Below are positions 1-64,000 of a DNA stretch of 64,000 bases, piece after piece. How positions within the stretch are numbered: the stretch's first letter is position 1; the number at the start of each line of letters is the position of its first letter. Made by a program: the position numbers and the translations under genes. The DNA is from Escherichia coli. Lineage in GTDB: Bacteria; Pseudomonadota; Gammaproteobacteria; Enterobacterales; Enterobacteriaceae. Location of the stretch: NCBI RefSeq assembly GCF_016903815.1, contig NZ_CP069973.1; one strand, written 5' to 3'. The notes beneath the pieces were generated by a model. That model had not been told where the DNA came from, made no database searches, and saw nothing but the letters and a program-made list of their open reading frames with translations.

Positions 1-1331
1 TCGATCCAGTGTTTTTTCTTCGCCGCCAGTTCGCTGTTGGTGGCGATTTTCACCGTCGGTACAAAGCCGCCGTATGGCGTGCCGCGACCAGTACTGAACA
101 GCACCATATGGCAGCCCGCACCCGCCAGGGCGCTGGTCGCTACGGCATCGTTACCTGGCGCACTTAACAAGTTCAGCCCCGGCGTTTTCAGACGCTCGCC
201 GTAACGCAGCACGTCAACCACGACACTGGAACCGGCTTTCTGGGTACAGCCAAGTGATTTGTCTTCCAGCGTGGTGATACCACCCGCTTTGTTCCCCGGT
301 GATGGGTTTTCGTAAATCGGCTGGTCATGGGCAATAAAGTACTGCTTGAAGTCATTGACCATGGTGACCAGTTTTTCAAACGTTGCTTCGTCACGACAAT
401 GGTCCATCAGCAACTGCTCTGCGCCAAACATCTCCGGCACTTCGGTCAGTACGGTAGTACCGCCGTTAGCAATCACGTAGTCAGAGAAACGCCCCAGCAT
501 CGGGTTAGCAGTAATACCAGAAAGACCGTCAGAACCACCGCACTCCAGACCAAACTTCAGTTCGCTGAGTTTGCCTGGCTCGCGCTTGTCGTTGCGCATC
601 ACGTTATACAGCTGATGCAGATGCTCGATCCCGGCTTCGATCTCATCATCCTGCTGTTGGCAGATCATGAAATGAACGCGTTCAGGATCGATATCGCCCA
701 GCGTTTCACGGAATGCGGCAACCTGGTTGTTTTCACAACCCAGGCCAATCACCAGCACTGCGCCCGCGTTCGGGTGGCGCACCATATTTTGCAGCATGGT
801 GCGGGTATTGATGTGATCGTCGCCCAGCTGCGAGCAGCCGTAGGTGTGGCTGAAGAGGAATACGCCGTCAGTACCTTCGGCGTTGTTGGTCTCTTTCAGG
901 AAACGGTTCTGGATCTGCCGCGCGATGCCGTTAACACAGCCCACGGTTGGCAGGATCCAGAGCTCATTGCGCACCCCGACATCGCCGTTAGCGCGACGAT
1001 AGATCTGCACTTCACGATCTGCCGCTTGCGCAGGCAGATCCTGAAAATCAGGTTGATAGCGATACTGATCCAAATCGCTCAGATTCGTGCGCGTATTGTG
1101 GGCGTGGACGTGTTCCCCCGCCGCAATATCCGCCAATGCATAACCAATCGGCAGGCCATATTTGATGACGTTGGCCCCTTTTGCGATATCCGTTAACGCA
1201 AATTTATGTCCACGAGCAACATCCTGGCGCAGCGTAACAGTCTGGTTATCGACACTGACTTCTGTGCCTTCAGCCAAATCCGCTAAAGCGACCGCGACGT
1301 TATCCAGCGCATGGATCTTGATGTATTGCAT
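1..1331 (-). CDS. uxaA: altronate dehydratase (partial; C-terminal end beyond window start)
   Basis: Minus-strand frame open from ATG at 1329-1331 to window edge; translation begins MQYIKIHALDNVAVALADLAEG..., recognised as UxaA; not in ORF track because no stop in window. Confidence 0.9.
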   Translation of the reverse strand, partial: MQYIKIHALDNVAVALADLAEGTEVSVDNQTVTLRQDVARGHKFALTDIAKGANVIKYGLPIGYALADIAAGEHVHAHNTRTNLSDLDQYRYQPDFQDLPAQAADREVQIYRRANGDVGVRNELWILPTVGCVNGIARQIQNRFLKETNNAEGTDGVFLFSHTYGCSQLGDDHINTRTMLQNMVRHPNAGAVLVIGLGCENNQVAAFRETLGDIDPERVHFMICQQQDDEIEAGIEHLHQLYNVMRNDKREPGKLSELKFGLECGGSDGLSGITANPMLGRFSDYVIANGGTTVLTEVPEMFGAEQLLMDHCRDEATFEKLVTMVNDFKQYFIAHDQPIYENPSPGNKAGGITTLEDKSLGCTQKAGSSVVVDVLRYGERLKTPGLNLLSAPGNDAVATSALAGAGCHMVLFSTGRGTPYGGFVPTVKIATNSELAAKKKHWI

Positions 1332-1345
1332 ATCAACCCCAGACC

Positions 1346-2860
<1,515 letters not shown>

Positions 2861-3240
2861 TCAATAAACGTAGTTAAAAAAATTACTCTCAAAGTGGTAA
2901 ATCTCGCTGCAGGCCGCGCCAGTACTGGCCTCGCTGTCGTCAGGTAATGTCCCTACAAATATTCCCACATTTGTGATGGCTCTCACCTTTTAAAGTTGTA
3001 TGACAAGTTATCTTTCTGCCGTCGCAAATCATAAGTCGACGGAATGCAAATTGCCGATTCATTCATTTGTTAGATGAATCGGGTTAACCGGTACGGAAGC
3101 CGAATTAGCACGAAACTTTCATGGCAACGTTCGGGGCGTGCCGGTTTTTTTTCGGTTACCCGGTCGTAACTAACATCTTCAGCCTCTGGCGGGATGATGG
3201 CCGCGCTTCCTGCGGATATAACAAAACGATGAGGTTTTAC

Positions 3241-4539
3241 ATGCGTAAAATTAAAGGGTTACGTTGGTATATGATCGCACTGGTGACGCTCGGCACCGTG
3301 CTTGGTTACCTGACGCGTAACACTGTGGCGGCAGCTGCGCCAACTCTGATGGAAGAGTTAAACATCTCCACCCAACAGTATTCCTATATCATCGCAGCCT
3401 ATTCTGCTGCTTATACGGTCATGCAACCGGTAGCAGGTTATGTACTGGATGTGCTGGGTACGAAAATCGGTTATGCAATGTTTGCTGTGCTGTGGGCCGT
3501 GTTCTGTGGTGCAACCGCGCTGGCAGGTAGCTGGGGCGGCCTGGCTGTTGCTCGTGGTGCGGTCGGTGCCGCGGAAGCAGCGATGATCCCGGCGGGTCTG
3601 AAAGCCAGCTCCGAATGGTTCCCGGCGAAAGAGCGTTCCATCGCGGTAGGTTACTTTAACGTAGGTTCTTCTATTGGTGCGATGATTGCACCGCCGCTGG
3701 TGGTATGGGCAATCGTAATGCACAGCTGGCAGATGGCATTTATCATCTCCGGTGCGTTGAGCTTTATCTGGGCAATGGCATGGCTGATTTTCTATAAACA
3801 TCCGCGCGACCAGAAGCATCTGACCGATGAAGAACGCGACTACATTATTAATGGTCAGGAAGCCCAGCACCAGGTTGACACAGCGAAGAAAATGTCCGTT
3901 GGTCAGATCCTGCGTAACCGTCAGTTCTGGGGTATCGCGCTGCCGCGCTTCCTGGCAGAACCGGCATGGGGTACTTTTAACGCGTGGATCCCGCTGTTCA
4001 TGTTTAAAGTTTACGGCTTTAACCTGAAAGAGATCGCGATGTTTGCCTGGATGCCGATGCTATTTGCTGACCTCGGTTGTATCCTCGGTGGTTACCTGCC
4101 GCCGCTGTTCCAGCGTTGGTTTGGTGTGAACCTGATCGTTTCCCGTAAGATGGTCGTAACGCTGGGTGCTGTGCTGATGATTGGCCCGGGTATGATCGGT
4201 CTGTTCACCAACCCGTATGTCGCGATTATGCTGCTGTGTATCGGTGGTTTTGCTCACCAGGCACTGTCTGGCGCGCTGATTACGCTCTCTTCTGACGTGT
4301 TCGGTCGTAACGAAGTGGCGACGGCGAACGGTTTAACCGGGATGTCCGCATGGCTGGCAAGTACGCTGTTTGCACTGGTAGTCGGTGCACTGGCTGACAC
4401 CATCGGCTTCAGCCCGCTGTTCGCAGTTCTGGCAGTGTTCGACCTGTTAGGTGCACTGGTTATCTGGACCGTGTTGCAGAACAAACCGGCGATTGAGGTG
4501 GCGCAGGAATCACATAACGATCCCGCACCGCAACATTAA
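3241..4539 (+). CDS. exuT: hexuronate (aldohexuronate) MFS transporter
   Basis: ORF 3121..4539; 432-aa product from MRKIKGLRWYMIALVTLG...; multi-TM MFS protein recognised as ExuT. Confidence 0.9.
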   Translation: MRKIKGLRWYMIALVTLGTVLGYLTRNTVAAAAPTLMEELNISTQQYSYIIAAYSAAYTVMQPVAGYVLDVLGTKIGYAMFAVLWAVFCGATALAGSWGGLAVARGAVGAAEAAMIPAGLKASSEWFPAKERSIAVGYFNVGSSIGAMIAPPLVVWAIVMHSWQMAFIISGALSFIWAMAWLIFYKHPRDQKHLTDEERDYIINGQEAQHQVDTAKKMSVGQILRNRQFWGIALPRFLAEPAWGTFNAWIPLFMFKVYGFNLKEIAMFAWMPMLFADLGCILGGYLPPLFQRWFGVNLIVSRKMVVTLGAVLMIGPGMIGLFTNPYVAIMLLCIGGFAHQALSGALITLSSDVFGRNEVATANGLTGMSAWLASTLFALVVGALADTIGFSPLFAVLAVFDLLGALVIWTVLQNKPAIEVAQESHNDPAPQH

Positions 4540-4668
4540 GGCTTCGTGTAAGTTTTAGTTTCCCTTCAAAGCCGCCTTCTCAGGCGGCTTTTTCATCACT
4601 GTGAGTAGAGCTAAACTCGCAAAAGTGGTATAACAAATATAGTCTGCCGTATCATGCCTGGAGCGCAT

Positions 4669-5445
4669 ATGGAAATCACTGAACCACGCCGTTTGTATCA
4701 ACAACTTGCCGCTGATCTGAAAGAGCGCATCGAACAGGGCGTCTATCTGGTGGGTGATAAACTGCCTGCTGAGCGCTTTATTGCCGATGAAAAAAACGTC
4801 AGCCGCACCGTGGTTCGTGAAGCCATCATCATGCTGGAAGTTGAAGGCTATGTCGAAGTGCGTAAAGGTTCAGGTATTCATGTGGTTTCCAACCAGCCGC
4901 GCCATCAGCAGGCGGCTGACAATAATATGGAATTCGCCAATTACGGTCCGTTTGAGTTGCTTCAGGCTCGCCAGCTCATCGAAAGTAATATTGCCGAATT
5001 CGCGGCAACTCAGGTAACGAAACAGGACATCATGAAACTGATGGCCATCCAGGAGCAGGCGCGCGGCGAACAATGCTTCCGTGATTCCGAGTGGGATTTG
5101 CAGTTCCACATTCAGGTAGCCCTGGCGACGCAGAACTCCGCCCTGGCGGCTATCGTTGAAAAAATGTGGACCCAGCGTAGTCATAACCCGTACTGGAAAA
5201 AACTGCACGAACACATTGATGCCCGTACCGTCGATAACTGGTGTGATGACCACGATCAAATCCTCAAGGCGCTGATTCGCAAAGATCCTCATGCTGCTAA
5301 GCTGGCAATGTGGCAGCATCTGGAAAACACCAAAATCATGTTATTTAACGAAACCAGCGACGATTTCGAGTTCAATGCCGACCGCTATCTGTTCGCAGAA
5401 AACCCGGTTGTGCATCTCGATACGGCCACCAGCGGCAGCAAATGA
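4669..5445 (+). CDS. exuR: GntR-family repressor of hexuronate regulon
   Basis: ORF 4654..5445; [24 protein letters not shown]... (258 aa) recognised as ExuR. Confidence 0.9.
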
Positions 5446-5457
5446 AATTTCCATCCG

Positions 5458-5486
5458 ACAGGCGCTGCAATGCGCCTGTTTGCTTC
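5458..5486 (+). terminator. putative intrinsic terminator downstream of exuR
   Basis: Inverted repeat acaggcgc/gcgcctgt followed by T-rich tract directly after exuR stop. Confidence 0.45.
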
Positions 5487-5789
5487 GTCGGTAAGCGAAA
5501 AGTATAAAGTGTCAGCCTGTGTAAATCCTCTCGCCACCCTCCCCTGCAATCAGCAAAATCAGACTCTACGGACATGTAATTTTGATAACGAACAACGTTG
5601 ACCTTTGTTACAATTAGATTCAATTTGAATTTATGCTTTTGAATGCTTTCTTATCTCACGATTTAACAGGGAATAGTTCAGGCTGTGTTGATGTATCAAA
5701 CCCGCAAAACATACCAAAACAGCAATAACATTGCGGTAGTGCATCTTTTAAAACCAGCGTGGCGTTAACCGATTCACCAGGAATAATGA

Positions 5790-6452
5790 ATGGAACTTTT
5801 GACCCAATTGCTGCAAGCCCTGTGGGCGCAGGATTTTGAAACCCTGGCCAATCCGTCGATGATTGGCATGTTGTATTTTGTCTTGTTTGTAATTTTGTTC
5901 CTTGAAAACGGCTTGCTTCCGGCGGCCTTTTTACCGGGCGACAGTTTACTGGTGTTGGTCGGCGTATTGATTGCGAAAGGCGCGATGGGCTATCCGCAAA
6001 CGATTCTGCTGCTGACCGTTGCCGCCAGCCTCGGTTGCTGGGTCAGCTATATTCAGGGGCGATGGCTGGGCAATACCCGCACAGTACAAAACTGGCTATC
6101 TCATTTACCCGCGCATTATCATCAACGCGCACACCATCTTTTTCATAAACACGGTTTATCGGCGCTGTTAATTGGTCGCTTTATTGCATTTGTCAGAACA
6201 CTACTGCCGACGATTGCCGGATTATCAGGGCTGAATAACGCGCGCTTTCAGTTCTTCAACTGGATGAGCGGTCTGCTGTGGGTATTGATCCTGACAACTC
6301 TGGGTTACATGCTCGGCAAAACGCCGGTATTTTTAAAGTACGAGGACCAGCTGATGTCATGCCTGATGCTGCTCCCGGTGGTGCTGCTGGTGTTTGGCCT
6401 GGCAGGTTCTCTGGTCGTGTTATGGAAAAAGAAATATGGAAATCGGGGGTAA
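5790..6452 (+). CDS. yqjA: DedA-family inner membrane protein
   Basis: 220-aa hydrophobic [25 protein letters not shown]... recognised as YqjA. Confidence 0.9.
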
Positions 6453-6455
6453 GGG

Positions 6456-6839
6456 ATGCAAATACCTCGCATGTCGCTTCGCCAGCTAGCCTGGTCCGGC
6501 GCTGTTTTACTTCTGGTCGGCACACTGTTGCTGGCCTGGTCCGCGGTTCGCCAGCAAGAGTCTACGCTGGCGATTCGTGCCGTTCATCAAGGGACAACGA
6601 TGCCAGACGGTTTTTCAATCTGGCATCACCTTGACGCTCACGGCATTCCTTTCAAAAGTATCACCCCCAAAAATGACACTCTGTTAATTACCTTTGACTC
6701 CAGCGACCAGAGTGCCGCCGCAAAAGCGGTCCTCGACAGAACATTGCCCCATGGCTACATCATCGCGCAGCAGGACAATAATAGTCAGGCTATGCAGTGG
6801 CTGACCCGGTTGCGGGATAACTCTCATCGCTTCGGATAA
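6456..6839 (+). CDS. mzrA: modulator of EnvZ/OmpR two-component system
   Basis: 127-aa [25 protein letters not shown]... recognised as MzrA (YqjB); 3-bp spacing to yqjA. Confidence 0.88.
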
Positions 6840-6985
6840 CTTCCTGTTATCCGAAACATATCACTGACTTTGGTGATTTCACCGTAACTGTCTATGATTA
6901 ATGAGGCGGTGGTTAACACTACCGCTTCGTTGTCTGGACAATCGTTCCTTTGTAATAGGTCCGAATCACAATGGAAGGTTCAAGA

Positions 6986-7354
6986 ATGAAATACCGCATC
7001 GCTTTAGCTGTTTCTCTCTTTGCTCTTAGTGCCGGTAGTTATGCCACTACCCTGTGTCAGGAAAAGGAGCAAAATATCCTTAAGGAGATCAGCTATGCCG
7101 AAAAACACCAAAACCAGAATCGTATTGACGGTCTGAATAAAGCCCTGAGTGAAGTCCGGGCCAACTGTTCAGATAGCCAGCTGCGTGCCGATCATCAGAA
7201 GAAAATCGCAAAGCAGAAAGATGAGGTGGCGGAACGCCAGCAAGATTTAACCGAGGCGAAGCAAAAAGGCGATGCCGATAAGATTGCCAAACGCGAACGG
7301 AAACTGGCAGAAGCGCAGGAAGAGCTGAAAAAGCTGGAAGCGCGCGACTACTAA
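6986..7354 (+). CDS. yqjC: DUF1090 periplasmic coiled-coil protein
   Basis: ORF 6971..7354; signal peptide MKYRIALAVSLFALSAGSYA then charged coiled-coil; matches YqjC (122 aa). Confidence 0.85.
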   Translation: MKYRIALAVSLFALSAGSYATTLCQEKEQNILKEISYAEKHQNQNRIDGLNKALSEVRANCSDSQLRADHQKKIAKQKDEVAERQQDLTEAKQKGDADKIAKRERKLAEAQEELKKLEARDY

Positions 7355-7391
7355 CTCACAATAGTCACTACTTACTCACCTGGAGAAAACT

Positions 7392-7697
7392 ATGTCGAAA
7401 GAACACACTACGGAACATCTGCGTGCTGAGTTGAAATCCCTTTCCGATACGCTGGAAGAGGTGCTTAGCTCATCTGGCGAGAAGTCGAAAGAAGAGTTGA
7501 GTAAGATTCGTAGCAAAGCGGAGCAGGCACTGAAACAGAGCCGTTATCGCCTGGGTGAAACCGGTGATGCCATCGCCAAACAAACCCGTGTCGCGGCGGC
7601 GCGTGCCGATGAGTATGTGCGTGAAAATCCATGGACGGGCGTGGGCATTGGCGCTGCAATCGGTGTAGTGCTCGGCGTTCTGCTATCGCGTCGTTAA
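7392..7697 (+). CDS. yqjD: membrane-anchored ribosome-binding protein (ElaB/YgaM/YqjD family)
   Basis: 101-aa ORF MSKEHTTEHLRAELKSLSDTLEEV... with C-terminal TM helix; recognised as YqjD. Confidence 0.9.
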   Translation: MSKEHTTEHLRAELKSLSDTLEEVLSSSGEKSKEELSKIRSKAEQALKQSRYRLGETGDAIAKQTRVAAARADEYVRENPWTGVGIGAAIGVVLGVLLSRR

Positions 7698-7699
7698 TT

Positions 7700-8104
7700 A
7701 TGGCGGACACTCATCACGCGCAAGGGCCCGGTAAAAGCGTTCTGGGCATCGGGCAGCGAATTGTTTCCATCATGGTTGAAATGGTGGAAACACGTCTGCG
7801 GCTGGCGGTGGTGGAGCTGGAAGAGGAAAAAGCGAATCTCTTTCAACTTTTACTGATGCTGGGCCTGACGATGCTTTTCGCTGCATTTGGTCTTATGAGC
7901 CTGATGGTGCTGATTATTTGGGCGGTTGATCCGCAATATCGCCTGAATGCGATGATTGCCACCACCGTGGTGTTGCTGCTACTGGCACTGATTGGCGGTA
8001 TCTGGACGTTACGTAAATCGCGTAAATCCACCTTGCTGCGCCATACACGCCATGAGCTGGCAAACGATCGGCAGCTGCTCGAGGAGGAGTCCCGTGAGCA
8101 GTAA
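7700..8104 (+). CDS. yqjE: inner membrane protein (DUF1469)
   Basis: ORF 7631..8104; MADTHHAQGPGKSVLGIGQRIV... (134 aa) from ATG at 7700, 2 nt after yqjD stop. Confidence 0.85.
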   Translation: MADTHHAQGPGKSVLGIGQRIVSIMVEMVETRLRLAVVELEEEKANLFQLLLMLGLTMLFAAFGLMSLMVLIIWAVDPQYRLNAMIATTVVLLLLALIGGIWTLRKSRKSTLLRHTRHELANDRQLLEEESREQ

Positions 8105-8393
8105 AGTCGAACGTGAACGACGTAAGGCGCAACTGCTTAGCCAGATCCAGCAACAACGGCTGGATCTTTCTGCCAGTCGTCGTGAATGGCTGGAGGCAAC
8201 AGGCGCTTACGATCGTCGCTGGAATATGCTGCTAAGTCTGCGCTCCTGGGCGCTGGTTGGCAGTAGCGTGATGGCGATCTGGACGATTCGCCATCCTAAT
8301 ATGCTGGTCCGCTGGGCCAGACGCGGTTTTGGCTTATGGAGCGCCTGGCGTCTGGTTAAAACGACCCTCAAGCAGCAACAGCTTCGCGGTTAA
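8094..8393 (+). CDS. yqjK: small membrane protein YqjK
   Basis: ORF 7992..8393; 99-aa product from GTG at 8094 (VSSKVERERRKAQLLSQIQQ...) overlapping yqjE end by 11 nt. Confidence 0.75.
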   Translation: MSSKVERERRKAQLLSQIQQQRLDLSASRREWLEATGAYDRRWNMLLSLRSWALVGSSVMAIWTIRHPNMLVRWARRGFGLWSAWRLVKTTLKQQQLRG

Positions 8394-8576
8394 TAACCTC
8401 TCTGGCCGGAGCCATTCCGGCCTTATCCCTCAAATTTTTTGAAGATTTTTGACAGTTTTCCTTGCTAACAATCATCATTCACCACGTTTATGATTCTCTC
8501 CATCGACAGCAACGACGCTAATACCGCGCCCTTGCACAAAAAAACAATCAGCAGCCTGAGTGGCGCAGTGGAGAGT

Positions 8577-8972
8577 ATGATGAAAAAATTAGAAGATGTT
8601 GGTGTACTGGTAGCGCGCATTTTAATGCCGATTCTGTTTATTACCGCAGGCTGGGGAAAAATTACTGGCTACGCGGGTACCCAACAATATATGGAAGCGA
8701 TGGGTGTCCCAGGCTTTATGCTGCCGCTGGTGATTCTGCTTGAGTTTGGTGGTGGTCTGGCAATCCTGTTCGGTTTCCTGACTCGCACCACAGCCCTGTT
8801 TACTGCGGGCTTTACGCTGCTGACGGCATTTTTATTTCACAGCAACTTTGCTGAAGGCGTCAACTCGCTGATGTTCATGAAAAACCTGACAATTTCTGGC
8901 GGATTCCTGCTGCTGGCAATTACCGGTCCGGGCGCGTATAGCATCGACCGCCTGCTGAATAAAAAGTGGTAA
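8577..8972 (+). CDS. yqjF: DoxX-family inner membrane protein
   Basis: ORF 8490..8972; MMKKLEDVGVLVARILMPILF... recognised as YqjF; start may be 8580. Confidence 0.85.
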   Translation: MMKKLEDVGVLVARILMPILFITAGWGKITGYAGTQQYMEAMGVPGFMLPLVILLEFGGGLAILFGFLTRTTALFTAGFTLLTAFLFHSNFAEGVNSLMFMKNLTISGGFLLLAITGPGAYSIDRLLNKKW

Positions 8973-9041
8973 GCACGCGCTATACTTAACGATAAAAAAC
9001 GAGGAGGAAGCTCCTCGTTTTTGCTATTGGAGGAGAGAAAT

Positions 9042-10028
9042 ATGGGTCAACTGATTGACGGCGTCTGGCATGACACCTGGTACGATACCAAATCTACCGG
9101 CGGTAAATTTCAACGTTCAGCTTCCGCATTTCGTAACTGGCTCACTGCCGATGGCGCGCCAGGCCCCACTGGCACAGGCGGTTTTATCGCAGAGAAAGAT
9201 CGTTATCATCTCTATGTTTCACTCGCCTGCCCGTGGGCGCACCGCACGCTGATCATGCGTAAACTCAAAGGACTGGAACCGTTTATTTCCGTTTCCGTAG
9301 TGAACCCGCTGATGCTGGAAAACGGCTGGACCTTTGATGACAGTTTTCCGGGTGCAACCGGCGATACACTCTATCAACATGAATTTCTGTATCAGCTTTA
9401 TCTCCACGCCGATCCACACTACAGCGGACGAGTTACTGTTCCCGTACTCTGGGACAAAAAGAACCACACCATCGTCAGCAACGAATCAGCGGAAATCATC
9501 CGCATGTTCAATACCGCGTTTGATGCGCTGGGCGCGAAAGCGGGTGATTACTACCCACCAGCCCTGCAAACGAAAATTGACGAACTTAACGGCTGGATTT
9601 ATGACACCGTTAACAATGGCGTGTATAAAGCCGGTTTTGCCACCAGCCAGCAAGCCTACGACGAGGCGGTAGTGAAAGTGTTTGAATCGCTGGCGCGACT
9701 GGAGCAGATTTTAGGCCAGCATCGTTACCTGACCGGCAACCAGCTAACCGAAGCCGATATTCGCCTGTGGACCACGCTGGTGCGTTTTGATCCGGTGTAT
9801 GTCACCCACTTCAAGTGTGATAAGCACCGCATCAGCGATTACCTGAATCTGTATGGCTTCCTGCGCGATATCTACCAGATGCCGGGGATCGCCGAAACAG
9901 TCAATTTCGATCACATCCGTAATCACTACTTCCGCAGCCATAAGACCATCAACCCTACGGGGATTATTTCAATTGGTCCGTGGCAGGATCTCGATGAACC
10001 GCATGGTCGAGATGTTCGCTTCGGTTAA
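9042..10028 (+). CDS. yqjG: glutathionyl-hydroquinone reductase (Xi-class GST)
   Basis: ORF 9021..10028; MGQLIDGVWHDTWYDTKSTGG... (328 aa), CPWAHR motif; recognised as YqjG. Confidence 0.9.
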   Translation: MGQLIDGVWHDTWYDTKSTGGKFQRSASAFRNWLTADGAPGPTGTGGFIAEKDRYHLYVSLACPWAHRTLIMRKLKGLEPFISVSVVNPLMLENGWTFDDSFPGATGDTLYQHEFLYQLYLHADPHYSGRVTVPVLWDKKNHTIVSNESAEIIRMFNTAFDALGAKAGDYYPPALQTKIDELNGWIYDTVNNGVYKAGFATSQQAYDEAVVKVFESLARLEQILGQHRYLTGNQLTEADIRLWTTLVRFDPVYVTHFKCDKHRISDYLNLYGFLRDIYQMPGIAETVNFDHIRNHYFRSHKTINPTGIISIGPWQDLDEPHGRDVRFG

Positions 10029-10033
10029 AAAAA

Positions 10034-10051
10034 GGCACCTTACGAGGTGCC
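10034..10051 (+). terminator. putative terminator hairpin after yqjG
   Basis: ggcacct-tacg-aggtgcc perfect hairpin preceded by A-run, just after yqjG stop; T-run weak on plus strand. Confidence 0.4.
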
Positions 10052-10079
10052 TCTGATAATTAGCTAAGTGCATGTTGTT

Positions 10080-10185
10080 CATGTCGGATGCGGCGTGAAC
10101 GCCTTATTAAACCCACAAAACGTTTATATTCAATATGTTACAATGACCGCGTAGGCCAGATAAGCGTAGCGCATCTGGCGATTTT
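10080..10185. repeat. REP-like palindromic elements (degenerate)
   Basis: tgtcggatgcggcgtgaacgcctta and gtaggccagataagcgtagcgcatctggcg resemble REP consensus. Confidence 0.5.
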
Positions 10186-10346
10186 GCGCTTGCCCTTATC
10201 CTTCACAGCGCCTTATTAATTCATCGCGATAATATTTACTGCCATTTCATTCACGTCTATTCTTAATTTGCTGCTTTAAAAACAAGTGATTGAGCAAAAT
10301 TGAGGCAAAAATGGACTGGTATCTGAAAGTACTAAAAAATTATGTC

Positions 10347-10354
10347 GGTTTCCG
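10347..10354. repeat. IS1 target-site duplication, left copy (ggtttccg)
   Basis: Identical 8-mer flanks both IS1 ends; a 9th base is ambiguous. Confidence 0.8.
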
Positions 10355-10409
10355 GGTAATGCTGCCAACTTACTGATTTAGTGTATGATGGTGATTTTAA
10401 GGTGCTTGC

Positions 10410-10685
10410 GTGGCTTCCATTTCCATCAGATGTCCTTCCTGCTCCGCTACTGAAGGCGTGGTGCGTAACGGCAAAAGCACTGCCGGACATCAGCGCTATC
10501 TCTGCTCTCATTGCCGTAAAACATGGCAACTACAGTTCACTTACACCGCCTCTCAGCCCGGTACGCACCAGAAAATCATTGATATGGCCATGAATGGCGT
10601 CGGATGTCGCGCCAGTGCACGCATTATGGGCGTTGGCCTCAACACGGTTTTACGTCACTTAAAAAACTCAGGCCGCAGTCGGTAA
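10410..10685 (+). CDS. insA: IS1 InsA (DNA-binding repressor)
   Basis: 91-aa [40 protein letters not shown]... zinc-finger protein of IS1. Confidence 0.93.
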
Positions 10686-11107
10686 CCTCGCGCATACAAC
10701 CGGGCAGTGATGTGATTGTCTGCGCTGAAATGGACGAACAGTGGGGCTACGTCGGTGCTAAATCACGTCAGCGCTGGCTGTTTTACGCGTATGACAGGAT
10801 ACGGAGGACGGTTGTGGCGCACGTCTTCGGTGAACGCACTCTGGCCACACTGGAGCGTCTTCTGAGCCTGCTGTCGGCCTTTGAGGTCGTGGTATGGATG
10901 ACGGATGGCTGGCCGCTGTATGAATCACGCCTGAAGGGAAAGCTGCACGTTATCAGCAAGCGTTACACTCAGCGCATTGAGCGACATAATCTGAATCTGA
11001 GACAACATCTGGCAAGGCTGGGACGGAAGTCACTGTCGTTCTCAAAATCGGTGGAGCTGCATGACAAGGTCATCGGGCATTATCTGAACATAAAACACTA
11101 TCAGTAA
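10604..11107 (+). CDS. insB: IS1 InsB frame (transposase catalytic part, expressed as InsAB' fusion)
   Basis: 167-aa ORF in -1 frame relative to insA; ...[32 protein letters not shown]... Confidence 0.9.
10652..10658 (+). other. IS1 programmed -1 ribosomal frameshift motif (A6C)
   Basis: ttAAAAAACtc near the 3' end of insA where the insB frame overlaps; known site producing InsAB' transposase. Confidence 0.8.
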
Positions 11108-11122
11108 GTTGGAGTCATTACC

Positions 11123-11130
11123 GGTTTCCG
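11123..11130. repeat. IS1 target-site duplication, right copy (ggtttccg)
   Basis: Matches 10347-10354. Confidence 0.8.
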
Positions 11131-11464
11131 GGGTCGTGCGCGGCGCAAAGAGTACTGGATGTTTATTCTGGTCAACATCATCTTTACGTTCGTGCTGGGG
11201 CTACTGGATAAAATGTTAGGCTGGCAACGTGCCGGTGGCGAAGGCATCCTGACGACAATCTACGGTATTCTGGTGTTTTTACCATGGTGGGCAGTTCAGT
11301 TCCGCCGCCTGCACGACACCGACCGCTCGGCGTGGTGGGCACTGCTATTCTTAATCCCGTTTATCGGCTGGCTTATTATCATCGTCTTTAACTGCCAGGC
11401 GGGTACGCCAGGCGAAAACCGCTTTGGACCTGATCCAAAACTGGAACCTTAAAACAAATCTACT

Positions 11465-11494
11465 CGCCGGATGTCTGACTCATCCGGCTTTTAT
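11465..11494 (+). terminator. intrinsic terminator after yhaH
   Basis: gccggatg-tctgactc-atccggc hairpin followed by ttttatc. Confidence 0.7.
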
Positions 11495-11693
11495 CATTAT
11501 GTTGATGAATGAATAATTTACTAATGTTTATTTAAAATATTTCAATGTCGTTATATAAATTACATATAAAAAATAACCATGTATTTATCTTAAATATCAA
11601 AACCTTTATAACATCCGAAAAAGAAAGATACGAATAGCATTTACACAATACCCGGAATAAACTTTCGTCACTTTTAATTAAAGGGATGTTTTT

Positions 11694-12050
11694 ATGCAGT
11701 GGTATTTATCCGTATTAAAAAATTATGTTGGTTTCTCTGGTCGCGCACGTCGTAAAGAGTACTGGATGTTTACTCTGATTAACGCCATCGTCGGCGCTAT
11801 TATCAATGTCATTCAATTGATTTTAGGTTTAGAGTTTCCGTTCCTTTCTCTCATTTACCTGGCAGCAACAATCATTCCGGTCATTGCTCTGTGCGTTCGT
11901 CGTCTGCATGATACTGACCGTTCAGGTGCGTGGGCGCTTCTCTATCTGGTACCGATCATTGGCTGGTTAGTTCTGTTTGTATTTGCCTGTTTAGAGGGCA
12001 ATTCTGGCAGCAATCGTTACGGAAACGATCCGAAGTTTGGTTCAAATTAA
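11694..12050 (+). CDS. yhaI: DUF805 inner membrane protein (paralog of yhaH)
   Basis: 118-aa ORF MQWYLSVLKNYVGFSGRARRKEYWMF...RRLHDTDRSGAWALL; shares N-terminal and RRLHDTDRS motifs with yhaH. Confidence 0.9.
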   Translation: MQWYLSVLKNYVGFSGRARRKEYWMFTLINAIVGAIINVIQLILGLEFPFLSLIYLAATIIPVIALCVRRLHDTDRSGAWALLYLVPIIGWLVLFVFACLEGNSGSNRYGNDPKFGSN

Positions 12051-12056
12051 TCTTAA

Positions 12057-12086
12057 AATTGGGGCGATATTTCGCCCCTTTTTATT
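12057..12086 (+). terminator. intrinsic terminator after yhaI
   Basis: ggggcgatatttcgcccc hairpin followed by tttttatt. Confidence 0.75.
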
Positions 12087-12100
12087 AACAATAACAAATA

Positions 12101-12997
12101 TTATTTTCCGCTAAAAAGTTTGGGAATTTCCCGCAGACACCAGGATTTCGCTTCCCCCATACTGTCACGACGCCAGGCCATAATAATATCGATCTCGCTA
12201 GTCGATTCTGGGCTGACGACACGCAACCGCCCTTCCGCGATATCTTTTTCGACCATCGGATACGGCATCGTCGCCACGCCAAGCCCCGCCAGTAATGCCT
12301 GACGTTTATCTTCAATCGTGCTCACCGTTAAACGCGGCTGTTTGTCCAGTAGCTGTACGGTCAATACCGGGCGCTCACGAGCGGTATCCGCCACCGCAAT
12401 TCCACGATATTTCACGCGCGTCACTTCAGATAACGGTTCCGGCTCCTGATGAATCGGGTGATCAGGCGCGGCAACGTAGACGTTCATTAACGTATAGAGC
12501 TTGCGCGAGTTGATCTCCGACGAGGAACGAAAATGCATATCCGGCGCGATAACGATATCCGCCCGCCCCTGCTCCAGTCGTTCCCACGCCCCCGCCAGCA
12601 CTTCGGTGATGATTGCCAGTTGGGTATTGGCTTTTGCCGCCAGTTTGTCAATTAACGGGAAAAAGGCAGGTGTCGGTACCAGCGCTTCGGTCACAATGGT
12701 GAGATGCGTTTCCCAACCGCGCGCGAGAGCTTCCGCATCGGTAGTCAGTTTATCTGCGGCTTCCAGCAAAACGCGCCCTCGCTCCAGCAACATCCTCCCG
12801 ACATTGGTGAATTTGGTGCGATGGCCCGAGCGGTCAAACAGCACCACATCAAGCTCTTCTTCCAGTTTTTGCATGGTGTAGCTAAGTGCGGAAGGCACGC
12901 GTCCCAGCTCATCCGCCGCCGCCGCAAAACTGCCCCGGCGATCGATCGCATCCATAACCCGTAGTGCTTCCAGCGTTAATGCCCTTTCTTTGGCCAT
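12101..12997 (-). CDS. yhaJ: LysR-family transcriptional regulator
   Basis: 298-aa ORF MAKERALTLEALRVMDAIDRRGSFAAAADELGRVPSALSYTMQKLEEEL... HTH plus LysR substrate domain. Confidence 0.92.
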   Translation of the reverse strand: MAKERALTLEALRVMDAIDRRGSFAAAADELGRVPSALSYTMQKLEEELDVVLFDRSGHRTKFTNVGRMLLERGRVLLEAADKLTTDAEALARGWETHLTIVTEALVPTPAFFPLIDKLAAKANTQLAIITEVLAGAWERLEQGRADIVIAPDMHFRSSSEINSRKLYTLMNVYVAAPDHPIHQEPEPLSEVTRVKYRGIAVADTARERPVLTVQLLDKQPRLTVSTIEDKRQALLAGLGVATMPYPMVEKDIAEGRLRVVSPESTSEIDIIMAWRRDSMGEAKSWCLREIPKLFSGK

Positions 12998-13101
12998 TTC
13001 GTTCTCATTCAGGAAATTTGAACATACCGGGCAGAATATCTGGCTAACAATGTAGCGTCCAGCCCCTTACCATAAAAGGAAGTAAAGAGAGGTCAAGAAT
13101 T

Positions 13102-13803
13102 ATGATTACTACCCGAACTGCCAGGCAGTGTGGACAAGCAGACTACGGATGGTTGCAGGCCCGGTATACTTTTTCCTTTGGACACTACTTCGACCCGAAA
13201 TTGTTAGGCTATGCCTCCCTGCGCGTGCTTAACCAGGAAGTGCTGGCCCCAGGTGCCGCCTTTCAGCCGCGAACCTATCCCAAAGTCGATATTTTAAATG
13301 TGATTCTGGATGGAGAAGCTGAGTATCGCGACAGCGAAGGCAATCATGTTCAGACCAGCACTGGTGAGGTGTTGCTGCTCTCTACCCAGCCGGGTGTCAG
13401 CTATAGCGAACACAATCTCAGCAAAGACAAACCGTTAACGCGAATGCAGCTTTGGCTGGATGCCTGCCCACAACGAGAGAATCCGCTGATTCAAAAACTG
13501 GCGCTTAATATGAGCAAGCAGCAATTAATCGCCTCGCCAGAAGGTGGGATGGGAAGCCTGCAATTGCGCCAGCAAGTGTGGCTGCACCATATCGTGCTCG
13601 ACAAAGGCGAAAGTGCGAATTTCCAGTTGCATGGGCCACGCGCGTATTTGCAATCGATTCACGGGAAATTTCATGCGCTTACGCATTATGAAGAGAAAGC
13701 GGCGCTGACCTGCGGTGATGGGGCGTTTATTCGTGACGAGGCTAACATTACGCTGGTTGCCGATTCCCCACTGCGCGCTTTGCTGATAGATTTGCCTGTC
13801 TAG
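13102..13803 (+). CDS. yhaK: pirin-like bicupin protein
   Basis: 233-aa ORF MITTRTARQCGQADYGWLQARYTFSFGHYFDPK... recognised as YhaK. Confidence 0.9.
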   Translation: MITTRTARQCGQADYGWLQARYTFSFGHYFDPKLLGYASLRVLNQEVLAPGAAFQPRTYPKVDILNVILDGEAEYRDSEGNHVQTSTGEVLLLSTQPGVSYSEHNLSKDKPLTRMQLWLDACPQRENPLIQKLALNMSKQQLIASPEGGMGSLQLRQQVWLHHIVLDKGESANFQLHGPRAYLQSIHGKFHALTHYEEKAALTCGDGAFIRDEANITLVADSPLRALLIDLPV

Positions 13804-13825
13804 TTGTTTTTACAGGGAGATGATG

Positions 13826-13990
13826 ATGAGTAAAAAATCGGCCAAAAAGCGTCAGCCAGTGAAGCCCGTGGTGGCGAAAGAACCTGCTCGCACCGCCAAT
13901 AATTTTGGCTATGAAGAGATGTTGAGCGAGCTGGAAGCCATCGTCGCGGATGCTGAAACGCGTTTAGCCGAGGATGAAGCTACCGCGTAA
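13826..13990 (+). CDS. yhaL: small protein YhaL (about 54 aa)
   Basis: Short ORF below track threshold: MSKKSAKKRQPVKPVVAKEPARTANNFGYEEMLSELEAIVADAETRLAEDEATA; triple ATG at 13820-13828 makes exact start uncertain. Confidence 0.6.
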   Translation: MSKKSAKKRQPVKPVVAKEPARTANNFGYEEMLSELEAIVADAETRLAEDEATA

Positions 13991-14112
<122 letters not shown>

Positions 14113-14122
14113 AACCTGGCGT

Positions 14123-15433
14123 TTATCTGGCCTTGCTCGCCATAATCTCGATAATCTGCCGATCCGTTTGCTGCATCGAATGGCTTGCTAACGCACACAG
14201 GTTGGCAATCGACTGCTCAACATCATGCGCCACAATCCCTTCATTGCCGGTCACTGCGGTATCATCCAGCGCCATTAACACCGCTTTCCACGCAGCCGAA
14301 GCACTGGTCGAAACCTTCATCGCGCAGCTGTTCGACGCTCCATCGCAAATCATGCCGCTGACATCGCCGATCATACTGCTGATCGCCATCGAAATGGTTT
14401 CATAACGCCCATCCACCAGCCATGCCATCCCGGCGGCGGCCCCCATTGCTGCGGTCGTTGCGGCACAAAGCGCAGACAAACGCGGTAACTGGTTATGGAT
14501 GTAAATCGCGCTCAAATGCGAAAGCATCAGCGCACGCGCCAGCCGTTCATCATCGGCCCCGAAGTGTTCTGCTACCACCACCACAGGCATTGTTGCAGTG
14601 ATCCCCTGGTTACCCGAGCCTGAATTACTCATCGCCGGAAGCGTAGCACCGCCCATACGCGCATCGGATGCCGCGCTGGTACGAATCACAATGGATGAAG
14701 AGAGATCTTTCGCCAGCAAACCGCGCGCGCACTGTTTTTCCAGCGTCGCACCAATATGCAGCCCCCAGTTACCGCTCAAACCTTCCTGCGATAACGCACA
14801 ATTTAACTTCGCAGAATCGAGAATAAAGCGGATCGCCGCAAACGGGACTTCATTGACGAACTTCAGGATCTCAGCCAGCGTCGTCCTGGAAAGCACCGTC
14901 AGCGGCGACTCTTGCTCGCCCTCTGTCACACACGCCTGCTGGGTAAACACCACACCATTGTGCGTCTCAATATGCACAATGTTGGTATGCCCGCCGACAA
15001 TGGTGACACACGCCCACTTCTCACCGTTCCAGACTTTGGCGCGTGAGAAGAGGATTTCATCGCAAGGTTCCTGGATCTTAACTGAGACTTTCCCCGCCGC
15101 CAGCAGTGCTTTGGCATCGGCAATTGCCTGCGCAGTTGCATCTTTCAGCACTTCCAGCCCGGCGTTAGCATTTCCACCTAACGCTCCCAGCGCCGCCGCA
15201 ATCGGCAGCCCCACCATTCCCGTGCCGGGAACGGTGACGCCCAGACCGTTCTTCATCAGATTTGGCGAAACCCAGGCTTCTACACGTTCAACCGGACCTT
15301 CCAGTTCTGCCGCAGCAACCGCCGCCGCCAGCGCCAGTGAAATCGGTTCAGTACACCCCAGCGCCGGTTTTACCTCCTCCTGAACGGCGAGGATGTAACG
15401 CTGCCATAACGGATTTAAAGTCGAATCAAACAT
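14123..15433 (-). CDS. cyuA: L-cysteine desulfidase
   Basis: 436-aa [45 protein letters not shown]... recognised as YhaM/CyuA. Confidence 0.9.
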
Positions 15434-15460
15434 ATTAAAAACCTTAAAATTTCAGGTAAA

Positions 15461-16792
15461 TCAAGAAAATGCCAGGAACGGAGAAACACAAAGCAACAAA
15501 CCAGTGACGATAATCAGGTACAGAGACATCCCTTTGTATTTGTGCAATGCCGGTACTTTGTAAACCAGCCACGCCGGGATCAGGCACCCTACCATGCCGA
15601 AAATCGGGCTACAGATAGAGGTGAAGCTCAACACCGGGGCGTTCAGTACGATGGCGCTCCAGGCCAGCAAAATGGCGAAAATCATGATGCCGCGCTGAAC
15701 GAGATTTTCGTTAATCTTCTCGGCAGGTATCTTGCGACGCAGGATGTTCATTACGATCCCTTGCGTTGCTTCGCGAAAGCCTAAATAGACGCCAAAGAAT
15801 GCAGTCATGACAGCAAAGATATTGAGAATGACGCTGACCACTTTCACCCACGCTGCGCCGTCACCGCTAATAAACTGTGCGGCAATCGCCAACGCGGAAA
15901 TATTCTGCTCGTAGGCTTTTACCGCTTCGTCATGTCCCATCGCCAGCGTGAACGACACGGCGTAGAAAAAGACGGTGACAAACAAAATGCCAAACGCGAT
16001 ATTCATTGCCCGCAATGCTTTATGCCGCGCCACTTCAATTGATTTTTCCCGCGAGCGATAAGAGATCACCATCGGGCTTAACGTCTGGATAAACAGAATC
16101 GACGTCAGGGTAAACGGCAGCGTAATAATGGCGTTTTTCACCAGCAGCCCCAGCGGCGGTAGCGAACCGACGTTATACAGATGCCACATTCCCACCATCG
16201 ACACGCCCAGCGCCGCGACCACCAGCAGCTTGGTCAGCACCATGCCGGTCGAAATTTTAAATAACAATTTCTCGCCGCGTGAGGAGATCGCCACCAGAAT
16301 GCAAATCAGTACCAGACCATAAAAGGGACTGTCTGACAGCAACCCTTCCGTCACGCCGAAGGTATGCAGGTAGGAAGCACTATCGTTGGTGATGGCGGTG
16401 GAATAGACGAACATCCAAATCACCAGCATTACGAAATAGAGCGCACCTAACAGGATGCCCCAGTTTTTACCTAAATAACCGCTAATGACACTCGGGTAAT
16501 CTTTACATTCTGGTGATTCTGCCAGCGTATTAATAAACAATCGCTGAAACAGATACATTGCCGGGTAACCAATCACCGATGAGAGCAAAAATACCCACAA
16601 TCCCATCAAACCGACCTGCACCGGGAGAAAAACAATCCCCGCGCCAATCGCCATCCCGATACTCATAATCACCCAGCCGGTGTCAGTACTGTCGAATTTG
16701 ATCGCTTCTCGCCACTCGCTCTCACTCATTCCAGCACGACCCGCCGGGGTCGAAGCGTCTGCAATGACGCCTTTATTCGATGCAATTTCCAT
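15461..16792 (-). CDS. cyuP: cysteine/serine transporter (HAAAP family)
   Basis: 443-aa polytopic ORF MEIASNKGVIADASTPAGRAGMSESEWREAIKFDSTDTGWVIMSIGMAIGAG... recognised as YhaO/CyuP; 27-bp spacing to cyuA. Confidence 0.9.
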   Translation of the reverse strand: MEIASNKGVIADASTPAGRAGMSESEWREAIKFDSTDTGWVIMSIGMAIGAGIVFLPVQVGLMGLWVFLLSSVIGYPAMYLFQRLFINTLAESPECKDYPSVISGYLGKNWGILLGALYFVMLVIWMFVYSTAITNDSASYLHTFGVTEGLLSDSPFYGLVLICILVAISSRGEKLLFKISTGMVLTKLLVVAALGVSMVGMWHLYNVGSLPPLGLLVKNAIITLPFTLTSILFIQTLSPMVISYRSREKSIEVARHKALRAMNIAFGILFVTVFFYAVSFTLAMGHDEAVKAYEQNISALAIAAQFISGDGAAWVKVVSVILNIFAVMTAFFGVYLGFREATQGIVMNILRRKIPAEKINENLVQRGIMIFAILLAWSAIVLNAPVLSFTSICSPIFGMVGCLIPAWLVYKVPALHKYKGMSLYLIIVTGLLLCVSPFLAFS

Positions 16793-17014
16793 AATTTCTC
16801 GCTCAATATTTTGTAGGGCTTATTATTTTTTTCCGAGCCGCATCAAGGCGATATGCGGTCTACGTTTTTGCAGGCGAGTTATTAGAATAAAGAAATGATA
16901 CGCGCGAGGTCAGAGAAAATCTTCACAATCAAGACTTTGAAATAACGGAGATGGATAAGAATTTTCTACTAAATTAATCACAAGAGAATATTCATTCTCT
17001 ATTTGCGGCAGATC

Positions 17015-17041
17015 ACAAAAAAAAGGTGCACATTTGTGCAC
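17015..17041 (-). terminator. intrinsic terminator downstream of tdcG
   Basis: ggtgcacaaatgtgcacc hairpin on minus strand followed by nine T. Confidence 0.8.
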
Positions 17042-17066
17042 CCAAGGATGAAAGCTGACAGTAATG

Positions 17067-18431
17067 TCAGCCGCAGACCACTTTAATGGCCAGTCCTCCG
17101 CGTGATGTTTCGCGGTATTTATCGTTCATATCTTTGCCGGTTTCATACATCGTCTCGATCACTTTATCGAGTGAAACACGTGGTGCCGAGGTGCGGCGCA
17201 TCGCCATCCGTGCGGCATTTACTGCTTTCACGGCATTAATGGCATTACGTTCAATGCACGGGATTTGTACCTGTCCGGCAACCGGATCGCAGGTCAGCCC
17301 AAGGTTATGCTCCATCGCGATTTCCGCCGCATTGCATACCTGCGCCGGACTGCCGCCCAGTAGTTCAGTTAACCCTGCCGCCGCCATTGAACAGGCCACG
17401 CCAATCTCCCCCTGACAGCCGACTTCCGCGCCAGAGATGGAGGCGTTCATTTTATACAGCGCGCCAATAGCTCCCGCGGCCAGAAAATAGCGGGCAATTG
17501 ACCGCTCGTTTACCGGACGACGGAACTTATCGTAATAAGCCAGCACTGCCGGAATAATGCCGCACGCACCGTTAGTCGGTGCCGTTACCACACGCCCGCC
17601 AGCTGCGTTTTCTTCACTAACCGCCAGCGCGTACATATTGATCCAGTCGATGACATTCATCGGATCGTTAGAGATGTTATCGCTGGAAACCAGCTGACGA
17701 CGCAGCGCTACGGCACGACGCGGCACATTGAGCGGACCAGGCAGCACGCCTTCAGTGTTCATCCCGCGTTCAATACCGTCATGCATCACTTGCCAGATAC
17801 GGGCAAACCCTGCGTCAATTTCCGCTTTGCTGCGCAGCGCCAGCTCGTTGTGCATCATCAGACCAGATATAGACAGGCCGTTGTAATCACACATTTTCAG
17901 CAGTTCACCTGCTGAGTGGAAATCGTAAGGTACGGACGTTTCGACATCGTGCGACAGGCCGAAGTGTTCTTCTTCGACAATAAACCCGCCGCCGACAGAG
18001 TAATAGGTTTTACTTAATAGCGCTTCCTGTCCCTTCCAGGCAGTGATCCGCATTCCGTTCTCATGGCGAGGCAACATTTCGGGATGGAAGATAATGTTCT
18101 TTGCTACAGGAAAATCAACAATATGCGCACCAGATGCCACTGGCAGCCGCCCGCTGCGCGTTACTAACTCTATAAATGCAGGGATCTCATCAATGACAAC
18201 ATCCTGCGGACTGTTTCCTGCCAGTCCCATGATGATGGCGACATCCGTGGCATGGCCTTTGCCCGTCAGTGACAACGACCCGTACAGATCGACCACAATA
18301 TGGCTCGTCGCGGTTAATAAGCCGCTACTTTCCAGCCGATCAATAAAACTTTTTCCGGCATTCATTGGCCCCACGGTATGCGAACTGGAGGGACCAATCC
18401 CAATTTTGAAAATATCGAATGCACTAATCAT
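17067..18431 (-). CDS. tdcG: L-serine dehydratase (Fe-S dependent)
   Basis: ORF 17067..18437; [23 protein letters not shown]... (454 aa) recognised as TdcG. Confidence 0.92.
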
Positions 18432-18502
18432 ATCCACACCCTCGGATTGCCGTTCAGTGAAGTGGAGCGGAACGACCTTGCGACCGTCCCGCTCACGAGG
18501 CT

Positions 18503-18892
18503 TTACGCACTACGTACTGCGATGGCTTCAATTTCCAGCTTCACATCTTTCGGCAAACGCGCGACCTGTACACAGCTCCGGGTCGGGTAGGTCGCCTGAT
18601 GCTCATCGAAGAACTGCTTATAGACTTCGTTGATGGTGGCAAAATCATTCAGATCGGTGATGAACACGGTCATCTTGATGATATCGCCCACGCTCAGCCC
18701 GGCAGCAACCACGATCGCTTTGACGTTTTCGAGGCTTAAACGCGCCTGATCTTGCACATCAGCCGGGATCTCACCGGTCTGTGGGCAAACCGGAATTTGC
18801 CCGGAGGTGAAGACCATGCTGCCTAAATCAACGCCCTGAACATAAGGGCCGATTGCGCCTGGGGCACGTTGCGTTTCGATAATCTTTTTCAT
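18503..18892 (-). CDS. tdcF: RidA-family enamine/imine deaminase
   Basis: ORF 18503..18955; MKKIIETQRAPGAIGPYVQGVDLGSMVFTSGQIP... (129 aa) recognised as TdcF. Confidence 0.92.
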   Translation of the reverse strand: MKKIIETQRAPGAIGPYVQGVDLGSMVFTSGQIPVCPQTGEIPADVQDQARLSLENVKAIVVAAGLSVGDIIKMTVFITDLNDFATINEVYKQFFDEHQATYPTRSCVQVARLPKDVKLEIEAIAVRSA

Positions 18893-18905
18893 ACATCCTC
18901 CGGCG

Positions 18906-21200
18906 TCAGAGCGCCTGGGTAAAAGTACGTGAAATAACATCCTGTTGCTGTTCACGGGTCAGTGCGTTGAAGCGCACGGCGTAGCCAGAGACACGGATTG
19001 TCAGGTTAGGATATTTTTCCGGGTGCTCGATGGCATCCAGCAGCATTTCCCTATTCATTACGTTGACGTTGAGGTGTTGACCGCCTTCGACATCCGCTTC
19101 GTGGTGGAAATACCCATCCAGCAGGCCGACAAGGTTGGTTTTACGTACTGGATCTTCTTTGCCCAGCGCCGCAGGCACGATCGAGAAGGTGTACGAGATC
19201 CCGTCTTTGGCGTAGGTGAACGGCAGTTTCGCCACCGACGTCAGCGAGGCTACCGCACCTTTGCGGTCACGACCGTGCATCGGGTTAGCGCCCGGCGCGA
19301 ACGGTGTTCCGGCGCGACGACCGTCCGGCGTATTACCGGTTTTCTGGCCGTACACCACGTTAGAAGTGATAGTCAGAATCGACTGGGTAGGGACGGCGTT
19401 GCGATAGGTTGGCAGCGCTTTAATTTTCTTCATAAAGCGTTCAACCAGATCGCAGGCAATGCTGTCTACGCGCTCGTCGTTGTTACCGTACTGCGGATAT
19501 TCGCCGTCGATTTCAAAGTCCACCGCCAGGCCGTTTTCGTCACGGATTGGTTTCACGCGGGCATATTTGATGGCAGACAGGGAGTCCGTCGCCACCGACA
19601 GGCCCGCGATGCCGCATGCCATAGTGCGATAGACATCACGATCGTGCAGCGCCATCAGCGAAGCTTCGTAGCTGTACTTGTCGTGCATGTAGTGAATGAT
19701 ATTCAGCGCACTGATGTACTGCACCGCCAGCCAGTCCATGAAGTGATCGAGACTGTCCATCACTTTGTCGTAATCCAGCACGTCGTCCATCAGCGGTGCC
19801 GTTTTCGGACCGACCTGAATCTTCAGCTTCTCATCCACCCCGCCGTTAATTGCGTACAGCAGCGTTTTCGCCAGGTTAGCGCGTGCACCAAAGAACTGCA
19901 TTTGCTTACCAATCACCATTGGGCTGACGCAGCAGGCAATCGCGTAATCGTCGCTGTTGAAGTCAGTACGCATCAGATCGTCGTTTTCATACTGCAAGGA
20001 AGAGGTGACGATCGACACCTGCGCGGCATATTTTTTGAAGGCAATCGGTAATTCTTCCGACCAAAGAATGGTCAGGTTAGGTTCCGGTGCCGGCCCCATA
20101 GTGTGCAGGGTGTGCAAATAGCGGAAGGAGTTTTTGGTCACCAGCGTACGACCGTCCAGCCCCATCCCGCCGATCACTTCCGTCGCCCAGATTGGGTCGC
20201 CGGAGAACAGCGAATCAAATTCCGGTGTACGCAGGAAGCGTACCATACGGATCTTCATGATGAAGTGATCGATCAGTTCCTGTGCCTGCTGCTCATTGAG
20301 TACGCCAGCTTTAAAGTCGCGCTCAATGTAGATATCGAGGAACGATGCCGTGCGCCCCAGCGACATCGCGCCGCCATTTTGCGATTTCACTGCCGCCAGA
20401 TAAGCGAAGTAGAGCCACTGCACCGCTTCCTGCGCATTCTGCGCCGGGCGAGAGATATCAAAGCCATATTTCGCCGCCATTTCCTGAATCTGCAACAGCG
20501 CATGACGATGCTCTGCCAGCTCCTCACGCAGACGGATAGTGGCTTCCAGATCCTCGCCTTTTTCCAGACGGGACTGGAGATCGGCAAATTGCAGTTCGCG
20601 TTCACGTACCAGATAACGAATGCCATACAGCGCCACGCGGCGGTAGTCACCAATAATGCGCCCACGGCCATAACCATCTGGCAAACCGGTCAGTACGCCA
20701 GATTTACGGCAGCGCAGCATATCCGGTGAGTAAACATCAAATACGCCCTGATTATGGGTTTTACGCAGATCGGTAAACAGATATTCAAATTCACTGTCCA
20801 TTTCACGGCCATAGGCGTGGAATGAACTTTTAATCATATTAATGCCACCGAACGGATGCAGCGCACGCTTTAATGGCGCATCCGTTTGCAGGCCCACTAT
20901 TTTTTCCAGCGGCTGGTTAATATATCCCGCATCATGAGCGGTAATGGTGGTAGCAATATTAGTATCGAAATCAACCGGCGCGTGGGTTGCGTTTTCGATA
21001 CGAATGCCTTCCATCACCTTTTCCCACAATTCCGTGGTGGCTGGCGTCGCTTCGGCGAGAAAAGATTCATCACCTTCATACGGTGTATAGTTATGTTGAA
21101 TAAAATCGCGGACATTAATTTCGTTTTTCCAGTCCGTACCTTTAAAGCCAAGCCATGCGTCGGCGTACAGCTTATCGCTGGTATCAATATCTACCTTCAT
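18906..21200 (-). CDS. tdcE: 2-ketobutyrate/pyruvate formate-lyase (glycyl radical enzyme)
   Basis: 764-aa [31 protein letters not shown]... with C-terminal RVSGYAVRF glycyl-radical motif. Confidence 0.93.
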
Positions 21201-21233
21201 GAAAAATAATCTCTCTACAATACTTCAACTAAA

Positions 21234-22442
21234 TTATGCAAATTCTGCGGGCGCGTTCACTTTGCCTAAATGAATGGCATCCAAAGCAATCATTTTTTCT
21301 TCGTTGGTTGGGATAACGGCGCAAATGACACGCGCATTTTCACTGGAAACAATTCGCTCTCCACAGGAGTTAGAGCGATTATTCATTTCTGTATCAATCT
21401 CTACGCCTAATACAGCCAAATGTTCCATGACCAGACGACGAATTAAACTTGAATTTTCTCCTATTCCGCCGGTGAATATAATTCCATCCAGGCGACGTAA
21501 TGAGGCTGCGTGTCCGGCAATATGACGGGCAATTCGGTGAACAAAGGTTTTAATTGCCAGTTGCGCGCGTTCGTGACCTTCATGCCAGGCTTTTTCCAGA
21601 ACACGTAAATCCGAAGAAAGACCGGAAATACCTAATAATCCCGACTCTTTATTCACTACGCGTTCCAGGTCACCCAGGCTCTGGTTGGTTTGGCTGGCGA
21701 CCCAGGACATCGCCCCGAAGTCGACATCACCACTGCGGGTACCCATCATCAAGCCTTCCAGCGGCGTCATTCCCATTGAGGTATCAACACTCTGACCGTT
21801 GCGAACTGCGCAGATTGACGCGCCATTGCCAAGATGCGCCACAACCAGGCCGGAGTCATCTTCCGCCAGATTCAGCAAAGAATGCGCGCGCTGGGAAACA
21901 TAGCGGTGCGACGTGCCGTGGAAACCATAACGGCGTACACCTAACTCTTCATAATATTTCCACGGCAGGCCGTATAAATAAGCTTCCGGAGCCATCGTCT
22001 GGTGGAAACTGGTATCAAATACCGCTACCTGAGTTACGCCAGGAAATAATTGCTGCGCCGATTCAATACCACTTAAATTGGCGTAATTATGCAGGGGTGC
22101 CAGTGGAGAAACGCGACGGATATTATCAATGACTTCATCGGTAATAATGGCGGACTCGGTAAAAATACTGCCGCCGTGAGCGATGCGGTGGCCAATTAAG
22201 GCCACACTGTCATTTAAATTCCGTTTTTCCAGTTCAAATGCAATTGCCTTCAATGCACCTTCGTAGCTGTGGTGAGCCAGCGGTGCTGGCTCTCCCCCAT
22301 TTACGGATAAGAATGCATTTTCCGAGTTAATACCGTCGGCAATACCTGACATTAATACTTCACAGTCGCTAGCATCGAGCACGGAGAACTTAATCGAAGA
22401 CGAACCACAGTTAATAACCAAAACAACCGGAAATTCATTCAT
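21234..22442 (-). CDS. tdcD: propionate/acetate kinase
   Basis: ORF 21234..22454; [24 protein letters not shown]... (402 aa) acetokinase family. Confidence 0.92.
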
Positions 22443-22467
22443 CTCTTTTCTCATCCTGAGTTACGGA

Positions 22468-23802
<1,335 letters not shown>

Positions 23803-23820
23803 CTATCCTCAACGAATTAA

Positions 23821-24810
23821 TTAAGCGTCAACGAAACCGGTGATTTGAGAGACGCGAGAAAGATCGATATTGCCGCCGGAAATAATACTGACGGTTTTTC
23901 TGTTTTGAATATATTGGTCTAATTTACCGCTTAATAATGCAGCACATGCCAGAGCGCCTGCGCCTTCGGTGACGACTTTATTGCGCTGAATTAAGGCAAT
24001 CATACTGTTTCTGATTTCATCTTCGCTGACCAGCACGATGTCATCGACTAATTCACGAACGATTTCGTAAGTTAAATTACCCGGGCGGGAGACATCACAA
24101 CCATCCGCCAGGGTGCCGGTAGTTCGGTGCGTGGTTATTTCTCCGGAGTGGAAAGAAGCCGCCATGCCGTGAACGTTTTCTGACTGTACGCCAATAACAC
24201 GAATGGTCGGGTTAATAGATTTTATTGCCACCGCAATACCAGCAATTAAACCGCCACCACCAATTGGCACAATCACATTATCGACATCATAGAGATCTTC
24301 CATAATTTCCAGACCAATCGTTCCCTGGCCAGCAATCACTTTCGGATCATCATAAGGTGGGATAAAAATACGGCCTTCCATTTCGACAATTTCGCTCACT
24401 TTAGCGATAGTGTCGTTGAAGTTATCACCATGCAGAACGACTTCTGCAGAGTAGTCGCACGTTGCCGCTACTTTGGATTTCGGCGCGCCTTTTGGCATCA
24501 CCACTTTACCGTCGATACCCAGCATCGCGCAGGAGAGCGAAACCCCTTGCGCATGGTTGCCCGCAGAGCAGGCCACTACACCTTTACGTTTTTCCGCATC
24601 GGTCAGTGAACTTAATTTATTAAATGCGCCACGAATTTTAAATGAACCGGTACGCTGCATGTTTTCGAATTTGAGGAATATTTCACCTTTGCAACGTTCA
24701 CTAAAATAGTTGGAGCGAGGCATGCCTGTTTTATAAATTCGCCCAGCCAGTCGTTGTTTTGCTTCAATGATGTCATCAATAGCAACCGGGAGATCGTATG
24801 TAATATGCAT
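23821..24810 (-). CDS. tdcB: catabolic threonine dehydratase (PLP)
   Basis: 329-aa [65 protein letters not shown]... Confidence 0.93.
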
Positions 24811-24908
24811 TATAAAACCTCTTAGTCTGAATTAAATATGTAGGTAACCGTAACCGACACCTGCAAAACAGACAGGTGGATTATTTATGTTTAAATAAAA
24901 ACAAATAA

Positions 24909-36360: not shown

Positions 36361-36414
36361 TGGTGTTCACAATGCCCGCCGAACGCATTCGTGTTGACCA
36401 GCGGGCACCCTTTC

Positions 36415-37224
36415 TCACTCCCCGACCAGAATCACTTCAACCCCAGCCTTTCGCAGCCCTTCCAGGCTATCCGCAGGAATGCCTTCATCAACAATGATCA
36501 TGTCGATACGTTGAGTATCAATGATCTTATGTAAACTGGAACGATTGAATTTACTGGAATCGGTGACCACGATGATCCGTTCCGCAACTTCGCACATCCG
36601 GCGGTTTAAACGGGCTTCATCTTCATTATGCGTACTGACGCCGCGCTCCAGATCGATCGCATCTACGCCAAGAAACAGCATATCGAAGTGGTAATTTTGC
36701 AGCGATTGTTCAGCCTGATCGCCGTAAAAAGATTGCGACTGACGGCGCAAATGCCCGCCGGTCATCAGCAGCTCAACGCCTTCCGCTTCCAGCAACGCAT
36801 TAGCCACGTTCATACCGTTGGTCATCGCAATTACGTCAGTGTGCTTGCGCATCAGACGAGCAATCTCAAAAGTGGTGGTCCCGGAATCGAGGATCACCCG
36901 ATGACCTGGCTGAATCAACTCAACGGCAGCTTTCGCAACGCTGCGTTTCATCGCGGTGTTCAGCGCGCTTTTATCTTCCACTGATGGCTCGACTGACGGC
37001 GTGGTGCTATCGCAGATCAACGCGCCGCCATAGGCACGCACAGCGATCCCCTGCTTTTCCAGAAACGCCAGATCGTTGCGGATCGTCACAGTAGATACGC
37101 CATACAATGCCGACAGATCGTTAACCTGCACACTCCCTTGCTGTCGCAGACGCTGAATGATCTGTTCTCGTCGCTCGCTGGTGCCTGTCATTCGCTTCTC
37201 ACCTGAAGCGTCGGTATTACTCAT
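36415..37224 (-). CDS. agaR: DeoR-family repressor of aga genes
   Basis: 269-aa [62 protein letters not shown]... Confidence 0.92.
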
Positions 37225-37472
37225 AGTAAGTCCTTTCGTAAAACTTTCGTTTCATTTCGTTTTGCCTATTAACGCCTTTCTATTAAGCAAATGCAAGCCC
37301 ACCTTACCCATTGGCGCAAGCTACTCTCGTTTCAGTGGCTTTCATTATGTTTCTTTTGTGAATCAGATCAGAAAACTATTATCTTTCGTTTTATTTTTAT
37401 CTCACCATGGCGCAGTATCAACTGAAACAAAACGAAAGATTAATATCGCAGTAATCTGAACTGGAGAGGAAA
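37225..37472. promoter_or_regulatory. agaR/kbaZ divergent control region with repeated AgaR-type operator motifs
   Basis: Repeated tttcgtttcatttcgtttt, tctttcgttttattttt and aaacaaaacgaaagatt blocks resembling the remembered AgaR site pattern (TTTCRTTTYRTTTY). Confidence 0.65.
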
Positions 37473-38753
37473 GTGAAACATCTGACAGAAATGGTGAGAC
37501 AGCACAAAGAGGGCAAAACAAATGGGATTTATGCCGTTTGTTCCGCACATCCGCTGGTGCTGGAAGCTGCAATCCGCTACGCCAGTGCAAACCAAACGCC
37601 GTTACTGATTGAAGCAACCTCCAATCAGGTAGACCAGTTCGGCGGTTATACCGGAATGACGCCCGCCGATTTTCGCGGCTTTGTTTGTCAGCTCGCCGAC
37701 TCGTTGAATTTCCCACAGGATGCGTTGATTCTGGGTGGCGACCATCTGGGTCCAAACCGCTGGCAAAGCCTGCCTGCCGCTCAGGCAATGGCCAATGCCG
37801 ATGATTTGATTAAAAGCTACGTGGCGGCAGGATTCAAAAAAATTCACCTTGATTGCAGCATGTCCTGTCAGGACGATCCAATTCCCTTAACTGATGACAT
37901 CGTGGCTGAACGCGCCGCACGTCTGGCGAAAGTGGCGGAAGAAACCTGTCTTGAACACTTTGGCGAAGCCGATCTGGAGTATGTCATTGGTACCGAAGTA
38001 CCGGTACCTGGCGGCGCGCATGAAACCTTAAGCGAGCTGGCGGTCACCACGCCGGATGCCGCCCGCGCCACGCTGGAAGCCCATCGTCACGCCTTTGAAA
38101 AGCAAGGTTTGAATGCCATCTGGTCACGCATCATTGCCCTGGTGGTTCAACCCGGCGTCGAATTCGATCACACCAACGTTATTGATTATCAGCCCGCCAA
38201 AGCGAGCGCCTTAAGCCAGATGGTCGAAAACTACGAAACGCTGATTTTCGAAGCGCACTCTACCGATTATCAAACGCCGCAATCGCTGCGCCAGCTGGTG
38301 ATTGACCACTTTGCCATTCTGAAAGTTGGCCCGGCGCTGACCTTCGCCCTGCGTGAAGCTCTGTTCTCTCTGGCGGCGATTGAAGAAGAACTGGTACCAG
38401 CGAAAGCCTGTTCCGGTCTGCGTCAGGTGCTGGAAAACGTGATGCTCGACCGCCCGGAATACTGGCAAAGCCACTACCACGGTGACGGCAACGCACGTCG
38501 CCTGGCGCGTGGTTATAGCTACTCGGATCGCGTGCGCTATTACTGGCCGGACAGCCAGATTGATGACGCTTTCGCTCATCTGGTTCGTAATCTGGCGGAT
38601 TCACCAATTCCGCTACCGCTCATCAGCCAGTATCTGCCGCTGCAATACGTGAAAGTTCGCTCCGGCAAGCTGCAACCGACGCCACGGGAACTCATTATCA
38701 ACCATATTCAGGACATCCTGGCGCAGTACCACACAGCCTGTGAAGGCCAATAA
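37473..38753 (+). CDS. kbaZ: tagatose-1,6-bisphosphate aldolase accessory subunit
   Basis: 426-aa ORF from GTG; [62 protein letters not shown]... Confidence 0.9.
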
Positions 38754-38775
38754 GCAAAACAAAGAGGAACACGCT

Positions 38776-39249
38776 ATGCCAAATATTGTTTTAAGCCGGA
38801 TTGATGAACGCTTGATTCACGGTCAGGTCGGCGTTCAGTGGGTCGGATTTGCGGGGGCAAATCTGGTGCTGGTAGCCAACGATGAGGTTGCCGAAGATCC
38901 GGTACAACAAAACCTGATGGAAATGGTACTGGCAGAAGGGATCGCCGTACGTTTCTGGACGCTGCAAAAAGTCATCGACAACATTCATCGCGCCGCCGAT
39001 CGACAGAAAATCCTGCTGGTTTGTAAAACACCTGCCGATTTCCTGACGCTGGTGAAAGGTGGCGTTCCGGTGAATCGCATTAACGTTGGCAATATGCACT
39101 ACGCCAATGGCAAGCAACAAATCGCCAAAACGGTTTCTGTGGATGCGGGCGATATCGCAGCATTTAACGACCTGAAAGCCGCTGGGGTGGAATGCTTCGT
39201 TCAGGGCGTCCCGACAGAGCCTGCTGTGGACCTCTTTAAATTACTTTGA
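38776..39249 (+). CDS. agaV: PTS N-acetylgalactosamine-specific EIIB
   Basis: ORF 38740..39249; MPNIVLSRIDERLIHGQVGVQWVGFAGANLVLVAND... (157 aa). Confidence 0.9.
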   Translation: MPNIVLSRIDERLIHGQVGVQWVGFAGANLVLVANDEVAEDPVQQNLMEMVLAEGIAVRFWTLQKVIDNIHRAADRQKILLVCKTPADFLTLVKGGVPVNRINVGNMHYANGKQQIAKTVSVDAGDIAAFNDLKAAGVECFVQGVPTEPAVDLFKLL

Positions 39250-39259
39250 GGGATTCATC

Positions 39260-40039
39260 ATGGAAATCAGTCTGTTGCAGGCATTCGCGTTGGGCATTAT
39301 CGCCTTTATCGCTGGCCTGGATATGTTTAACGGCTTAACCCATATGCACCGCCCGGTGGTCCTCGGCCCATTGGTCGGGCTGGTACTTGGCGATCTGCAT
39401 ACCGGTATTTTAACCGGCGGTACGCTGGAACTGGTGTGGATGGGGCTGGCCCCGCTGGCAGGCGCACAACCGCCTAACGTGATTATCGGTACTATCGTCG
39501 GCACGGCGTTTGCCATTACTACTGGCGTGAAACCCGATGTCGCGGTCGGTGTCGCCGTACCTTTCGCTGTCGCAGTACAGATGGGGATTACCTTCCTGTT
39601 CTCGGTGATGTCTGGCGTGATGTCCCGCTGCGACCGGATGGCGGAGAACGCCGATACACGCGGCATTGAACGCGTGAACTATCTGGCATTGCTGGCACTC
39701 GGCACTTTCTATTTTCTCTGCGCTTTCCTGCCTATCTACTTCGGCGCAGAACATGCCAAAACCATCATTGATGTCCTGCCGCAACGATTAATCGACGGCC
39801 TCGGCGTCGCGGGCGGCATCATGCCAGCAATCGGTTTTGCCGTGCTGCTGAAAATCATGATGAAAAACGTCTACATCCCCTACTTCATCCTGGGCTTTGT
39901 TGCCGCAGCCTGGCTCAAGTTACCTGTGCTGGCTATTGCTGCCGCCGCGCTGGCGATGGCGCTGATCGACCTGCTGCGTAAATCTCCTGAACCGACTCAA
40001 CCTGCGGCACAGAAAGAGGAATTTGAAGATGGCATCTAA
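39260..40039 (+). CDS. agaW: PTS N-acetylgalactosamine-specific EIIC (full length)
   Basis: 259-aa ORF MEISLLQAFALGIIAFIAGLDMFNGLTHMHRPVVLGPLVGLVLGD...; mannose-family IIC. Confidence 0.88.
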   Translation: MEISLLQAFALGIIAFIAGLDMFNGLTHMHRPVVLGPLVGLVLGDLHTGILTGGTLELVWMGLAPLAGAQPPNVIIGTIVGTAFAITTGVKPDVAVGVAVPFAVAVQMGITFLFSVMSGVMSRCDRMAENADTRGIERVNYLALLALGTFYFLCAFLPIYFGAEHAKTIIDVLPQRLIDGLGVAGGIMPAIGFAVLLKIMMKNVYIPYFILGFVAAAWLKLPVLAIAAAALAMALIDLLRKSPEPTQPAAQKEEFEDGI

Positions 40040-40907
40040 TCAAACCACCCTGCCGAACGTCAGTGAAAACGAAGAAACACTGCTGACTGGCGTCAATGAA
40101 AACGTGTATGAAGATCAGAGCATTGGCGCGGAGCTGACGAAAAAAGATATCAACCGCGTCGCCTGGCGTTCCATGCTGTTACAAGCGTCTTTTAACTACG
40201 AACGTATGCAGGCTTCTGGCTGGTTGTACGGTCTGCTGCCTGCTCTGAAAAAGATCCACACTAATAAACGCGACCTGGCGCGCGCCATGAAAGGGCATAT
40301 GGGTTTCTTCAATACCCATCCGTTTCTGGTGACGTTTGTTATCGGCATTATCCTTGCGATGGAGCGTTCTAAGCAGGACGTTAACAGTATTCAGAGCACC
40401 AAAATTGCCGTCGGTGCGCCGCTCGGCGGGATTGGCGATGCGATGTTCTGGCTAACGCTACTGCCGATTTGTGGCGGGATAGGCGCAAGCCTCGCGCTAC
40501 AAGGCTCTATTCTTGGCGCTGTCGTCTTTATTGTGCTGTTCAACGTGGTGCACCTGGGGCTGCGTTTTGGTCTGGCGCATTATGCTTACCGCATGGGCGT
40601 GGCGGCGATTCCACTCATTAAAGCAAATACCAAAAAAGTCGGCCATGCGGCATCTATCGTTGGGATGACGGTAATCGGCGCGCTGGTGGCAACCTATGTT
40701 CGTTTAAGCACCACGCTGGAAATCACCGCGGGCGACGCAGTGGTTAAGTTACAGGCTGATGTTATCGACAAACTGATGCCAGCCTTCTTACCGCTGGTCT
40801 ACACCCTGACCATGTTCTGGCTGGTACGCCGCGGCTGGAGTCCGCTGCGCCTGATTGCGATTACCGTGGTTCTCGGCATCGTCGGTAAATTCTGCCATTT
40901 CCTTTAA
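40029..40907 (+). CDS. agaE: PTS N-acetylgalactosamine-specific EIID
   Basis: ORF 40023..40907; MASNQTTLPNVSENEETLLTG... mannose-family IID; overlaps agaW end. Confidence 0.88.
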   Translation: MASNQTTLPNVSENEETLLTGVNENVYEDQSIGAELTKKDINRVAWRSMLLQASFNYERMQASGWLYGLLPALKKIHTNKRDLARAMKGHMGFFNTHPFLVTFVIGIILAMERSKQDVNSIQSTKIAVGAPLGGIGDAMFWLTLLPICGGIGASLALQGSILGAVVFIVLFNVVHLGLRFGLAHYAYRMGVAAIPLIKANTKKVGHAASIVGMTVIGALVATYVRLSTTLEITAGDAVVKLQADVIDKLMPAFLPLVYTLTMFWLVRRGWSPLRLIAITVVLGIVGKFCHFL

Positions 40908-40924
40908 ATACAATGAGGTATTAG

Positions 40925-41359
40925 ATGTTAAGTATTATTTTGACAGGGCATGGCGGATTTGCCAGCGGCATGGAAAAAGCAATGAAGCAAATCCTCGGCG
41001 AGCAATCGCAGTTTATTGCCATCGATTTTCCCGAAACCTCAAGCACCGCGCTGCTTACATCGCAGCTTGAAGAGGCCATCGCCCAACTCGATTGTGAAGA
41101 CGGCATTGTTTTTCTGACGGATTTGCTGGGCGGCACGCCGTTTCGCGTAGCTTCAACGCTGGCGATGCAAAAACCGGGCTGTGAAGTGATCACCGGCACC
41201 AATTTGCAACTGCTACTGGAGATGGTGCTGGAGCGCGAAGGGTTAAGCGGTGAAGAGTTCCGTGTGCAGGCGCTGGAGTGTGGACATCGTGGGCTGACCA
41301 GTCTGGTGGACGAGTTAGGCCGCTGCCATGAAGAATGTCCGGTCGAGGAAGGAATATGA
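40925..41359 (+). CDS. agaF: PTS EIIA component (mannose family)
   Basis: 144-aa ORF MLSIILTGHGGFASGMEKAMKQILGEQSQFIAIDFPETSS... Confidence 0.88.
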   Translation: MLSIILTGHGGFASGMEKAMKQILGEQSQFIAIDFPETSSTALLTSQLEEAIAQLDCEDGIVFLTDLLGGTPFRVASTLAMQKPGCEVITGTNLQLLLEMVLEREGLSGEEFRVQALECGHRGLTSLVDELGRCHEECPVEEGI

Positions 41360-42489
41360 CACACGTTCTGCGCGCCAGAAGGCTGCTGACTGAAGAGGGA
41401 TGGCTCGATGACCATCAGTTGCGTATTGCTGACGGTGTAATCGCAGCAATCGAACCGATTCCAGTGGGCGTGACTGAACGCGATGCGGAACTGCTCTGCC
41501 CCGCTTACATCGACACCCATGTACATGGTGGTGCGGGCGTTGATGTAATGGATGACGCGCCGGATGTGCTCGACAAGCTGGCAATGCACAAAGCACGCGA
41601 AGGTGTCGGCAGTTGGTTACCGACCACCGTAACCGCGCCGCTTAATACCATTCATGCGGCGCTGAAACGTATTGCTCAACGTTGCCAACGCGGCGGACCT
41701 GGTGCGCAAGTGCTGGGGAGTTATCTCGAAGGACCGTACTTCACGCCGCAGAATAAAGGCGCGCATCCGCCGGAGCTGTTTCGCGAGCTGGAAATTGCCG
41801 AGCAGGATCAATTGATTGCCGTTTCTCAGCACACCTTGCGCGTGGTAGCGCTGGCACCGGAAAAAGAAGGGGCATTGCAGGCCATCCGCCATCTTAAACA
41901 GCAAAACGTACGGGTGATGCTGGGGCATAGCGCGGCGACCTGGCAACAAACCCGTGCCGCGTTTGACGCTGGTGCCGACGGCCTGGTGCATTGCTATAAC
42001 GGGATGACAGGTTTACATCACCGCGAACCGGGAATGGTTGGCGCGGGATTAACGGACAAGCGCGCCTGGCTGGAACTGATAGCCGATGGTCATCATGTGC
42101 ATCCGGCGGCGATGTCGCTGTGTTGTTGCTGTGCGAAAGAGAGAATCGTGCTGATCACCGACGCGATGCAGGCAGCCGGGATGCCGGATGGTCGCTATAC
42201 GTTATGTGGCGAAGAAGTGCAGATGCACGGTGGCGTTGTCCGTACCGCGTCCGGTGGACTGGCGGGCAGTACGCTGTCTGTTGATGCGGCAGTGCGCAAT
42301 ATGGTCGAGTTGACGGACGTAACGCCTGCGGAAGCCATCCATATGGCGTCGCTGCATCCGGCGCGTATGCTGGGTGTTGATGATGTTCTGGGATCGCTTA
42401 AACCGGGCAAACGCGCCAGCGTCGTTGCGCTGGATAGCGGGCTGCATGTGCAACAAATCTGGATTCAGGGTCAATTAGCTTCGTTTTGA
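41356..42489 (+). CDS. agaA: N-acetylgalactosamine-6-phosphate deacetylase (full length)
   Basis: ORF 41335..42489; MTHVLRARRLLTEEGWLDDHQLRIADGVIAAIEP... (377 aa), NagA-like; start overlaps agaF stop (ATGA). Confidence 0.88.
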   Translation: MTHVLRARRLLTEEGWLDDHQLRIADGVIAAIEPIPVGVTERDAELLCPAYIDTHVHGGAGVDVMDDAPDVLDKLAMHKAREGVGSWLPTTVTAPLNTIHAALKRIAQRCQRGGPGAQVLGSYLEGPYFTPQNKGAHPPELFRELEIAEQDQLIAVSQHTLRVVALAPEKEGALQAIRHLKQQNVRVMLGHSAATWQQTRAAFDAGADGLVHCYNGMTGLHHREPGMVGAGLTDKRAWLELIADGHHVHPAAMSLCCCCAKERIVLITDAMQAAGMPDGRYTLCGEEVQMHGGVVRTASGGLAGSTLSVDAAVRNMVELTDVTPAEAIHMASLHPARMLGVDDVLGSLKPGKRASVVALDSGLHVQQIWIQGQLASF

Positions 42490-42562
42490 TGGTTTGCTCC
42501 TTTATTGGGCCTTCACTTCCCCCGTAAGGCCTTTCTTTTTCTTTCTTTTTGATCTGTGCAGC

Positions 42563-42620
42563 GGTGTCGGATGCGACGCTGACGCGTCTTATGCGACCTA
42601 CGGTACGCCGCATCCGGCAA
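42563..42620. repeat. REP palindromic element
   Basis: gtcggatgcgacgctgacgcgtcttatgcgacctacggtacgccgcatccggca. Confidence 0.75.
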
Positions 42621-42649
42621 TCGGTGCACATAGCAACGTCATCATGCAA

Positions 42650-42839
42650 TTCTTTAATCTTCCCTTGTCTTTTCTTTCAACGATCACAAATTTCGTTTTA
42701 TTTCTTTTTTCTCCATTGAACTTTCAGTTTCTTTTCTATAGATTTTAATCAACGAAAGACATCACCAAATGAAATGAAACGAAAGGTAAGCGAAAGCGAC
42801 AACGCCCGACGTCAAGTTCATCAGACTAAGGATTGAGTT
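42650..42839. promoter_or_regulatory. agaS promoter region with AgaR-type operator repeats
   Basis: aaatttcgttttatttctttt and inverted tttcgtttcatttcatttggtg blocks upstream of agaS. Confidence 0.65.
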
Positions 42840-43994
42840 ATGCCAGAAAATTACACCCCTGCTGCTGCCGCAACCGGTACATGGACTGAAGAAGAGATCC
42901 GCCATCAGCCTCGCGCATGGATCCGTTCACTCACCAACATCGACGCGCTACGTTCCGCGCTCAATAACTTCCTTGAACCGTTACTGCGCAAAGAGAATCT
43001 GCGGGTAATCCTGACCGGAGCCGGAACCTCGGCATTTATCGGTGACATCATCGCGCCGTGGCTCGCCAGCCATACCGATAAAAACTTCAGCGCCGTACCG
43101 ACCACCGATCTGGTCACCAATCCGATGGACTACCTGAATCCAGCTCATCCACTGCTGTTGATCTCCTTCGGTCGATCCGGCAACAGCCCGGAAAGCGTCG
43201 CCGCCGTGGAACTGGCAAATCAATTTGTACCCGAGTGCTATCACCTGCCGATCACCTGCAACGAAGCGGGCGCTCTTTACCAAAACGCGATCAACAGCGA
43301 CAACGCGTTTGCCCTGCTGATGCCCGCAGAAACGCACGATCGCGGCTTTGCGATGACCAGCAGCATTACCACCATGATGGCCAGCTGCCTCGCGGTTTTC
43401 GCACCTGAGACGATCAACAGCCAGAGCTTCCGCGACGTGGCGGATCGTTGCCAGGCGATCCTGACCTCACTGGGCGATTTCAGCGAAGGTGTGTTTGGTT
43501 ACGCACCGTGGAAACGGATCGTTTATCTCGGCAGCGGTGGCTTACAGGGCGCAGCACGCGAGTCGGCGCTGAAAGTACTGGAACTGACGGCGGGTAAACT
43601 GGCGGCCTTTTATGATTCCCCGACCGGATTCCGTCATGGCCCGAAATCGCTGGTCGATAACGAAACGCTGGTGGTGGTATTTGTCTCCAGCCACCCTTAC
43701 ACCCGCCAGTATGATCTTGATCTGCTGGCTGAACTTCGTCGTGACAACCAGGCAATGCGCGTAATCGCTATCGCCGCGGAAAGCAACGACGTTATTACCG
43801 CCGGTCCACATATCATCCTGCCGCCGTCACGTCACTTTATCGACGTTGAGCAGGCATTTTGCTTCCTGATGTACGCCCAGACGTTTGCACTGATGCAGTC
43901 GCTGCACATGGGCAATACGCCGGATACCCCATCAGCCAGTGGCACCGTTAACCGCGTGGTGCAAGGCGTAATCATTCATCCGTGGCAGGCATAA
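42840..43994 (+). CDS. agaS: galactosamine-6-phosphate deaminase/isomerase (SIS domains)
   Basis: 384-aa ORF MPENYTPAAAATGTWTEEEIRHQPRAWIRSLTNIDALRSALNNFLEP... Confidence 0.9.
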   Translation: MPENYTPAAAATGTWTEEEIRHQPRAWIRSLTNIDALRSALNNFLEPLLRKENLRVILTGAGTSAFIGDIIAPWLASHTDKNFSAVPTTDLVTNPMDYLNPAHPLLLISFGRSGNSPESVAAVELANQFVPECYHLPITCNEAGALYQNAINSDNAFALLMPAETHDRGFAMTSSITTMMASCLAVFAPETINSQSFRDVADRCQAILTSLGDFSEGVFGYAPWKRIVYLGSGGLQGAARESALKVLELTAGKLAAFYDSPTGFRHGPKSLVDNETLVVVFVSSHPYTRQYDLDLLAELRRDNQAMRVIAIAAESNDVITAGPHIILPPSRHFIDVEQAFCFLMYAQTFALMQSLHMGNTPDTPSASGTVNRVVQGVIIHPWQA

Positions 43995-44867
<873 letters not shown>

Positions 44868-45033
44868 TCATTAGTTTTTTATGATTTATCCCAATGTACT
44901 TCCCGATTAATATCGGGGAGTGCCTTAATGGTAAAGGAGATAACTAAACCTTAATAAATACATCAGTACAATACCGCAACAATAATATATTTAAAAAGAT
45001 TATATTATTCAACTTTATGGTGAGGATTACACA

Positions 45034-45510
45034 ATGAGCAGTCCAAATATTCTCTTAACCCGTATTGATAACCGTCTGGTTCACGGTCAGGTTGGCGTGA
45101 CCTGGACATCCACCATCGGTGCGAATCTGCTGGTAGTCGTGGATGATGTTGTCGCTAACGATGATATTCAACAGAAATTAATGGGTATTACCGCAGAAAC
45201 CTACGGCTTTGGCATTCGTTTCTTTACTATCGAAAAAACCATTAACGTCATCGGCAAAGCTGCACCGCATCAGAAGATCTTCCTGATTTGCCGCACGCCA
45301 CAAACGGTACGTAAATTGGTAGAAGGTGGCATTGACCTGAAAGATGTCAACGTCGGCAATATGCATTTCTCGGAAGGGAAAAAGCAAATCAGCAGTAAAG
45401 TTTATGTCGATGACCAGGATCTCACGGACTTACGTTTTATTAAACAACGTGGCGTGAATGTTTTCATTCAGGACGTCCCTGGCGATCAAAAAGAACAAAT
45501 CCCTGACTAA
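45034..45510 (+). CDS. agaB: PTS galactosamine-specific EIIB
   Basis: 158-aa ORF MSSPNILLTRIDNRLVHGQVGVTWTSTIGANLLVVVDD... Confidence 0.9.
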   Translation: MSSPNILLTRIDNRLVHGQVGVTWTSTIGANLLVVVDDVVANDDIQQKLMGITAETYGFGIRFFTIEKTINVIGKAAPHQKIFLICRTPQTVRKLVEGGIDLKDVNVGNMHFSEGKKQISSKVYVDDQDLTDLRFIKQRGVNVFIQDVPGDQKEQIPD

Positions 45511-45548
45511 ATCTAAAATCGCCTTAATATTGGTTTGAGGTAATAAAA

Positions 45549-46352
45549 ATGCATGAAATAACCCTACTTCAGGGATTATCCCTGGCGGCGTTAGTTTTCG
45601 TTCTGGGGATTGATTTTTGGCTGGAAGCCTTATTTTTATTCCGCCCGATAATCGTTTGTACCCTAACTGGCGCTATTCTCGGTGATATTCAGACTGGCTT
45701 AATTACCGGTGGTCTGACAGAGTTGGCTTTCGCCGGATTAACCCCTGCAGGTGGTGTTCAGCCGCCCAACCCGATTATGGCGGGTCTGATGACCACTGTC
45801 ATTGCATGGTCTACGGGCGTTGATGCCAAAACGGCAATTGGTCTTGGCCTGCCGTTTAGTTTGTTAATGCAGTACGTCATTCTGTTCTTCTATTCCGCTT
45901 TCTCATTATTTATGACCAAAGCCGATAAATGCGCAAAAGAGGCGGATACGGCAGCGTTTTCCCGACTTAACTGGACAACGATGCTCATCGTCGCTTCAGC
46001 GTATGCGGTGATTGCTTTCCTCTGTACTTACCTGGCACAGGGGGCGATGCAGGCGCTGGTGAAAGCGATGCCCGCCTGGCTGACCCACGGCTTTGAAGTG
46101 GCTGGCGGTATTCTGCCTGCCGTTGGTTTTGGCTTGCTGCTGCGCGTGATGTTCAAAGCGCAATATATCCCTTACCTGATCGCCGGTTTCCTGTTTGTTT
46201 GCTACATCCAGGTCAGCAACCTGTTGCCGGTTGCCGTACTGGGCGCAGGCTTTGCGGTGTATGAGTTTTTCAATGCGAAATCCCGGCAGCAAGCGCAACC
46301 GCAGCCCGTTGCCAGTAAAAATGAAGAAGAGGACTACAGCAATGGGATCTGA
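45549..46352 (+). CDS. agaC: PTS galactosamine-specific EIIC
   Basis: 267-aa ORF MHEITLLQGLSLAALVFVLGIDFWLEALFLFRPIIVCTLTGAILGD... Confidence 0.9.
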   Translation: MHEITLLQGLSLAALVFVLGIDFWLEALFLFRPIIVCTLTGAILGDIQTGLITGGLTELAFAGLTPAGGVQPPNPIMAGLMTTVIAWSTGVDAKTAIGLGLPFSLLMQYVILFFYSAFSLFMTKADKCAKEADTAAFSRLNWTTMLIVASAYAVIAFLCTYLAQGAMQALVKAMPAWLTHGFEVAGGILPAVGFGLLLRVMFKAQYIPYLIAGFLFVCYIQVSNLLPVAVLGAGFAVYEFFNAKSRQQAQPQPVASKNEEEDYSNGI

Positions 46353-47133
46353 AATCAGTAAAAAAGATATCACCCGTCTGGGCTTTCGTTCGTCACTGCT
46401 GCAAGCGAGCTTTAATTACGAAAGGATGCAGGCGGGCGGTTTTACCTGGGCGATGTTGCCGATCCTGAAAAAGATTTATAAGGACGACAAACCGGGCCTA
46501 AGCGCGGCGATGAAAGATAACCTCGAATTTATTAATACCCACCCGAATCTGGTCGGATTCCTGATGGGGTTATTAATTTCGATGGAAGAAAAAGGAGAAA
46601 ACCGCGACACCATTAAAGGCCTCAAAGTAGCACTGTTTGGCCCAATCGCCGGGATTGGCGATGCGATTTTCTGGTTTACCTTATTGCCGATTATGGCGGG
46701 AATTTGCTCATCATTTGCCAGCCAGGGAAACTTGCTGGGGCCGATTCTATTTTTCGCCGTTTACCTGCTTATCTTTTTCCTGCGCGTCGGCTGGACCCAC
46801 GTCGGTTATTCAGTCGGCGTGAAGGCGATCGATAAAGTGCGAGAGAACTCGCAGATGATTGCTCGCTCGGCAACCATCCTCGGGATCACGGTAATCGGCG
46901 GGCTGATCGCTTCGTATGTGCATATTAACGTGGTGACATCGTTTGCCATCGACAGTACCCACAGCGTCGCGCTGCAACAGGATTTCTTCGATAAAGTCTT
47001 CCCGAACATTTTACCGATGGCCTACACCCTGCTGATGTATTACTTTCTGCGGGTGAAAAAAGCGCATCCGGTGCTGTTAATCGGCGTGACTTTTGTGCTC
47101 TCTATTGTTTGTTCCGCATTCGGCATTTTGTAA
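46342..47133 (+). CDS. agaD: PTS galactosamine-specific EIID
   Basis: ORF 46195..47133; MGSEISKKDITRLGFRSSLLQASFNYERMQAGGFTWAMLPILKK... (263 aa); overlaps agaC end. Confidence 0.9.
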   Translation: MGSEISKKDITRLGFRSSLLQASFNYERMQAGGFTWAMLPILKKIYKDDKPGLSAAMKDNLEFINTHPNLVGFLMGLLISMEEKGENRDTIKGLKVALFGPIAGIGDAIFWFTLLPIMAGICSSFASQGNLLGPILFFAVYLLIFFLRVGWTHVGYSVGVKAIDKVRENSQMIARSATILGITVIGGLIASYVHINVVTSFAIDSTHSVALQQDFFDKVFPNILPMAYTLLMYYFLRVKKAHPVLLIGVTFVLSIVCSAFGIL

Positions 47134-47901
47134 ATGGAACGAGGCACTGCGTCTGGTGGTGCCTCTTTACTTAAGGAATTTCATCCTGTGCAAACCCTTC
47201 AGCAAGTTGAAAACTATATGGCGTTAAGTGAACGTGCCAGCGAATATTTATTGGCCGTGATCCGTAGCAAACCGGATGCCGTGATTTGCCTGGCGACCGG
47301 AGCCACGCCATTACTGACGTATCATTATCTGGTAGAAAAAATCCACCAGCAGCAGGTTGATGTCAGCCAGCTCACCTTCGTGAAGCTCGACGAATGGGTG
47401 GATCTGCCATTAACTATGCCTGGTACCTGCGAAACTTTCCTGCAACAGCATATCGTGCAGCCGCTGGGGCTGCGTGAAGACCAGCTCATCAGCTTTCGCT
47501 CCGAAGAGATAAATGAGACAGAGTGCGAACGGGTAACGCACCTGATTGCGCGCAAAGGCGGTCTGGATTTATGCGTTCTCGGGTTGGGGAAAAACGGTCA
47601 TCTTGGGCTGAACGAACCGGGAGAAAGCCTGCAACCGGCCTGCCATATCAGTCAACTTGATGCCAGAACACAGCAACATGAGATGTTAAAAACCGCGGGC
47701 CGTCCCGTGACTCGTGGGATCACCTTAGGCCTGAAGGATATTCTCAATGCCCGCGAAGTTTTGTTACTGGTGACTGGCGAAGGAAAGCAGGATGCGACAG
47801 AACGTTTTCTCACGGCTAAAGTCTCTACCGCTATCCCGGCTTCATTTTTATGGCTGCATAACTATTTCACATGCATGATTGATGAGATGTGTCGTCGTTA
47901 A
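47134..47901 (+). CDS. agaI: putative galactosamine-6-phosphate deaminase/isomerase (NagB-like)
   Basis: 255-aa ORF MERGTASGGASLLKEFHPVQTLQQVENYMALSERASEYLLAVIRSKPDAVICLATGATP... Confidence 0.88.
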   Translation: MERGTASGGASLLKEFHPVQTLQQVENYMALSERASEYLLAVIRSKPDAVICLATGATPLLTYHYLVEKIHQQQVDVSQLTFVKLDEWVDLPLTMPGTCETFLQQHIVQPLGLREDQLISFRSEEINETECERVTHLIARKGGLDLCVLGLGKNGHLGLNEPGESLQPACHISQLDARTQQHEMLKTAGRPVTRGITLGLKDILNAREVLLLVTGEGKQDATERFLTAKVSTAIPASFLWLHNYFTCMIDEMCRR

Positions 47902-47950
47902 CTCGCCTGCTACAGGCGTTGCAACGCTATTCCTGCTGCGACGCCTGTAA

Positions 47951-48814
47951 TCACTCTCCCTGCTGCTCCAGTGCATACTTATACAGCGCATTTTTCTTCA
48001 CGCCGTGAATTTCTGCTGCCAGCGCCGCCGCTTTTTTCAGCGGCAGTTCTGCCTGTAGCAGCGCCAGCGTGCGCAGGGCATCAGCAGGCAGGTCATCTTC
48101 CTGCGCTTTATGGCCTTCGACAATCAGCACCATTTCGCCTTTGCGACGGTTTTCATCTTCTTTGACCCACGCCAGCAGCTCGCCAACGGGCGCGCCGTGA
48201 ATGGTTTCCCAGGTTTTGGTCAGCTCACGCGCCAGAACGACGTAGCGGGATTCGCCTAATACCGCAACGATATCTTCCAGGCTATCTAACAGACGGTGGG
48301 TAGATTCATAAAAAATCAGCGTGCGCGGCTCCGCTTCAATGGCTTTTAGCGCATCACGGCGGCCTTTTGATTTGGCAGGTAAAAAGCCTTCATAACAAAA
48401 ACGATCGGATGGTAAACCCGCGGCGCTTAACGCAGTGATAGCAGCACACGGCCCGGGTAGCGGCACCACGCGAATCCCCGCTTCACGGCAGGTACGCACC
48501 AGATGGTAGCCAGGATCGTTAATTAGCGGCGTTCCGGCATCGGAAACCAGCGCAATGTTTTGCCCCTCTTGCAGCTTCGCCAGCAGCGTTTCGGCTTTTT
48601 GTTGTTCGTTATGGTCGTGCAGCGCAAACAACCGAGCATTAATCCCAAAATGTTGCAGCAATAAACCGGTGTGACGCGTATCCTCGGCGGCAATCAGATC
48701 AACGGCCTGTAATACCTCCAACGCACGCTGGGTGATATCCGCCAGATTGCCGATTGGCGTCGGTACAATGTAAAGCTGGCCCTGAGAATTATCCGCCGAT
48801 TGGTGTTGTTTCAT
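47951..48814 (-). CDS. rsmI: 16S rRNA (cytidine1402-2'-O)-methyltransferase
   Basis: 287-aa [53 protein letters not shown]... Confidence 0.92.
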
Positions 48815-48878
48815 TGTGTCGTCCGTATTGCCGATTTAATATTGAGCATTGCGTAAAAAAAATATCACTGGATACATT

Positions 48879-50915
48879 ATGGTACCCTCAACATTTTCTC
48901 GTTTGAAAGCCGCGCGTTGTCTGCCTGTTGTTCTGGCAGCCCTGATTTTCGCCGGTTGTGGCACCCATACTCCCGATCAGTCCACTGCTTATATGCAGGG
49001 CACGGCGCAGGCTGATTCTGCCTTTTACCTGCAACAGATGCAGCAAAGTTCTGATGATACCAGGATCAACTGGCAATTACTCGCCATTCGTGCACTGGTG
49101 AAAGAAGACAAAACCGGGCAGGCGGTTGAGTTGTTTAACCAACTACCGCAAGAACTGAACGATTCTCAGCGTCGCGAGAAAACACTGCTGGCGGCAGAGA
49201 TTAAACTGGCGCAGAAAGATTTTGCTGGCGCGCAAAACTTGCTGGCGAAAATCACACCTGCAGATTTAGAACAAAACCAGCAAGCGCGTTACTGGCAGGC
49301 AAAAATCGATGCCAGCCAGGGGCGTCCTTCCATTGATTTACTGCGCGCGTTAATTGCTCAGGAACCGCTGCTCGGCGCGAAAGAAAAACAGCAGAATATT
49401 GACGCCACCTGGCAGACGCTCTCCTCCATGACTCAGGAACAGGCGAATACGCTGGTGATCAACGCCGACGAAAATATTCTGCAAGGCTGGCTGGATCTGC
49501 AGCGCGTCTGGTTTGATAACCGTAACGATCCCGACATGATGAAAGCCGGGATCGCCGACTGGCAGAAACGTTATCCGAACAACCCGGGCGCGAAAATTCT
49601 GCCAACGCAGTTGGTTAACGTAAAAGCGTTTAAACCAGCCTCGACCAACAAAATCGCCCTGCTGTTGCCGCTGAATGGCCAGGCAGCGGTATTTGGTCGC
49701 ACTATTCAGCAAGGCTTTGAAGCGGCGAAAAATATCGGCACTCAGCCAGTGGCGGCTCAGGTAGCTGCCGCACCTGCCGCAGACGTAGCAGAACAACCTC
49801 AGCCGCAAACCGTGGATGGCGTTGCCAGCCCGGCACAAGCCTCGGTTAGCGATCTGACCGGTGAACAACCTGCGGCCCAGCCGGTGCCTGTAAGCGCCCC
49901 GGCGGCAACCACCGCAGCGGTAAGCGCACCCGCGAATCCATCCGCAGAGCTGAAAATCTACGATACATCATCACAACCACTTAGCCAGATCTTAAGCCAG
50001 GTTCAACAGGATGGCGCGAGTATTGTGGTCGGTCCGTTGCTGAAAAATAACGTTGAAGAGTTGCTGAAGAGCAACACCCCGCTGAACGTGCTGGCACTGA
50101 ACCAGCCGGAGAACATCGAAAACCGCGTCAATATTTGTTACTTCGCGCTTTCACCGGAAGACGAAGCGCGCGATGCAGCGCGTCATATTCGTGACCAGGG
50201 TAAACAAGCGCCGCTGGTGCTGATCCCACGCAGTTCATTGGGCGATCGCGTAGCCAATGCGTTTGCGCAAGAGTGGCAGAAACTGGGTGGCGGCACCGTT
50301 CTGCAACAAAAATTTGGTTCCACCAGCGAATTACGCGCGGGTGTTAACGGCGGTTCTGGTATTGCTTTAACGGGTAGCCCGATTACTCCCAGAGCGACAA
50401 CCGACTCCGGCATGACGACCAACAATCCAACGCTGCAAACCACGCCAACCGATGACCAGTTCACCAATAATGGCGGTCGTGTCGATGCGGTGTACATTGT
50501 GGCAACGCCGGGTGAAATCGCTTTTATCAAACCGATGATCGCCATGCGTAACGGTAGCCAGAGCGGTGCAACGCTGTACGCCAGTTCCCGCAGCGCACAA
50601 GGCACCGCAGGCCCGGATTTCCGTCTGGAGATGGAAGGCTTGCAGTACAGCGAAATCCCGATGCTGGCAGGCGGTAATCTGCCGTTAATGCAGCAGGCGC
50701 TCAGCGCGGTGAACAACGATTATTCGCTGGCTCGCATGTATGCGATGGGCGTCGATGCCTGGTCGTTGGCAAATCATTTCTCACAAATGCGCCAGGTTCA
50801 GGGTTTTGAAATCAACGGTAATACCGGAAGTCTGACGGCTAACCCGGATTGCGTGATTAACAGGAAGTTATCATGGCTACAGTACCAACAAGGTCAAGTA
50901 GTCCCCGCCAGTTAA
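48879..50915 (+). CDS. lpoA: outer-membrane lipoprotein activator of PBP1a
   Basis: ORF 48849..50915; [29 protein letters not shown]... lipobox LIFAGC; 678 aa; internal Pro/Ala-rich low-complexity linker. Confidence 0.9.
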
Positions 50916-51268
50916 CCACCAAACAGACCGGCGATGCGTGGGAAGCACAAGCGCGTCGCTGGCTGGAAGGCAAAGGACTGCGGTTTATCGCCGCTAACGT
51001 GAACGAGCGTGGCGGCGAGATCGATCTGATAATGCGTGAAGGCCGGACCACCGTTTTTGTCGAGGTGCGTTACCGCCGCTCTGCGCTTTATGGCGGCGCG
51101 GCAGCCAGTGTGACCCGCAGCAAACAACACAAATTATTACAGACTGCCCGCTTGTGGCTCGCGCGTCATAATGGGAGTTTTGATACTGTGGATTGCCGGT
51201 TCGATGTGGTAGCCTTCACCGGGAATGAGGTTGAGTGGATTAAGGATGCCTTTAATGACCACTCATAA
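50873..51268 (+). CDS. yraN: UPF0102 protein YraN (endonuclease-like)
   Basis: 131-aa [47 protein letters not shown]...; overlaps lpoA 3' end by 43 nt. Confidence 0.88.
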
Positions 51269-51287
51269 TTAAGGTTTAAGGATTAGC

Positions 51288-51878
51288 GTGCAAGAAAGAA
51301 TTAAAGCTTGCTTCACTGAAAGCATTCAAACTCAAATTGCGGCGGCAGAGGCGCTTCCGGATGCCATCTCGCGTGCAGCCATGACGCTGGTTCAGTCTCT
51401 GCTCAATGGCAACAAAATCCTCTGTTGTGGTAATGGAACTTCCGCTGCCAATGCACAGCATTTTGCTGCCAGCATGATCAACCGTTTCGAAACGGAGCGG
51501 CCCAGCTTACCTGCCATTGCACTAAATACTGATAATGTTGTCTTAACGGCGATTGCCAACGATCGCTTACATGATGAAGTGTATGCAAAACAGGTGCGGG
51601 CGCTGGGTCATGCGGGAGATGTATTGTTAGCCATTTCCACCCGTGGCAACAGCCGCGATATTGTAAAAGCGGTAGAAGCTGCCGTTACGCGTGATATGAC
51701 CATTGTGGCATTAACCGGCTATGACGGCGGTGAACTTGCAGGTTTGTTAGGGCCACAGGATGTGGAGATCCGCATTCCTTCGCATCGTAGTGCTCGCATT
51801 CAGGAAATGCATATGCTGACGGTAAATTGCCTGTGCGATCTGATCGATAACACGCTTTTCCCTCACCAGGATGTTTAA
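51288..51878 (+). CDS. diaA: DnaA initiator-associating protein (SIS domain)
   Basis: 196-aa ORF from GTG; [61 protein letters not shown]... Confidence 0.9.
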
Positions 51879-51887
51879 GGAGAATAC

Positions 51888-52463
51888 ATGAAGGCATTAT
51901 CGCCAATCGCAGTCCTTCTTTCCGCGCTGCTGTTGCAAGGTTGTGTTGCCGCTGCCGTAGTGGGTACCGCTGCTGTAGGTACCAAAGCCGCAACTGACCC
52001 ACGCAGTGTCGGCACCCAGGTGGACGATGGTACCCTGGAAGTGCGCGTAAACAGCGCATTGTCGAAAGACGAACAGATTAAGAAAGAAGCGCGCATTAAT
52101 GTAACGGCCTATCAGGGCAAAGTGCTGCTGGTTGGGCAGTCACCAAACGCTGAACTTTCGGCTCGCGCCAAACAGATTGCTATGGGCGTAGACGGTGCCA
52201 ACGAAGTGTATAACGAGATTCGTCAGGGCCAGCCGATTGGTCTGGGCGAAGCGTCTAACGATACGTGGATCACCACCAAAGTGCGTTCGCAGCTCTTAAC
52301 CAGCGACCTGGTGAAATCGTCCAACGTGAAAGTGACCACCGAAAACGGTGAAGTGTTCCTGATGGGGCTGGTGACTGAACGTGAAGCGAAAGCGGCGGCA
52401 GATATTGCCAGCCGGGTAAGCGGCGTGAAGCGGGTAACCACAGCGTTTACGTTTATTAAATAG
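51888..52463 (+). CDS. dolP: dual-BON-domain outer membrane lipoprotein
   Basis: 191-aa ORF MKALSPIAVLLSALLLQGCVAAAVVGTAAVGTKAATDPRS...; lipobox LLQGC. Confidence 0.9.
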   Translation: MKALSPIAVLLSALLLQGCVAAAVVGTAAVGTKAATDPRSVGTQVDDGTLEVRVNSALSKDEQIKKEARINVTAYQGKVLLVGQSPNAELSARAKQIAMGVDGANEVYNEIRQGQPIGLGEASNDTWITTKVRSQLLTSDLVKSSNVKVTTENGEVFLMGLVTEREAKAAADIASRVSGVKRVTTAFTFIK

Positions 52464-52469
52464 CAGCCC

Positions 52470-52562
52470 TTGTAATGCCTGATGCGACGCTTGCCGCGTC
52501 TTATCAGGCCTACAACGATGCAAACTGTAGGTCGAATAACGCGTTTACGCCGCATCCGACAT
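52470..52562. repeat. REP palindromic elements
   Basis: gcctgatgcgacgcttgccgcgtcttatcaggcctac ... gtaggtcgaataacgcgtttacgccgcatccgaca. Confidence 0.8.
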
Positions 52563-52575
52563 GTTTTCCCTCAAA

Positions 52576-53616
52576 TCAAACCAACAGCGCCAGCCCGCCG
52601 ACAATCACACCTGACACTGCCACCATCGCCCCCGTCAGCCATAAGGCTTTCGCCGGGAACGCTTTACGCAACATAATCAGTGACGGCAAACTCACCGCCG
52701 GGAGCGTCATCAACAATGCCAGCGCCGGAGCGATTCCCATGCCTGCCAGCATCATCGTTTGTACAATTGGAATTTCTGCTGCCGTGGGAATGACAAACAA
52801 GCATCCCGCTACCGCCATCGCAATCACCCACATCAGGCTGTTATCGACAGCACCATCAGCATGGGGGAATAACCAGACGCGAGCGGCACCCAACACCAGT
52901 ACTGCAAGGATGTAAACCGGGATCGTACTCCAGAAAAGCGTCCATAGCGCCCTGCCCCAGCGGCTAAAAAATCCGCCCTGCGCTTCCGGTATGTCAATTT
53001 CGACCGGTGCCTGCGTTTGCGGTGTTTCACGCACCCATTTTTGCACCAGCGTCGCAATCAGCAACACCATCACCAGCCCCGCCACCAGACGAATCGCCGC
53101 AAACCCCCAGCCGAGGACAAACCCCATAAACACCAGCGTCGCCGGGTTTAACAACGGATTCCCCATCCAGAATGCCAGCGCACCGCCCATCGATACCTGT
53201 TGGCGACGCATTCCCGCCGCGACCGGAGCCGCACAGCAGGTACACATCATACCCGGCAGCGAAAACAGCGTTCCCAGCAGCGTGCCGCGAAAGCGCGATT
53301 GCCCAAGCGTACGCAGCAACCAGTCACGCGGGATCAGCACCTGAATCAACGAACCGAGGATCACCCCCAGCACCGCCGCTTTCCATACCGCGAGGAAATA
53401 GATCATCGTGTAATCCAACGCCGCCTGCCACGGATTAGCATCCGCCTGCGCAAGGATAGATTTACCGATACTGTGGGTTTCGGCAGCAGTAAACGCTTTG
53501 CCGTAGTAAGGTTGCCATTTCACATACCAGAGACCAGCAATGACAACGAGAAAGAAAAGCGCGGGTTTCCACCACTGAATGGGCGTTGCCGCCTGAGATG
53601 AAGACTGACCAGTCAT
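52576..53616 (-). CDS. yraQ: putative permease YraQ
   Basis: 346-aa polytopic ORF MTGQSSSQAATPIQWWKPALFFLVVIAGLWYVKWQPYYG... Confidence 0.88.
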   Translation of the reverse strand: MTGQSSSQAATPIQWWKPALFFLVVIAGLWYVKWQPYYGKAFTAAETHSIGKSILAQADANPWQAALDYTMIYFLAVWKAAVLGVILGSLIQVLIPRDWLLRTLGQSRFRGTLLGTLFSLPGMMCTCCAAPVAAGMRRQQVSMGGALAFWMGNPLLNPATLVFMGFVLGWGFAAIRLVAGLVMVLLIATLVQKWVRETPQTQAPVEIDIPEAQGGFFSRWGRALWTLFWSTIPVYILAVLVLGAARVWLFPHADGAVDNSLMWVIAMAVAGCLFVIPTAAEIPIVQTMMLAGMGIAPALALLMTLPAVSLPSLIMLRKAFPAKALWLTGAMVAVSGVIVGGLALLV

Positions 53617-53688
53617 AGCATTCCCCAGGAATAAGATATGATAATTGAGCGCGTGAATATTACGCTCGCTATCAATTCTTGGGAATAA

Positions 53689-54438
<750 letters not shown>

Positions 54439-54439
54439 T

Positions 54440-54949
<510 letters not shown>

Positions 54950-54970
<21 letters not shown>

Positions 54971-55393
54971 GTTACGTAGCCAGATCATTTTTTTACCAAA
55001 GCCCAGCGTGTTGTCGGTGAATTTGATTTCATCAAGCCGGATTTCCCACACCGGGGCCGACAGCATTCTGGCAACCGGAAAGCGACGATTGTACGCCTGG
55101 CGTGCGAGGTCGCTTTCCTCACCTTCAAGCCTGCGGATCTCGCCTTTAAATTGCATGCCGCGAATTAACGCTACCGTTTTCGGCTGACCGTTTACCGTTC
55201 CGGCAACTGCCGCCTGCGGCCCACTCATCTGCGCGTGGCGCGTTTTTTCTTCCGTCAAAATGTAGAAGGCGACTTTCTGCGCATCAAAAAGATAAAAGGC
55301 ATTAGCGCACCAGAGTTCCCCTTCCTGCTGCACACACCAGGTGACAACATGTTGTTTTGCCAGCCAACGGCTGATGGCGGTGAGTGTTTCCAT
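54950..55393 (-). CDS. yhbP: UPF0306 protein YhbP
   Basis: 147-aa [58 protein letters not shown]...; 3' end overlaps yhbO by 21 nt (convergent). Confidence 0.85.
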
Positions 55394-55442
55394 AGCTGTT
55401 CTCTTTTATACTGTGGCCTGACCTTAACATGCGACGCAGACG

Positions 55443-55745
55443 ATGACACCCTGGTTTCTTTACTTGATCCGTACCGCCGACAATAAGCTTTATACCGGGA
55501 TCACCACAGATGTCGAACGCCGCTATCAGCAGCACCAAAGCGGCAAAGGGGCGAAAGCACTGCGCGGGAAAGGAGAACTAACGCTGGCGTTTTCCGCGCC
55601 AGTGGGCGATCGTTCACTGGCACTACGGGCGGAATATCGCGTTAAGAAACTGACCAAACGGCAAAAAGAGCGTCTGGTAGCGGAAGGCGCAGGGTTTGCA
55701 GAGCTGTTGAGCAGCCTGCAAACCCCGGAGATTAAAAGCGATTGA
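55443..55745 (+). CDS. yhbQ: GIY-YIG domain endonuclease-like protein
   Basis: 100-aa [49 protein letters not shown]... Confidence 0.88.
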
Positions 55746-56235
55746 AGTGCTCGTGATACTCAACCAGACCGGTTACGCCGTTCAGCGCGTCATCCGCTAA
55801 ACGATGTACCTGGAAGGCGCTTTCAGTGCCCGGCCAGCAGCAACGCAGATCGTGATGCGCCGCCAGCTCAAAGCCGAAACGACTGTACAGCGCCGGATCG
55901 CCCAGCGTCACCACTGCGGCATAGCCGAACTCATTAAGCGAATCGAGTCCTTCATAGACCAGTTGGCGTGCCAGCCCCTGTCCACGGTATTTTTCATCAA
56001 CCGCCAACGGTGCCATGCCGACCCATTGCAGGTCTTCGCCCTGCACATCAACCGGACTAAATGCCACATAGCCAATGACCTGACCTTCGTCATCTGTCGC
56101 CACCAGCCCCAGCGTCAGAAAGCCATCTTCACGCAGATCGTGAACCAGCTTCGCTTCCGCATCACTTTCGAATGAACGACGCAGCAGGGCATCAATACCC
56201 GGCGCATCAATGGGAATTTCTACTCGAATTAGCAT
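55732..56235 (-). CDS. yhbS: GNAT-family N-acetyltransferase
   Basis: 167-aa [64 protein letters not shown]... Confidence 0.88.
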
Positions 56236-56753
56236 GGTTCACCTACCGATGTCTGTTTGGTTTCAGGCGCGGTTTTCATTCCCGCCTCAACAAAATCCGC
56301 CAGTTGCAGCAGCATCATGCGTAAGGCTTTCGGCATTTGCTCCAGTTCAATGGCGTCCATCAGGTTTTTCACATACAGCCCCAGCTCCGTATCGCCTTCA
56401 ATCGCCAGCCGACGCTGGAAGAAGAGCGTATCCGGATCTTGTTTACGCGCCGCAATCATCAGCAGATCGCTGGCGTCGGCACTAAAACTCACATCAGCTT
56501 GCGCGTTCTGGCTAACGACCAGTTTGCCATTCACCACCGAGGTAAACCATTGCAGGTCAATATCACGCACATGAATACTTAACCAGCGGCCTTCAAGAAA
56601 CTCCAGCTCGCCATCATCCAGCGCCTGACGGAATTGCCAGCTTAAGACCTGCTCAAGAACCTGGCGTTTTAGCGCAAATGGCGTCAGTTTTACCGGTACA
56701 CTCAACAGAGATGGCCCCAAATGCACAATACGGGAACGCAGTTTATCCAACAC
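56229..56753 (-). CDS. ubiT: SCP2-domain accessory protein of O2-independent ubiquinone synthesis
   Basis: ORF 56229..56777 (TTG); likely GTG start at 56753 giving 174 aa MLDKLRSRIVHLGPSLLSVPVKLTPFALKRQ...; overlaps yhbS start. Confidence 0.8.
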   Translation of the reverse strand: MLDKLRSRIVHLGPSLLSVPVKLTPFALKRQVLEQVLSWQFRQALDDGELEFLEGRWLSIHVRDIDLQWFTSVVNGKLVVSQNAQADVSFSADASDLLMIAARKQDPDTLFFQRRLAIEGDTELGLYVKNLMDAIELEQMPKALRMMLLQLADFVEAGMKTAPETKQTSVGEPC

Positions 56754-56961
56754 GAGTTTTACTCCCTGTTTCAACAATCATCCTATTTTGCCATATCAGA
56801 AAAATAACATAGCGGTATAAATCAACAATTCCATATGAAATTGCTGCTACCACCAATACAACTTTAACTGCCTTAAATCAAAAATTGTCGCAGCAAGGTT
56901 AACTAAAATCCCAGTTCGTTAACATTTTTGCGCTTTGATAGCGCAACCTTCAGGAAAAATT

Positions 56962-57957
56962 ATGGAGCTGCTCTGCCCTGCCGGAAATCTCCCGGCGCTT
57001 AAGGCGGCCATCGAAAACGGCGCAGATGCTGTTTATATCGGGCTAAAAGATGATACTAATGCCCGTCACTTCGCCGGCCTTAACTTTACCGAGAAAAAAT
57101 TGCAGGAAGCGGTGAGTTTTGTCCATCAACATCGCCGCAAACTTCACATCGCGATTAACACTTTTGCGCATCCGGACGGTTACGCCCGCTGGCAGCGCGC
57201 CGTGGATATGGCGGCGCAGCTGGGTGCCGACGCGCTGATCCTCGCCGACCTCGCCATGCTGGAGTACGCCGCCGAGCGTTACCCGCATATTGAACGTCAC
57301 GTATCGGTGCAGGCTTCGGCGACCAATGAAGAGGCGATTAACTTTTATCATCGCCATTTTGACGTTGCACGCGTGGTGCTGCCGCGCGTGTTGTCGATTC
57401 ATCAGGTGAAACAACTGGCGCGGGTCACGCCTGTACCACTGGAAGTATTCGCTTTCGGCAGCCTGTGCATTATGTCGGAAGGCCGTTGCTATCTGTCGTC
57501 GTATCTGACGGGTGAGTCGCCCAACACTGTGGGTGCGTGTTCTCCGGCCCGTTTCGTGCGCTGGCAGCAAACGCCGCAGGGGCTGGAATCCCGCCTGAAC
57601 GAAGTGCTGATCGACCGTTATCAGGACGGCGAAAACGCAGGTTATCCGACGCTGTGTAAAGGGCGTTATCTGGTGGACGGCGAGCGCTATCACGCGCTGG
57701 AAGAACCCACCAGTCTCAATACCCTGGAACTGCTGCCGGAGTTAATGGCGGCGAATATCGCTTCGGTGAAAATTGAAGGCCGCCAGCGTAGCCCGGCGTA
57801 TGTCGGCCAGGTGGCAAAAGTCTGGCGTCAGGCTATCGACCGTTGTAAGGCCGATCCGCAAAACTTCATACCGCAAAGCGCGTGGATGGAGACGCTCGGG
57901 TCGATGTCCGAAGGCACGCAGACCACCCTTGGCGCGTATCACCGTAAATGGCAGTGA
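56962..57957 (+). CDS. ubiU: U32-family protein UbiU (O2-independent ubiquinone hydroxylation)
   Basis: ORF 56935..57957; MELLCPAGNLPALKAAIENGADAVYIGLKDDTNARHFAGLNFTEKK... (331 aa); Cys cluster CIMSEGRC...C. Confidence 0.88.
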   Translation: MELLCPAGNLPALKAAIENGADAVYIGLKDDTNARHFAGLNFTEKKLQEAVSFVHQHRRKLHIAINTFAHPDGYARWQRAVDMAAQLGADALILADLAMLEYAAERYPHIERHVSVQASATNEEAINFYHRHFDVARVVLPRVLSIHQVKQLARVTPVPLEVFAFGSLCIMSEGRCYLSSYLTGESPNTVGACSPARFVRWQQTPQGLESRLNEVLIDRYQDGENAGYPTLCKGRYLVDGERYHALEEPTSLNTLELLPELMAANIASVKIEGRQRSPAYVGQVAKVWRQAIDRCKADPQNFIPQSAWMETLGSMSEGTQTTLGAYHRKWQ

Positions 57958-57965
57958 GAAGAGCA

Positions 57966-58844
57966 ATGAAATATTCCTTAGGGCCAGTGCTGTGGTACTG
58001 GCCAAAAGAGACGCTGGAAGAATTTTATCAGCAGGCCGCCACCAGCAGCGCCGACGTGATTTATCTTGGTGAAGCGGTCTGTAGCAAGCGCCGGGCAACC
58101 AAAGTTGGCGACTGGCTGGAGATGGCAAAATCGCTCGCCGGAAGTGGTAAGCAGATTGTGCTCTCCACGCTGGCGCTGGTGCAGGCATCCTCCGAACTGG
58201 GCGAACTGAAACGCTATGTTGAGAACGGTGAGTTTCTGATTGAAGCCAGCGATCTCGGCGTGGTGAATATGTGCGCTGAACGCAAACTGCCGTTCGTCGC
58301 CGGGCACGCGCTGAACTGCTACAACGCGGTGACACTGAAAATATTGCTCAAACAGGGCATGATGCGCTGGTGTATGCCGGTGGAGCTATCCCGCGACTGG
58401 CTGGTGAATCTGCTTAATCAGTGCGATGAGCTGGGCATTCGCAACCAGTTTGAAGTGGAAGTCCTGAGCTACGGTCATCTGCCGCTGGCCTACTCCGCCC
58501 GCTGCTTTACCGCGCGTTCGGAAGACCGCCCGAAAGATGAGTGTGAAACCTGCTGCATTAAGTATCCGAACGGGCGCAACGTGCTATCGCAGGAAAACCA
58601 ACAAGTGTTTGTACTCAATGGCATTCAGACCATGAGCGGCTACGTTTACAACCTCGGTAACGAGCTGACATCCATGCAGGGGCTGGTCGATGTGGTCCGC
58701 CTGTCACCGCAGGGTACTGACACTTTCGCGATGCTCGACGCCTTCCGCGCTAATGAAAATGGCGCGGCACCACTGCCGTTGACGGCAAACAGCGATTGTA
58801 ACGGCTACTGGCGGCGGCTGGCCGGGCTGGAGCTGCAAGCGTAA
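57966..58844 (+). CDS. ubiV: U32-family protein UbiV
   Basis: ORF 57948..58844; MKYSLGPVLWYWPKETLEEFYQQAATSSADVIYLGEAVCSKRR... (292 aa). Confidence 0.88.
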   Translation: MKYSLGPVLWYWPKETLEEFYQQAATSSADVIYLGEAVCSKRRATKVGDWLEMAKSLAGSGKQIVLSTLALVQASSELGELKRYVENGEFLIEASDLGVVNMCAERKLPFVAGHALNCYNAVTLKILLKQGMMRWCMPVELSRDWLVNLLNQCDELGIRNQFEVEVLSYGHLPLAYSARCFTARSEDRPKDECETCCIKYPNGRNVLSQENQQVFVLNGIQTMSGYVYNLGNELTSMQGLVDVVRLSPQGTDTFAMLDAFRANENGAAPLPLTANSDCNGYWRRLAGLELQA

Positions 58845-58850
58845 GTATAT

Positions 58851-58921
58851 AGCTCACTTTGTTAACAACTTTAACTACTCTTTAATGCAGTATTAAAGAT
58901 TAATCGGTAACAAAGTGAGCT
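58851..58921. other. nested inverted repeat (15-16-bp outer arms, 7-bp inner palindrome) in ubiV-yhbW spacer
   Basis: agctcactttgttaac (58851-58866) ... ggtaacaaagtgagct (58906-58921); inner ctttaat-gcagt-attaaag; AT-rich centre. Confidence 0.6.
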
Positions 58922-58924
58922 GTT

Positions 58925-59932
58925 ATGACTGATAAAACCATTCCGTTTTCGCTACTCGATCTGGCCCCTATTCCCGAAGGTTCTTCAGCGCGAGAAGCGT
59001 TCTCCCACTCTCTCGACCTCGCCCGTCTGGCTGAAAAGCGCGGCTATCATCGCTACTGGCTGGCTGAACACCACAATATGACCGGTATTGCCAGTGCTGC
59101 AACATCAGTATTGATTGGCTATCTGGCGGCGAATACCACTACGCTGCATCTGGGGTCTGGCGGCGTGATGTTGCCTAATCACTCACCATTGGTGATCGCC
59201 GAACAGTTCGGCACGCTTAATACGCTCTATCCGGGGCGAATCGATTTGGGGCTGGGTCGTGCTCCGGGTAGTGACCAGCGAACCATGATGGCTCTACGTC
59301 GTCATATGAGCGGCGATATTGATAATTTCCCCCGCGATGTCGCGGAGCTGGTGGACTGGTTTGACGCCCGCGATCCCAATCCGCATGTGCGCCCGGTACC
59401 GGGCTATGGCGAGAAAATCCCCGTGTGGTTGTTAGGCTCCAGCCTTTACAGCGCGCAACTGGCGGCGCAGCTTGGTCTGCCGTTTGCGTTTGCCTCACAC
59501 TTCGCGCCGGATATGTTGTTCCAGGCGCTGCATCTTTATCGCAGCAACTTCAAACCGTCGGCACGGCTGGAAAAACCGTATGCGATGGTGTGCATCAATA
59601 TTATCGCCGCCGACAGCAACCGCGACGCTGAATTTCTCTTTACCTCAATGCAGCAAGCCTTTGTGAAGCTGCGCCGTGGCGAAACCGGGCAACTACCGCC
59701 GCCGATTCAAAATATGGATCAGTTCTGGTCACCGTCCGAGCAGTATGGCGTGCAGCAGGCGCTGAGTATGTCGCTGGTGGGTGATAAAGCGAAAGTGCGT
59801 CATGGCTTGCAGTCGATCCTGCGCGAAACCGACGCCGATGAGATTATGGTTAACGGGCAGATTTTCGACCACCAGGCGCGCCTGCATTCGTTTGAACTGG
59901 CGATGGATGTTAAGGAAGAGTTGTTGGGATAG
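58925..59932 (+). CDS. yhbW: luciferase-like (LLM-class) flavin-dependent monooxygenase
   Basis: 335-aa [64 protein letters not shown]... Confidence 0.9.
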
Positions 59933-59944
59933 TGTGTCTTAACG

Positions 59945-60045
59945 CGGGAAGCCTTATCCGAGCTGGCAACGCTGTCCTACGTAGGACTGATAAGCGAAGC
60001 GCATCAAGCATTGTGTAGGCAGCAGAAATGTCGGATAAGGCACCG
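59945..60045. repeat. REP-like palindromic elements (degenerate)
   Basis: ccttatccgagctggcaacgctgtcctacgtaggactgataagcgaagcgcatc ... gtaggcagcagaaatgtcggataaggc. Confidence 0.6.
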
Positions 60046-60049
60046 CTGA

Positions 60050-64000: not shown

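Follow-up and report, generated by a model that had tools for sequence, protein, structure and literature searches.

If YqjD can inactivate ribosomes by itself, why are yqjE and yqjK kept directly behind its gene, and does yqjC, in front of it, belong to the same device? We addressed these questions in a window of Escherichia coli DNA (the whole stretch that was analysed, 64,000 nucleotides, whose positions are used throughout). The original prediction had described yqjC, yqjD, yqjE and yqjK in this window as one tightly coupled and uncharacterised module of small proteins.

Identity and regulation of the locus

The locus is the published yqjCDEK operon of E. coli, controlled by sigma-S and CsrA, and as such it was already known. 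It is the same locus as that described in E. coli K-12 (Pourciau et al., mBio 2023, PMC10746276): the order of the genes, both sigma-S start sites and all four CsrA GGA sites coincide base for base, and at the sequence level only strain polymorphism separates the two. The genes are spaced by 37 nt (yqjC-yqjD) and 2 nt (yqjD-yqjE), and yqjE and yqjK overlap by 11 nt. These predicted spacings and the gene coordinates (Table 1) were borne out by direct reading of the sequence, and the same four coding sequences are annotated at matching coordinates on an identical E. coli chromosome in RefSeq. The region is chromosomal and was found in 5422 of 5426 complete E. coli genomes. Its neighbours in Enterobacterales are the envelope genes yqjA (DedA family) and mzrA. 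None of the four proteins had a relative in sequence searches of the PDB, and an Rfam search over positions 5000-10500 returned no RNA family, the one sub-threshold match (isrD-like) falling outside the operon.

Table 1. Features of the yqjCDEK locus, in window positions.
Feature	Position	Strand	Basis
sigma-S promoter -10 (cTATGAT, 6892-6898) and transcription start of the yqjC/full yqjCDEK transcript	6893..6904	+	-10 read from sequence
CsrA site BS1, AUGGAAGG, overlapping the yqjC ribosome binding site	6971..6978	+	PMC10746276 mapped onto window
yqjC, DUF1090 protein, 122 aa, ATG 6986 to TAA 7354	6986..7354	+	Pfam, RefSeq CDS
Internal sigma-S promoter and start (7287-7291) for yqjDEK, within the yqjC coding region	7279..7291	+	PMC10746276
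CsrA sites BS2 (GGA 7318-7320), BS3 (GGA 7336-7338) and BS4 (GGA 7382-7384, in the yqjD SD)	7318..7384	+	PMC10746276; positions from window
yqjD, tail-anchored DUF883 protein, 101 aa, ATG 7392 to TAA 7697	7392..7697	+	Pfam, sequence
yqjD stop/yqjE start junction, TAA tt ATG, without upstream SD	7695..7702	+	sequence
yqjE, 134 aa, ATG 7700 to TAA 8104	7700..8104	+	Pfam, sequence, AlphaFold2
yqjK initiation region in the yqjE 3' end: SD GAGGAGGAG 8081-8089, GTG 8094, predicted hairpin	8074..8102	+	sequence, RNA fold
yqjK, 99 aa, GTG 8094 to TAA 8393	8094..8393	+	Pfam, sequence, AlphaFold2
GC-rich stem-loop GGCCGGA gccat TCCGGCC, 10 nt past the yqjK stop, T-run further 3'	8404..8422	+	folding z -2.08, modest

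The published regulatory sites could be placed on the window individually. The transcription start of the full yqjCDEK transcript maps to the A at 6904 (6986-82 = 6904), and the window letter agrees. The yqjDEK start site has been located at -105 to -101 from the yqjD start, reading CCA and then AA (PMC10746276), which is fitted by CCAAA at 7287-7291. Exchange of AUGGA for GUGGA at -15 of yqjC, which removes CsrA regulation (PMC10746276), corresponds to position 6971, the A of AUGGA in the window. The remaining CsrA-protected GGAs are described as lying between -50 and -80, plus one on the SD. CsrA represses translation of both yqjC and yqjD during exponential growth, and conditions shift the levels of YqjC and YqjD in opposite directions (PMC10746276). 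A consensus promoter scan performed at chance level and missed the published sigma-S promoters, and a consensus terminator scan did not call the stem-loop behind yqjK. This stem-loop is possibly the operon terminator or a repeat element; repeat sites occur in this gene cluster (PMC11551758).

The description of the locus as uncharacterised thus has to be withdrawn in part: the operon, its two sigma-S promoters, the four CsrA sites and the synteny of DUF883, yqjE and yqjK genes have all been published, and the activity of YqjD has been characterised. The statement that the combination of genes is functionally unexplained agrees with the literature, in which yqjC, yqjE and yqjK are listed as members of a dense cluster of uncharacterised genes (PMC11551758). 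The yqjE and yqjK junctions and their phylogenetic spread were outside the analysis in PMC10746276 and are covered here.

Conservation of the gene order and of the junctions

Our survey comprised 228 yqjE loci, 115 from genomes and 113 from metagenomes, gathered by means of a degenerate DNA pattern that was written by hand to match the YqjE motif; it is biased to YqjE proteins with T-R-x-x-L-x3-E-x-E-[EQ]-E and missed Pseudomonas. A search for homologous proteins yielded close enteric relatives only. The genes yqjD, yqjE and yqjK were found in the same order and on the same strand in 100 of the 115 genome loci; 13 of the other 15 were cut by the locus edge, so that the arrangement holds in 100/102 genome loci uncut by a contig edge. 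It was present in 89 of the 113 metagenome loci, most of the remaining ones being cut by contig ends. Even representatives only 27-33% identical to YqjE presented a DUF883 gene, yqjE and then an overlapping small ORF, and YqjK homologues were found directly 3' of yqjE in 108 + 101 cases. The exception was Candidatus Pantoea edessiphila, a reduced symbiont, two strains of which kept yqjE-yqjK and lost yqjD, with an inter-strain dN/dS of 0.35 for yqjE and 0.61 for yqjK.

The position of yqjC is different. Among the 115 genome loci, 39 contained it, and these came exclusively from part of the Enterobacterales or from unclassified Proteobacteria MAGs; it was missing from the Morganellaceae, Edwardsiella, Halomonadaceae and betaproteobacterial loci, all of which keep the other three genes. 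The yqjC-yqjD gap ranged between 25 and 187 nt, and two loci had a longest yqjD ORF that overlapped yqjC by 4 nt. Judged from these loci, yqjD-yqjE-yqjK is an ancient three-gene core, and yqjC a later addition in enteric bacteria only. Cross-species synteny, proposed as a check of the four-gene module, was therefore confirmed for yqjD-yqjE-yqjK across Gamma- and Betaproteobacteria and failed for yqjC. In place of a four-gene module we find a three-gene core and a yqjC that is restricted to part of Enterobacterales, set off by a variable gap and located upstream of the internal yqjDEK promoter.

The junctions within the core are conserved too. The yqjE start lay -8 to +15 nt from the yqjD stop in 177/204 loci (by set, -1 to +15 nt in 96/108 and -8 to +15 nt in 81/96), and yqjK overlapped the yqjE stop in 179/207 (93/107 and 86/100), most commonly by 4 nt; these statistics are somewhat inflated, since the picking of start codons favours starts near the upstream stop. 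The geometry of both junctions recurs in about 200 independent loci of Gamma- and Betaproteobacteria, and this tight packing is beyond chance. An SD-like core was found upstream of yqjD in 74% of loci and upstream of yqjK in 71% (147/206), but upstream of yqjE in only 9% (19/204), which is the chance level (11% at random positions within genes). In the window, the SD GAGGAGGAG ahead of yqjK is strong and ends 4 nt before the GTG. A predicted hairpin pairs the yqjK GUG and part of this SD, and it is weak (z -1.87; 10/200 shuffles fold equally well). The GTG at 8094, inside the yqjE 3' end, stands as the yqjK start by the reading of the sequence, the upstream SD and the identical RefSeq coordinates. 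GTG is the yqjK start codon in 82 of 206 loci; at the homologous -11 position, the codon in E. albertii is ATG.

The comparison thus supports yqjD-yqjE-yqjK as a translationally coupled unit across Gamma- and Betaproteobacteria, and the coupling that had been predicted for yqjK gains comparative backing from the retained overlap and from the E. albertii start. Since yqjE has no SD of its own and yqjD is immediately upstream, YqjE synthesis appears to depend on yqjD translation; most ribosomes translating yqjE would have come straight from termination on yqjD. Initiation at yqjK may in turn be tied to ribosomes completing yqjE. If translation is coupled in this manner, the three proteins would be made together, in a fixed ratio and at one spot of the membrane.

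Features of the four products

YqjC matches DUF1090 (PF06476, E 8.6e-35). An N-terminal signal peptide, read by eye, covers residues 1-20 (MKYRIALAVSLFALSAGSYA, with the boundary ...SYA/TT), and the remainder is charged and helical with two cysteines. YqjC is predicted to be periplasmic and is probably outside any complex of the other three proteins.

YqjD, ElaB and YgaM (DUF883) are said to have been described by Yoshida in 2012 as a tail-anchored family, and the YqjD encoded here is the founding member of this ribosome-inactivating group. The paralogues ElaB and YgaM stand alone, without yqjE or yqjK neighbours, whereas YqjD has both. YqjD carries an N-terminal helical DUF883 domain (PF05957, E 4e-13, residues 8-60) and a DUF883_C match (PF19029, E 1.4e-15, residues 72-101). 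The N-terminal helices are cytoplasmic, and a conserved Pro80 precedes a glycine-zipper transmembrane helix at about residues 80-101 (hydrophobic window 80-100), with 2-3 residues after it; V76, P80, G91 and G95 do not vary among 35 diverse orthologues. These features, together with the published ribosome inactivation, agree with the tail-anchored ribosome-binding protein that had been predicted. According to a preprint (Njenga et al., 10.1101/2024.08.16.608256), YqjD is tail-anchored in the inner membrane and dimerises via its glycine-zipper helix, and its N-terminus inactivates ribosomes, the dimer blocking the 50S exit tunnel. Purified YqjD by itself stops translation in vitro, and unrelated transmembrane helices can replace its own (10.1101/2024.08.16.608256). 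YqjE and YqjK are thus dispensable for the core activity. The same preprint presents YqjD as the archetype and yqjE-like and yqjK-like genes as syntenic with DUF883 genes; the geometry of the junctions, the missing yqjE SD and the odd composition of YqjK do not feature there and come from the present analysis.

YqjE matches Phage_holin_3_6 (PF07332, E 3.5e-21, profile positions 5-115 of 116). The conserved motif T-R-L-x-L-x3-E-L-E-E-E-K lies in a cytoplasmic helix that continues as the first transmembrane helix. A hairpin of two membrane helices follows at about residues 46-105 (hydrophobic windows 45-78 and 80-105), with a conserved R81 in the short loop, and then a C-terminal cytoplasmic helix with conserved L120 and D123; AlphaFold2 places the helices at 10-75, 78-109 and 114-132. 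With superfamily III phage holins (PF07332) YqjE shares the Pfam match and the small two-helix membrane hairpin, but it is not encoded by phages or represented in PHROG, and it has no lysis-cassette context. A tblastn search of 50,697 phage records with YqjE gave only two matches, both spurious (a Salmonella chromosome contig and an unannotated 1.9-kb fragment), and neither YqjD, YqjE nor YqjK matched a PHROG family. No endolysin or other lysis gene recurred nearby in about 200 loci, where the recurrent neighbours were the DUF883 and YqjK genes. Because phages lack YqjE, the phage holin label is without support; the protein is holin-like in shape only. Overproduction of either YqjD or YqjE singly arrests or slows the growth of E. 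coli (PMC10746276, PMC4738310), and overexpression of YqjE also increases antibiotic tolerance more than 100-fold (PMC4738310). As to lethal membrane lesions of the holin type, the published effect of YqjE goes no further than reduced growth (PMC4738310).

YqjK covers all 73 positions of PF13997 (E 3.6e-25). Its conserved N-terminal helix carries the motif R/K-K-x2-L-x3-I-x2-Q-R-x2-L, after which come about 15 hydrophobic residues, a turn with RHP and a C-terminal helix rich in Trp and Arg; R22 is invariant in the alignment, and AlphaFold2 predicts helices at 2-66 and 68-98 (pLDDT 87-94). The protein is very basic (19 K+R vs 6 D+E), a basicity comparable to that of a ribosomal protein. The E. 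coli protein contains no 19-residue window at the hydropathy threshold of 1.6. In the family, only 18% of members reach this threshold, and the median length of the uncharged run is 15 residues; the net charge has a median of +13, with +5 on the N-terminal side of the hydrophobic run and +8 on its C-terminal side. YqjK is thus probably not a classical transmembrane protein, and it looks polycationic and cytoplasm-facing. The prediction of two small membrane proteins therefore holds for YqjE, a two-helix hairpin, and probably not for YqjK, with its short run and positive flanks. The literature likewise takes YqjK for a small protein with a transmembrane helix in the inner membrane.

Possible functions of YqjE and YqjK

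How might these features fit together? We favour, with a probability of about 0.55, a stress operon yqjCDEK with a coupled yqjD-yqjE-yqjK part, in which the YqjE-YqjK pair tunes YqjD and YqjC is not in the complex. The YqjE hairpin with its acidic cytoplasmic helices may pair with the strongly basic, cytoplasm-facing and short-anchored YqjK; the acidic ELEEEK helix of YqjE is complementary in charge to the YqjK family. On the cytoplasmic side of the inner membrane, the pair would then join YqjD and tune its growth-arresting silencing of ribosomes, with YqjK probably as the restraining or modulating subunit. This role is suggested for YqjK because of its positional equivalence with PA3042 of Pseudomonas aeruginosa: deletion of this third gene alone slows growth and increases tobramycin resistance about 1000-fold, and the overexpression phenotype requires all three genes of the operon (PMC11302039).

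In the P. aeruginosa operon PA3040-PA3041-PA3042, which has the same layout, a DUF883 gene is followed by a yqjE-like gene and then by a third small one, with spacings below 15 bp; expression is induced in stationary phase, and the phenotypes depend on the complete operon (PMC11302039). The two systems also differ. PA3040-PA3041-PA3042 is under AlgU (envelope stress), whereas yqjCDEK is under RpoS and CsrA; the P. aeruginosa genes are non-toxic when singly overexpressed, and yqjC is absent there (PMC11302039). PA3042 is without a recognised domain and is likened to yqjK by position only.

A more specific version, in which YqjD, YqjE and YqjK form one conserved inner-membrane complex for ribosome silencing, with YqjE as scaffold, YqjK as second ribosome contact or YqjD restraint, and the coupling setting the ratio, can be put forward only tentatively. 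If it is true, loss of YqjK would free YqjD and YqjE, leading to slow growth and aminoglycoside tolerance. Linker-fused AlphaFold2 models, built with paired alignments of 35 and 30 sequences, had low global confidence, with a pTM of 0.45 (YqjD-YqjE-YqjK) and 0.50 (YqjE-YqjK); the helices were confident, and the YqjD transmembrane helix had a pLDDT of only 54-63. Mean-field direct-coupling analysis of 157 paired trios (effective number 106) gave noise, the top pairs being scattered and topologically senseless. Foldseek found nothing under E = 1 in the PDB for the YqjE-YqjK model, and none of YqjE, YqjK and YqjC is named as a crosslink partner in the part of the preprint's supplement text available to us. 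The solitary ElaB and YgaM, and the symbiont that keeps yqjE-yqjK alone, also speak against joint action of the three proteins.

The last observation would be accommodated if YqjE and YqjK were a self-contained unit on the cytoplasmic side of the inner membrane that has a stress-related job of its own, for example in membrane or envelope homeostasis, co-expressed with YqjD and neither binding nor regulating it. In favour of this, the yqjE/yqjK overlap is the tightest and most conserved junction, the intact symbiont pair shows the dN/dS values given above, the local AlphaFold2 confidence is high for YqjE and YqjK and not for the YqjD transmembrane helix, and YqjD is active alone in vitro. The P. 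aeruginosa operon is part of the AlgU envelope-stress regulon and influences the formation of biofilms (PMC11302039), and yqjA and mzrA are envelope genes too. We nevertheless consider a separate pair unlikely: yqjD is directly upstream in 100/102 uncensored genome loci, yqjE lacks its own SD, and all three genes are needed for the P. aeruginosa overexpression phenotype, while the symbiont might carry a DUF883 paralogue elsewhere in its genome.

That YqjE could be a holin-like pore former or membrane toxin, with YqjK as its antiholin or antidote in a domesticated lysis or toxin-antitoxin-like cassette, strikes us as highly improbable. Toxicity on overproduction is common to most membrane proteins, the phage, PHROG and lysis-gene searches described above were all negative, and the locus is chromosomal and nearly universal in E. 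coli. This weighs against the Phage_holin_3_6 match, the RefSeq name "phage holin family protein", the hairpin shape, the effects of YqjE overexpression on growth and tolerance (PMC4738310) and the slow growth of a P. aeruginosa isolate deleted for the third gene (PMC11302039). A toxin-antitoxin module in the strict sense was rejected: the distribution is neither mobile nor patchy, and the three genes keep a fixed order across Proteobacteria orders on the chromosome, in E. coli in 5422/5426 genomes. PADLOC gave no match for YqjE or YqjK. A single envelope-spanning module of all four proteins, periplasmic YqjC included, is barely credible, even if the genes are co-transcribed from the yqjC promoter, CsrA acts on both yqjC and yqjD (PMC10746276), and yqjC is directly upstream of yqjD in 39 Enterobacterales loci. 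Whole lineages keep the core without yqjC, the gap behind yqjC is long, variable and combined with a separate yqjDEK promoter, and the levels of YqjC and YqjD respond oppositely to conditions (PMC10746276). Moreover, the periplasmic exposure of YqjD, YqjE and YqjK is minimal, namely the short loop of YqjE and the last three residues of YqjD.

For the way in which YqjE and YqjK might work there is an analogy in Staphylococcus aureus. In its stress-induced Asp23/AmaP operon, small membrane proteins are expressed together with a protein that is abundant in stationary phase, and they hold it to the cytoplasmic side of the membrane. The action of YqjE and YqjK may follow a similar logic; there is no sequence relationship, and Asp23 has no transmembrane helix, whereas YqjD has one.

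The present survey adds numbers and leaves the basic published picture unchanged. The coupling, the unsupported holin label and the composition of YqjK narrow the experiments that are needed, and they counsel caution with inherited annotation. YqjD is the sole yqjCDEK product with a known activity, and its two invariant partners belong to one of the most crowded clusters of uncharacterised genes in E. coli K-12. The hibernation of ribosomes at the membrane is relevant to survival in stationary phase and to antibiotic tolerance.

Operon layout and published knowledge

The four genes yqjC, yqjD, yqjE and yqjK lie where the original prediction had placed them, with the spacings it claimed (37, 2 and -11 nt): the window DNA gives the same values, and the four RefSeq coding sequences are the same as those we read. 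Several complete E. coli genomes match region 6700-8700 at 100% identity, and the region was found in 5422 of 5426 complete assemblies of the species. It is flanked upstream by yqjA (DedA family) and mzrA, and downstream by yqjF (DoxX family) and yqjG. In the surroundings, RefSeq annotates the 27-aa small ORF yqiM directly 5' of yqjA, and an IS1 element with a programmed-frameshift transposase separates yqjG from yhaH in the present strain. The longest yqjF ORF adds 90 in-frame bases upstream of the RefSeq start, which are probably untranslated. Just past yqjG, a match to the Hfq-binding sRNA isrD falls below the Rfam threshold (24.2 bits vs a gathering score of 37; E 0.15).

Features of the yqjCDEK region and of surveyed loci (L-numbers: loci around yqjE, locus-internal coordinates; all others: window)
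Feature	Coordinates	Strand	Remarks
yqjC	6986 (ATG)-7354 (TAA)	+	DNA read directly; Pfam DUF1090
yqjD	7392 (ATG)-7697 (TAA)	+	DNA read directly; Pfam DUF883 and DUF883_C glycine zipper
yqjE	7700 (ATG)-8104 (TAA)	+	DNA read directly; Pfam Phage_holin_3_6
yqjK	8094 (GTG)-8393 (TAA)	+	DNA read directly; Pfam YqjK family
GAGGAGGAG	8081-8089		just 5' of yqjK GTG
Predicted hairpin	8074-8102
yqjC transcription start	6904		A; from PMC10746276
yqjD-proximal start	7287-7291		CCAAA
CsrA sites	6971-6978, 7318-7320, 7336-7338, 7382-7384		placed from PMC10746276
yqiM	5685-5768
yqjF, longest ORF	8490-8972		RefSeq start 8580
isrD-like match	10028-10072	-
IS1 element	about 10410-11107
Ca. Pantoea edessiphila yqjE-yqjK	L012:946-1652, L043:5960-6657		reoriented, yqjE on +
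PLA1 gene	L045:4908-5936		same strand as yqjD
Extra betaproteobacterial gene	L014:2292-2606		same strand as yqjK; also L010, L035, L073, L083, L086, L090, L119

The yqjCDEK operon is known, named and partly characterised, and its synteny is already in print. It has a sigma-S-dependent start site 82 nt 5' of yqjC, a second sigma-S promoter within yqjC with a start 101-105 nt 5' of yqjD, whose published description the window sequence matches, and four CsrA sites (PMC10746276). Through contact with the 50S subunit at its tunnel exit, YqjD, ElaB and YgaM inhibit translation, which requires the N-terminus and dimerisation by the transmembrane helix; throughout the family, DUF883 genes lie in synteny with yqjE-like and yqjK-like genes (Njenga et al. 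preprint). The equivalent operon of P. aeruginosa is PA3040-3042 (PMC11302039). Cells that overproduce YqjE grow more slowly and tolerate antibiotics better (PMC4738310). The description of the genes as an uncharacterised module is therefore too strong for the operon; that the combination is not functionally explained does agree with a study placing yqjC, yqjE and yqjK in a dense cluster of uncharacterised genes (PMC11551758). Our contribution consists of numbers on junction conservation, on the missing yqjE Shine-Dalgarno sequence and on how narrowly yqjC is distributed, together with corrections to the holin label and to YqjK topology.

Conservation of the yqjD-yqjE-yqjK core and its junctions

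Genome (one genome per species) and metagenome collections were scanned for the conserved motif of YqjE with a degenerate DNA pattern, which matched at least 120 loci in each; ORFs were called at the matched loci, and iterative profiles were then built for the four proteins. With the E. coli reference locus counted in, yqjE was present in at least 115 genome-set loci, and six of the listed matches were chance matches, roughly the number expected. Among the matches listed for this set, yqjD-yqjE-yqjK stood in the same order on one strand at 100 of 115 yqjE loci; all eight loci without yqjK and five of the seven without yqjD reach the locus edge, and true loss of yqjD was seen only in two strains of Candidatus Pantoea edessiphila. 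In the metagenome set, yqjE was found in at least 113 loci and the ordered trio in 89, the remainder being mostly ended by contig edges. The survey covered Enterobacterales, Halomonadaceae, many Betaproteobacteria and a few other metagenome-assembled genomes (MAGs). Even where YqjE relatives share only 27-33% identity, a DUF883 gene is followed 2-6 nt on by yqjE and then by an overlapping small ORF, which carries the YqjK N-terminal helix motif even without Pfam recognition.

Among the matches listed, yqjC occurred in 39 of 115 genome-set loci, all from part of Enterobacterales or unclassified Proteobacteria MAGs, and its gap to yqjD varied from 25 to 187 nt across surveyed loci. Since yqjC is confined to part of the loci, its spacing is variable and no other neighbour is universal at the listed loci, the data describe a three-gene core with a lineage-specific addition. 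The proposed cross-species synteny check thus upheld the order of the last three genes, but not the four-gene module.

Throughout the Halomonadaceae sample (L045 and 15 other loci), yqjD is preceded, at a distance of about 77-100 nt, by a gene for outer-membrane phospholipase A1 (Pfam PLA1, 1.6e-94). At eight betaproteobacterial loci, an extra gene of ~105 aa follows directly 3' of yqjK and starts anywhere between 16 nt inside the yqjK 3' end and 46 nt past it. Its product, with a conserved motif MPLLMKPRN..W..EDK, a hydrophobic C-terminal tail and WWLDRRR, had no match in a Pfam search and looks like another tail-anchored protein.

Among the matches listed, the distance from the yqjD stop to the yqjE start is -1 to +15 nt in 96 of 108 genome loci and -8 to +15 nt in 81 of 96 metagenome loci, and yqjK overlaps the yqjE stop in 93/107 and 86/100, most commonly by 4 nt (ATGA or GTGA); these counts are somewhat generous, as the start-picking rule prefers starts near the upstream stop. 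Shine-Dalgarno-like cores (at least 4 nt, 3-12 nt 5' of the start) precede yqjD at 136 of 183 listed loci, yqjK at 147 of 206 and yqjE at 19 of 204, the last not above the 11% at random in-gene positions. The yqjK start chosen is GTG at 82 of 206 listed loci; in E. albertii the homologous -11 position carries an ATG, and the sole other in-frame start near the E. coli junction, an ATG at -53, lacks a Shine-Dalgarno sequence, one of which is present 5' of 8094. Together, these sequence features argue for a yqjK start at GTG 8094, for a re-initiation-type mechanism that couples yqjE to yqjD, and for coupling of yqjK to yqjE, in line with the start inside yqjE and the translational coupling originally predicted. 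The predicted hairpin, with weak statistics, pairs the yqjK GUG and part of its Shine-Dalgarno sequence.

Protein features and the holin label

YqjD combines cytoplasmic helices with a transmembrane helix at its C-terminus, and its proline 80 is conserved. Its weak PADLOC match to LeoC (E 7.4e-5, most of the protein covered) probably reflects a common coiled-coil and tail-anchor composition. YqjE has two membrane helices, the first of which continues a conserved cytoplasmic helix (T-R-L-x-L-x3-E-L-E-E-E-K) without a break; an arginine in the short loop and a C-terminal helix are conserved as well. YqjE is one of the two small membrane proteins that had been proposed, but YqjK fits this label less well: the family has a median net charge of +13, a longest uncharged run of only 15 residues (median) with net positive charge on either side, and only 18% of its members reach the usual membrane-helix hydropathy threshold. 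YqjK more likely faces the cytoplasm with a peripheral or shallow anchor than spans the membrane, its composition being closer to that of a nucleic-acid- or lipid-surface-binding protein. For YqjC, which bears two cysteines and a signal peptide, the predicted location is the periplasm, as first proposed; because YqjD, YqjE and YqjK have almost no periplasmic exposure, contact with them is unlikely.

The Pfam match aside, the findings speak against a holin function of YqjE. When 50,697 phage records were searched in translation, the hits were limited to a Salmonella chromosome contig and a 1.9-kb fragment without annotation, PHROG gave no match, and no lysis genes were found near yqjE at the listed loci. 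Neither YqjE nor YqjK matched PADLOC.

Joint action of YqjD, YqjE and YqjK

Control by sigma-S and CsrA, ribosome inactivation by YqjD and a fixed gene order with conserved junctions are established. We infer that the three proteins would be produced together in a set ratio and would act jointly on the cytoplasmic side of the inner membrane. The chief rival reading makes YqjE and YqjK a separate unit whose only tie to YqjD is co-expression. It is favoured by the self-sufficiency of YqjD in vitro and by the fact that ElaB and YgaM lack partners of the yqjE/yqjK type (Njenga et al. preprint), as well as by Candidatus Pantoea edessiphila, which retains yqjE-yqjK without yqjD. In these two reduced-genome symbiont strains an intact, overlapping yqjE-yqjK directly follows yqjA, no yqjD or yqjC remnant is detectable at either locus, and dN/dS between the strains is 0.35 for yqjE and 0.61 for yqjK.

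Structure prediction bears on the same choice. AlphaFold2 models of YqjD-YqjE-YqjK and YqjE-YqjK fusions (glycine-serine linkers, orthologues paired by locus) contained confident long helices (pLDDT 84-89 for YqjE, 87-94 for YqjK) at low pTM (0.45 and 0.50, respectively); the YqjD transmembrane helix was poorly placed (pLDDT only 54-63), which also favours the rival. Foldseek found nothing in the PDB with the YqjE-YqjK model, direct-coupling analysis of 157 paired trios gave noise, and none of the four proteins has a relative among solved structures.

Joint action of the three proteins finds its best support in P. aeruginosa, where the overexpression phenotype of the operon requires all three genes (PMC11302039). 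Deleting the third gene alone in that organism slows growth and raises tobramycin resistance ~1000-fold (PMC11302039), an effect resembling that of YqjD or YqjE overproduced alone in E. coli (PMC10746276, PMC4738310). This likeness suggests that the third protein may restrain the other two.

Follow-up and report, generated by a model that had tools for sequence, protein, structure and literature searches.

Genes of the locus

The window (the whole stretch of 64,000 nucleotides of Escherichia coli DNA that was analysed) contains yqjF, yqjG, a yhaH interrupted by IS1, yhaI, yhaJ (on the minus strand), yhaK, and yhaL, in this order and within ~5.3 kb. All the genes that the earlier note had placed near each other are thus present, in the order it stated. 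Positions 7500-15000 are 100% identical to strain 7/2 and belong to the E. coli chromosome. Gene coordinates were taken from the PGAP annotation of strain 7/2 and from the ORF list of the window.

8580-8972, plus strand: yqjF, DoxX-family membrane protein of 130 aa, identical to K-12
9042-10028, plus strand: yqjG, glutathionyl-hydroquinone reductase (Xi-class GST) of 328 aa, 3 substitutions relative to K-12
11694-12050, plus strand: yhaI-type DUF805 gene, the second DUF805 gene at the locus
12101-12997, minus strand: yhaJ, LysR-type regulator of 298 aa, single substitution (N296S) relative to K-12
13102-13803, plus strand: yhaK, pirin-like bicupin of 233 aa, 6 substitutions relative to K-12
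13826-13990, plus strand: yhaL, 54-aa protein without a Pfam family

The Pfam assignments are DoxX for YqjF, GST_N_2/GST_C_2 for YqjG, DUF805 for the products of both yhaH and yhaI, HTH_1 and LysR_substrate for YhaJ, Pirin and Pirin_C_2 for YhaK, and InsA and DDE_Tnp_IS1 for the insertion sequence. Solved E. coli structures match YhaJ (8h58, 8h5a, 9irz), YhaK (2vec), and YqjG (3r3e, 4g0i), with E-values from 1e-52 to 1e-232 across this set. In the cross-species comparison, no homologs of yhaL were detected in many other genera. The neighbourhood itself is widely kept, as yqjF adjoins yhaJ in 76 of 80 loci from Enterobacteriaceae species.

Genes, order, and strands are the same as in the YhaJ regulon of E. 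coli K-12 (PMC5031710, PMC6765310, PMC7315121). The YhaJ boxes and YqjF are identical, as is the whole stretch between yhaJ and yhaK (100%), and YhaJ is set apart by N296S only. The window differs from K-12 in the disruption of yhaH, in the substitutions listed for YhaK and YqjG, and in yhaI, where 58 of 357 nt differ, clustered at ~11830-12001; this yhaI represents a divergent allele class, the other common one with respect to K-12.

Published regulation by YhaJ

DNT or hydroquinone induces yqjF and yhaK only when YhaJ is present; the regulator binds both promoters in vitro in gel shifts, and point mutations in the box shared by the two promoters abolish induction (PMC5031710). ChIP-seq in EHEC and UPEC places YhaJ at yhaJ/yhaK and at yqjF (PMC6765310), and occupancy is further supported by ChIP-seq/ChIP-PCR (PMC6765310, PMC7315121). 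The earlier note had stated that YhaJ activates yqjF and yhaK, and these data bear it out. Among effectors, 2,4,5-trihydroxytoluene, derived from DNT or TNT, is reported to be the direct inducer (PMC7888469), and YhaJ was crystallised with methylhydroquinone (PMC10562874). The published experiments used K-12 sequences, from which the boxes and promoters of the window do not differ.

8430-8445, plus strand: YhaJ box described in the literature for the yqjF promoter, TCAAATTTTTTGAAGA, a TCA-N7-TGA dyad with T-N11-A
13009-13024, plus strand: YhaJ box described in the literature between yhaJ and yhaK, TCAGGAAATTTGAACA, at 12 nt from the start codon of yhaJ

The yqjF box sequence is quoted in PMC11739112. 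The mutations of PMC5031710 map inside the boxes: C146T and T138C/T137C onto 8431 and 8439-8440 at yqjF, and C92T and T84C/T83C onto 13010 and 13018-13019 at yhaK. Promoter conservation was counted over 76 (yqjF) and 80 (yhaK) Enterobacteriaceae species; because YhaJ is at least 92% identical in all of them, part of this conservation reflects limited divergence. The box is kept in 76/76 species at yqjF and in 80/80 at yhaK, where the fifth base alone varies (mostly G, T in some) and one species changes the eighth too.

The yqjF-yqjG boundary

The earlier note had treated yqjF and yqjG as one unit of a detoxification module. Two features between the genes speak against this.

8981-8986, plus strand: -10-like hexamer TATACT just 3' of the yqjF stop codon, candidate yqjG promoter
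8995-9022, plus strand: terminator-like element between yqjF and yqjG, made of an A-tract, a GC-rich hairpin, and a U-tract

The hairpin (centroid -20 kcal/mol, z -3.3) is found in every species examined, with 10 consensus pairs, 4 of which show compensatory changes. The -10-like hexamer is also conserved, being TATACT in 66 of the 76 species, TATAAT in 6, TATATT in 1, and TACACT in 1. Hence, yqjF would form its own transcription unit, closed by the conserved terminator-like hairpin, and yqjG, a conserved neighbour, probably has its own promoter.

One may still imagine a single detoxification system in which YhaJ drives yqjF-yqjG as one transcript, together with yhaK-yhaL. The adjacency of yqjF and yqjG and their position beside yhaJ in ~74-76 of 80 Enterobacteriaceae species are in its favour, as is the function of YqjG: its identity to 3r3e and 4g0i makes it a glutathionyl-hydroquinone reductase, an activity in keeping with the quinol effectors of YhaJ. 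Moreover, with a spacer of only 69 bp and a short U-tract (4-5 U), read-through from yqjF into yqjG is plausible. Against it, besides the conserved hairpin and hexamer, the motif scan of the window found no YhaJ box near yqjG, the gene is missing from both the text and the supplement of the papers listing YhaJ-dependent genes, and a literature search found no paper naming yqjF and yqjG together. This arrangement is thus possible but doubtful, and separate transcription of yqjG is preferred.

IS1 in yhaH

The earlier note had placed the insertion sequence between the regulator and yqjF and suggested that it could alter local transcription. The element is not intergenic, as it interrupts yhaH (ATG at 10311) in codon 15.

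10311-10354, plus strand: yhaH 5' fragment, ending two bases into codon 15
10347-10354 (left) and 11123-11130 (right): 8-bp target-site duplication GGTTTCCG flanking IS1
10355-11122, plus strand: IS1, 768 bp, with 23-nt terminal inverted repeats
10410-10685: insA; 10661-10667: A6C frameshift motif; to 11107: insB frame
11123-11452, plus strand: yhaH 3' part (DUF805), starting with the right copy of the duplication
10033-10052: hairpin 3' of yqjG, with a T-run on the minus strand (A7 at 10026-10032)
12061-12078: terminator-like hairpin with a T-run after it, between the convergent yhaI and yhaJ (z -4.7)

When IS1 and one duplicate are removed, the 121-aa YhaH identical to that of K-12 is restored; PGAP annotates instead a truncated yhaH ORF at 11117-11452, starting inside the IS1 end. 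In length, repeats, insA/insB' organisation with the A6C site, and 8-bp duplication, the element resembles known IS1 insertions, which make duplications of 8-9 bp. Of 5426 complete E. coli genomes, 91 carry the same junction.

The ends of IS1 are reportedly able to create hybrid promoters, and the insertion might in this way rewire the locus, outward or hybrid-promoter transcription shifting the expression of yhaI, of yhaJ (in antisense), or of yqjG, and with it the YhaJ response of the lineage. As in known cases, the left end carries an outward -35-like TTGGCA, which with CATAAT of yhaH makes a leftward promoter-like site matching at 10 of 12 positions (10368 to 10339), and the yhaH remnant and IS1 share the same orientation. 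Unlike the known cases, the element lies inside a small DUF805 gene of unknown function and no neighbouring gene is placed for activation. The hairpin at 10033-10052 is oriented to stop leftward transcription because its T-run is on the minus strand, and leftward transcripts would meet this hairpin and the 7-T run (minus strand, 10052-10026) before the yqjG coding sequence, whereas hairpins at 11466-11488 and 12061-12078 precede any rightward antisense to yhaJ. Both YhaJ-dependent promoters are identical to K-12 and distant, IS1 being ~1.85 kb downstream of the yqjF promoter and ~1.9 kb from those of yhaJ/yhaK, and the small fraction of genomes with the junction is consistent with a neutral lineage marker. 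Such rewiring is quite improbable, and an effect through read-through or the hybrid outward promoter appears unlikely. The disruption of yhaH is the sole demonstrable effect of IS1, which most likely leaves the YhaJ-controlled promoters unaffected.

Proposed architecture of the two promoters

The recognition (RBS) and activation (ABS) sites of YhaJ promoters were still unassigned in a 2025 paper (PMC11739112). The comparison of the two promoters across species suggests an assignment.

8404-8422, plus strand: hairpin 3' of yqjK, fold -15 kcal/mol, ending 8 nt before the YhaJ box
8451-8472, plus strand: invariant block of the yqjF promoter, GACAGTTTTCCTTGCTAACAAT
8489-8494, plus strand: putative -10 of yqjF, TATGAT, second-ranked sigma-70 consensus match, predicted start site ~8501-8502
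13030-13051, plus strand: invariant block of the yhaK promoter, GGCAGAATATCTGGCTAACAAT, containing the dyad CAG-N5-CTG
13068-13073, plus strand: putative -10 of yhaK, TACCAT, predicted start site ~13080

The promoters of yqjF and yhaK match in the same register over 43 bp. In a gapless alignment anchored on the box, 17 of the 27 nt immediately downstream of the published 16-nt motif are identical, a level reached at only 8 of 127,948 window positions, including the yqjF segment itself and the yhaK site. The 9-mer GCTAACAAT inside the yqjF block is common to the yhaK promoter, and TCAnnnnnTTTGAAnAnnnnnGnCA is shared by the promoters of yqjF, yhaK, ybiJ, and yhhW; in each of these a -10-like hexamer follows at index 60-66 from the box. 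The shared T-N11-A motif that the earlier note proposed to look for does not discriminate by itself: it should turn up at about 1 position in 16, and even the stricter TCA-N7-TGAA appears about as often in the window as chance predicts (10 observed, 9.7 expected). One might suppose from these frequencies that the boxes are a chance resemblance of AT-rich intergenic regions in a coincidental gene neighbourhood. The mutagenesis and ChIP results in the literature (PMC5031710, PMC6765310) already refute this reading, which is further contradicted by the probability of a match in both short intergenic regions (p ~4e-4, from the window chance rate), by the very improbable register-locked similarity, and by the variation of positions neighbouring the conserved boxes.

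The hexamer CTAACA is found in 71 of 76 species at yqjF (8465-8470) and in 80 of 80 at yhaK (13044-13049). The -10 hexamers of both promoters differ in sequence between species yet retain the consensus positions, at yqjF always as TA..(A/C)T. The cross-species comparison therefore points to CTAACA as the -35 and to TATGAT (yqjF) or TACCAT (yhaK) as the -10, which would place the box centre at ~-65, the canonical LysR geometry. At yqjF and yhaK alike, the box would act as the recognition site and the invariant block (~-51 to -30) as the activation site, overlapping the weak -35; an 18-bp spacer would then lead to the -10, as expected for a LysR tetramer. A search of published start-site tables gave no hit. 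The best sigma-70 consensus match at yqjF in E. coli is another pair, TTGACA-18-CATCAT (8449-8478), which would set the box at ~-50; it was rejected solely because its -10 hexamer is not conserved across species.

Upstream, the hairpin at 8404-8422 is not conserved across species and is probably the terminator of the yqjCDEK genes. Between it and the yqjF ATG there is one SNP relative to K-12 (8531), 3' of the promoter, in the leader. The annotated start of yqjF, at 8580, has GGAG just upstream. The left boundary of 8490 given by the earlier note is an ATG further upstream in the frame of the long ORF. In 36 of 76 species this extension is closed by in-frame stops within 90 nt, and the ATG at 8490 falls within the putative -10 hexamer TATGAT.

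In the yhaJ-yhaK region, a candidate yhaJ promoter on the minus strand (-10 TATGGT, 13074-13069; -35 TTGACC, 13096-13091) overlaps the putative yhaK -10 face to face, and overlapping yhaJ and yhaK promoters are drawn in PMC7315121. A YhaJ complex here would lie in the leader of the divergently transcribed yhaJ and may thereby permit autoregulation.

YhaJ among LysR-type regulators

The BenM/benA, CbnR/cbnA, CatR/catBC, DntR, and NahR systems of aromatic catabolism have a T-N11-A dyad at ~-65 and a second protected region reaching the -35. YhaJ resembles them in its divergent orientation from a target gene, its aromatic effectors, the weak -35, and the positions of the dyad and of a putative second site reaching the -35, which for YhaJ are deduced from sequence. 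It differs in that a single regulator controls at least six scattered promoters (PMC5031710). As the literature shows, YhaJ bound at the TCA-N7-TGA boxes switches on yqjF and yhaK in the presence of hydroxylated aromatic effectors, namely 2,4,5-trihydroxytoluene, methylhydroquinone, and hydroquinone. In conclusion, this part of the chromosome very probably holds the core of the well-studied YhaJ regulon of E. coli with its control sites intact, and the lineage-specific IS1 in yhaH is unrelated to it.

The yhaJ Locus and Its Genes

The window belongs to the Escherichia coli chromosome. Strain 7/2 and many other clinical isolates share its 7500–15000 segment with 100% identity, and 5377 of the 5426 complete E. 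coli genomes contain 80% or more of that segment. The gene map is the PGAP annotation carried over from strain 7/2:

8580–8972, plus strand: yqjF
9042–10028, plus strand: yqjG
10410–11107, plus strand: IS1 transposase ("IS1 family transposase, programmed frameshift")
11117–11452, plus strand: truncated yhaH
11694–12050, plus strand: second DUF805 gene, yhaI-type
12101–12997, minus strand: yhaJ
13102–13803, plus strand: yhaK
13826–13990, plus strand: yhaL
after yhaL: cyuA and cyuP

Pfam domains agree with every gene name, and YhaJ, YhaK, and YqjG are near-perfect matches to solved E. coli structures. Together with the transferred map, this confirms the genes named in the earlier note and their arrangement. 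YhaJ (298 aa) has an HTH_1 domain (PF00126, residues 9–68, E = 4.9e-17) and a C-terminal LysR substrate-binding domain (PF03466, residues 94–288, E = 2.1e-19), differs from K-12 b3105 by the single substitution N296S, and carries the PGAP name yhaJ; it matches PDB entries 8h58, 8h5a, and 9irz, deposited as YhaJ. It is a LysR-type transcriptional regulator, ortholog of the experimentally studied E. coli YhaJ. YqjG differs from the K-12 protein by three substitutions, has GST_N_2 and GST_C_2 domains, and matches 3r3e and 4g0i (E = 1.6e-232), features that place it among the glutathionyl-hydroquinone reductases (Xi-class GSTs). An Rfam scan of 6000–16000 matched no family.

Between the yhaI-type gene and K-12 yhaI, 58 of 357 nt and 17 of 118 aa differ; the differences are clustered at about 11830–12001, and the flanks have few scattered differences from K-12. 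Two yhaI allele classes occur in E. coli: about 2290 genomes have the window type, at no less than 95% identity, and the K-12 type is about 84% identical to the window. The gene is missing from about 1065 complete E. coli genomes. The divergent patch is one of these two common classes. Gene conversion from yhaH was rejected as its origin, the patch being no closer to yhaH. In other Enterobacteriaceae this position mostly has a single DUF805 gene, or in some cases none.

YhaJ Boxes Upstream of yqjF and yhaK

In K-12, deletion of yhaJ abolishes the induction of yqjF, yhaK, ybiJ, yhhW, ygiD, and yceP by DNT/hydroquinone, and gel shifts show purified YhaJ binding to each of the six promoter fragments (Palevsky et al. 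2016, PMC5031710). The same work described a shared 16-nt motif with TCA-N7-TGA symmetry (the YhaJ box), point mutations of which abolish induction, and found that the inducer accumulates in a yhaK deletion mutant. ChIP-seq peaks occur at yhaJ/yhaK and yqjF in EHEC and UPEC (Connolly et al., PMC6765310), with ChIP-PCR enrichment in four strains (Connolly et al., PMC7315121). A report names 2,4,5-trihydroxytoluene as the direct inducer (PMC7888469), the effector domain has been crystallised with methylhydroquinone (PMC10562874), and YhaJ autoregulation has only been suggested (PMC8882911).

The yqjF box, TCAAATTTTTTGAAGA as quoted in PMC11739112, corresponds to 8430–8445, and the yqjF mutations of PMC5031710 map exactly onto 8431 and 8439–8440. 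The yhaK box, TCAGGAAATTTGAACA, is at 13009–13024, the mutations of the same work falling on 13010 and 13018–13019. The genes yhaJ (minus strand) and yhaK (plus strand) are divergent and 104 bp apart, and their shared intergenic region contains the T-N11-A dyad TCAGGAAATTTGA (13009–13021). From the yqjK hairpin to the ATG, the region upstream of yqjF is identical to K-12 save for one SNP (8531), and the yhaJ–yhaK intergenic region is identical throughout. Since the boxes stand at the published positions in promoter regions nearly identical to those of K-12, the operators of yqjF and yhaK are, as judged from the sequence, the published ones, and intact. The activation of both genes by YhaJ, stated in the earlier note, is borne out by the K-12 literature (PMC5031710) and by the identical boxes found here; binding and induction were shown in K-12, EHEC, and UPEC on sequences identical to those of the window, for which they are predicted.

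Similarity of the Two Promoters

A search for a shared LysR-type operator upstream of both genes does recover the boxes, but the T-N11-A pattern proposed for it is itself no stronger than chance. By pattern count, TCA-N7-TGAA occurs 10 times in the window for 9.68 expected, and T-N11-A is far weaker. Because the bare pattern is at chance level, it was rejected as stand-alone evidence in favor of a register-locked comparison and conservation, and the argument is carried by position, register, and conservation. The chance of a match in both intergenic regions (186 bp and 104 bp) is about 4e-4, by arithmetic from the window pattern rate. In an ungapped comparison of the two promoters starting at the box's first T, 10 of the 16 motif positions are identical, as are 17 of the next 27, including the 9-mer GCTAACAAT. 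Equally good matches to the yqjF segment occur at 8 of 127,948 window positions, counting the segment itself and the yhaK site.

Conservation was assessed by a YhaJ scan with one genome per species, which gave 80 Enterobacteriaceae loci. In all of them yhaK is divergent from yhaJ, and in 76 yqjF adjoins yhaJ. Every species compared has the YhaJ box, 76 of 76 ahead of yqjF and 80 of 80 between yhaJ and yhaK, while neighboring positions vary freely. The extended register-locked similarity and the invariance across species are well above chance.

The third-best window match to the YhaJ-box weight matrix is TCATTTTTTTTGACAA (26024–26039, minus strand, 15.5 bits), between tdcA and tdcR, about 190 nt upstream of tdcA. 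Either TdcA, also of LysR type, or YhaJ could bind there; a 2020 ChIP study has "tdcE" among the YhaJ regions.

Predicted Promoter Anatomy

The top sigma-70 match upstream of yqjF, TTGACA-18-CATCAT (8449–8478), was rejected as the YhaJ-dependent promoter, as the position of CATCAT is unconserved in 76 species. The second match, CTAACA (8465–8470)-18-TATGAT (8489–8494), is preferred because the consensus positions of its -10 hexamer are kept: the hexamer varies (TATGAT, TAATAT, TACACT, TATTAT, TACTAT, and others), with TA..(A/C)T constant across the 76 species. CTAACA is kept in 71 of the 76. In the same register, yhaK has CTAACA at 13044–13049 (80 of 80 species), an 18-nt spacer, and TACCAT or TAACAT at 13068–13073. 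The K-12 promoters of ybiJ and yhhW have a -10-like hexamer at the matching distance from their own boxes and, as in yqjF and yhaK, G-N-CA 21 nt past the box's first T. The ygiD promoter was left out of this comparison, its sole exact TCA-N7-TGA being at -76 instead of the published -50, after a revision of the start annotation.

From the conserved CTAACA and -10 elements, we infer transcription starts at about 8501–8502 for yqjF and about 13080 for yhaK, which would center the YhaJ box at about -65 and place an invariant block between about -51 and -30. The yhaK version of this block holds a perfect CAG-N5-CTG dyad, centered at about -43 from the predicted start. The standard layout of LysR-type activators such as BenM and CbnR comprises a recognition site (RBS) and an activation site (ABS), and the layout predicted for yqjF and yhaK is the same. 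No mapped start site for either gene was found in the Cappable-seq supplement or in that of Romero 2014, so this anatomy is a prediction from conserved elements. The face-to-face -10 hexamers at 13068–13074 are consistent with the overlapping yhaJ/yhaK promoters drawn for the divergent region in PMC7315121. According to a 2025 paper (PMC11739112), the RBS and ABS of the YhaJ promoter are yet to be assigned.

The 9-mer GCTAACAAT is found at 8464–8472 (yqjF) and 13043–13051 (yhaK), in identical register from the YhaJ box. It is nearly invariant in the 76–80 species, a conservation beyond the need of a -35 hexamer, and the promoters of ybiJ and yhhW lack it. The 9-mer may serve as an additional half-site for YhaJ or be bound by another factor.

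Whether yqjF and yhaK are each driven by a copy of the same 70-bp YhaJ-responsive cassette, fixed in Enterobacteriaceae, is an evenly balanced question. Such a cassette would have its recognition box at -65 and its activation site at about -51 to -37, with the invariant GCTAACAAT over the -35, an 18-bp spacer, and a TA..AT -10 hexamer.

The start of yqjF had been placed at 8490, which is wrong: this is the first ATG of the long ORF, and the annotated start, in the window and in K-12, is 8580, with GGAG just before it. The 160-aa form starting at 8490 was rejected because in-frame stops occur within the 90 nt in 36 of 76 Enterobacteriaceae species, and because no species has an ATG at that position unless its -10 hexamer includes the triplet (TATGAT or TATGCT). 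As a side effect of the promoter model, the ATG at 8490 would fall within the -10 hexamer.

The yqjF–yqjG Spacer

The 69-bp spacer between yqjF and yqjG (8973–9041) contains an A-tract, a GC-rich hairpin, and a U-tract at 8995–9022 (centroid -20 kcal/mol, z = -3.3). The hairpin is found in every species examined, with compensatory changes at 4 of its 10 consensus pairs. A conserved TATACT (8981–8986) occurs nine nucleotides past the yqjF stop codon; in six species it reads TATAAT. Because of the hairpin and this hexamer, the two genes are read as separate units: the yqjF unit probably ends, at least partly, at the 8995–9022 hairpin, and yqjG probably has its own promoter, although it might also be reached by read-through from yqjF.

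Against the view of yqjF–yqjG as one YhaJ unit within a quinone detoxification module stand the conserved, terminator-like hairpin and the -10-like hexamer of the spacer, and no YhaJ box was found near yqjG. This gene is not mentioned in the YhaJ papers examined, including PMC5031710 and the Connolly 2019 supplement, and a literature search gave no paper mentioning yqjF and yqjG together. A functional link between YqjG and the YhaJ response is nevertheless plausible, since the synteny is conserved and a hydroquinone reductase lies beside a quinol-sensing regulator.

The predicted start of the candidate TATACT promoter coincides with the foot of the terminator-like hairpin, an odd arrangement. 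The pairing could set a fixed yqjF:yqjG expression ratio or provide a stabilising 5′ stem on the yqjG mRNA. In several species or lineages (loci L003, L006, L007, L021, L040, and L052 of the Enterobacteriaceae comparison) the spacer is expanded to 120–260 bp, with a second copy of the hairpin in the spacers of E. albertii (L003) and Escherichia sp. E1V33 (L006).

The IS1 Insertion in yhaH

The IS1 element is complete (768 bp, 10355–11122), with 23-nt inverted repeats and the 8-bp direct repeat GGTTTCCG. It has the features of its family: insA and insB′ with a -1 frameshift, terminal inverted repeats, and a target duplication. It is inserted in codon 15 of yhaH, and removing it with one repeat restores a 121-aa YhaH identical to that of K-12. 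It does lie between the regulator and yqjF, as the earlier note had it, but it is not merely intergenic, as it interrupts yhaH. The exact junction is found in 91 of 5426 complete genomes (1.7%) and therefore marks a lineage. The yhaH remnant of PGAP (11117–11452), a 111-aa protein starting from an ATT codon within the right end of IS1, is an annotation artefact of the insertion.

As to an alteration of local transcription by IS1, the only demonstrable effect is the loss of intact yhaH, coding for a DUF805 membrane protein. Going downstream, IS1 is reached about 1.85 kb after the yqjF promoter and 326 nt after the yqjG stop; its distance from the yhaJ/yhaK promoters is about 1.9 kb, and there is no YhaJ box at yhaH. 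Transcripts from a hybrid promoter-like site (10368–10339) would be stopped by the hairpin to the left of IS1 (10033–10052, T-run on the minus strand); to the right of the element, hairpins at 11466–11488 and 12061–12078 precede the 3′ end of yhaJ. That IS1 affects the YhaJ regulon is possible but unlikely.

This left-hand hairpin, which follows the yqjG stop codon (10026–10052 with its T-run), has the T-run on the minus strand only, and so it looks like a terminator for leftward transcription, not for yqjG. Past it, the spacer (about 10080–10215) is variable relative to K-12, with indels.

Implications

The regulator, targets, operator, effectors, and structure are all published and the locus is already known, so the finding brings no new biology of the YhaJ system. 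The additions of the present analysis are small: two corrected coordinates, the true target of IS1, an inferred promoter map, and a caution: yqjG is not an established member of the YhaJ regulon, its co-regulation being undocumented. The comparative footprint provides a concrete, testable promoter map for yqjF (RBS, ABS, -35, -10, and start site). Explosives biosensors use this promoter as their sensing element, and random mutagenesis has been the main route to its optimisation until now.

A link between the quinol response of YhaJ and YqjG is attractive and undocumented in the literature searched, and the spacer argues against a simple operon. If the yqjF and yhaK promoters are indeed copies of one cassette, the RBS, the ABS, and the start sites, which the 2025 paper calls missing, would thereby be assigned. 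YhaJ would then induce yqjF alone, yqjG being behind a terminator-like hairpin with its own promoter, and the conserved synteny would not mean a single operon.

Follow-up and report, generated by a model that had tools for sequence, protein, structure and literature searches.

IS1A and IS1E are the 'consensus' K-12 IS1 copies on which most IS1 experiments have been performed. Elements of this family prefer AT-rich DNA, and their InsA protein is a repressor that binds the IS1 terminal repeats. Escherichia coli K-12 additionally carries IS1F, which differs from the IS1A/E consensus by 73 mismatches and barely transposes in experiments (PMC12428005). The target duplications of IS1 measure 8 or 9 bp (PMC12428005), the same two lengths being attributed to Iida et al. 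1981 as cited in PMC10999674. The gene considered here, yhaH, is listed among the uncharacterised genes of E. coli (PMC11551758), and such a listing was all that was found in the literature on the function of yhaH or of DUF805.

In the 64-kb stretch of DNA that was analysed (hereafter the window), yhaH is split by a complete IS1 (Table 1). The locus is explained, with a high degree of confidence, by a simple transposition in which an intact IS1F-type IS1 recently entered codon 15 of yhaH and inactivated this non-essential DUF805 inner-membrane gene in a sub-lineage of ST405. Following established IS1 biology, the InsAB' transposase would have been made through a -1 frameshift at the A6C motif and would have bound the 23-nt terminal repeats and joined them to target DNA cut with an 8-bp stagger, after which repair of the stagger would have left the duplication of GGTTTCCG. 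No evidence contradicting the insertion itself was encountered.

Table 1. Features of the interrupted yhaH locus, in window coordinates.
Feature	Position	Strand	Description and basis
yhaH 5' remnant	10311..10354	+	Codons 1-14 and two bases of codon 15; identical to the K-12 5' end
Target duplication, left copy	10347..10354		8 bp, GGTTTCCG; repeat search
IS1, complete, IS1F type	10355..11122	+	Exactly 768 bp (sequence reading and ORF listing); 763/768 identical to K-12 IS1F
IRL	10355..10377	+	GGTAATGCTGCCAACTTACTGAT; overlaps the promoter-like site upstream of insA
Promoter-like site	10362-10389	+	CTGCCA-16-TATGAT; promoter scan; partly within IRL
insA	10410..10685	+	GTG start, 91 aa; ORF list; Pfam Zn_ribbon_InsA, HTH_Tnp_IS1
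insAB' transposase frame	10410..11107	+	232 aa after the -1 shift, 0 internal stops
Programmed -1 frameshift motif	10661..10667	+	AAAAAAC (A6C); sequence; role as in PMC12428005
IRR	11100..11122	-	GGTAATGACTCCAACTTACTGAT, read on the minus strand; inverted-repeat search
Target duplication, right copy	11123..11130		8 bp, GGTTTCCG; repeat search
yhaH 3' remnant	11131..11452	+	Third base of codon 15 to the stop codon
In-frame ATG ORF	11159..11452	+	97 aa, from Met25 of YhaH; ORF list
Terminator-like hairpin and T-run	11466..11488	+	After yhaH; separates yhaH from yhaI
yhaI	11694..12050	+	Intact DUF805 paralogue, 118 aa; ORF list, Pfam

The original prediction of a complete 768-bp IS1 with intact insA and insB frames and an A6C motif was confirmed by the ends of the element, by its ORFs, and by the 232-aa fusion frame, and comparison with other IS1 copies found the same terminal repeats as in K-12 IS1F. 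The two repeat arms span 23 nt with 3 mismatches (87% complementary; inverted-repeat search), and their sequence has only two matches in the 64-kb window, where zero are expected in shuffled sequence. The insB frame is open as far as the TAA at 11105-11107. The predicted InsAB' protein scores 69.8 bits against PF03811, 95.1 bits against PF12759, and 248.3 bits against PF03400 (DDE_Tnp_IS1), together with 245 bits against the NCBIfam model of the IS1 transposase (NF033558, cut-off 100), all of these Pfam and NCBIfam scores lying far above the curated cut-offs. Upstream of insA, the promoter-like site occupies the known place of the IS1 insA promoter. The length, the repeats of about 23 bp with a GGT(A/G)ATG start, the insA/insB' arrangement with A6C, the protein domains, and a duplication of the 8/9-bp class are those of the IS1 family, and RefSeq labels the element 'IS1 family transposase, programmed frameshift' in matching genomes.

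The isoform was named by comparison with the K-12 copies of IS1F and IS1A, both taken from NC_000913.3. In alignment, the window element is identical to IS1F of K-12 at 763 of 768 positions and to IS1A at 700 of 768, and, judged by its sequence, it is an intact IS1F-type element. IS1A and IS1E share with it the family, the length, the gene layout, the frameshift motif, and the right-end sequence, whereas IS1A has 68 mismatches in 768 bp (91% identity), a left end that reads GGTGATG, and an InsA protein differing at five residues (V4I, S7R, D15E, T68S, and I80V). The GGTAATG start, which had been set against a K-12 form reading GGTGATG, is that of IS1F, GGTGATG being indeed the start of IS1A, and the InsA substitutions noted from the sequence are likewise those of IS1F. 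The suggestion of a divergent isoform holds to the extent that the copy is not IS1A; it is not unusual, however, since K-12 itself carries IS1F and, among the E. coli records searched, 3927 have a best IS1 match that reaches at least 99% identity with the window copy.

IS1F of K-12 MG1655 lies at 4518472-4519239, adjoining fecI (locus L004, 3473-4240), and has in common with the window copy its 768-bp length, terminal repeats, GGTAATG left end, and insA/A6C/insB layout. Five differences separate the two, of which two are disabling in K-12: a TAG stop in insB (annotated as the pseudogene insB7), where the window copy has TGG, and the replacement by proline of the His34 that InsA has in the window (H34P). 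The K-12 InsA protein further carries T52K relative to the window copy, and the K-12 element has no flanking duplication, whereas the window copy is bordered by a fresh one of 8 bp. The stop codon fits the low transposition reported for that copy (PMC12428005), and together with the change at His34 it probably explains this near-immobility. The IS1F-type isoform, crippled in K-12, is intact in wild strains and probably mobile there, as is indirectly suggested by its intact frames, by its presence or absence among near-identical ST405 genomes, and by fresh 8-bp duplications around other copies.

At the window site, the start-to-start spacing of the two copies of GGTTTCCG is 776, which equals 768 + 8, so the duplication is 8 bp. 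The repeat finder reported a longer identity of 11 nt at the same spacing, CGGTTTCCGGG, because the last C and the opening GG of the IS coincide by chance with the target bases. The octamer occurs once at this site in K-12 and in the ST405 strain 50579417, and the flanking duplication expected from the sequence is exact, with both copies located. The element interrupts codon 15 (10353-10355) after its second base, and this codon remains CGG only thanks to the G with which the IS begins; the original prediction was right that yhaH is split but placed the break after codon 15 rather than within it.

When the IS and one duplicate are removed, 10311-10354 joins to 11131-11452 in a 366-nt ORF of 121 codons. 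Direct comparison of the IS-excised window with K-12 gave 6 synonymous differences and 121/121 identical residues in the rebuilt yhaH (K-12 b3103), and neither remnant contains a disabling change other than the insertion. The rebuilt protein scores 120.9 bits against Pfam DUF805 (PF05656, cut-off 25.7) over profile positions 1-111, and YhaH is 53% identical to the adjacent YhaI (E = 2e-44). These results bear out the expectation that excision would restore an uninterrupted frame paralogous to yhaI. K-12 and strain 7/2 have the same gene order as the window, yqjG-yhaH-yhaI-yhaJ.

The distribution of the insertion was examined with a 1361-bp stretch spanning both junctions, at a coverage threshold of at least 80%. 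Of 5426 complete E. coli genomes, 94 carried the identical insertion, and the junction stretch was 100% identical in all 30 matches listed. Among the carriers, WCHEC96200 and KY1497 have both been published as ST405, phylogroup D, and strain 7/2 shows just 3 differences from the window across 64 kb. In the other genomes searched, an uninterrupted yhaH is the rule. Over 20,407 bp, three empty-site genomes show only 1-2 differences from the IS-excised window; one of them, strain 50579417, published as ST405, has an uninterrupted yhaH and a single different base in 20.4 kb. Because the site is empty in near-identical ST405 genomes, the insertion is recent and variable within the clone. It is already annotated in RefSeq and is ordinary, being a known isoform of a known IS with a known mode of insertion, and it leaves the current understanding of IS1 or DUF805 proteins unchanged. 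Its one practical use is as a PCR or genomic typing marker for a sub-lineage of multidrug-resistant ST405.

The three positions at which the window and strain 7/2 differ are 17270, 53409, and 57805; the first is in tdcG, a gene for which 7/2 and the empty-site ST405 genomes also have different protein accessions.

Two further IS1-disrupted alleles, in strains MRE162 and ZH142, were found by following up two low-coverage rows of the yhaH search. In MRE162, the insertion (L016, 1737-2504) lies in the same AT-rich 5' part of the gene, 11 bp further upstream than the window insertion, at the equivalent of window positions of about 10335-10343. It has the opposite orientation to the window copy, is flanked by the 9-bp duplication AAAAAATTA, and belongs to a different isoform (identical to IS1A at 743 of 768 positions and to the window copy at 714 of 768) whose left end also reads GGTAATG, as in the window copy. 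It is an event independent of the window insertion. The pig strain ZH142 (L017, 2574-3341) has the MRE162 left junction, with the rest of yhaH deleted up to the window equivalent of 11538, probably through an IS1-mediated adjacent deletion. The two independent insertions mark the AT-rich 5' end of yhaH as a repeated IS1 target, and yhaH thereby joins the dispensable genes that are repeatedly hit by IS1.

Alternatively, the insertion would be adaptive or regulatory, IS1 driving or altering the expression of the downstream yhaI or of a truncated YhaH' of 97 or 111 aa under selection in the ST405 sub-lineage. In favour of this reading, the insertion has become fixed in a successful clone (94 complete genomes), an in-frame ORF with most of DUF805 survives, insB ends in the reading frame of the 3' part of yhaH, IS1 makes hybrid promoters (Prentki et al. 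1986, as cited in PMC12428005), and yhaH was struck independently by another IS1 in MRE162. The details of the locus, however, argue against it. The 97-aa ORF, which was correctly anticipated to begin at an in-frame ATG, matches positions 15-111 only of the DUF805 profile and has lost the conserved N-terminal segment GRARRKEYW. RefSeq (PGAP) instead calls a 111-aa ORF ('DUF805 domain-containing protein') from an ATT at 11117, inside IRR; as read from the sequence, the sole GGAG precedes this codon by only 2 nt, less than the spacing that a normal ribosome-binding site requires, and the start is probably an annotation convenience. A promoter scan found no sigma-70-like site on the plus strand at the right junction, facing the 3' fragment, and the only site of hybrid type faces the opposite way. 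The earlier proposal that this fragment might be expressed as a truncated protein is accordingly not supported, given both the missing promoter-like site and the missing N-terminal motif. The shared frame of the 3' part of yhaH and the TAA that ends insB and insAB' is read as a coincidence. The hairpin and T-run at 11466-11488 separate yhaH from yhaI, for which reason polarity on yhaI is unlikely. The frequency of the insertion is ascribed to clonal hitch-hiking, and its recurrence to the AT-rich target. An adaptive role is therefore considered very improbable; by the preferred account of a simple transposition, yhaH would be non-functional and the insertion selectively neutral or nearly so, although the survival of a 97-aa ORF with most of DUF805, annotated as a gene in RefSeq, counts against a loss of function.

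The 5' remnant runs six codons into the IS before a TGA and would encode a 21-residue peptide, MDWYLKVLKNYVGFR-VMLPTY-stop. At the same junction, a hybrid promoter-like site with 10/12 consensus positions occupies 10339-10368 on the minus strand, with its -35 (TTGGCA) in the IS1 left repeat and its -10 (CATAAT) in codons 10-11 of yhaH. Its direction is outward from the IS, reading the yhaH leader in antisense and heading for the 3' end of yqjG; that strand carries no gene downstream.

Since IS copies often cause misassembly, and 12 IS1 places exist in strain 7/2, the interruption might also be an assembly artefact, or a recombinant IS1 with flanks of different origin (arising by IS1-IS1 recombination or from a composite transposon). 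Several other IS1F-type copies indeed have no matching flanks (L011, L012, L014, and L015). Against such an origin stand the exact 8-bp duplication and the collinearity of both flanks with K-12 and with the empty-site ST405 genomes, and 94 complete genomes, assembled independently of one another, share the same junctions. An artefactual or recombinant origin is already refuted by these junctions, by the comparison with K-12, and by the empty-site genomes. An uninterrupted yhaH in the same background had been named beforehand as a finding that would count against the insertion; such an empty site does exist in ST405 strain 50579417, but it shows that the insertion varies within the clone, not that it is artefactual, the identical junctions being found in 94 independent assemblies.

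The length of the duplication was followed further in six other sampled IS1F-type copies, of which two have matching flanks, both with 8-bp duplications: AGATTGCT around the copy in an Rhs gene of strain 7/2 (L010) and GTTTATCG around the copy in dgcZ of strain 7_12_30A (L013). The remaining four, those without matching flanks, are uninformative on duplication length. Duplications of 8 bp thus accompany 3 of 3 IS1F-type copies, the window copy included, which is suggestive, though the sample is small. A less conventional interpretation of the locus would be either that inactivation of yhaH has been repeatedly selected, given at least two independent IS1 hits within 11 bp in unrelated strains, one of them fixed in a successful branch of the high-risk clone ST405, or that IS1F-type elements systematically cut an 8-bp rather than a 9-bp stagger. 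We consider this pair of possibilities improbable; if the latter were true, the IS1F-type element could be used as a naturally occurring variant in studies of how stagger length is fixed by the IS1 transposase.

The fourth base of the left repeat, an A, was also considered as the cause of an 8-bp stagger; this idea was rejected because the MRE162 isoform, whose left repeat is the same, made a 9-bp duplication.

Elsewhere in the window, several features deserve brief mention. In an Rfam scan covering the whole window, the sole match was rnpB (28775-29151, minus strand), and neither the IS nor its surroundings gave a hit. The intergenic region between yqjG and yhaH contains REP-like palindromic repeats at 10060-10200, and the y-ome paper describes yhaH as 'surrounded by repeat sites'. 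Strains differ in this region, a 925-bp query being covered in fewer genomes than a 407-bp query. A prlF-yhaV toxin-antitoxin pair (about 35561-36360) and a complete aga/kba cluster for N-acetylgalactosamine/galactosamine (about 37470-47900; agaVWEF, agaA (annotated as nagA), agaS, kbaY, and agaBCDI) are annotated in the matching strain; K-12 presumably carries a deletion in this cluster.

Follow-up and report, generated by a model that had tools for sequence, protein, structure and literature searches.

Gene order and the IS1 insertion in yhaH

Two small genes of the DUF805 family, yhaH and yhaI, lie in tandem between yqjG and yhaJ in the 64-kb window, the whole stretch of Escherichia coli DNA that was analysed. 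yhaH is split by an IS1 element, yhaI is intact, and an AT-rich spacer separates the two genes (Table 1).

Table 1. Features of the yhaH-yhaI locus, with their positions in the window
Feature	Position	Strand	Remarks
yhaH 5' fragment	10311..10354	+	start codon and codons 1-14; yhaH promoter and leader still attached
IS1, 768 bp	10355..11122	+	insA 10410-10685; insB frame 10604-11107
yhaH 3' fragment	11123..11452	+	codons 13-121 and stop, duplicated target copy included; promoterless
AT-rich spacer	11453..11693	+	241 bp; yhaH terminator and yhaI regulatory region
yhaH intrinsic terminator	11466..11497	+	8-bp GC-rich stem, 7-nt loop, U tract; found by scan
CpxR-box-like tandem pentamer ATAAACATTAGTAAA	11517..11531	-	one mismatch to GTAAA-N5-GTAAA; candidate only
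Conserved upstream block TATCAAAACCTTTATAACATCCGAAAAAG	11595..11623	+	contains -10-like TATAAC at 11607-11612
Candidate yhaI -10 hexamer TAAACT	11658..11663	+	positionally conserved TAnAnT
yhaI Shine-Dalgarno AAGGGA	11681..11686	+	7 nt upstream of ATG; read from sequence
yhaI	11694..12050	+	intact, 118 aa, DUF805; non-K-12 allele; product matches RefSeq WP_001198802.1
Hyperdivergent allelic block in yhaI	11829..12001	+	codons 46-103: TM2, RRLHDTDRS loop, TM3
yhaI terminator	12061..12083	+	GGGGCGA-TATT-TCGCCCC, then T run; between convergent yhaI and yhaJ
yhaJ, LysR-type regulator	12101..12997	-	convergent neighbour; right edge of conserved yqjG-[DUF805]n-yhaJ-yhaK synteny

IS1 elements are recognized by a length of about 768 bp, terminal inverted repeats of ~23 bp, insA and insB' frames connected through a frameshift, and a duplicated target of 8-9 bp. 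The insertion in yhaH has all of these properties. It is 768 bp long, ends in matching inverted repeats (GGTAATGCTGCCAACTTACTGAT / GGTAATGACTCCAACTTACTGAT), carries the insA and insB reading frames, and is labelled in RefSeq 'IS1 family transposase, programmed frameshift'. The 8-bp target GGTTTCCG is duplicated, with copies at 10347-10354 and 11123-11130; position 11123 is the base directly 3' of the right end of IS1. No second IS1 copy is present in the 64-kb window.

Taking out IS1 and one copy of the target duplicate restores a 121-aa open reading frame (10311-10354 joined to 11131-11452). In the split gene, the 5' fragment is translated as MDWYLKVLKNYVGF, after which the reading frame enters IS1 and terminates; with YhaI as the tblastn query, a match is found at 10311-10352 within this fragment. 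The 3' fragment is annotated by PGAP as part of an intact CDS with an ATT start (11117-11452). It retains 107 of the 121 codons, in frame behind the insB stop, and the next ATG, at 11159 (Met25), is preceded by a weak AAAGAG. The original prediction held that yhaH is inactivated in this strain and that yhaI is the only intact copy. yhaH is indeed interrupted, yhaI is intact, and the window contains no further DUF805 gene. The word "inactivated" needs a caveat: IS1 removes the first 14 codons and the promoter from the remnant and nothing more, and since most of the gene follows in frame with an internal ATG, a truncated product may still be made. The IS1 allele is most likely a null allele, with loss of YhaH function.

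Two DUF805 genes with different distributions

Both proteins were placed in DUF805 by a search with the Pfam profile (PF05656, gathering threshold 25.7 bits), the check on which the original prediction had staked the common family. The reconstructed YhaH scores 120.9 bits (E 4.5e-35), YhaI scores 109.1 bits (E 2e-31), and the 97-aa YhaH remnant from Met25 still reaches 91.4 bits. The proteins are 53% identical over 118 aa (BLASTP E 1e-44), and the first 96 nt of the genes are 78% identical. The shared motifs noticed at the outset are present, as MxWYLxVLKNYVGFxGRARRKEYWMF and RRLHDTDRS. The genes are on the same strand, 241 bp apart and homologous over their full length, the arrangement of tandem duplicates. 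The family pattern consists of GRxxRxEYW near the N-terminus, RRLHD between hydrophobic segments, and three hydrophobic helices, and it is found here. Across 32 homologues of several phyla, twelve residues never vary: R17, E22, F26, P66, R73, R74, H76, D77, P91, N111, G114 and P117.

The AlphaFold2 model of YhaH (pLDDT 91) has helices at residues 2-13, 20-44, 54-77 and 82-103; P91 puts a kink in the last of these. YhaH and YhaI are described as small inner-membrane proteins with two long helices and a third, kinked one. The fluorescence of a C-terminal YhaH-GFP fusion (PMC3225971) conflicts with the N-in, C-out topology expected from the positive-inside rule. No solved structure was found among YhaH relatives. 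The PADLOC defence-system models gave no match, NCBIfam gave sub-threshold matches only, and PHROGs yielded just a moron family labelled 'membrane protein', which is uninformative. Among the matches listed, Firmicute and Actinobacterial homologues still share 50-58% identity. DUF805 is a very widespread family without a structure or a known biochemical role.

The two genes differ in conservation and in distribution. In comparisons across genera, YhaH keeps 74-89% identity and YhaI 61-64%. Citrobacter rodentium, C. amalonaticus, Superficieibacter and a metagenome-assembled genome (MAG) each have an H-type gene next to an I-type gene at one and the same site between yqjG and yhaJ, where Intestinirhabdus has an I-type gene alone. 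E. albertii and ~19% of E. coli genomes lack yhaI, as do the nine other Enterobacteriaceae loci examined, which have only yhaH. The number of DUF805 copies at the locus varies from 1 to 4 in related genera. From these comparisons yhaH is proposed to be the conserved core copy and yhaI a faster-evolving accessory copy. Neighbour-joining of 47 homologues gave 99% bootstrap support for the YhaH clade, 76% for the YhaI clade and 25% for a grouping of the two as sisters. Of the initial description of the pair as old tandem duplicates, what stands is the existence of two old, separate clades that are neighbours in several genera; their being sisters, with its 25% bootstrap, does not stand as firmly.

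The patchy occurrence of yhaI, its lower GC content (43% for the gene and 27% for its leader, compared with 51% for yhaH) and the low bootstrap of the sister grouping suggest that an I-type cassette may have spread horizontally. In its full form, this explanation takes yhaI and its AT-rich leader to be a cassette of ~650 bp that moves by recombination via the yhaH and yhaJ flanks, was not duplicated in situ, and is silenced by H-NS as foreign DNA. It would account for the ends of yhaH: E. coli strains without yhaI have the ending ...DPKLEQE* and the hairpin GCACCTTGTAAAAGGTGC in common with E. albertii, and yhaI-bearing strains end in ...DPKLEP* and have a different terminator. YhaI also resembles Firmicute and Actinobacterial homologues (55-58% among the matches listed) as much as it resembles YhaH (53%), and yhaI itself contains another block with sharp limits that looks imported. 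However, the H-then-I order at one and the same site in four of the taxa named above, with Intestinirhabdus keeping the I-type only, also fits an old pair with repeated loss, and two independent chimeras are direct evidence of loss through recombination. No donor appears among the matches listed, in which other yhaI-type genes are 53-65% identical in the block. The cassette is considered possible, though less likely than not.

The chimeras are yhaH'-'yhaI fusions that arose at least twice independently, by crossovers at the 5' side. They are distinct from the yhaI-less haplotype. That the latter is a yhaH/yhaI recombinant ending in ...KFGSN was considered and rejected; these strains end in ...LEQE and have their own terminator.

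Within E. coli, the divergence of yhaI is concentrated in one block. Compared with K-12, 57 of the 173 nt of this block differ (pS 0.70, dS about 2; dN 0.19), whereas outside it there is 1 difference in the 5' 135 nt and none at the 3' end, and the flanking genes have dS values of 0.07-0.13. The yhaI type found here occurs in 2290 of 5426 complete E. coli genomes and the K-12 type in 2081. Three haplotypes are common: yhaI allele A (42%), allele B (38%) and no yhaI (~19%). Two origins of the block were rejected, namely gene conversion from yhaH, to which it is just 49-55% identical, and import from a sampled yhaI-type gene (53-65% identity). A three-haplotype polymorphism with so sharply bounded a block is unusual in a chromosomal gene of 118 codons, and the haplotypes form a natural allelic series for probing DUF805 function.

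The spacer and the proposed control of yhaI

The spacer is the most AT-rich part of the window. Its GC content is 26.6%, compared with 51% for the window, and 0.27% of all 241-nt windows are equal or lower; the window-wide minima fall within it, at 11489 for 241-nt windows (22.4%) and at 11512 for 100-nt windows (14%). An H-NS-silenced promoter is expected to lie in AT-rich DNA far below the genome average in GC content, and the spacer has such a composition. The extremely AT-rich stretch of about 240 bp described after the yhaH terminator was thus borne out, with the hairpin at its start. The terminator hairpin (11466-11488) is followed by UUUUAUCAUU and has a folding energy of -15 kcal/mol (z -5.2); 0 of 200 shuffles were as good. 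The yhaI terminator, likewise found by the scan, has its hairpin at 12061-12078, followed by UUUUUAUU (-15.9 kcal/mol, z -4.7). A GC-rich hairpin with a U tract, as expected of rho-independent termination, is therefore found after each gene.

A scan of 11453-11693 for the sigma-70 consensus found no full site and no -35/-10 pair with 16-18 bp spacing, so the yhaI promoter can be placed only by a guess that relies on conservation across species. The 150 nt immediately ahead of the yhaI-type gene have a GC content of 21-29% in six taxa: E. coli, C. rodentium, C. amalonaticus, Intestinirhabdus alba, Superficieibacter electus and a MAG. The candidate -10 hexamer reads TAGACT in the six other E. 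coli strains compared, and the A at 11660 is exclusive to the present strain among them. In the 7-sequence leader alignment, T1, A2 and T6 of the hexamer are invariant, and Citrobacter and Intestinirhabdus have TGnTATATT / TGnTATGTT. Further upstream, the conserved block at 11595-11623 aligns with TATCAAATTCTTTATATTGTCCTAAAAAT of Superficieibacter and TATCAAACCCTTTATATTATCCTAAAAAT of the Enterobacteriaceae MAG, and downstream an A/GGG-ATG-TTT context is kept in all yhaI-type leaders.

Published work on other strains is consistent with the original idea of an H-NS-type promoter. In K-12, an H-NS-bound region is recorded for yhaH and none for yqjF or yhaK, and the H-NS orthologue table names yhaH, yhaI being absent from that table (PMC4720273 S2 Table). 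In EHEC, the H-NS antagonist Ler raises yhaI 36-fold, and yhaI alone is activated (PMC3891560). Overproduction of CpxR in MG1655 raises yhaI 3.2-fold on arrays and 40.3-fold by qRT-PCR, and yhaH 1.9-fold (PMC2731931); the same study notes that many CpxR-responsive genes may reflect indirect effects. The Salmonella yhaH has its own leader, a target of the sRNA SdsR (PMC5137417). The ~40-fold induction of yhaI is what lends relevance to the candidate CpxR box in the spacer. The window has 8 one-mismatch matches to the box, with 3.4 expected, and at least as many were seen in 4 of 100 shuffles; such boxes are not enriched. The H-NS nucleation motif TCGATAAATT, allowed up to 2 mismatches, has 99 matches in the window, one of them in the spacer, and is non-discriminating. 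The Ler and Cpx data stem from strains with the K-12-type yhaI allele; the spacer of the present strain differs from that of K-12 at only 3 positions.

These data suggest a model in which yhaH and yhaI would be two separately transcribed genes. yhaH, the conserved core copy, would have a promoter and a leader to itself, both upstream of 10311, and would end at its terminator. yhaI, the accessory copy, would be driven from the AT-rich DNA 3' of that terminator, a promoter region of the H-NS type that is presumably silent under normal conditions and opened by an antagonist or activator, such as Ler in EHEC and CpxR in K-12. With IS1 after codon 14, the promoter, the start codon and the conserved N-terminus would all be cut off from the rest of yhaH, and yhaI would be unaffected, since yhaI expression would be independent of yhaH transcription. 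The strong terminator immediately after yhaH, the unequal responses of the two genes to CpxR, the activation of yhaI alone by Ler and the separate leader of Salmonella yhaH speak for separate units. For the silenced promoter speak the low GC content, the K-12 H-NS record, the AT-rich leaders of other taxa, the conserved hexamer and Shine-Dalgarno context, and the low nucleotide diversity of the spacer within E. coli.

Were yhaH and yhaI instead one operon, with a spacer lacking its own promoter, IS1 would silence yhaI by polarity. The two genes do have the same orientation and lie a short distance apart, a consensus promoter was not found between them, and Bury-Mone et al. put 'yhaH yhaI yhaJ' in one row of genes or putative operons. 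That row is not an operon, because yhaJ is on the opposite strand. The strong terminator 3' of yhaH, Ler and CpxR responses far stronger for yhaI than for yhaH, and the Intestinirhabdus yhaI-type gene, which has an AT-rich leader and no yhaH upstream, make a single operon very unlikely.

An equally slight chance is given to the spacer encoding an unannotated small RNA or small protein that would explain its conservation. Among 7 E. coli, the nucleotide diversity of the spacer is 0.013, the same as that of coding DNA and lower than the 0.064 of the yqjG-yhaH intergenic region, and it contains open reading frames of 30 aa (11545-11637, plus strand) and 38 aa (11532-11648, minus strand). Frames of this length are, however, expected in DNA of 27% GC (few stop-free constraints on start codons). 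They are not conserved, because alignment with the spacers from other genera is confined to the surroundings of the -10-like and Shine-Dalgarno regions. No Rfam match was found in the spacer at E up to 1; in a permissive scan of 9900-12300 the sole match was a sub-threshold isrD-like one on the yqjG terminator. The yhaI leader (11664-11720) gave no structure signal (z 0.09).

Phage dependence and comparison with known systems

DUF805 proteins, whose function the original prediction gave as unknown, are now linked to one phenotype, the dependence of a phage group on YhaH. Strain TK001 with a mutated yhaH is resistant to PhiWec188 and PhiWec190 and becomes sensitive upon complementation; these are Wecvirus phages with LPS as the surface receptor (bioRxiv 10.1101/2024.11.29.626071; PMC12695924). 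Because these phages require YhaH, the IS1 allele would be predicted to render the present clone resistant to YhaH-dependent phages. The insertion is the product of a single clonal event: of 5426 complete E. coli genomes, 78 carry the same insertion, an example being strain 7/2 (NZ_CP023820), and among the genomes listed the junction is identical with 100% identity over 2 kb. The knock-out marks a human-associated clone represented by 78 complete genomes, and the predicted resistance bears on host-range work for phage therapy.

The insertion may, with a chance a little short of even, be neutral or have hitch-hiked in a clone rich in IS1, and be unrelated to phage pressure. The single event with one identical junction speaks for this, as does a median of 11 matching places per genome, almost all of them IS1 copies. 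Against it stand the phage resistance and its reversal by complementation in TK001, the separate yhaH frameshift in strain CH4793, and the YhaH protein itself (WP_000384145.1), which is otherwise identical in K-12, O157:H7 and three further lineages. Such identity across lineages indicates that yhaH is normally under strong constraint.

The explanation as a whole, in which the two genes are separate units, yhaI has a silenced AT-rich promoter, yhaH is null and phage resistance is expected, is considered probable. A further-reaching proposal, which we regard as unlikely, makes the yqjG-yhaJ DUF805 locus a phage-driven hot spot. In this proposal, YhaH would be an inner-membrane entry factor, the variation would be a footprint of selection by phages that depend on YhaH or YhaI, and YhaI would serve as an inducible alternative, decoy or replacement. 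The variation that may be of this kind comprises the clonal IS1 knock-out, the independent frameshift, the three haplotypes, the saturated 173-bp block, the recurrent chimeras and the range of copy number.

That yhaH and yhaI are DUF805 genes, that H-NS binds at the locus and that yhaI responds to Ler and CpxR is already published. Both the gene pair and its regulation are thus known, and the interest added here is modest; the locus does vary unusually between strains.

The genes, their order and their flanks (yqjG upstream; yhaJ and yhaK downstream) are those of K-12, in which the pair is b3103 and b3104. The yhaH coding sequence differs from that of K-12 by synonymous changes only, but unlike in K-12 it carries IS1. 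The spacer differs at the three positions already mentioned. yhaI is another allele, with 86% protein identity overall and 67-69% nucleotide identity over the 173-bp block. The single-nucleotide change at 11660 distinguishes the candidate -10 of this strain from all others of the seven compared.

Several inner-membrane proteins are host factors for phage genome entry, for example ManYZ for lambda, PtsG for HK97 and NfrB for N4. YhaH, as an inner-membrane protein whose loss blocks infection by particular phages (PhiWec188/190), resembles them. Unlike them it is far smaller (121 aa), and the step blocked could be adsorption, DNA entry or a later one.

Ler is an H-NS antagonist that counter-silences the LEE operons of EHEC and EPEC. 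Like these operons, yhaI has extremely AT-rich DNA upstream, a published H-NS-bound region at its locus and a 36-fold activation by Ler. Unlike them, yhaI is chromosomal and outside pathogenicity islands, is induced by CpxR too, and resides here in a strain that may lack Ler; an action of H-NS or Ler on the spacer is putative.

A parallel arrangement is found in C. rodentium and C. amalonaticus. There, yqjG is followed by a yhaH of 121 aa, then by ~225 bp of AT-rich spacer that includes a terminator, by a yhaI-type gene of 119 aa and by a convergent yhaJ. Their spacers align with the present one around the -10-like and Shine-Dalgarno region only, and of their proteins YhaI is 61-64% and YhaH 86-89% identical to those of E. 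coli.

Interruption of yhaH beside an intact yhaI

The region is E. coli chromosome, and a 2051-bp query covering it found 100% identity in strain 7/2 and in at least 14 further complete genomes. Reading of yhaH is interrupted after 44 nt by an IS1 element with the usual inverted ends and insA and insB frames, bordered by an 8-bp target direct repeat, GGTTTCCG. Because IS1 occupies 10355-11122, the first base after the element is 11123. Removal of IS1 and one repeat in silico restored a 121-aa YhaH, the coding sequence of which shows only synonymous differences from K-12. The yhaH remnant follows the insB stop codon in the same frame and has neither promoter nor start codon, nor residues 1-14 of the nearly invariant N-terminus; this allele would be null. 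The RefSeq (PGAP) annotation calls an intact CDS here, with an ATT start inside the IS1 end and no pseudogene mark.

YhaH and YhaI match at 53% of residues (E 1e-44), with MxWYLxVLKNYVGFxGRARRKEYWMF in common at the N-terminus and RRLHDTDRS in the loop, and both far exceed the Pfam DUF805 threshold. Neither DUF805 nor IS1 has a further copy within the 64-kb window. The original prediction, that the two belong to one family and that only yhaI is intact, was confirmed as described.

Coordinates of features at the yhaH-yhaI locus and elsewhere in the window
Feature	Position	Properties
isrD-like Rfam match	10028-10072	over yqjG terminator; sub-threshold (24 bits, gathering 37)
REP-like palindromic repeats	10060-10200	fill yqjG-yhaH intergenic
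yhaH 5' part	10311-10354	start at 10311
IS1 direct repeats	10347-10354; 11123-11130	8 bp
IS1	10355-11122	768 bp
insB stop codon	11105-11107	
Annotated CDS WP_032152737.1	11117-11452	111 aa
yhaH remnant	11123-11452	
Variably absent segment	about 11445-12095	spacer + yhaI
Spacer	11453-11693	241 bp, 26.6% GC
yhaH terminator	11466-11488 + U tract	start of spacer; textbook form; -15 kcal/mol, z -5.2
CpxR-like box	11517-11531	one mismatch; statistically not meaningful
Shared upstream block	11595-11623	common to Superficieibacter and a MAG
-10-like TAnAnT	11658-11663	TAAACT here
yhaI	11694-12050	intact, 118 aa
Divergent block	11829-12001	173 bp; yhaI nt 136-308
yhaI terminator	12061-12078	between yhaI and convergent yhaJ; -15.9 kcal/mol, z -4.7
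CpxR-box-like matches	13072-13096	two, overlapping, one mismatch each; divergent yhaJ-yhaK intergenic
Other stretches <30% GC in 241-nt windows	25854-26397; 27651-28419; 44818-45058	the only ones elsewhere in window

The spacer and control of yhaI

The window averages 51% GC, and the lowest 241-nt stretch (22.4%) and lowest 100-nt stretch (14%) of the entire 64 kb both lie inside the spacer. The extreme AT-richness and the yhaH terminator, both claimed from the sequence, are therefore borne out. The spacer is conserved like coding DNA: among seven E. coli it has a nucleotide diversity of 0.013, close to that of yhaH (0.012) and yhaJ (0.014). The most variable segment in the E. coli comparison is the yqjG-yhaH intergenic (up to 0.064).

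When the leaders of E. coli and the yhaI-type genes of five other taxa were compared, the final 150 nt before the start codon had 21-29% GC in all six; AT-richness of the leader thus belongs to yhaI-type genes as such and is no accident of this strain. The Shine-Dalgarno context is conserved, as is the position of a -10-like element (TAGACT in other E. coli, TGnTATATT in Citrobacter). Among the seven E. coli, this strain alone has A at 11660, the third base of the candidate hexamer; the other six have G, one of them with an identical YhaI protein. A sigma-70 consensus scan of the spacer gave no promoter and an Rfam search of it no family match.

In K-12, H-NS binding is listed for yhaH but for neither of its neighbours yqjF and yhaK; the orthologue table of that study does not contain yhaI (Higashi et al., PMC4720273 S2 Table). 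In EHEC the H-NS antagonist Ler raised yhaI 36-fold, a stronger effect than at any other non-LEE gene in that study (PMC3891560). CpxR overproduction in MG1655 raised yhaI by 3.2-fold in array data and by 40.3-fold in qRT-PCR, as against 1.9-fold for yhaH (PMC2731931). In Salmonella the sRNA SdsR represses yhaH, which there has a leader of its own (PMC5137417). Together with the terminator, these data indicate that yhaH and yhaI are separate transcription units, and make the predicted H-NS-type promoter a reasonable, literature-backed reading, putative for this strain.

Variation and origin of the pair

The yhaH-spacer-yhaI arrangement was found in 4343 of 5426 complete E. coli genomes and about 1075 match yhaH alone, spacer and yhaI being missing in ~19%. 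In yhaI-less strains (e.g. U15A, locus L003 2957-3360), yhaH ends in DPKLEQE and stop; a different hairpin comes next, and yhaJ lies immediately beyond it. This ending and hairpin recur in E. albertii; in its locus L025, and in L032, a REP-like insert of ~170 bp lies between duplicated hairpin halves.

Within yhaI, one difference from K-12 occurs in the first 135 nt and none in the last 46 nt, but the 173-bp block between them has 57 (pS 0.70, dS ~2, dN 0.19). Identity of the block to the K-12 allele is 67-69%, and its borders are sharp, with near-identical sequence on both sides; dS in the flanking genes is 0.07-0.13. A dN/dS this low speaks for the import of sequence that was functional and had long been diverging, and against rapid adaptive change. 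As sources, yhaH (49-55% identity) and the sampled yhaI-type genes (53-65%) were ruled out, and no donor was found among the latter. The allele seen here occurs in 2290 complete genomes and the K-12 type in 2081, and recombinants between the two exist (e.g. protein variant P0004).

Other natural knock-outs include a frameshifted yhaH in CH4793 (L094 1257-1609) and, in JX21CE35 (L091 748-1603), a yhaI that has lost its 5' end to an associated IS1A. Frameshifted YhaI products are common: P0055 occurs on 345 contigs and P0073 on 190, and there is also a form from Shigella sonnei. These further knock-outs, including P0055, P0073 and P0042, are independent.

The order yqjG-[DUF805]n-yhaJ-yhaK is kept across Enterobacteriaceae, with one to four DUF805 genes by genus (L005 1619-3360; L090 1777-3832; L087 3001-3360), among them two more divergent subtypes, MKWFWYCLKNY... 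and a 140-aa form. Only a yhaH-type gene is present in E. albertii, the GTDB E. coli representative, two other Citrobacter species, K. oxytoca, Enterobacter, Pluralibacter, Cedecea, Siccibacter and Shimwellia, and only a yhaI-type gene in Intestinirhabdus alba. C. rodentium and C. amalonaticus have yhaH, an AT-rich spacer of ~225 bp and a yhaI-type gene; Superficieibacter electus has three copies and an Enterobacteriaceae MAG four.

A neighbour-joining tree of 47 homologues recovered YhaI (76% bootstrap) and YhaH (99%) clades, but joined them as sisters with only 25%. Between genera, YhaI is 61-64% and YhaH 74-89% identical, YhaI being the faster-evolving. Among the matches listed, YhaI is as close to Paenibacillus, Exiguobacterium and Streptomyces homologues (55-58%) as to YhaH (53%). 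Also among these matches, DUF805 proteins of Firmicutes, Actinobacteria, Verrucomicrobia and Proteobacteria (L006-L084) show 45-58% full-length identity to E. coli YhaI, unusually high across phyla for a small membrane protein without known biochemical function. By these comparisons the two types separated long ago and their adjacency is recurrent. In-situ duplication with many losses may account for them, as may horizontal spread of a yhaI-type cassette. The claim of old tandem duplicates is plausible, though unproven.

YhaH structure and phage susceptibility

An AlphaFold2 model of YhaH from 32 homologues is confident (pLDDT 91, pTM 0.79) and shows an amphipathic helix at the N-terminus, then two long ones and a third that kinks at invariant proline 91. 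No solved-structure relatives were found by sequence or fold, and defence-system models gave no match. YhaH is YidC-dependent, and a C-terminal YhaH-GFP fluoresces at the membrane (PMC3225971), whereas by the positive-inside rule its three helices should leave the C-terminus in the periplasm.

The function of DUF805 proteins had been called unknown, which is outdated by one recent, direct phenotype. A yhaH frameshift/stop mutant of TK001 is resistant to PhiWec188 and PhiWec190, phages of the Stephanstirmvirinae ("Wecvirus"), and complementation makes it sensitive again; the authors present YhaH as an inner-membrane requirement additional to LPS (bioRxiv 10.1101/2024.11.29.626071; PMC12695924). 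The IS1 allele would likewise confer phage resistance; equally, in a clone rich in IS1, the insertion may be a passenger. Both genes and their control have been described before, and the original interpretation as a whole is partly supported; what modest interest the locus has comes from a population structure of three haplotypes, from the hyperdivergent block and recurring chimeras, and from the link to phage susceptibility.

Follow-up and report, generated by a model that had tools for sequence, protein, structure and literature searches.

Does the 49-bp gap that separates agaI from rsmI in this strain of Escherichia coli, at the place where K-12 has the yraHIJK fimbrial operon, record the loss of that operon or a state in which it had never arrived, and what is the hairpin that fills the gap? 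The window (the whole 64,000-nt stretch of DNA that was analysed) carries the two genes in convergent orientation, with agaI at the end of an aga cluster that is complete, and both have NCBIfam matches well above cut-off (Table 1). The TAA stop codon of agaI ends at 47901 and that of rsmI, TCA on the + strand, begins at 47951; sequence and open reading frames thus bear out the first-pass annotation, which had placed the two stops 49 bp apart. Across positions 31400-64000, E. coli strain 7/2, an isolate from human faeces in Sweden, differs at 2 of 32,601 bases, and its PGAP annotation has exactly these agaI and rsmI genes and the complete aga cluster. The first-pass annotation was also correct in placing the yra operon of K-12 between the two genes, the gene order in MG1655 being agaI-yraH-yraI-yraJ-yraK-rsmI. 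Our best explanation, to which we give a joint probability of about 0.7, is that the window has the "empty" allele at a chromosomal slot that accepts several alternative contents and is bordered by the core genes agaI and rsmI, that the empty order is ancestral, that alleles are exchanged as blocks, and that the hairpin is a 3′-end structure.

Alignment with K-12 shows where the two haplotypes part. The flanks are collinear and free of indels on both sides, with 98.4% identity over 4,995 bp on the left and 97.7% over 1,520 bp on the right, and divergence stays at the ordinary inter-lineage level up to the breakpoints, with no rise beside the junction that would be a sign of long-term linkage. 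By alignment and flank profile, homology breaks sharply at 47858/47859, where DNA identity drops from ~98% to ~47% (the latter figure being a manual codon-wise count), and it resumes at 47957/47958. The variable block extends beyond the spacer at both ends, into the final 14 codons of agaI and the final codon of rsmI. AgaI ends in NYFTCMIDEMCRR in the window and in SNFICLINT in K-12, and both tails keep an xFxCxIx pattern. When the 99-bp block was sought in the yra segment of K-12, no match beyond chance was found (best local score 15, equal to the maximum of 15 reached by shuffled sequence). The GC content of the K-12 block is 45%, falling to 27% in its agaI-yraH intergenic region, and that of the window is 51%. 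K-12 and its relatives thus carry at this site a 5.5-kb block composed of an AT-rich regulatory region and yraHIJK, with an agaI tail that is divergent and an rsmI terminator that belongs to the block.

Table 1. Features of the agaI-rsmI junction, in window coordinates
Feature	Position	Strand	Basis or remark
agaI (galactosamine-6-phosphate isomerase)	47134..47901	+	ORF of 255 aa; NCBIfam NF007291 equivalog, E 1.3e-141
agaI haplotype-specific 3′ tail	47859..47901	+	K-12 alignment and flank profile
Whole variable block, 99 bp, in place of the 5,484-bp yraHIJK block of K-12 (locus L001, 4996-10479)	47859..47957		
Intergenic spacer, 49 bp, between convergent stops	47902..47950		Sequence
Hairpin left arm (TACAGGCGTTGCAAC)	47911..47925		Folds, pair counts, pattern search
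Hairpin loop (GCTATTCCT), 9 nt	47926..47934		8 of 9 positions invariant in 10 aligned alleles; the first varies in one allele
Hairpin right arm (GCTGCGACGCCTGTA)	47935..47949		Folds, pair counts, pattern search
rsmI (16S rRNA C1402 2′-O-methyltransferase)	47951..48814	-	ORF of 287 aa; NCBIfam NF011570 equivalog, E 6.3e-190
rsmI haplotype-specific end (last codon, E, and stop)	47951-47957	-	Junction comparison; RsmI of K-12 has 286 aa

The same site was followed through 5,426 complete E. coli genomes, nearly all of which (~5,421) fall into four allele classes. The yra block is present in 3,523 (65%) and at least 80% intact in 3,264; K-12, O157:H7 and the W derivative LY180 all have yra between agaI and rsmI. 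Some match to the 99-bp block of the window was found in 1,869 genomes, at one place per genome throughout, and 1,821 (~34%) have at least 80% of it. Identity to the window falls into bands at 100%, ~95% and ~92%: 568 genomes reach at least 99%, 76 lie at 95-99% and 1,223 at 90-95%, and this divergence of the empty allele within E. coli is itself evidence of age. CFT073, a reference uropathogenic strain of phylogroup B2, has a ~92% variant. The two rarer classes are a 2.4-kb block encoding a LysR regulator and an MBL-fold hydrolase, found in 64 of the 5,426 genomes, and a 0.85-kb block encoding a Gp49/HigB-like toxin and an HTH_3 antitoxin, found in 13. Contiguous agaI-rsmI junctions number 1,835 and so exceed the hairpin alleles by 14, because the toxin-antitoxin allele is so short that matches on its two sides merge into a single place; an empty site that lacks the hairpin was found in none of the 5,426 genomes, and at most about one contiguous junction (1,835 versus 1,821 plus 13) is left unexplained.

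The alleles are linked to the ends of the genes that flank them. All empty, LysR-MBL and toxin-antitoxin haplotypes, and E. albertii, have the agaI tail of the window, and all yra haplotypes have the AT-rich tail. The LysR-MBL and toxin-antitoxin haplotypes also retain the 287-aa rsmI, and their blocks have flanking sequence in common, ~143 bp on the left and ~70 bp on the right. The spacer is not kept beside any cargo. With four alternative contents in E. coli and a fifth in another Escherichia, the junction deserves the name of hotspot suggested for it in the first-pass annotation. Features of mobile elements, such as att repeats or a target-site duplication, are absent from the slot, where border words do not go beyond 7-8 nt, and no integrase or transposase is annotated within intact alleles.

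Some particulars of the rarer alleles may be recorded here. The LysR-MBL allele is exemplified by E. coli wlxctx60 (L004, 6044-8464), where the regulator is transcribed divergently from the hydrolase and the block is limited by the stop codons of agaI and rsmI. The hydrolase has 318 aa and belongs to Lactamase_B, with a faint match to the anti-Pycsar protein Apyc1 below cut-off. The toxin and antitoxin of the smallest cargo (L006 and L007, 3001-3851) have 148 and 100 aa. O145:H28 strain RM12581 (L008, 1016-4040) and its relatives have malX-like and malY/patB-like genes in place of agaB (which is truncated), agaC, agaD and agaI; this replacement adjoins the LysR-MBL block and represents a larger remodelling of the same neighbourhood.

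These data bear directly on the possibility that a K-12-like ancestor lost the operon in one precise deletion, of which the spacer would be the scar. Only the difference in gene order itself favours this account, besides the observation that secondary damage to yra does occur, since in ~259 genomes IS insertions or partial deletions have left under 80% of the block (for example H104-H109). Against it, the K-12 block lacks the 99 bp at 47859-47957, the haplotypes differ in agaI tail and rsmI end, the borders of the K-12 block have no direct repeats (no shared words longer than 7-8 nt), the same spacer occurs in E. albertii, and the hairpin and toxin-antitoxin alleles together cover the contiguous junctions bar about one. 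Because the 99 bp have no K-12 counterpart, a simple clean deletion from K-12-like sequence is excluded, and we hold the account as a whole to be extremely improbable. Fimbrial remnants or direct repeats, which the first-pass annotation had proposed to look for at the agaI-rsmI junction, were not found: the window junction has no convincing fimbrial remnant, and there are no convincing remnants of the spacer at the junctions or inside the yra, LysR-MBL or toxin-antitoxin cargo. One candidate, a 38-nt match to the spacer in the LysR-MBL cargo, was heavily gapped, lay inside the hydrolase coding sequence and was judged to be due to chance.

Outgroups bear on the direction of change. An AgaI scan of species-representative genomes yielded six loci, and at three of these (E. 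albertii, Escherichia sp. E1V33 and strain E69) agaI adjoins rsmI through the same 49-bp hairpin spacer, which matches that of the window at 48, 46 and 39 of 49 positions, respectively. Trabulsiella odontotermitis has agaI (64% amino acid identity), then ~135 bp with two REP-like units, and then rsmI, with no fimbrial genes. E. whittamii carries yraHIJK with 83-90% amino acid identity, its operon being 80-85% identical to K-12 in DNA versus 88-94% for the flanking genes. The sixth locus, in Escherichia sp. MOD1-EC7003 (L013, 11137-16149), has in the agaI-rsmI site a yra-like chaperone-usher operon with 53-65% amino acid identity to YraHIJK, which is a highly diverged form of yra or else a separate fimbrial type. 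Across species, the AT-rich agaI tail accompanies yra and the GC-richer tail accompanies the other alleles.

Since the same hairpin spacer occurs in E. albertii, E1V33 and E69, and agaI and rsmI are adjacent in Trabulsiella, the empty agaI-rsmI order is in all probability the ancestral gene order. The empty-hairpin and yra alleles both predate the species of Escherichia, or have been exchanged across them. One observation against an ancestral empty state is that the C-terminus of Trabulsiella RsmI (286 aa, ending in QQG) agrees with the yra haplotypes and not with the hairpin haplotype. The first-pass annotation had left two choices, that the strain never acquired the operon or that it lost it cleanly. 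The spacer in E. albertii and other Escherichia and the adjacency in Trabulsiella favour the former, and the 99 bp that lack a K-12 counterpart argue against the latter. As to mechanism, each allele most likely moves as one block, through homologous recombination between conserved flanks and not as part of a mobile element; the window strain, accordingly, most likely never had yra at this site.

It is also possible that a yra-bearing ancestor was converted to the empty state through homologous recombination with the DNA of a strain that had the empty allele, an allelic replacement that could occur without a scar. In its favour, homology ends sharply and agaI tail, cargo and rsmI end are linked as a block, which shows that alleles move as units; both alleles occur in several Escherichia species; and the yra operon of E. 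whittamii is barely more diverged from K-12 than its flanks are, indicating that yra is old in the genus. Published reconstructions place yra instead as a gain of the E/B1/A lineage (PMC6896753). The empty allele is moreover widespread and internally diverged, as fits long residence in lineages without yra, and among the data examined such a conversion has no direct evidence. We regard it as distinctly unlikely. The published distribution is of interest in this context: carriers of the yra block belong, according to the literature, to phylogroups A, B1, C and E, Yra is reported to be missing from B2 and low in D (PMC8767327), and expression of yraH, yraJ and yraK has been detected in urinary isolates of A and B1 (PMC4128348). 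Neither allele is confined to E. coli (E. whittamii has yra), and yra may for that reason be a long-standing polymorphism rather than the gain of one lineage. We continue to favour an ancestral empty order for the window.

We now turn to the hairpin. The first-pass annotation had read an inverted repeat, acaggcgt (47913-47920) and acgcctgt (47942-47949), as a bidirectional terminator; the repeat is present, and the real arms are longer than these 8-mers. The stem has 15 positions, of which 14 are paired and one is an A.C mismatch in this strain, and it begins 9 nt past the agaI stop and 1 nt past the rsmI stop. Predicted folding energies are -23.9 kcal/mol (z -4.75) for the + strand and -24.3 kcal/mol (z -3.84) for the - strand, and none of 200 dinucleotide shuffles was as good on either strand, showing that the hairpin is more than a product of chance. 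It is kept in all 10 aligned alleles, where 94% of pair cells are standard versus 15-47% with slid partners, and its stability ranges from -28.8 kcal/mol in E. albertii, which has a perfect 16-bp stem, through -23.9 kcal/mol in the window to -18.4 kcal/mol in BH100. Alleles from B2 have weakened stems (-18 to -21 kcal/mol), with changes that pile up in the left arm. Compensatory change is limited to one pair, G-C to A-U, in E69, and covariation in the 10 alleles is not significant, 62 of 500 shuffles also reaching one compensatory pair. Compared with the flanking genes, the spacer is more conserved in E. albertii (98% versus ~91%) and less so in E69 (80% versus ~93%). Taken by themselves, these sequence comparisons would lend weak support to selection on the hairpin structure. 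A search of Rfam 15 at a permissive E-value gave best scores of 13.7 and 12.3 bits (E ~8-9), far below gathering.

A classical bidirectional intrinsic (Rho-independent) terminator serving both agaI and rsmI is the reading that the position of the element first brings to mind, with a stable, GC-rich stem-loop lying just downstream of two convergent stops and conserved across Escherichia. The element nevertheless lacks a T-run past the stem on both strands (ATCACTCTCCC on the +, GCAGGCGAGTTAACG on the -): the + strand tail 3′ of the stem is AAUCACUCUCCC, with no U-tract, and the - strand, for which an A-tract 5′ of the stem would be expected on the +, has the tail GCAGGCGAGUUAACG, again with no U-tract. 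A terminator scan made no call for the window hairpin or for the perfect-stem allele of E. albertii, yet the same scan called the unrelated hairpin that the K-12 block has between yraK and rsmI, which is followed by CTTCTTTTAC. The hairpin of the first-pass annotation is therefore real, but its designation as a bidirectional terminator did not hold up against the missing T-runs and the negative scan, and we consider that designation unlikely to be right.

A serious rival sees in the hairpin the relic of a palindrome in decay, such as a degenerate REP-like unit, that has no function itself. Two REP-like units occupy the same intergenic position in Trabulsiella, the left-arm mutations of B2 alleles and of the window are uncompensated, the covariation lacks significance, and a short motif of the hairpin, CCTGCTGCGACGC, shows some resemblance, over 13 nt, to the REP half-site CCTGATGCGACGC. 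The arm geometry, however, is unlike that of REP, and at least 13 pairs are kept in most alleles, even in that of E69, which has 10 changes in 49 bp including the compensatory pair; the closeness of the E. albertii spacer, well above that of its flanking genes, likewise speaks against decay. Nor does the element behave as a repeat. When the arm pattern was sought with up to 3 mismatches in the 64-kb window, the hairpin itself and one match at chance level were recovered, and the 99-bp query found one place per genome in 1,869 genomes, in a blastn search whose E-value limit short diverged copies would escape. We think it doubtful, on balance, that the hairpin is such a relic. The Trabulsiella spacer (L014, 10673-10810) is itself of some interest, in that its two REP-like units, which contain GCCTGATGGCGCTTCGCTTATCCGGCCTAC and GTAGGCCGGATAAGGCGTTATCGCCGTCATCCGGC, are inverted.

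Our preferred reading of the hairpin is that the 49-bp spacer is an Escherichia-specific stem-loop placed directly past both stops and, as it lacks U-tracts, would most likely serve as a shared 3′-end structure for two convergent transcripts. In this putative role it could stop trimming by 3′-exonucleases after factor-dependent or inefficient termination, and could also limit antisense read-through, in place of acting as a classical intrinsic bidirectional terminator. From the anatomy of the element and general knowledge of 3′ hairpins without U-tracts, a stabilising or processing stem-loop appears the more likely function.

It is also conceivable that the slot has a wider significance. One could regard it as a trans-species, multi-allelic cargo site of Escherichia, in which five alleles (empty with hairpin; yraHIJK; the yra-like operon of 53-65% identity; LysR with MBL-fold hydrolase; and the HigBA-like toxin-antitoxin pair) would have been kept or exchanged as blocks for longer than the species have existed, the blocks being bounded exactly by the two stop-codon regions and the hairpin being a functional element, an RNA 3′ end or a 3′UTR-derived RNA, and not filler. 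Taken as a whole, this combination of claims is speculative and we advance it tentatively.

Several known systems offer points of comparison. The presence/absence polymorphism of yra in E. coli concerns the same locus, with K-12, O157:H7 and LY180 on one side and CFT073 and the window on the other; published accounts of it deal with the presence or absence of genes, to which the present comparison adds allele boundaries, the hairpin and two rarer cargoes. The boundaries within the agaI tail and the rsmI codon, the hairpin of the empty allele and the two rare cargoes seem not to have been described in the published accounts that we found. The searched text of Wurpel et al. 2013 (PMC3559732) makes no mention of Yra or its flanking genes, and our literature search returned nothing relevant on the agaI/rsmI junction itself.

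The integration hotspots of E. coli between core genes, of which Touchon et al. 2009 reportedly give an example, share with the slot collinear core flanks, unrelated alternating cargoes and a lineage-structured distribution. Unlike them, the slot has no integrase, tRNA, att repeat or IS at its borders, its contents appear to be exchanged through flanking homology, and its alleles are common to several Escherichia species. Bidirectional intrinsic terminators resemble the hairpin in forming a symmetric GC-rich structure directly after two convergent stops, but are defined by the A-tract and U-tract that it lacks on both sides. REP/BIME elements and other 3′ stem-loops stabilise mRNA against 3′-exonucleases. 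The hairpin is like them in lying between convergent genes, in its stable stem without a U-tract and in having REP-like units as its positional counterpart in Trabulsiella; it differs in being single-copy and in lacking the REP arm layout, and its stabilising role is putative.

The strain difference at agaI-rsmI is ordinary and already documented: the presence or absence of yra is known, and reference genomes of long standing already have the empty junction in annotated form. What the comparison makes clear is that the K-12 order is not the norm of the species, since about one-third of complete genomes, including that of CFT073, have agaI abutting rsmI, and that the state without yra is an old allele and not a deletion, a point of relevance to any scoring of Yra fimbriae as lineage marker or adhesin trait. 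There is little significance beyond bookkeeping. Minor additions are the exact boundaries, the two rare cargoes and the conservation of the hairpin across the genus, which could be used as a neat illustration of how alleles are exchanged in blocks where two core genes meet.

A few observations on the neighbourhood remain. In E. coli EC25 (L005, 4031-5110), an agaI of K-12 type is followed after 150 bp by an IS1 element that connects it with a truncated mtr; this implies that IS1 has mediated a deletion or rearrangement from yra through yhbW. Of the 8,861 places that match the agaI-rsmI junction, one is on a plasmid-labelled record, probably a mislabelled or misassembled replicon. Within agaS, positions 43614-43863 of the window have 17 mismatches to K-12 in 250 bp, where stretches of that length in the rest of the aga flank have 1-6, a cluster that may be a small recombination tract. 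By annotation transferred from strain 7/2, the prlF-yhaV type II toxin-antitoxin pair (35561-36360) lies just upstream of agaR, as in K-12, and is ordinary. The aga/kba cluster of the window (36415-47901; same source of annotation) is complete, with agaR, kbaZ, agaV, agaW, agaE, agaF, agaA/nagA, agaS, kbaY, agaBCD and agaI. K-12 has the agaW-agaA deletion, and because the cluster is complete here, the window strain should, we predict, be able to use N-acetylgalactosamine.

Follow-up and report, generated by a model that had tools for sequence, protein, structure and literature searches.

Convergent coding overlaps in the yhbO-yhbP-yhbQ-yhbS region of Escherichia coli: a probable outcome of genome compaction

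The yhbO-yhbP-yhbQ-yhbS region of E. coli contains two convergent gene pairs whose coding sequences (CDSs) overlap at their 3' ends, and both overlaps are, with a probability that we put at roughly 80%, genuine products of genome compaction and not a dedicated regulatory device. In each pair, one protein has a conserved C-terminus (YhbO, YhbS), and the variable tail of the partner (YhbP, YhbQ) reads into it. The first stop codon that this tail meets is formed by the antisense of conserved codons of the partner, and the length of the overlap would be set by the protein constraint. Conceivably, the partners also dampen each other's expression, which would then likely be a weak by-product.

Genes, overlaps and their frequency

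At this locus, the window (the whole 64-kb stretch of DNA that was analyzed) carries the following genes and overlaps:

54452–54970, plus strand: yhbO CDS, DJ-1/PfpI family protein/nucleic acid deglycase, 172 aa (ORF listing and RefSeq)
54950–55393, minus strand: yhbP CDS, YhbP family, 147 aa (ORF listing and RefSeq)
55443–55745, plus strand: yhbQ CDS, GIY-YIG nuclease, 100 aa (ORF listing and RefSeq)
55732–56235, minus strand: yhbS CDS, GNAT acetyltransferase, 167 aa (ORF listing and RefSeq)
56229–56753, minus strand: ubiT (yhbT) CDS, 5' of yhbS on the same strand (RefSeq)
54950–54970: convergent CDS overlap of yhbO and yhbP, 21 nt (ORF listing and sequence)
55732–55745: convergent CDS overlap of yhbQ and yhbS, 14 nt (ORF listing and sequence)
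56229–56235: same-strand overlap of ubiT and yhbS, 7 nt, ATGCTAA (ubiT stop/yhbS start)

A preliminary description of this DNA had claimed convergent overlaps of 21 nt for yhbO/yhbP and 14 nt for yhbQ/yhbS, and both were confirmed by ORFs, sequence and RefSeq. The same-strand overlap that it had also announced for this stretch is the 7 nt shared by ubiT and yhbS, which RefSeq annotates. Identical overlaps (21, 14 and 7 nt) are present in the RefSeq annotations of the 100%-identical E. coli strain 7/2 and of K-12 MG1655. Positions 54300–56900 show 100% identity to several complete genomes and were matched in 5,424 of 5,426 E. coli genomes. In both convergent pairs, the frames lie on opposite strands, the 3' ends have nucleotides in common and both genes are real by homology, as the definition of a convergent overlap has it. 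Elsewhere in the window of this strain, an IS1 transposase (programmed frameshift) is annotated at 10410–11107, between yqjG and yhaH.

In order to follow the overlaps across the family, a genome scan with YhbP was used, which yielded 80 Enterobacteriaceae loci with 74–99% protein identity; gene stops in these loci were placed by tblastn and subsequent in-frame extension. All four proteins (YhbO, YhbP, YhbQ and YhbS) are conserved in 58–80 of the genomes, and the YhbP and YhbQ tails vary while staying open. The DJ-1_PfpI domain covers residues 3–168 of the 172 residues of YhbO, and the GIY-YIG catalytic domain covers residues 4–76 of YhbQ, with the variable tail after it. For YhbP, no Pfam match was obtained and no relatives were found in the PDB.

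These data also bear on the idea that a stop or a frame was mis-called in each pair and that the real proteins are free of overlap. YhbP and YhbQ are indeed least conserved in their overlapping tails, and YhbP lacks a Pfam match. However, each stop is fixed by its frame, the frames are confirmed by full-length homology (75–99% identity) in 80 genomes, independent RefSeq annotations agree and several complete genomes are identical, so that we rejected an annotation artefact as extremely improbable. Reassignment of the stops, which the preliminary description had named as a finding that would speak against the overlaps, was checked as well: the stops are fixed, and the frames are backed by C-terminal homology (YhbO DJ-1_PfpI, YhbS).

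Overlaps of this kind are ordinary. In E. coli, 663 adjacent CDS pairs overlap, 75 of them convergently (PMC4161906), and convergent CDS overlap is therefore a common feature; by a rough estimate, about 10–15% of the convergent pairs would overlap. The 64-kb window has eight convergent junctions, two of which overlap (yhbO/yhbP and yhbQ/yhbS), while the other six are gapped by 49–390 nt; several same-strand overlaps of 1–11 nt occur elsewhere in it. Neighbouring double convergent overlaps can be roughly estimated to arise by chance several to roughly ten times per genome, and the two described here are no excess over chance. They are also already known, since they are annotated in RefSeq and catalogued as excludons.

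Partner codons and overlap length

The check that the preliminary description had proposed, conservation of the overlapping stops, came out positive. The yhbQ/yhbS overlap measures 14 nt in 77 of the 80 loci and 4 nt in the other three, and for yhbO/yhbP, 39 loci share 21 nt and 14 share 15 nt. In 22/80 loci, yhbO is absent (E. albertii, E. whittamii, the C. freundii complex, Kluyvera and Trabulsiella).

At the yhbO/yhbP junction, the C-terminal alignment shows a conserved YhbO end, ...ALRLLG(A/S) followed by the stop. YhbP is conserved as far as ...GFGKK.HWLR, and its tail beyond this point is the antisense translation of yhbO codons, the final seven codons NSGTEQA before the stop being a non-conserved tail. 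Read on the opposite strand, the Leu codon TTA within YhbO ALRLLGS supplies the TAA at which yhbP stops. Across the loci, a YhbO Leu codon written as TTA or CTA provides the yhbP stop in this way, and which Leu codon this is decides between an overlap of 21 nt and one of 15 nt. In the genomes without yhbO, YhbP mostly stops straight past WLR (D, DL, QE, etc.), 5–7 codons earlier.

Several further observations concern this junction. In K. pneumoniae ATCC 13883, the yhbO stop is replaced (...LLGAGITPPV and stop), YhbO is six residues longer and the overlap with yhbP extends to 39 nt (equivalent to 54950–54990). In the loci without yhbO, yraR lies directly after yhbP on the same strand, with a gap of just 5 nt in Trabulsiella (equivalent to ~54370–54970). 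A junction motif, (T/C)TAACTATAG, is common to E. albertii, E. whittamii and the C. freundii complex and was unseen in yhbO-containing genomes; it suggests an old haplotype without yhbO, or the transfer of such a haplotype between lineages. In two Escherichia genomes, 7 nt (CACACCG) that lie between CCG repeats are deleted close to the yhbO 3' end (equivalent to ~54905–54925), which shifts the yhbO frame; the conserved C-terminus is lost and the gene is probably a pseudogene.

The yhbQ/yhbS junction follows the same logic. Here, the C-terminus of YhbS is conserved in the C-terminal alignment (...VEYH[D/E]HFNRF and stop), and the antisense of its Phe-Asn codons TTC-AAT contains the yhbQ stop TGA. 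Across the loci, the yhbQ stop (TGA or TAA) is the antisense of yhbS TT[C/T]-A, i.e. Phe plus the first base of the next codon. Because the stop is the antisense of those codons, it is immovable while YhbS keeps HFNRF. The 4-nt overlap belongs to three Citrobacter genomes, in which a yhbQ codon AAA has become TAA.

Upstream of the stop, the length of the YhbQ tail varies by whole codons, and its ending, (I/L/V)K(S/N)D before the stop, is set by the antisense of yhbS NRF and its stop. Variable tails are likewise present in Firmicute homologues of YhbQ whose structures have been solved (107 and 96 aa), and we therefore consider the variable tail a feature of the family and not pure read-on. Despite indels, the tail is open to the obligatory stop in 77/80 species, which hints at some selection on the tail or on RNA encoded by it.

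Based on these alignments, stop conservation appears to be a side effect of constraint on the protein of the partner gene and not evidence of selection on the overlap: overlap lengths are kept because conserved C-terminal codons of the partner protein supply the antisense stop. The natural variants, namely loss of yhbO with a shorter YhbP, the 4-nt form of Citrobacter and the 39-nt form of K. pneumoniae, indicate that the overlaps are tolerated rather than required. Coupled expression of the neighbours, as proposed in the preliminary description, need not be invoked to account for the conservation.

Between the two convergent pairs, the divergent yhbP-yhbQ spacer (55394–55442) is 49–55 nt long in nearly all genomes and 212 nt long in Intestinirhabdus. 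With such a short spacer, the promoters of yhbP and yhbQ must overlap or sit in the neighbouring gene; a promoter scan found no sigma-70-like sites within the cluster. Enterobacter, Lelliottia, Silvania and relatives have a near-perfect inverted repeat in this spacer, TAAGGTG-N3-CACCTTA, which is degenerate in E. coli and could be a candidate operator.

The 7-nt ubiT/yhbS overlap keeps the form ATG(C/T)T(A/G)A in every related locus, and a GGTGA Shine-Dalgarno-like motif lies just upstream of ATGCTAA. This would fit the standard arrangement for translational coupling in an operon. In a plasmid screen, yhbT and yhbS were removed together as one candidate unit, yhbTS (bioRxiv 10.1101/2021.05.11.443692).

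Transcript ends and antisense RNA

As no spacer separates the convergent genes, each transcript must end within the opposite gene. The earlier statement that there is no room for terminators between them was borne out: the CDSs overlap, and the mapped yhbS end lies 50 nt inside yhbQ. The following elements are relevant to these ends:

55682–55684, minus strand: published primary 3' terminus of yhbS mRNA, MG1655 3300206/7, 3'UTR of 50 nt (PMC10687069 Supplementary Data 2–4)
55690–55727, minus strand: hairpin 1, a 16-bp stem-loop that begins 5 nt past the yhbS stop and lies wholly in yhbQ codons
55653–55678: hairpin 2, a 9-bp inverted repeat in the yhbQ codons TKRQKERLV
55710–55733: 22-bp yhbQ/yhbS duplex, plus strand 55712–55733 and minus strand 55710–55731 (mapped 22-mers)
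54550–54949, minus strand: yhbP transcript extension antisense to yhbO (PMC7815308 and coordinate mapping)
54896–54912, minus strand: terminator-like hairpin 38 nt past the yhbP stop, in the YhbO codons QLVTSR

According to published data, the ubiT-yhbS mRNA ends about 50 nt past its stop, just beyond a strong hairpin in yhbQ codons. The primary 3' terminus of yhbS was reported with a hairpin of -24.9 kcal/mol immediately upstream (PMC10687069); this is hairpin 1, and the terminus lies 6–8 nt past it. In our analysis, an 86-nt test window with hairpin 1 folded at -27.8 kcal/mol (z -3.2), and none of 200 shuffles was as stable. Neither strand has a U-tract behind the hairpin (tails UGCGCCUUCC on the minus and GGAGAUUAAAAG on the plus strand), and the terminator scan did not call it. 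Because of this lack of a U-tract, we infer that the yhbS end is formed by trimming back to hairpin 1: transcription would probably terminate further downstream, followed by exonuclease trimming to the hairpin.

Within the family, Escherichia, Citrobacter, S. enterica arizonae and Trabulsiella have a strong hairpin 1, and it ranks in the top 5% of the local background in 23/80 loci. In Enterobacter, Klebsiella and Kluyvera, one arm is missing through a deletion of 9–12 nt. About 30 of 38 sequences retain the core stem, and 10 have a G-C to C-G swap; covariation in this set was not clearly above slid controls, and RNAalifold gave no consensus structure for the 38 yhbS 3' regions.

Such a hairpin could alternatively be a programmed bidirectional terminator, or a site of RNA polymerase (RNAP) collision within yhbQ, that determines where both the yhbQ and the yhbS transcripts end. 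It is a strong palindromic stem-loop at a convergent gene boundary with the yhbS 3' end mapped right behind it, and in published work, stem-loops were shown to set where RNAPs from convergent genes collide head-on (bioRxiv 10.1101/2022.10.23.513370). We consider this role quite unlikely. Besides the missing U-tract, hairpin 1 is upstream of the yhbQ stop on the plus strand, and termination there would therefore truncate the yhbQ mRNA. No plus-strand 3' end is reported at the hairpin, the minus-strand end standing alone in the searched tables, and the element lacks an RNAalifold consensus, is strong in only about 23 of 80 loci and has been deleted in three genera.

Hairpin 2 is paired in 91.5% of cells over 79 loci versus at most 53% for slid controls. 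One of its synonymous-site pairs shows three Watson-Crick types (GC 37, AU 12, CG 7, GU 4), a pattern in which covariation is confounded by phylogeny and by derivation of the structure from the same sequences. Compensatory third-position changes give C-G in Escherichia, A-U in Citrobacter and G-C elsewhere. The element pairs better on the yhbS-sense strand, where G-U corresponds to an A-C mismatch on the yhbQ-sense strand. Covariation of hairpin 2 across the family is suggestive, and judging from the alignments, RNA-level selection may act on hairpin 1 (G-C/C-G swap) and hairpin 2 (three pair types). Rfam returned nothing for 54300–56900 besides a CRISPR-DR22 match in the divergent ubiT-ubiU intergenic region (56785–56821), which was dismissed as almost certainly a chance hit (21.9 bits versus a gathering threshold of 50, E 0.2).

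On the yhbP strand, published data place the end of transcription within yhbO, at a region that depends on Rho. This Rho termination region was reported on the minus strand at MG1655 3299102 and classed as antisense to yhbO (PMC7815308 supplementary file 2), with upstream/downstream reads of 77/20 without and 115/143 with bicyclomycin (BCM), a Rho score of 4.79 and p 2.7e-9. Coordinate mapping places it at approximately position 54580 of the window, with the signal peak ~370 nt past the yhbP stop; the score is coarse, as it uses 800-nt coverage windows of which the downstream one takes in yraR. Read-through on this strand rises with bicyclomycin, as a Rho-dependent terminator is defined to do (PMC7815308 data). 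When Rho is inhibited, yhbP-strand reads run on towards yraR (downstream 143 versus 20; 54370–54580, minus strand), which parallels the yhbP-yraR adjacency of the yhbO-less genomes.

Past the yhbP stop, the RNA has a C/G ratio of 1.92 at +41 to +118 and of 0.65–0.9 further downstream. The antisense RNA 3' of the yhbO and yhbQ stops is C-rich and G-poor as well (C/G up to 2.0), and the yhbO and yhbQ transcripts would probably be stopped by Rho in this C-rich antisense RNA. Nucleotide-resolution 3' ends for yhbO, yhbP and yhbQ were found in none of the Adams et al. Term-seq, TERMITe and PMC10687069 tables. Two terminator candidates were set aside. The hairpin at 54896–54912 consists of common YhbO codons, is weaker in Enterobacter and is not conserved in structure, and is probably incidental. 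A plus-strand GC hairpin with T6 inside yhbP (55230–55248) was no better than shuffles (z +0.29) and matched no 3'-end data.

Overlapping transcription, which the preliminary description had implied, is apparent at both pairs: both are in the excludon list, the yhbS end lies inside yhbQ and the Rho region of the yhbP strand is antisense to yhbO. Its more specific suggestion of antisense 3' pairing held at yhbQ/yhbS, where an RNase III duplex is documented; among the PMC7373196 entries that were covered, none is for yhbO/yhbP. The yhbQ/yhbS entry is a p19-captured, RNase III-cut, perfectly paired 22-bp duplex with 2-nt overhangs, labelled 'yhbQ yhbS' (PMC7373196 Table S3, Huang et al.), and its strands are CAGUCUGCAAACCCCGGAGAUU with 584 reads and UCUCCGGGGUUUGCAGACUGCU with 274 reads. 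It covers one arm of hairpin 1 and the yhbS stop. Since the flanks of the 22-mers show opposite strands, the duplex is an intermolecular sense/antisense pair cut in vivo by RNase III.

This evidence could be read as that of functional excludons, i.e. overlaps kept since antisense transcription and RNase III give mutually exclusive expression of yhbO versus yhbP and of yhbQ versus ubiT-yhbS. ExcludonFinder places both pairs in its E. coli MG1655 core list of 165 convergent excludons (PMC12288877 Table 1), all of them present in 50% or more of 58 MG1655 RNA-seq data sets. The RNase III duplex, the family-wide conservation of the overlap lengths and the antisense coverage of most of yhbO by the yhbP transcript point in the same direction. 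Nevertheless, we regard this reading as unlikely. Listing needs just overlapping RNA-seq coverage and is automatic for pairs whose CDSs overlap, and the partner-protein constraint already explains the conservation. Moreover, yhbO has been lost in 22/80 genomes with YhbP merely shorter, and the yhbQ/yhbS overlap has been cut to 4 nt in three Citrobacter genomes. The average p19 dsRNA density is also far lower at convergent 3' overlaps than at 5' overlaps (PMC7373196).

Another role, which we hold to be very doubtful, is that the yhbQ tail is kept open partly as RNA elements of the opposite transcript, combined with an RNase III-mediated antagonism of YhbQ and ubiT-yhbS. If so, the ubiT-yhbS mRNA would owe the formation and protection of its 3' end to hairpin 1, with hairpin 2 just beyond, and cleavage of the yhbQ/yhbS duplex would result in post-transcriptional antagonism; the coding-embedded 3'-end element would then have a regulatory role.

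Significance and comparison with known systems

Under the compaction reading, the locus offers a clean and well-documented example of how convergent CDS overlaps arise and persist, namely through conserved C-terminal codons that impose an antisense stop. Without an intergenic terminator, transcripts would end at a hairpin in the codons of the partner or by Rho. Coupling of the pairs, if true, would connect a stress deglycase of the DJ-1 family with a GIY-YIG DNA-damage nuclease and with the ubiT-yhbS operon, whose products are the anaerobic ubiquinone factor UbiT and the Hfq-antagonising acetyltransferase YhbS. Beyond book-keeping, the importance of the overlaps is little.

Suppression of antisense read-through by Rho and trimming of 3' ends back to a protective hairpin have reportedly been described by Peters et al. 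(2012) and by Dar and Sorek (2018). Likewise, read-through on the yhbP strand is sensitive to bicyclomycin (PMC7815308), and the yhbS end lies a few nt past a stable hairpin without a U-tract. The present case differs in that the protective hairpin would be located inside codons of the partner gene, and the trimming is deduced from this position. Bidirectional intrinsic terminators and programmed RNAP collisions at convergent genes are said to have been reported by Ju et al. (2019) and Wang et al. Hairpin 1 resembles them as a GC-rich palindromic stem-loop at the boundary of a convergent pair, whereas it has no flanking A- or U-tracts, lies inside an ORF instead of an intergenic region and has a 3' end mapped on one strand.

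With excludons, the locus shares overlapping transcription in both pairs and RNase III-cut dsRNA at yhbQ/yhbS. Here, however, the overlap takes in coding sequence and not UTRs alone, and the mutually exclusive expression that defines the class is hypothetical at these pairs. The ubiT/yhbS junction resembles translationally coupled termination-reinitiation overlaps (PMC10666635) in its conserved stop/start overlap on one strand, and its 7 nt differ from the commoner 4- or 1-nt overlaps while belonging to the same phase class.

The closest match is provided by bacterial tail-to-tail overlapping pairs, in which opposite-strand CDSs likewise have a short common 3' coding stretch that results from stop-codon movement. 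We see no essential difference from this class; the overlaps of 21 and 14 nt are longer than the 4-nt form of the three Citrobacter loci, and two of them lie back-to-back within a 1.3-kb stretch.

Follow-up and report, generated by a model that had tools for sequence, protein, structure and literature searches.

The window, by which we mean the whole 64,000-nucleotide stretch of Escherichia coli DNA analyzed here, almost certainly carries the O2-independent ubiquinone locus of this species, arranged as two divergent units, yhbS-ubiT and ubiU-ubiV, that share a 208-bp control region. The locus is chromosomal, matched several sequenced strains at 100%, and was found in 5424 of 5426 complete E. 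coli genomes. The original prediction had ubiT diverging from ubiU-ubiV within positions 56229–58844. Both the arrangement (ubiT on the minus strand, ubiU-ubiV on the plus strand) and the span were confirmed by the open reading frames and the RefSeq gene models, and the span begins and ends exactly at the stop codons of ubiT and ubiV. The features of the locus are as follows:

55732..56235, minus strand: yhbS, GNAT-family N-acetyltransferase, 167 aa (open reading frame, RefSeq and Pfam)
56229..56235, minus strand: 7-nt overlap ATGCTAA of the ubiT stop (TAA) and the yhbS start (ATG), read from the sequence
56229..56753, minus strand: ubiT (yhbT), SCP2-domain accessory factor, 174 aa, GTG start (RefSeq, NCBIfam and Pfam)
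56239..56244, minus strand: AGGTGA, putative Shine-Dalgarno-like sequence for yhbS within the final codons of ubiT, 3 nt ahead of the ATG (sequence)
56761..56766, minus strand: GGGAGT, Shine-Dalgarno of ubiT, 7 nt before the GTG (sequence, conserved across loci)
56785..56793, minus strand: TGGCAAAAT, putative extended -10 of the Fnr-dependent proximal promoter ubiTp2 (conservation)
56812..56825, minus strand: Fnr site F2, TTGATTTATACCGC, activates ubiTp2 (identical to the site mutated in published work)
56853..56858, minus strand: TATTGG, putative -10 of the constitutive distal promoter ubiTp1 (CAATAC conserved upstream of F1)
56868..56881, minus strand: Fnr site F1, TTGATTTAAGGCAG, activates the ubiUV promoter, ubiUVp (identical to the site mutated in published work)
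56904..56909, plus strand: TAAAAT, -10 of the Fnr-dependent ubiUV promoter (conserved block)
56962..57957, plus strand: ubiU (yhbU), U32-family 4Fe-4S protein, 331 aa (NCBIfam, Pfam and cysteines)
57958..57965, plus strand: 8-nt spacer from the ubiU stop to the ubiV start (RefSeq)
57966..58844, plus strand: ubiV (yhbV), U32-family 4Fe-4S protein, 292 aa (NCBIfam, Pfam and cysteines)

The K-12 locus was described by Pelosi et al. (mBio 2019, PMC6747719) and Arias-Cartin et al. (mBio 2023, PMC10470549), and its function, its regulation and the co-transcription of yhbS are already known from work published in 2019–2024. The RefSeq gene models of strain 7/2 and of MG1655 map one-to-one onto the window. 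Relative to K-12 MG1655 (b3156–b3159), the gene order, strands and lengths are identical, as are the 7-nt ubiT/yhbS overlap, the 8-nt ubiU/ubiV spacer and the 208-bp length of the intergenic region with its F1 and F2 sequences. Over 4490 bp, the identity is 97.75%, with 101 substitutions and no indels. The single substitution in the intergenic region, at 56933, lies outside the Fnr sites and downstream of the ubiUV promoter. From K-12 to the window, the amino acid changes are V117A in UbiT, I190V, S282G and V303I in UbiU, A235T in UbiV and R133C in YhbS. UbiU and UbiV thus differ from their near-identical K-12 counterparts by one to three conservative substitutions, and no Fe-S cysteine is affected.

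Two gene boundaries differ from those first proposed. UbiT had been started at TTG 56777, leaving a control region of 184 bp (56778–56961, given as about 200 bp). In RefSeq, both strain 7/2 and MG1655 have GTG 56753 instead, and because ubiT starts there, the control region is 56754–56961, or 208 bp. The start codon is GTG in 62 of 75 related loci, preceded at 7–8 nt by a conserved GGAGT Shine-Dalgarno. Co-expression of ubiU and ubiV had been deduced from an overlap of a few nucleotides; the 8-nt spacer is fully compatible with co-expression, but the overlap itself disappears with the annotated ubiV start, since it arises only if ubiV begins at ATG 57948. Annotation and comparative data together place the ubiV start at 57966. 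Of 71 related loci, 70 have a ubiU-ubiV gap of 7–20 nt, with the homologous start clear of ubiU in every one of these; the residues encoded from that start are MKY in 66 loci, and MQY, MQF or MRY in the remaining five.

We considered the longer gene model, in which ubiV starts at ATG 57948 with a 10-nt ubiU overlap and ubiT at TTG 56777, to be very improbable. Both longer frames are open in the window, a 182-aa UbiT is found in a minority of database entries, and an upstream ATG lies in the ubiV frame at loci where the gap is 8, 11 or 14 nt. However, this ATG is part of AAA-TGG, which encodes the conserved Lys-Trp of the UbiU C-terminus, so that it is forced by UbiU; it falls in the ubiV frame only if the gap is 2 modulo 3, and at gaps of 7, 9, 10, 12, 13, 16 and 18 nt it either lies in another frame or runs into a stop. 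In many species, the spacer carries an AGGAG-like Shine-Dalgarno ahead of the conserved ubiV ATG, and the published cysteine numbering of UbiV (PMC6747719) fits the 292-aa protein only. For ubiT, many loci have an in-frame stop 9–33 nt upstream of the GTG, precluding a longer N-terminus, and the published ubiTp2 transcription start (at about 56778–56779) would leave the TTG leaderless. The shorter forms are those used by RefSeq and MG1655.

Curated family models and the published Fe-S cysteines bore out the gene identities. UbiU passed the NCBIfam equivalog NF047963 with 559 bits (cut-off 440) and matched Pfam Peptidase_U32 at 2.8e-67; its score against the TrhP model was 164, far short of the cut-off of 534. 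UbiV passed NF047965 with 363.1 bits (cut-off 275), with a Peptidase_U32 match at 1.2e-9. UbiT passed NF047962 (SCP2_dom_UbiT equivalog) with 153.3 bits (cut-off 46.9), matched Pfam SCP2 at 1.2e-19, and had a weak, though significant, sequence similarity to solved structures of sterol carrier protein 2. A word-indexed protein search with UbiT returned near-identical enterobacterial proteins alone and was replaced by a representative-library search and alignment. A sequence search of solved structures gave no match for UbiU or UbiV. The eight Fe-S ligand cysteines defined for the two proteins (PMC6747719) are all present: C169, C176, C193 and C232 in UbiU (CX6CX16CX38C), and C39, C180, C193 and C197 in UbiV (CXnCX12CX3C), numbered from ATG 57966. 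The PGAP name for ubiV is still "U32 family peptidase".

The equivalogs and publications agree with the functions first proposed, namely that UbiU and UbiV are U32 proteins and UbiT an SCP2 protein of O2-independent ubiquinone synthesis. Taken literally, the Pfam matches to Peptidase_U32 (collagenase-like) and the PGAP label would make UbiU and UbiV peptidases. This reading has a negligible probability: genetics and biochemistry show that both are Fe-S proteins required for the O2-independent ubiquinone hydroxylations (PMC6747719, PMC10990095), in which prephenate supplies the oxygen (PMC10990095); other U32 proteins, related to these, hydroxylate RNA (PMC10990095); and the NCBIfam equivalogs are ubiquinone anaerobic biosynthesis proteins. 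UbiT is homologous to UbiJ, the SCP2 factor of the aerobic Ubi complex, for which the same role has been proposed in the other O2 regime (PMC6747719). UbiJ is encoded in ubiE-ubiJ-ubiB, whereas UbiT is encoded with ubiUV and not with ubiE or ubiB. Unlike UbiJ, UbiT is under dual control, Fnr-dependent and constitutive, and has a GTG start.

The original prediction suggested looking in the control region for an FNR half-site pair, TTGAT-N4-ATCAA. No such pair was found in 56754–56961 with up to two mismatches, and in the whole window this pattern gave 39 matches against 34 expected. Both published Fnr sites, F1 and F2, were nevertheless found exactly. The strict consensus scan was consequently rejected as a test of this locus, being a false negative: the validated sites have three mismatches each (7 of 10 consensus positions), and because F1 and F2 are half-consensus sites, the scan would wrongly have spoken against Fnr control. 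Each has one consensus half (TTGAT), while the other half is CTGCC in F1 and GCGGT in F2; the non-consensus halves match the consensus at two of five bases, one of them the G at position 3, and are conserved across genera. When sites with up to three mismatches and one perfect half-site were counted, two were observed against 0.22–0.36 expected. Judged from the single sequence, F1 and F2 are only marginally above chance (P ≈ 0.05 against shuffles).

The case for Fnr control rests instead on conservation and on published mutagenesis. Of 62 related intergenic regions, 61 retain the F1 sequence CTGCCnnAAATCAA, and about 49 of 63 retain the F2 sequence GCGGnnnnAATCAAC; both sites are conserved across Enterobacterales, as are the -10 elements that go with them. 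Experiments on identical site sequences, by ChIP-seq, GFP fusions and chromosomal mutants of F1 and F2, have established that Fnr controls the intergenic region (PMC10470549). Mutation of F1 abolishes UbiV production, and mutation of F2 abolishes the anaerobic induction of UbiT (PMC10470549). A CTAaAAT block is conserved 22 nt past F1 in nearly all loci, and the center of F1 therefore lies at about -41.5, with 29.5 bp between it and the start of the conserved -10 hexamer downstream. F2 lies at about -40 to -40.5 by its conserved -10 element. In position both resemble the sites of class II Fnr/CRP-type promoters, which are centered near -41.5, and Fnr activation through F1 and F2 has been published (PMC10470549); they differ in having a single consensus half each.

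On the ubiT side, CTATTTTGCCA is conserved in most of 62 intergenic regions, at a position that fits the published ubiTp2 transcription start, 33 nt from F2 (PMC10470549). The ubiTp1 start is 19 nt from F2 (PMC10470549); the TATTGG hexamer lies about 7 nt upstream of it and 17 nt from TTGATT. The TTGATT half of F1 (56876–56881) probably doubles as the -35 of ubiTp1. A generic promoter scan of 55400–59100 returned one promoter-like site (56935–56963), fewer than in shuffled sequences, and terminator-like sites in the same interval were at chance level; neither scan was informative. A permissive Rfam search gave two sub-threshold chance matches alone (mir-1285 and a CRISPR repeat).

Taken together with the published experiments, the locus works as follows. 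Rightward, ubiU and ubiV are co-transcribed from one Fnr-activated promoter, with F1 about 41.5 bp upstream of the start, followed by TAAAAT. By extension from the near-identical K-12 proteins, UbiU and UbiV would form a heterodimer of U32-family 4Fe-4S proteins that carries out the three ubiquinone ring hydroxylations without O2, with prephenate as the oxygen donor. Leftward, ubiT and yhbS are co-transcribed from two promoters, the proximal ubiTp2, activated by Fnr via F2, and the distal ubiTp1, which is constitutive and seems to use the TTGATT half of F1 as its -35. UbiT, an SCP2 lipid-binding accessory factor, is made with and without O2, and the GNAT acetyltransferase encoded by yhbS is dispensable for ubiquinone synthesis. 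The protein functions, the Fe-S ligands, the Fnr dependence via F1 and F2 and the ubiT-yhbS co-transcription come from published experiments; the sequence identity, the gene boundaries and the cross-species conservation of sites, promoters and junctions are results of the present analysis.

Gene order was compared in a sample of 80 gammaproteobacterial ubiT loci. In 73 of the 80, yhbS follows ubiT with a stop/start overlap, so the linkage of the two genes, which the original prediction had suggested examining, is conserved. The overlap that had been predicted in the window is real (7 nt, ATGCTAA, on the same strand), and a stop/start overlap recurs in all 73 yhbS-bearing loci, with a length of 7 nt in 65, 11 nt in five and 17 nt in three, and spans Enterobacterales, Plesiomonas and Vibrionaceae. 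The pair is the most persistent adjacency of the neighborhood: ubiT-yhbS was kept in 73 of 73 loci, compared to 64 of 73 for ubiT-ubiU, 57 of 62 for yhbS-yhbQ and 45 of 51 for yhbQ-yhbP. In Vibrionaceae and the Plesiomonas MAG (L071), ubiT and yhbS are still joined where ubiUV sits 2.4–2.6 kb from ubiT; in Photobacterium (L070) and one other locus (L088) a PAS-GGDEF-EAL gene lies in between. More distant ubiT genes (39–53% identity), which retain divergent ubiUV, have no yhbS beside them, nor do those of Orbales.

The arrangement corresponds to architecture 3 of a Pseudomonadota survey (ISME J 2024, PMC11707229), in which ubiV follows ubiU, ubiT is on the opposite strand within 500 bp and one or more FNR sites lie between them. 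With its 8-nt U-V spacer and 208-bp T-U region the window has this architecture, in common with 64 of the 73 related loci. In the survey, a predicted FNR site was present in 96% of divergent ubiT/ubiUV loci (PMC11707229). The survey did not include yhbS, which in the present comparison is a conserved fourth gene of the locus, confined to Enterobacterales and Vibrionaceae.

YhbS matched Pfam Acetyltransf_1 (PF00583) at 8e-12 and is essentially identical in sequence to the solved structure 4RS2. No NCBIfam model reached its cut-off (best 24 bits against 154), and no subfamily of known substrate was indicated. RT-PCR showed that ubiT and yhbS form one transcription unit, and the YhbS protein is induced in an Fnr-dependent manner (PMC10470549). 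Because the yhbS start codon overlaps the ubiT stop, yhbS is probably translationally coupled to ubiT. In Enterobacteriaceae, yhbS also has a putative Shine-Dalgarno of its own, AGGTGA; GTAGGTGA is conserved within this family, but the conservation does not extend to Yersiniaceae or Pectobacteriaceae.

Since ubiT-yhbS is the most persistent adjacency, YhbS may have a function tied to UbiT. We considered whether the linkage is functional rather than incidental, with YhbS belonging to the physiological module of UbiT and the conserved overlap fixing the UbiT:YhbS ratio; examples of such a role would be the anaerobic-to-aerobic transition, acylation of lipids, quinone intermediates or protein partners, or Hfq-mediated respiratory regulation. 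The universal overlap among yhbS-bearing loci, its persistence despite a poorly conserved UbiT C-terminal tail, and the pair staying joined when ubiUV has moved away all argue in this direction, and overproduction of YhbS perturbs Hfq and small-RNA signaling (bioRxiv 10.1101/2021.05.11.443692). However, a yhbS deletion is normal for anaerobic UQ8, nitrate respiration and the shift from -O2 to +O2, and has no synthetic effect with menA (PMC10470549). The gene is missing beside the distant ubiT genes and in Orbales. Furthermore, the 73 loci represent three overlap configurations only and are phylogenetically non-independent, and the pattern could reflect one ancestral fusion that is hard to break. 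On balance, we regard a functional tie as rather unlikely.

The locus is of biological importance in that it lets facultative anaerobes, gut E. coli included, make ubiquinone without O2 by an unusual prephenate-dependent hydroxylation; this is already established in publications, as are the Fnr sites and the co-transcription of yhbS. The additions made here are modest: the corrected gene boundaries; the finding that a strict Fnr-consensus scan is a false negative at this locus; the cross-genus conservation of both half-consensus Fnr sites and their -10 elements; and the occurrence of the ubiT/yhbS overlap throughout Enterobacterales and Vibrionaceae, not beyond.

The spacer between ubiV and yhbW is filled by a conserved hairpin, with its 5' arm at 58851–58864. 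Its reading as an intrinsic terminator was rejected because no U-run follows it. The hairpin may prevent translation of the O2-dependent monooxygenase YhbW from anaerobic transcripts that read through from ubiUV. We regard both this role of the hairpin and a UbiT-tied function of YhbS missed by the published deletion assays as unlikely.

The DNA at 55.4–59.1 kb of the window belongs to the E. coli chromosome. Searched as a 3.7-kb query, it matched several sequenced strains at 100% identity, and 5424 of the 5426 complete E. coli genomes contain it. Gene coordinates were obtained by mapping the RefSeq models of strain 7/2 and K-12 MG1655 onto the window.

Genes of the locus (RefSeq models)
55443–55745, + strand: yhbQ
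55732–56235, − strand: yhbS
56229–56753, − strand: ubiT
56962–57957, + strand: ubiU
57966–58844, + strand: ubiV
58925–59932, + strand: yhbW

The span singled out in the original prediction, 56229–58844, ends exactly at the ubiT and ubiV stops, and the divergence of ubiT from ubiU-ubiV is real. That prediction was correct in substance and wrong in two boundary details, and the system is already known in full. Compared to MG1655, the region 55443–59932 is 97.75% identical, with 101 substitutions and no indels, and the ubiT-ubiU intergenic region carries a single substitution, at 56933 (1 in 208). The divergence from K-12 is uneven, with 2 changes in the 525 nt of ubiT versus 26/996 in ubiU, 19/879 in ubiV and 36/1008 in yhbW, a pattern that may stem from a recombination boundary or from ubiT and its promoters being under stronger constraint. 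The convergent yhbQ and yhbS genes overlap by 14 nt at their 3' ends (55732–55745), and a comparable overlap occurs in many Enterobacteriaceae loci.

The assignment of UbiU, UbiV and UbiT to O2-independent ubiquinone synthesis is borne out by published work (PMC6747719; PMC10990095) and by equivalog scores above the cut-offs.

Family assignments of the encoded proteins
UbiT: NCBIfam equivalog, 153 bits (cut-off 47); Pfam SCP2; Fe-S cysteines not applicable
UbiU: NCBIfam equivalog, 559 bits (cut-off 440); Pfam Peptidase_U32; C169, C176, C193 and C232 present
UbiV: NCBIfam equivalog, 363 bits (cut-off 275); Pfam Peptidase_U32; C39, C180, C193 and C197 present
YhbS: no NCBIfam equivalog at cut-off; Pfam GNAT (Acetyltransf_1); Fe-S cysteines not applicable

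YhbS is essentially the same protein as the structural-genomics structure 4RS2, and no solved structure was detectable by sequence for UbiU or UbiV.

The ubiT start had been placed at TTG 56777, giving the longest ORF, while the annotated start is GTG 56753. The start codon is GTG in 62 of 75 related loci across the Enterobacterales (window 56751–56753; homologous positions in loci L002–L081), with a GGAGT Shine-Dalgarno sequence 7–8 nt 5' of the start throughout. Many species have an in-frame stop 9–33 nt upstream, which excludes an N-terminal extension there. The wide retention of a non-ATG start suggests selection for a deliberately modest translation rate. With ubiT starting at GTG 56753, the shared control region, expected at about 200 bp, does exist, but its true extent is 208 bp (56754–56961).

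A literal search of this intergenic region for TTGAT-N4-ATCAA with up to two mismatches gave no matches, and the whole window held 39 versus 34 expected, which is chance level. Taken at face value, this result would have refuted the original prediction. Published work shows otherwise. Two Fnr sites have been published: F1, TTGATTTAAGGCAG, with the ubiUV transcription start 36 nt downstream of it (Arias-Cartin et al. 2023, PMC10470549), and F2, TTGATTTATACCGC, 33 nt upstream of the proximal ubiT promoter ubiTp2 and 19 nt downstream of the distal promoter ubiTp1, which is Fnr-independent (PMC10470549). GFP fusions and chromosomal mutants showed that anaerobic UbiV production needs F1 and anaerobic UbiT induction needs F2 (PMC10470549). 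The strict half-site pair is absent, but F1 and F2 are present exactly, at 56868–56881 and 56812–56825, each with one perfect half-site and mismatches at 3/10 positions. The window-wide rate predicts 0.22 sites of this quality in 208 bp, against the two observed, and shuffles of the AT-rich intergenic region give 0.36 (P ≈ 0.05 for at least two); judged from a single sequence, the sites are only suggestive.

The comparative data comprise a diverse UbiT alignment and 80 loci, fetched from one-genome-per-species contigs and spanning Enterobacterales, Orbales and Vibrionaceae (UbiT identity 51–97%). Conservation was scored in the 62 loci where divergently arranged ubiT and ubiU flank an intergenic region of 199–419 bp. 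The F1 block CTGCCnnAAATCAA was recognisable in 61 of these 62, and its non-consensus half CTGCC, which retains the TG of TTGAT, is also conserved. A conserved CTAaAAT 22 nt after F1 is the ubiUV −10 element (TAAAAT at 56904–56909); taking the start 7 nt after it, this spacing centres F1 at −41.5. On the upstream side of F1 lies a conserved CAATAC, whose reverse complement is a TATTG(g/a) −10 element; this element is 17 nt from the minus-strand F1 half-site TTGATT, and the published ubiTp1 start follows it by ≈7 nt. From this spacing and position we infer that the F1 half-site probably doubles as the −35 element of the constitutive leftward promoter. F2 (GCGGnnnnAATCAAC) was recognisable in ≈49 of 63 regions, and a conserved extended −10 element, TGGCAAAAT, at 56785–56793 (−) puts it near −40.5. 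This conservation agrees with a pan-Pseudomonadota survey in which 96% of the loci with divergent ubiT and ubiUV had a predicted FNR site (PMC11707229).

At low O2, Fnr bound at F1 turns on ubiUV, and Fnr bound at F2 turns on ubiTp2. The O2-independent hydroxylations of ubiquinone synthesis require the UbiU-UbiV heterodimer, which has one 4Fe-4S cluster per subunit (PMC6747719), and prephenate is the source of their oxygen atoms (PMC10990095). UbiT, an SCP2 lipid-binding homologue of UbiJ, is produced in the presence as well as the absence of O2, owing to its constitutive distal promoter, and aids the anaerobic-to-aerobic transition (PMC10470549). These steps are already published; the contribution here is sequence-level confirmation and conservation data.

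The predicted ubiT/yhbS overlap is real: the minus strand reads GGTGAACC-ATG-CTAA, and the 7-nt ATGCTAA is common to both genes (yhbS ATG, 56235–56233; ubiT TAA, 56231–56229). Co-conservation held in 73 of 80 loci, with yhbS directly downstream of ubiT and co-oriented with it in all loci from Enterobacterales (a Plesiomonas MAG among them) and Vibrionaceae; only seven Orbales lacked it, and these also had no ubiUV within 5 kb. The genes overlap in 73/73 (7 nt in 65, 11 nt in 5, 17 nt in 3), but since only three configurations occur, the loci are not independent observations. The ubiT-yhbS adjacency (73/73) is more persistent than that of ubiT-ubiU (64/73 within 600 bp), yhbS-yhbQ (57/62) and yhbQ-yhbP (45/51). 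In Vibrionaceae (also loci L074–L080), ubiUV lies ≈2.4 kb from ubiT, with ubiT-yhbS still fused; Photobacterium locus L070 (2697–4736) and the related L088 (2086–3828) have a PAS-GGDEF-EAL gene (cyclic-di-GMP turnover) between ubiT and ubiUV. More distant ubiT genes (39–53% identity) keep divergent ubiUV and lack yhbS, one of them (L090) in the order ubiT-holD-rimI; the linkage is therefore clade-restricted. Downstream, L070 and L088 read ubiT-yhbS-holD-rimI. An Arsenophonus endosymbiont (L059) gave only partial matches to ubiU and yhbS, consistent with gene decay.

Translational coupling of yhbS to ubiT is plausible; Enterobacteriaceae additionally have an AGGTGA Shine-Dalgarno sequence 3 nt before the yhbS ATG. 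The genes share a transcript and YhbS induction is Fnr-dependent; yhbS deletion left anaerobic UQ8, nitrate respiration and O2 shifts unaffected (PMC10470549). Overproduced YhbS silences Hfq-dependent small-RNA signalling (bioRxiv 10.1101/2021.05.11.443692).

The supposed ubiU/ubiV overlap requires a ubiV ATG at 57948; the annotated start, 57966, leaves an 8-nt spacer instead. Of the homologous starts in 71 related loci, 70 are ATG and one is GTG; the encoded N-terminus is MKY in 66 and MQY, MQF or MRY in five. The start lies 7–20 nt 3' of the ubiU stop in 70, the sole exception being a MAG with an early in-frame ubiU stop. The upstream ATG is part of a conserved AAA-TGG (Lys-Trp) at the ubiU end, in frame with ubiV only at gaps of 8, 11, 14 or 20 nt, and the published Fe-S numbering of UbiV (C39, C180, C193, C197; PMC6747719) fits a 292-aa protein, not a 298-aa one. 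The early ubiU stop, in the Enterobacteriaceae MAG L028, could mark a pseudogene or result from misassembly.

The whole ubiV-yhbW spacer (58845–58924) forms a long conserved hairpin. Its 14-nt arms (58851–58864 and 58908–58921), AGCTCACTTTGTTA/TAACAAAGTGAGCT, are perfect inverted repeats, with an inner stem CTTTAAT/ATTAAAG and a predicted RNA fold of −28.4 kcal/mol (z = −5.0). There is no U-run after it, no RefSeq feature in strain 7/2 or MG1655, and no Rfam family. The arms are nearly invariant across 15 Enterobacteriaceae genera, while the centre is variable, with some compensatory changes. Only 3 nt separate the end of the 3' arm from the yhbW ATG. The hairpin could mask yhbW translation on ubiUV read-through transcripts, or its sequence could provide two binding sites for a protein.
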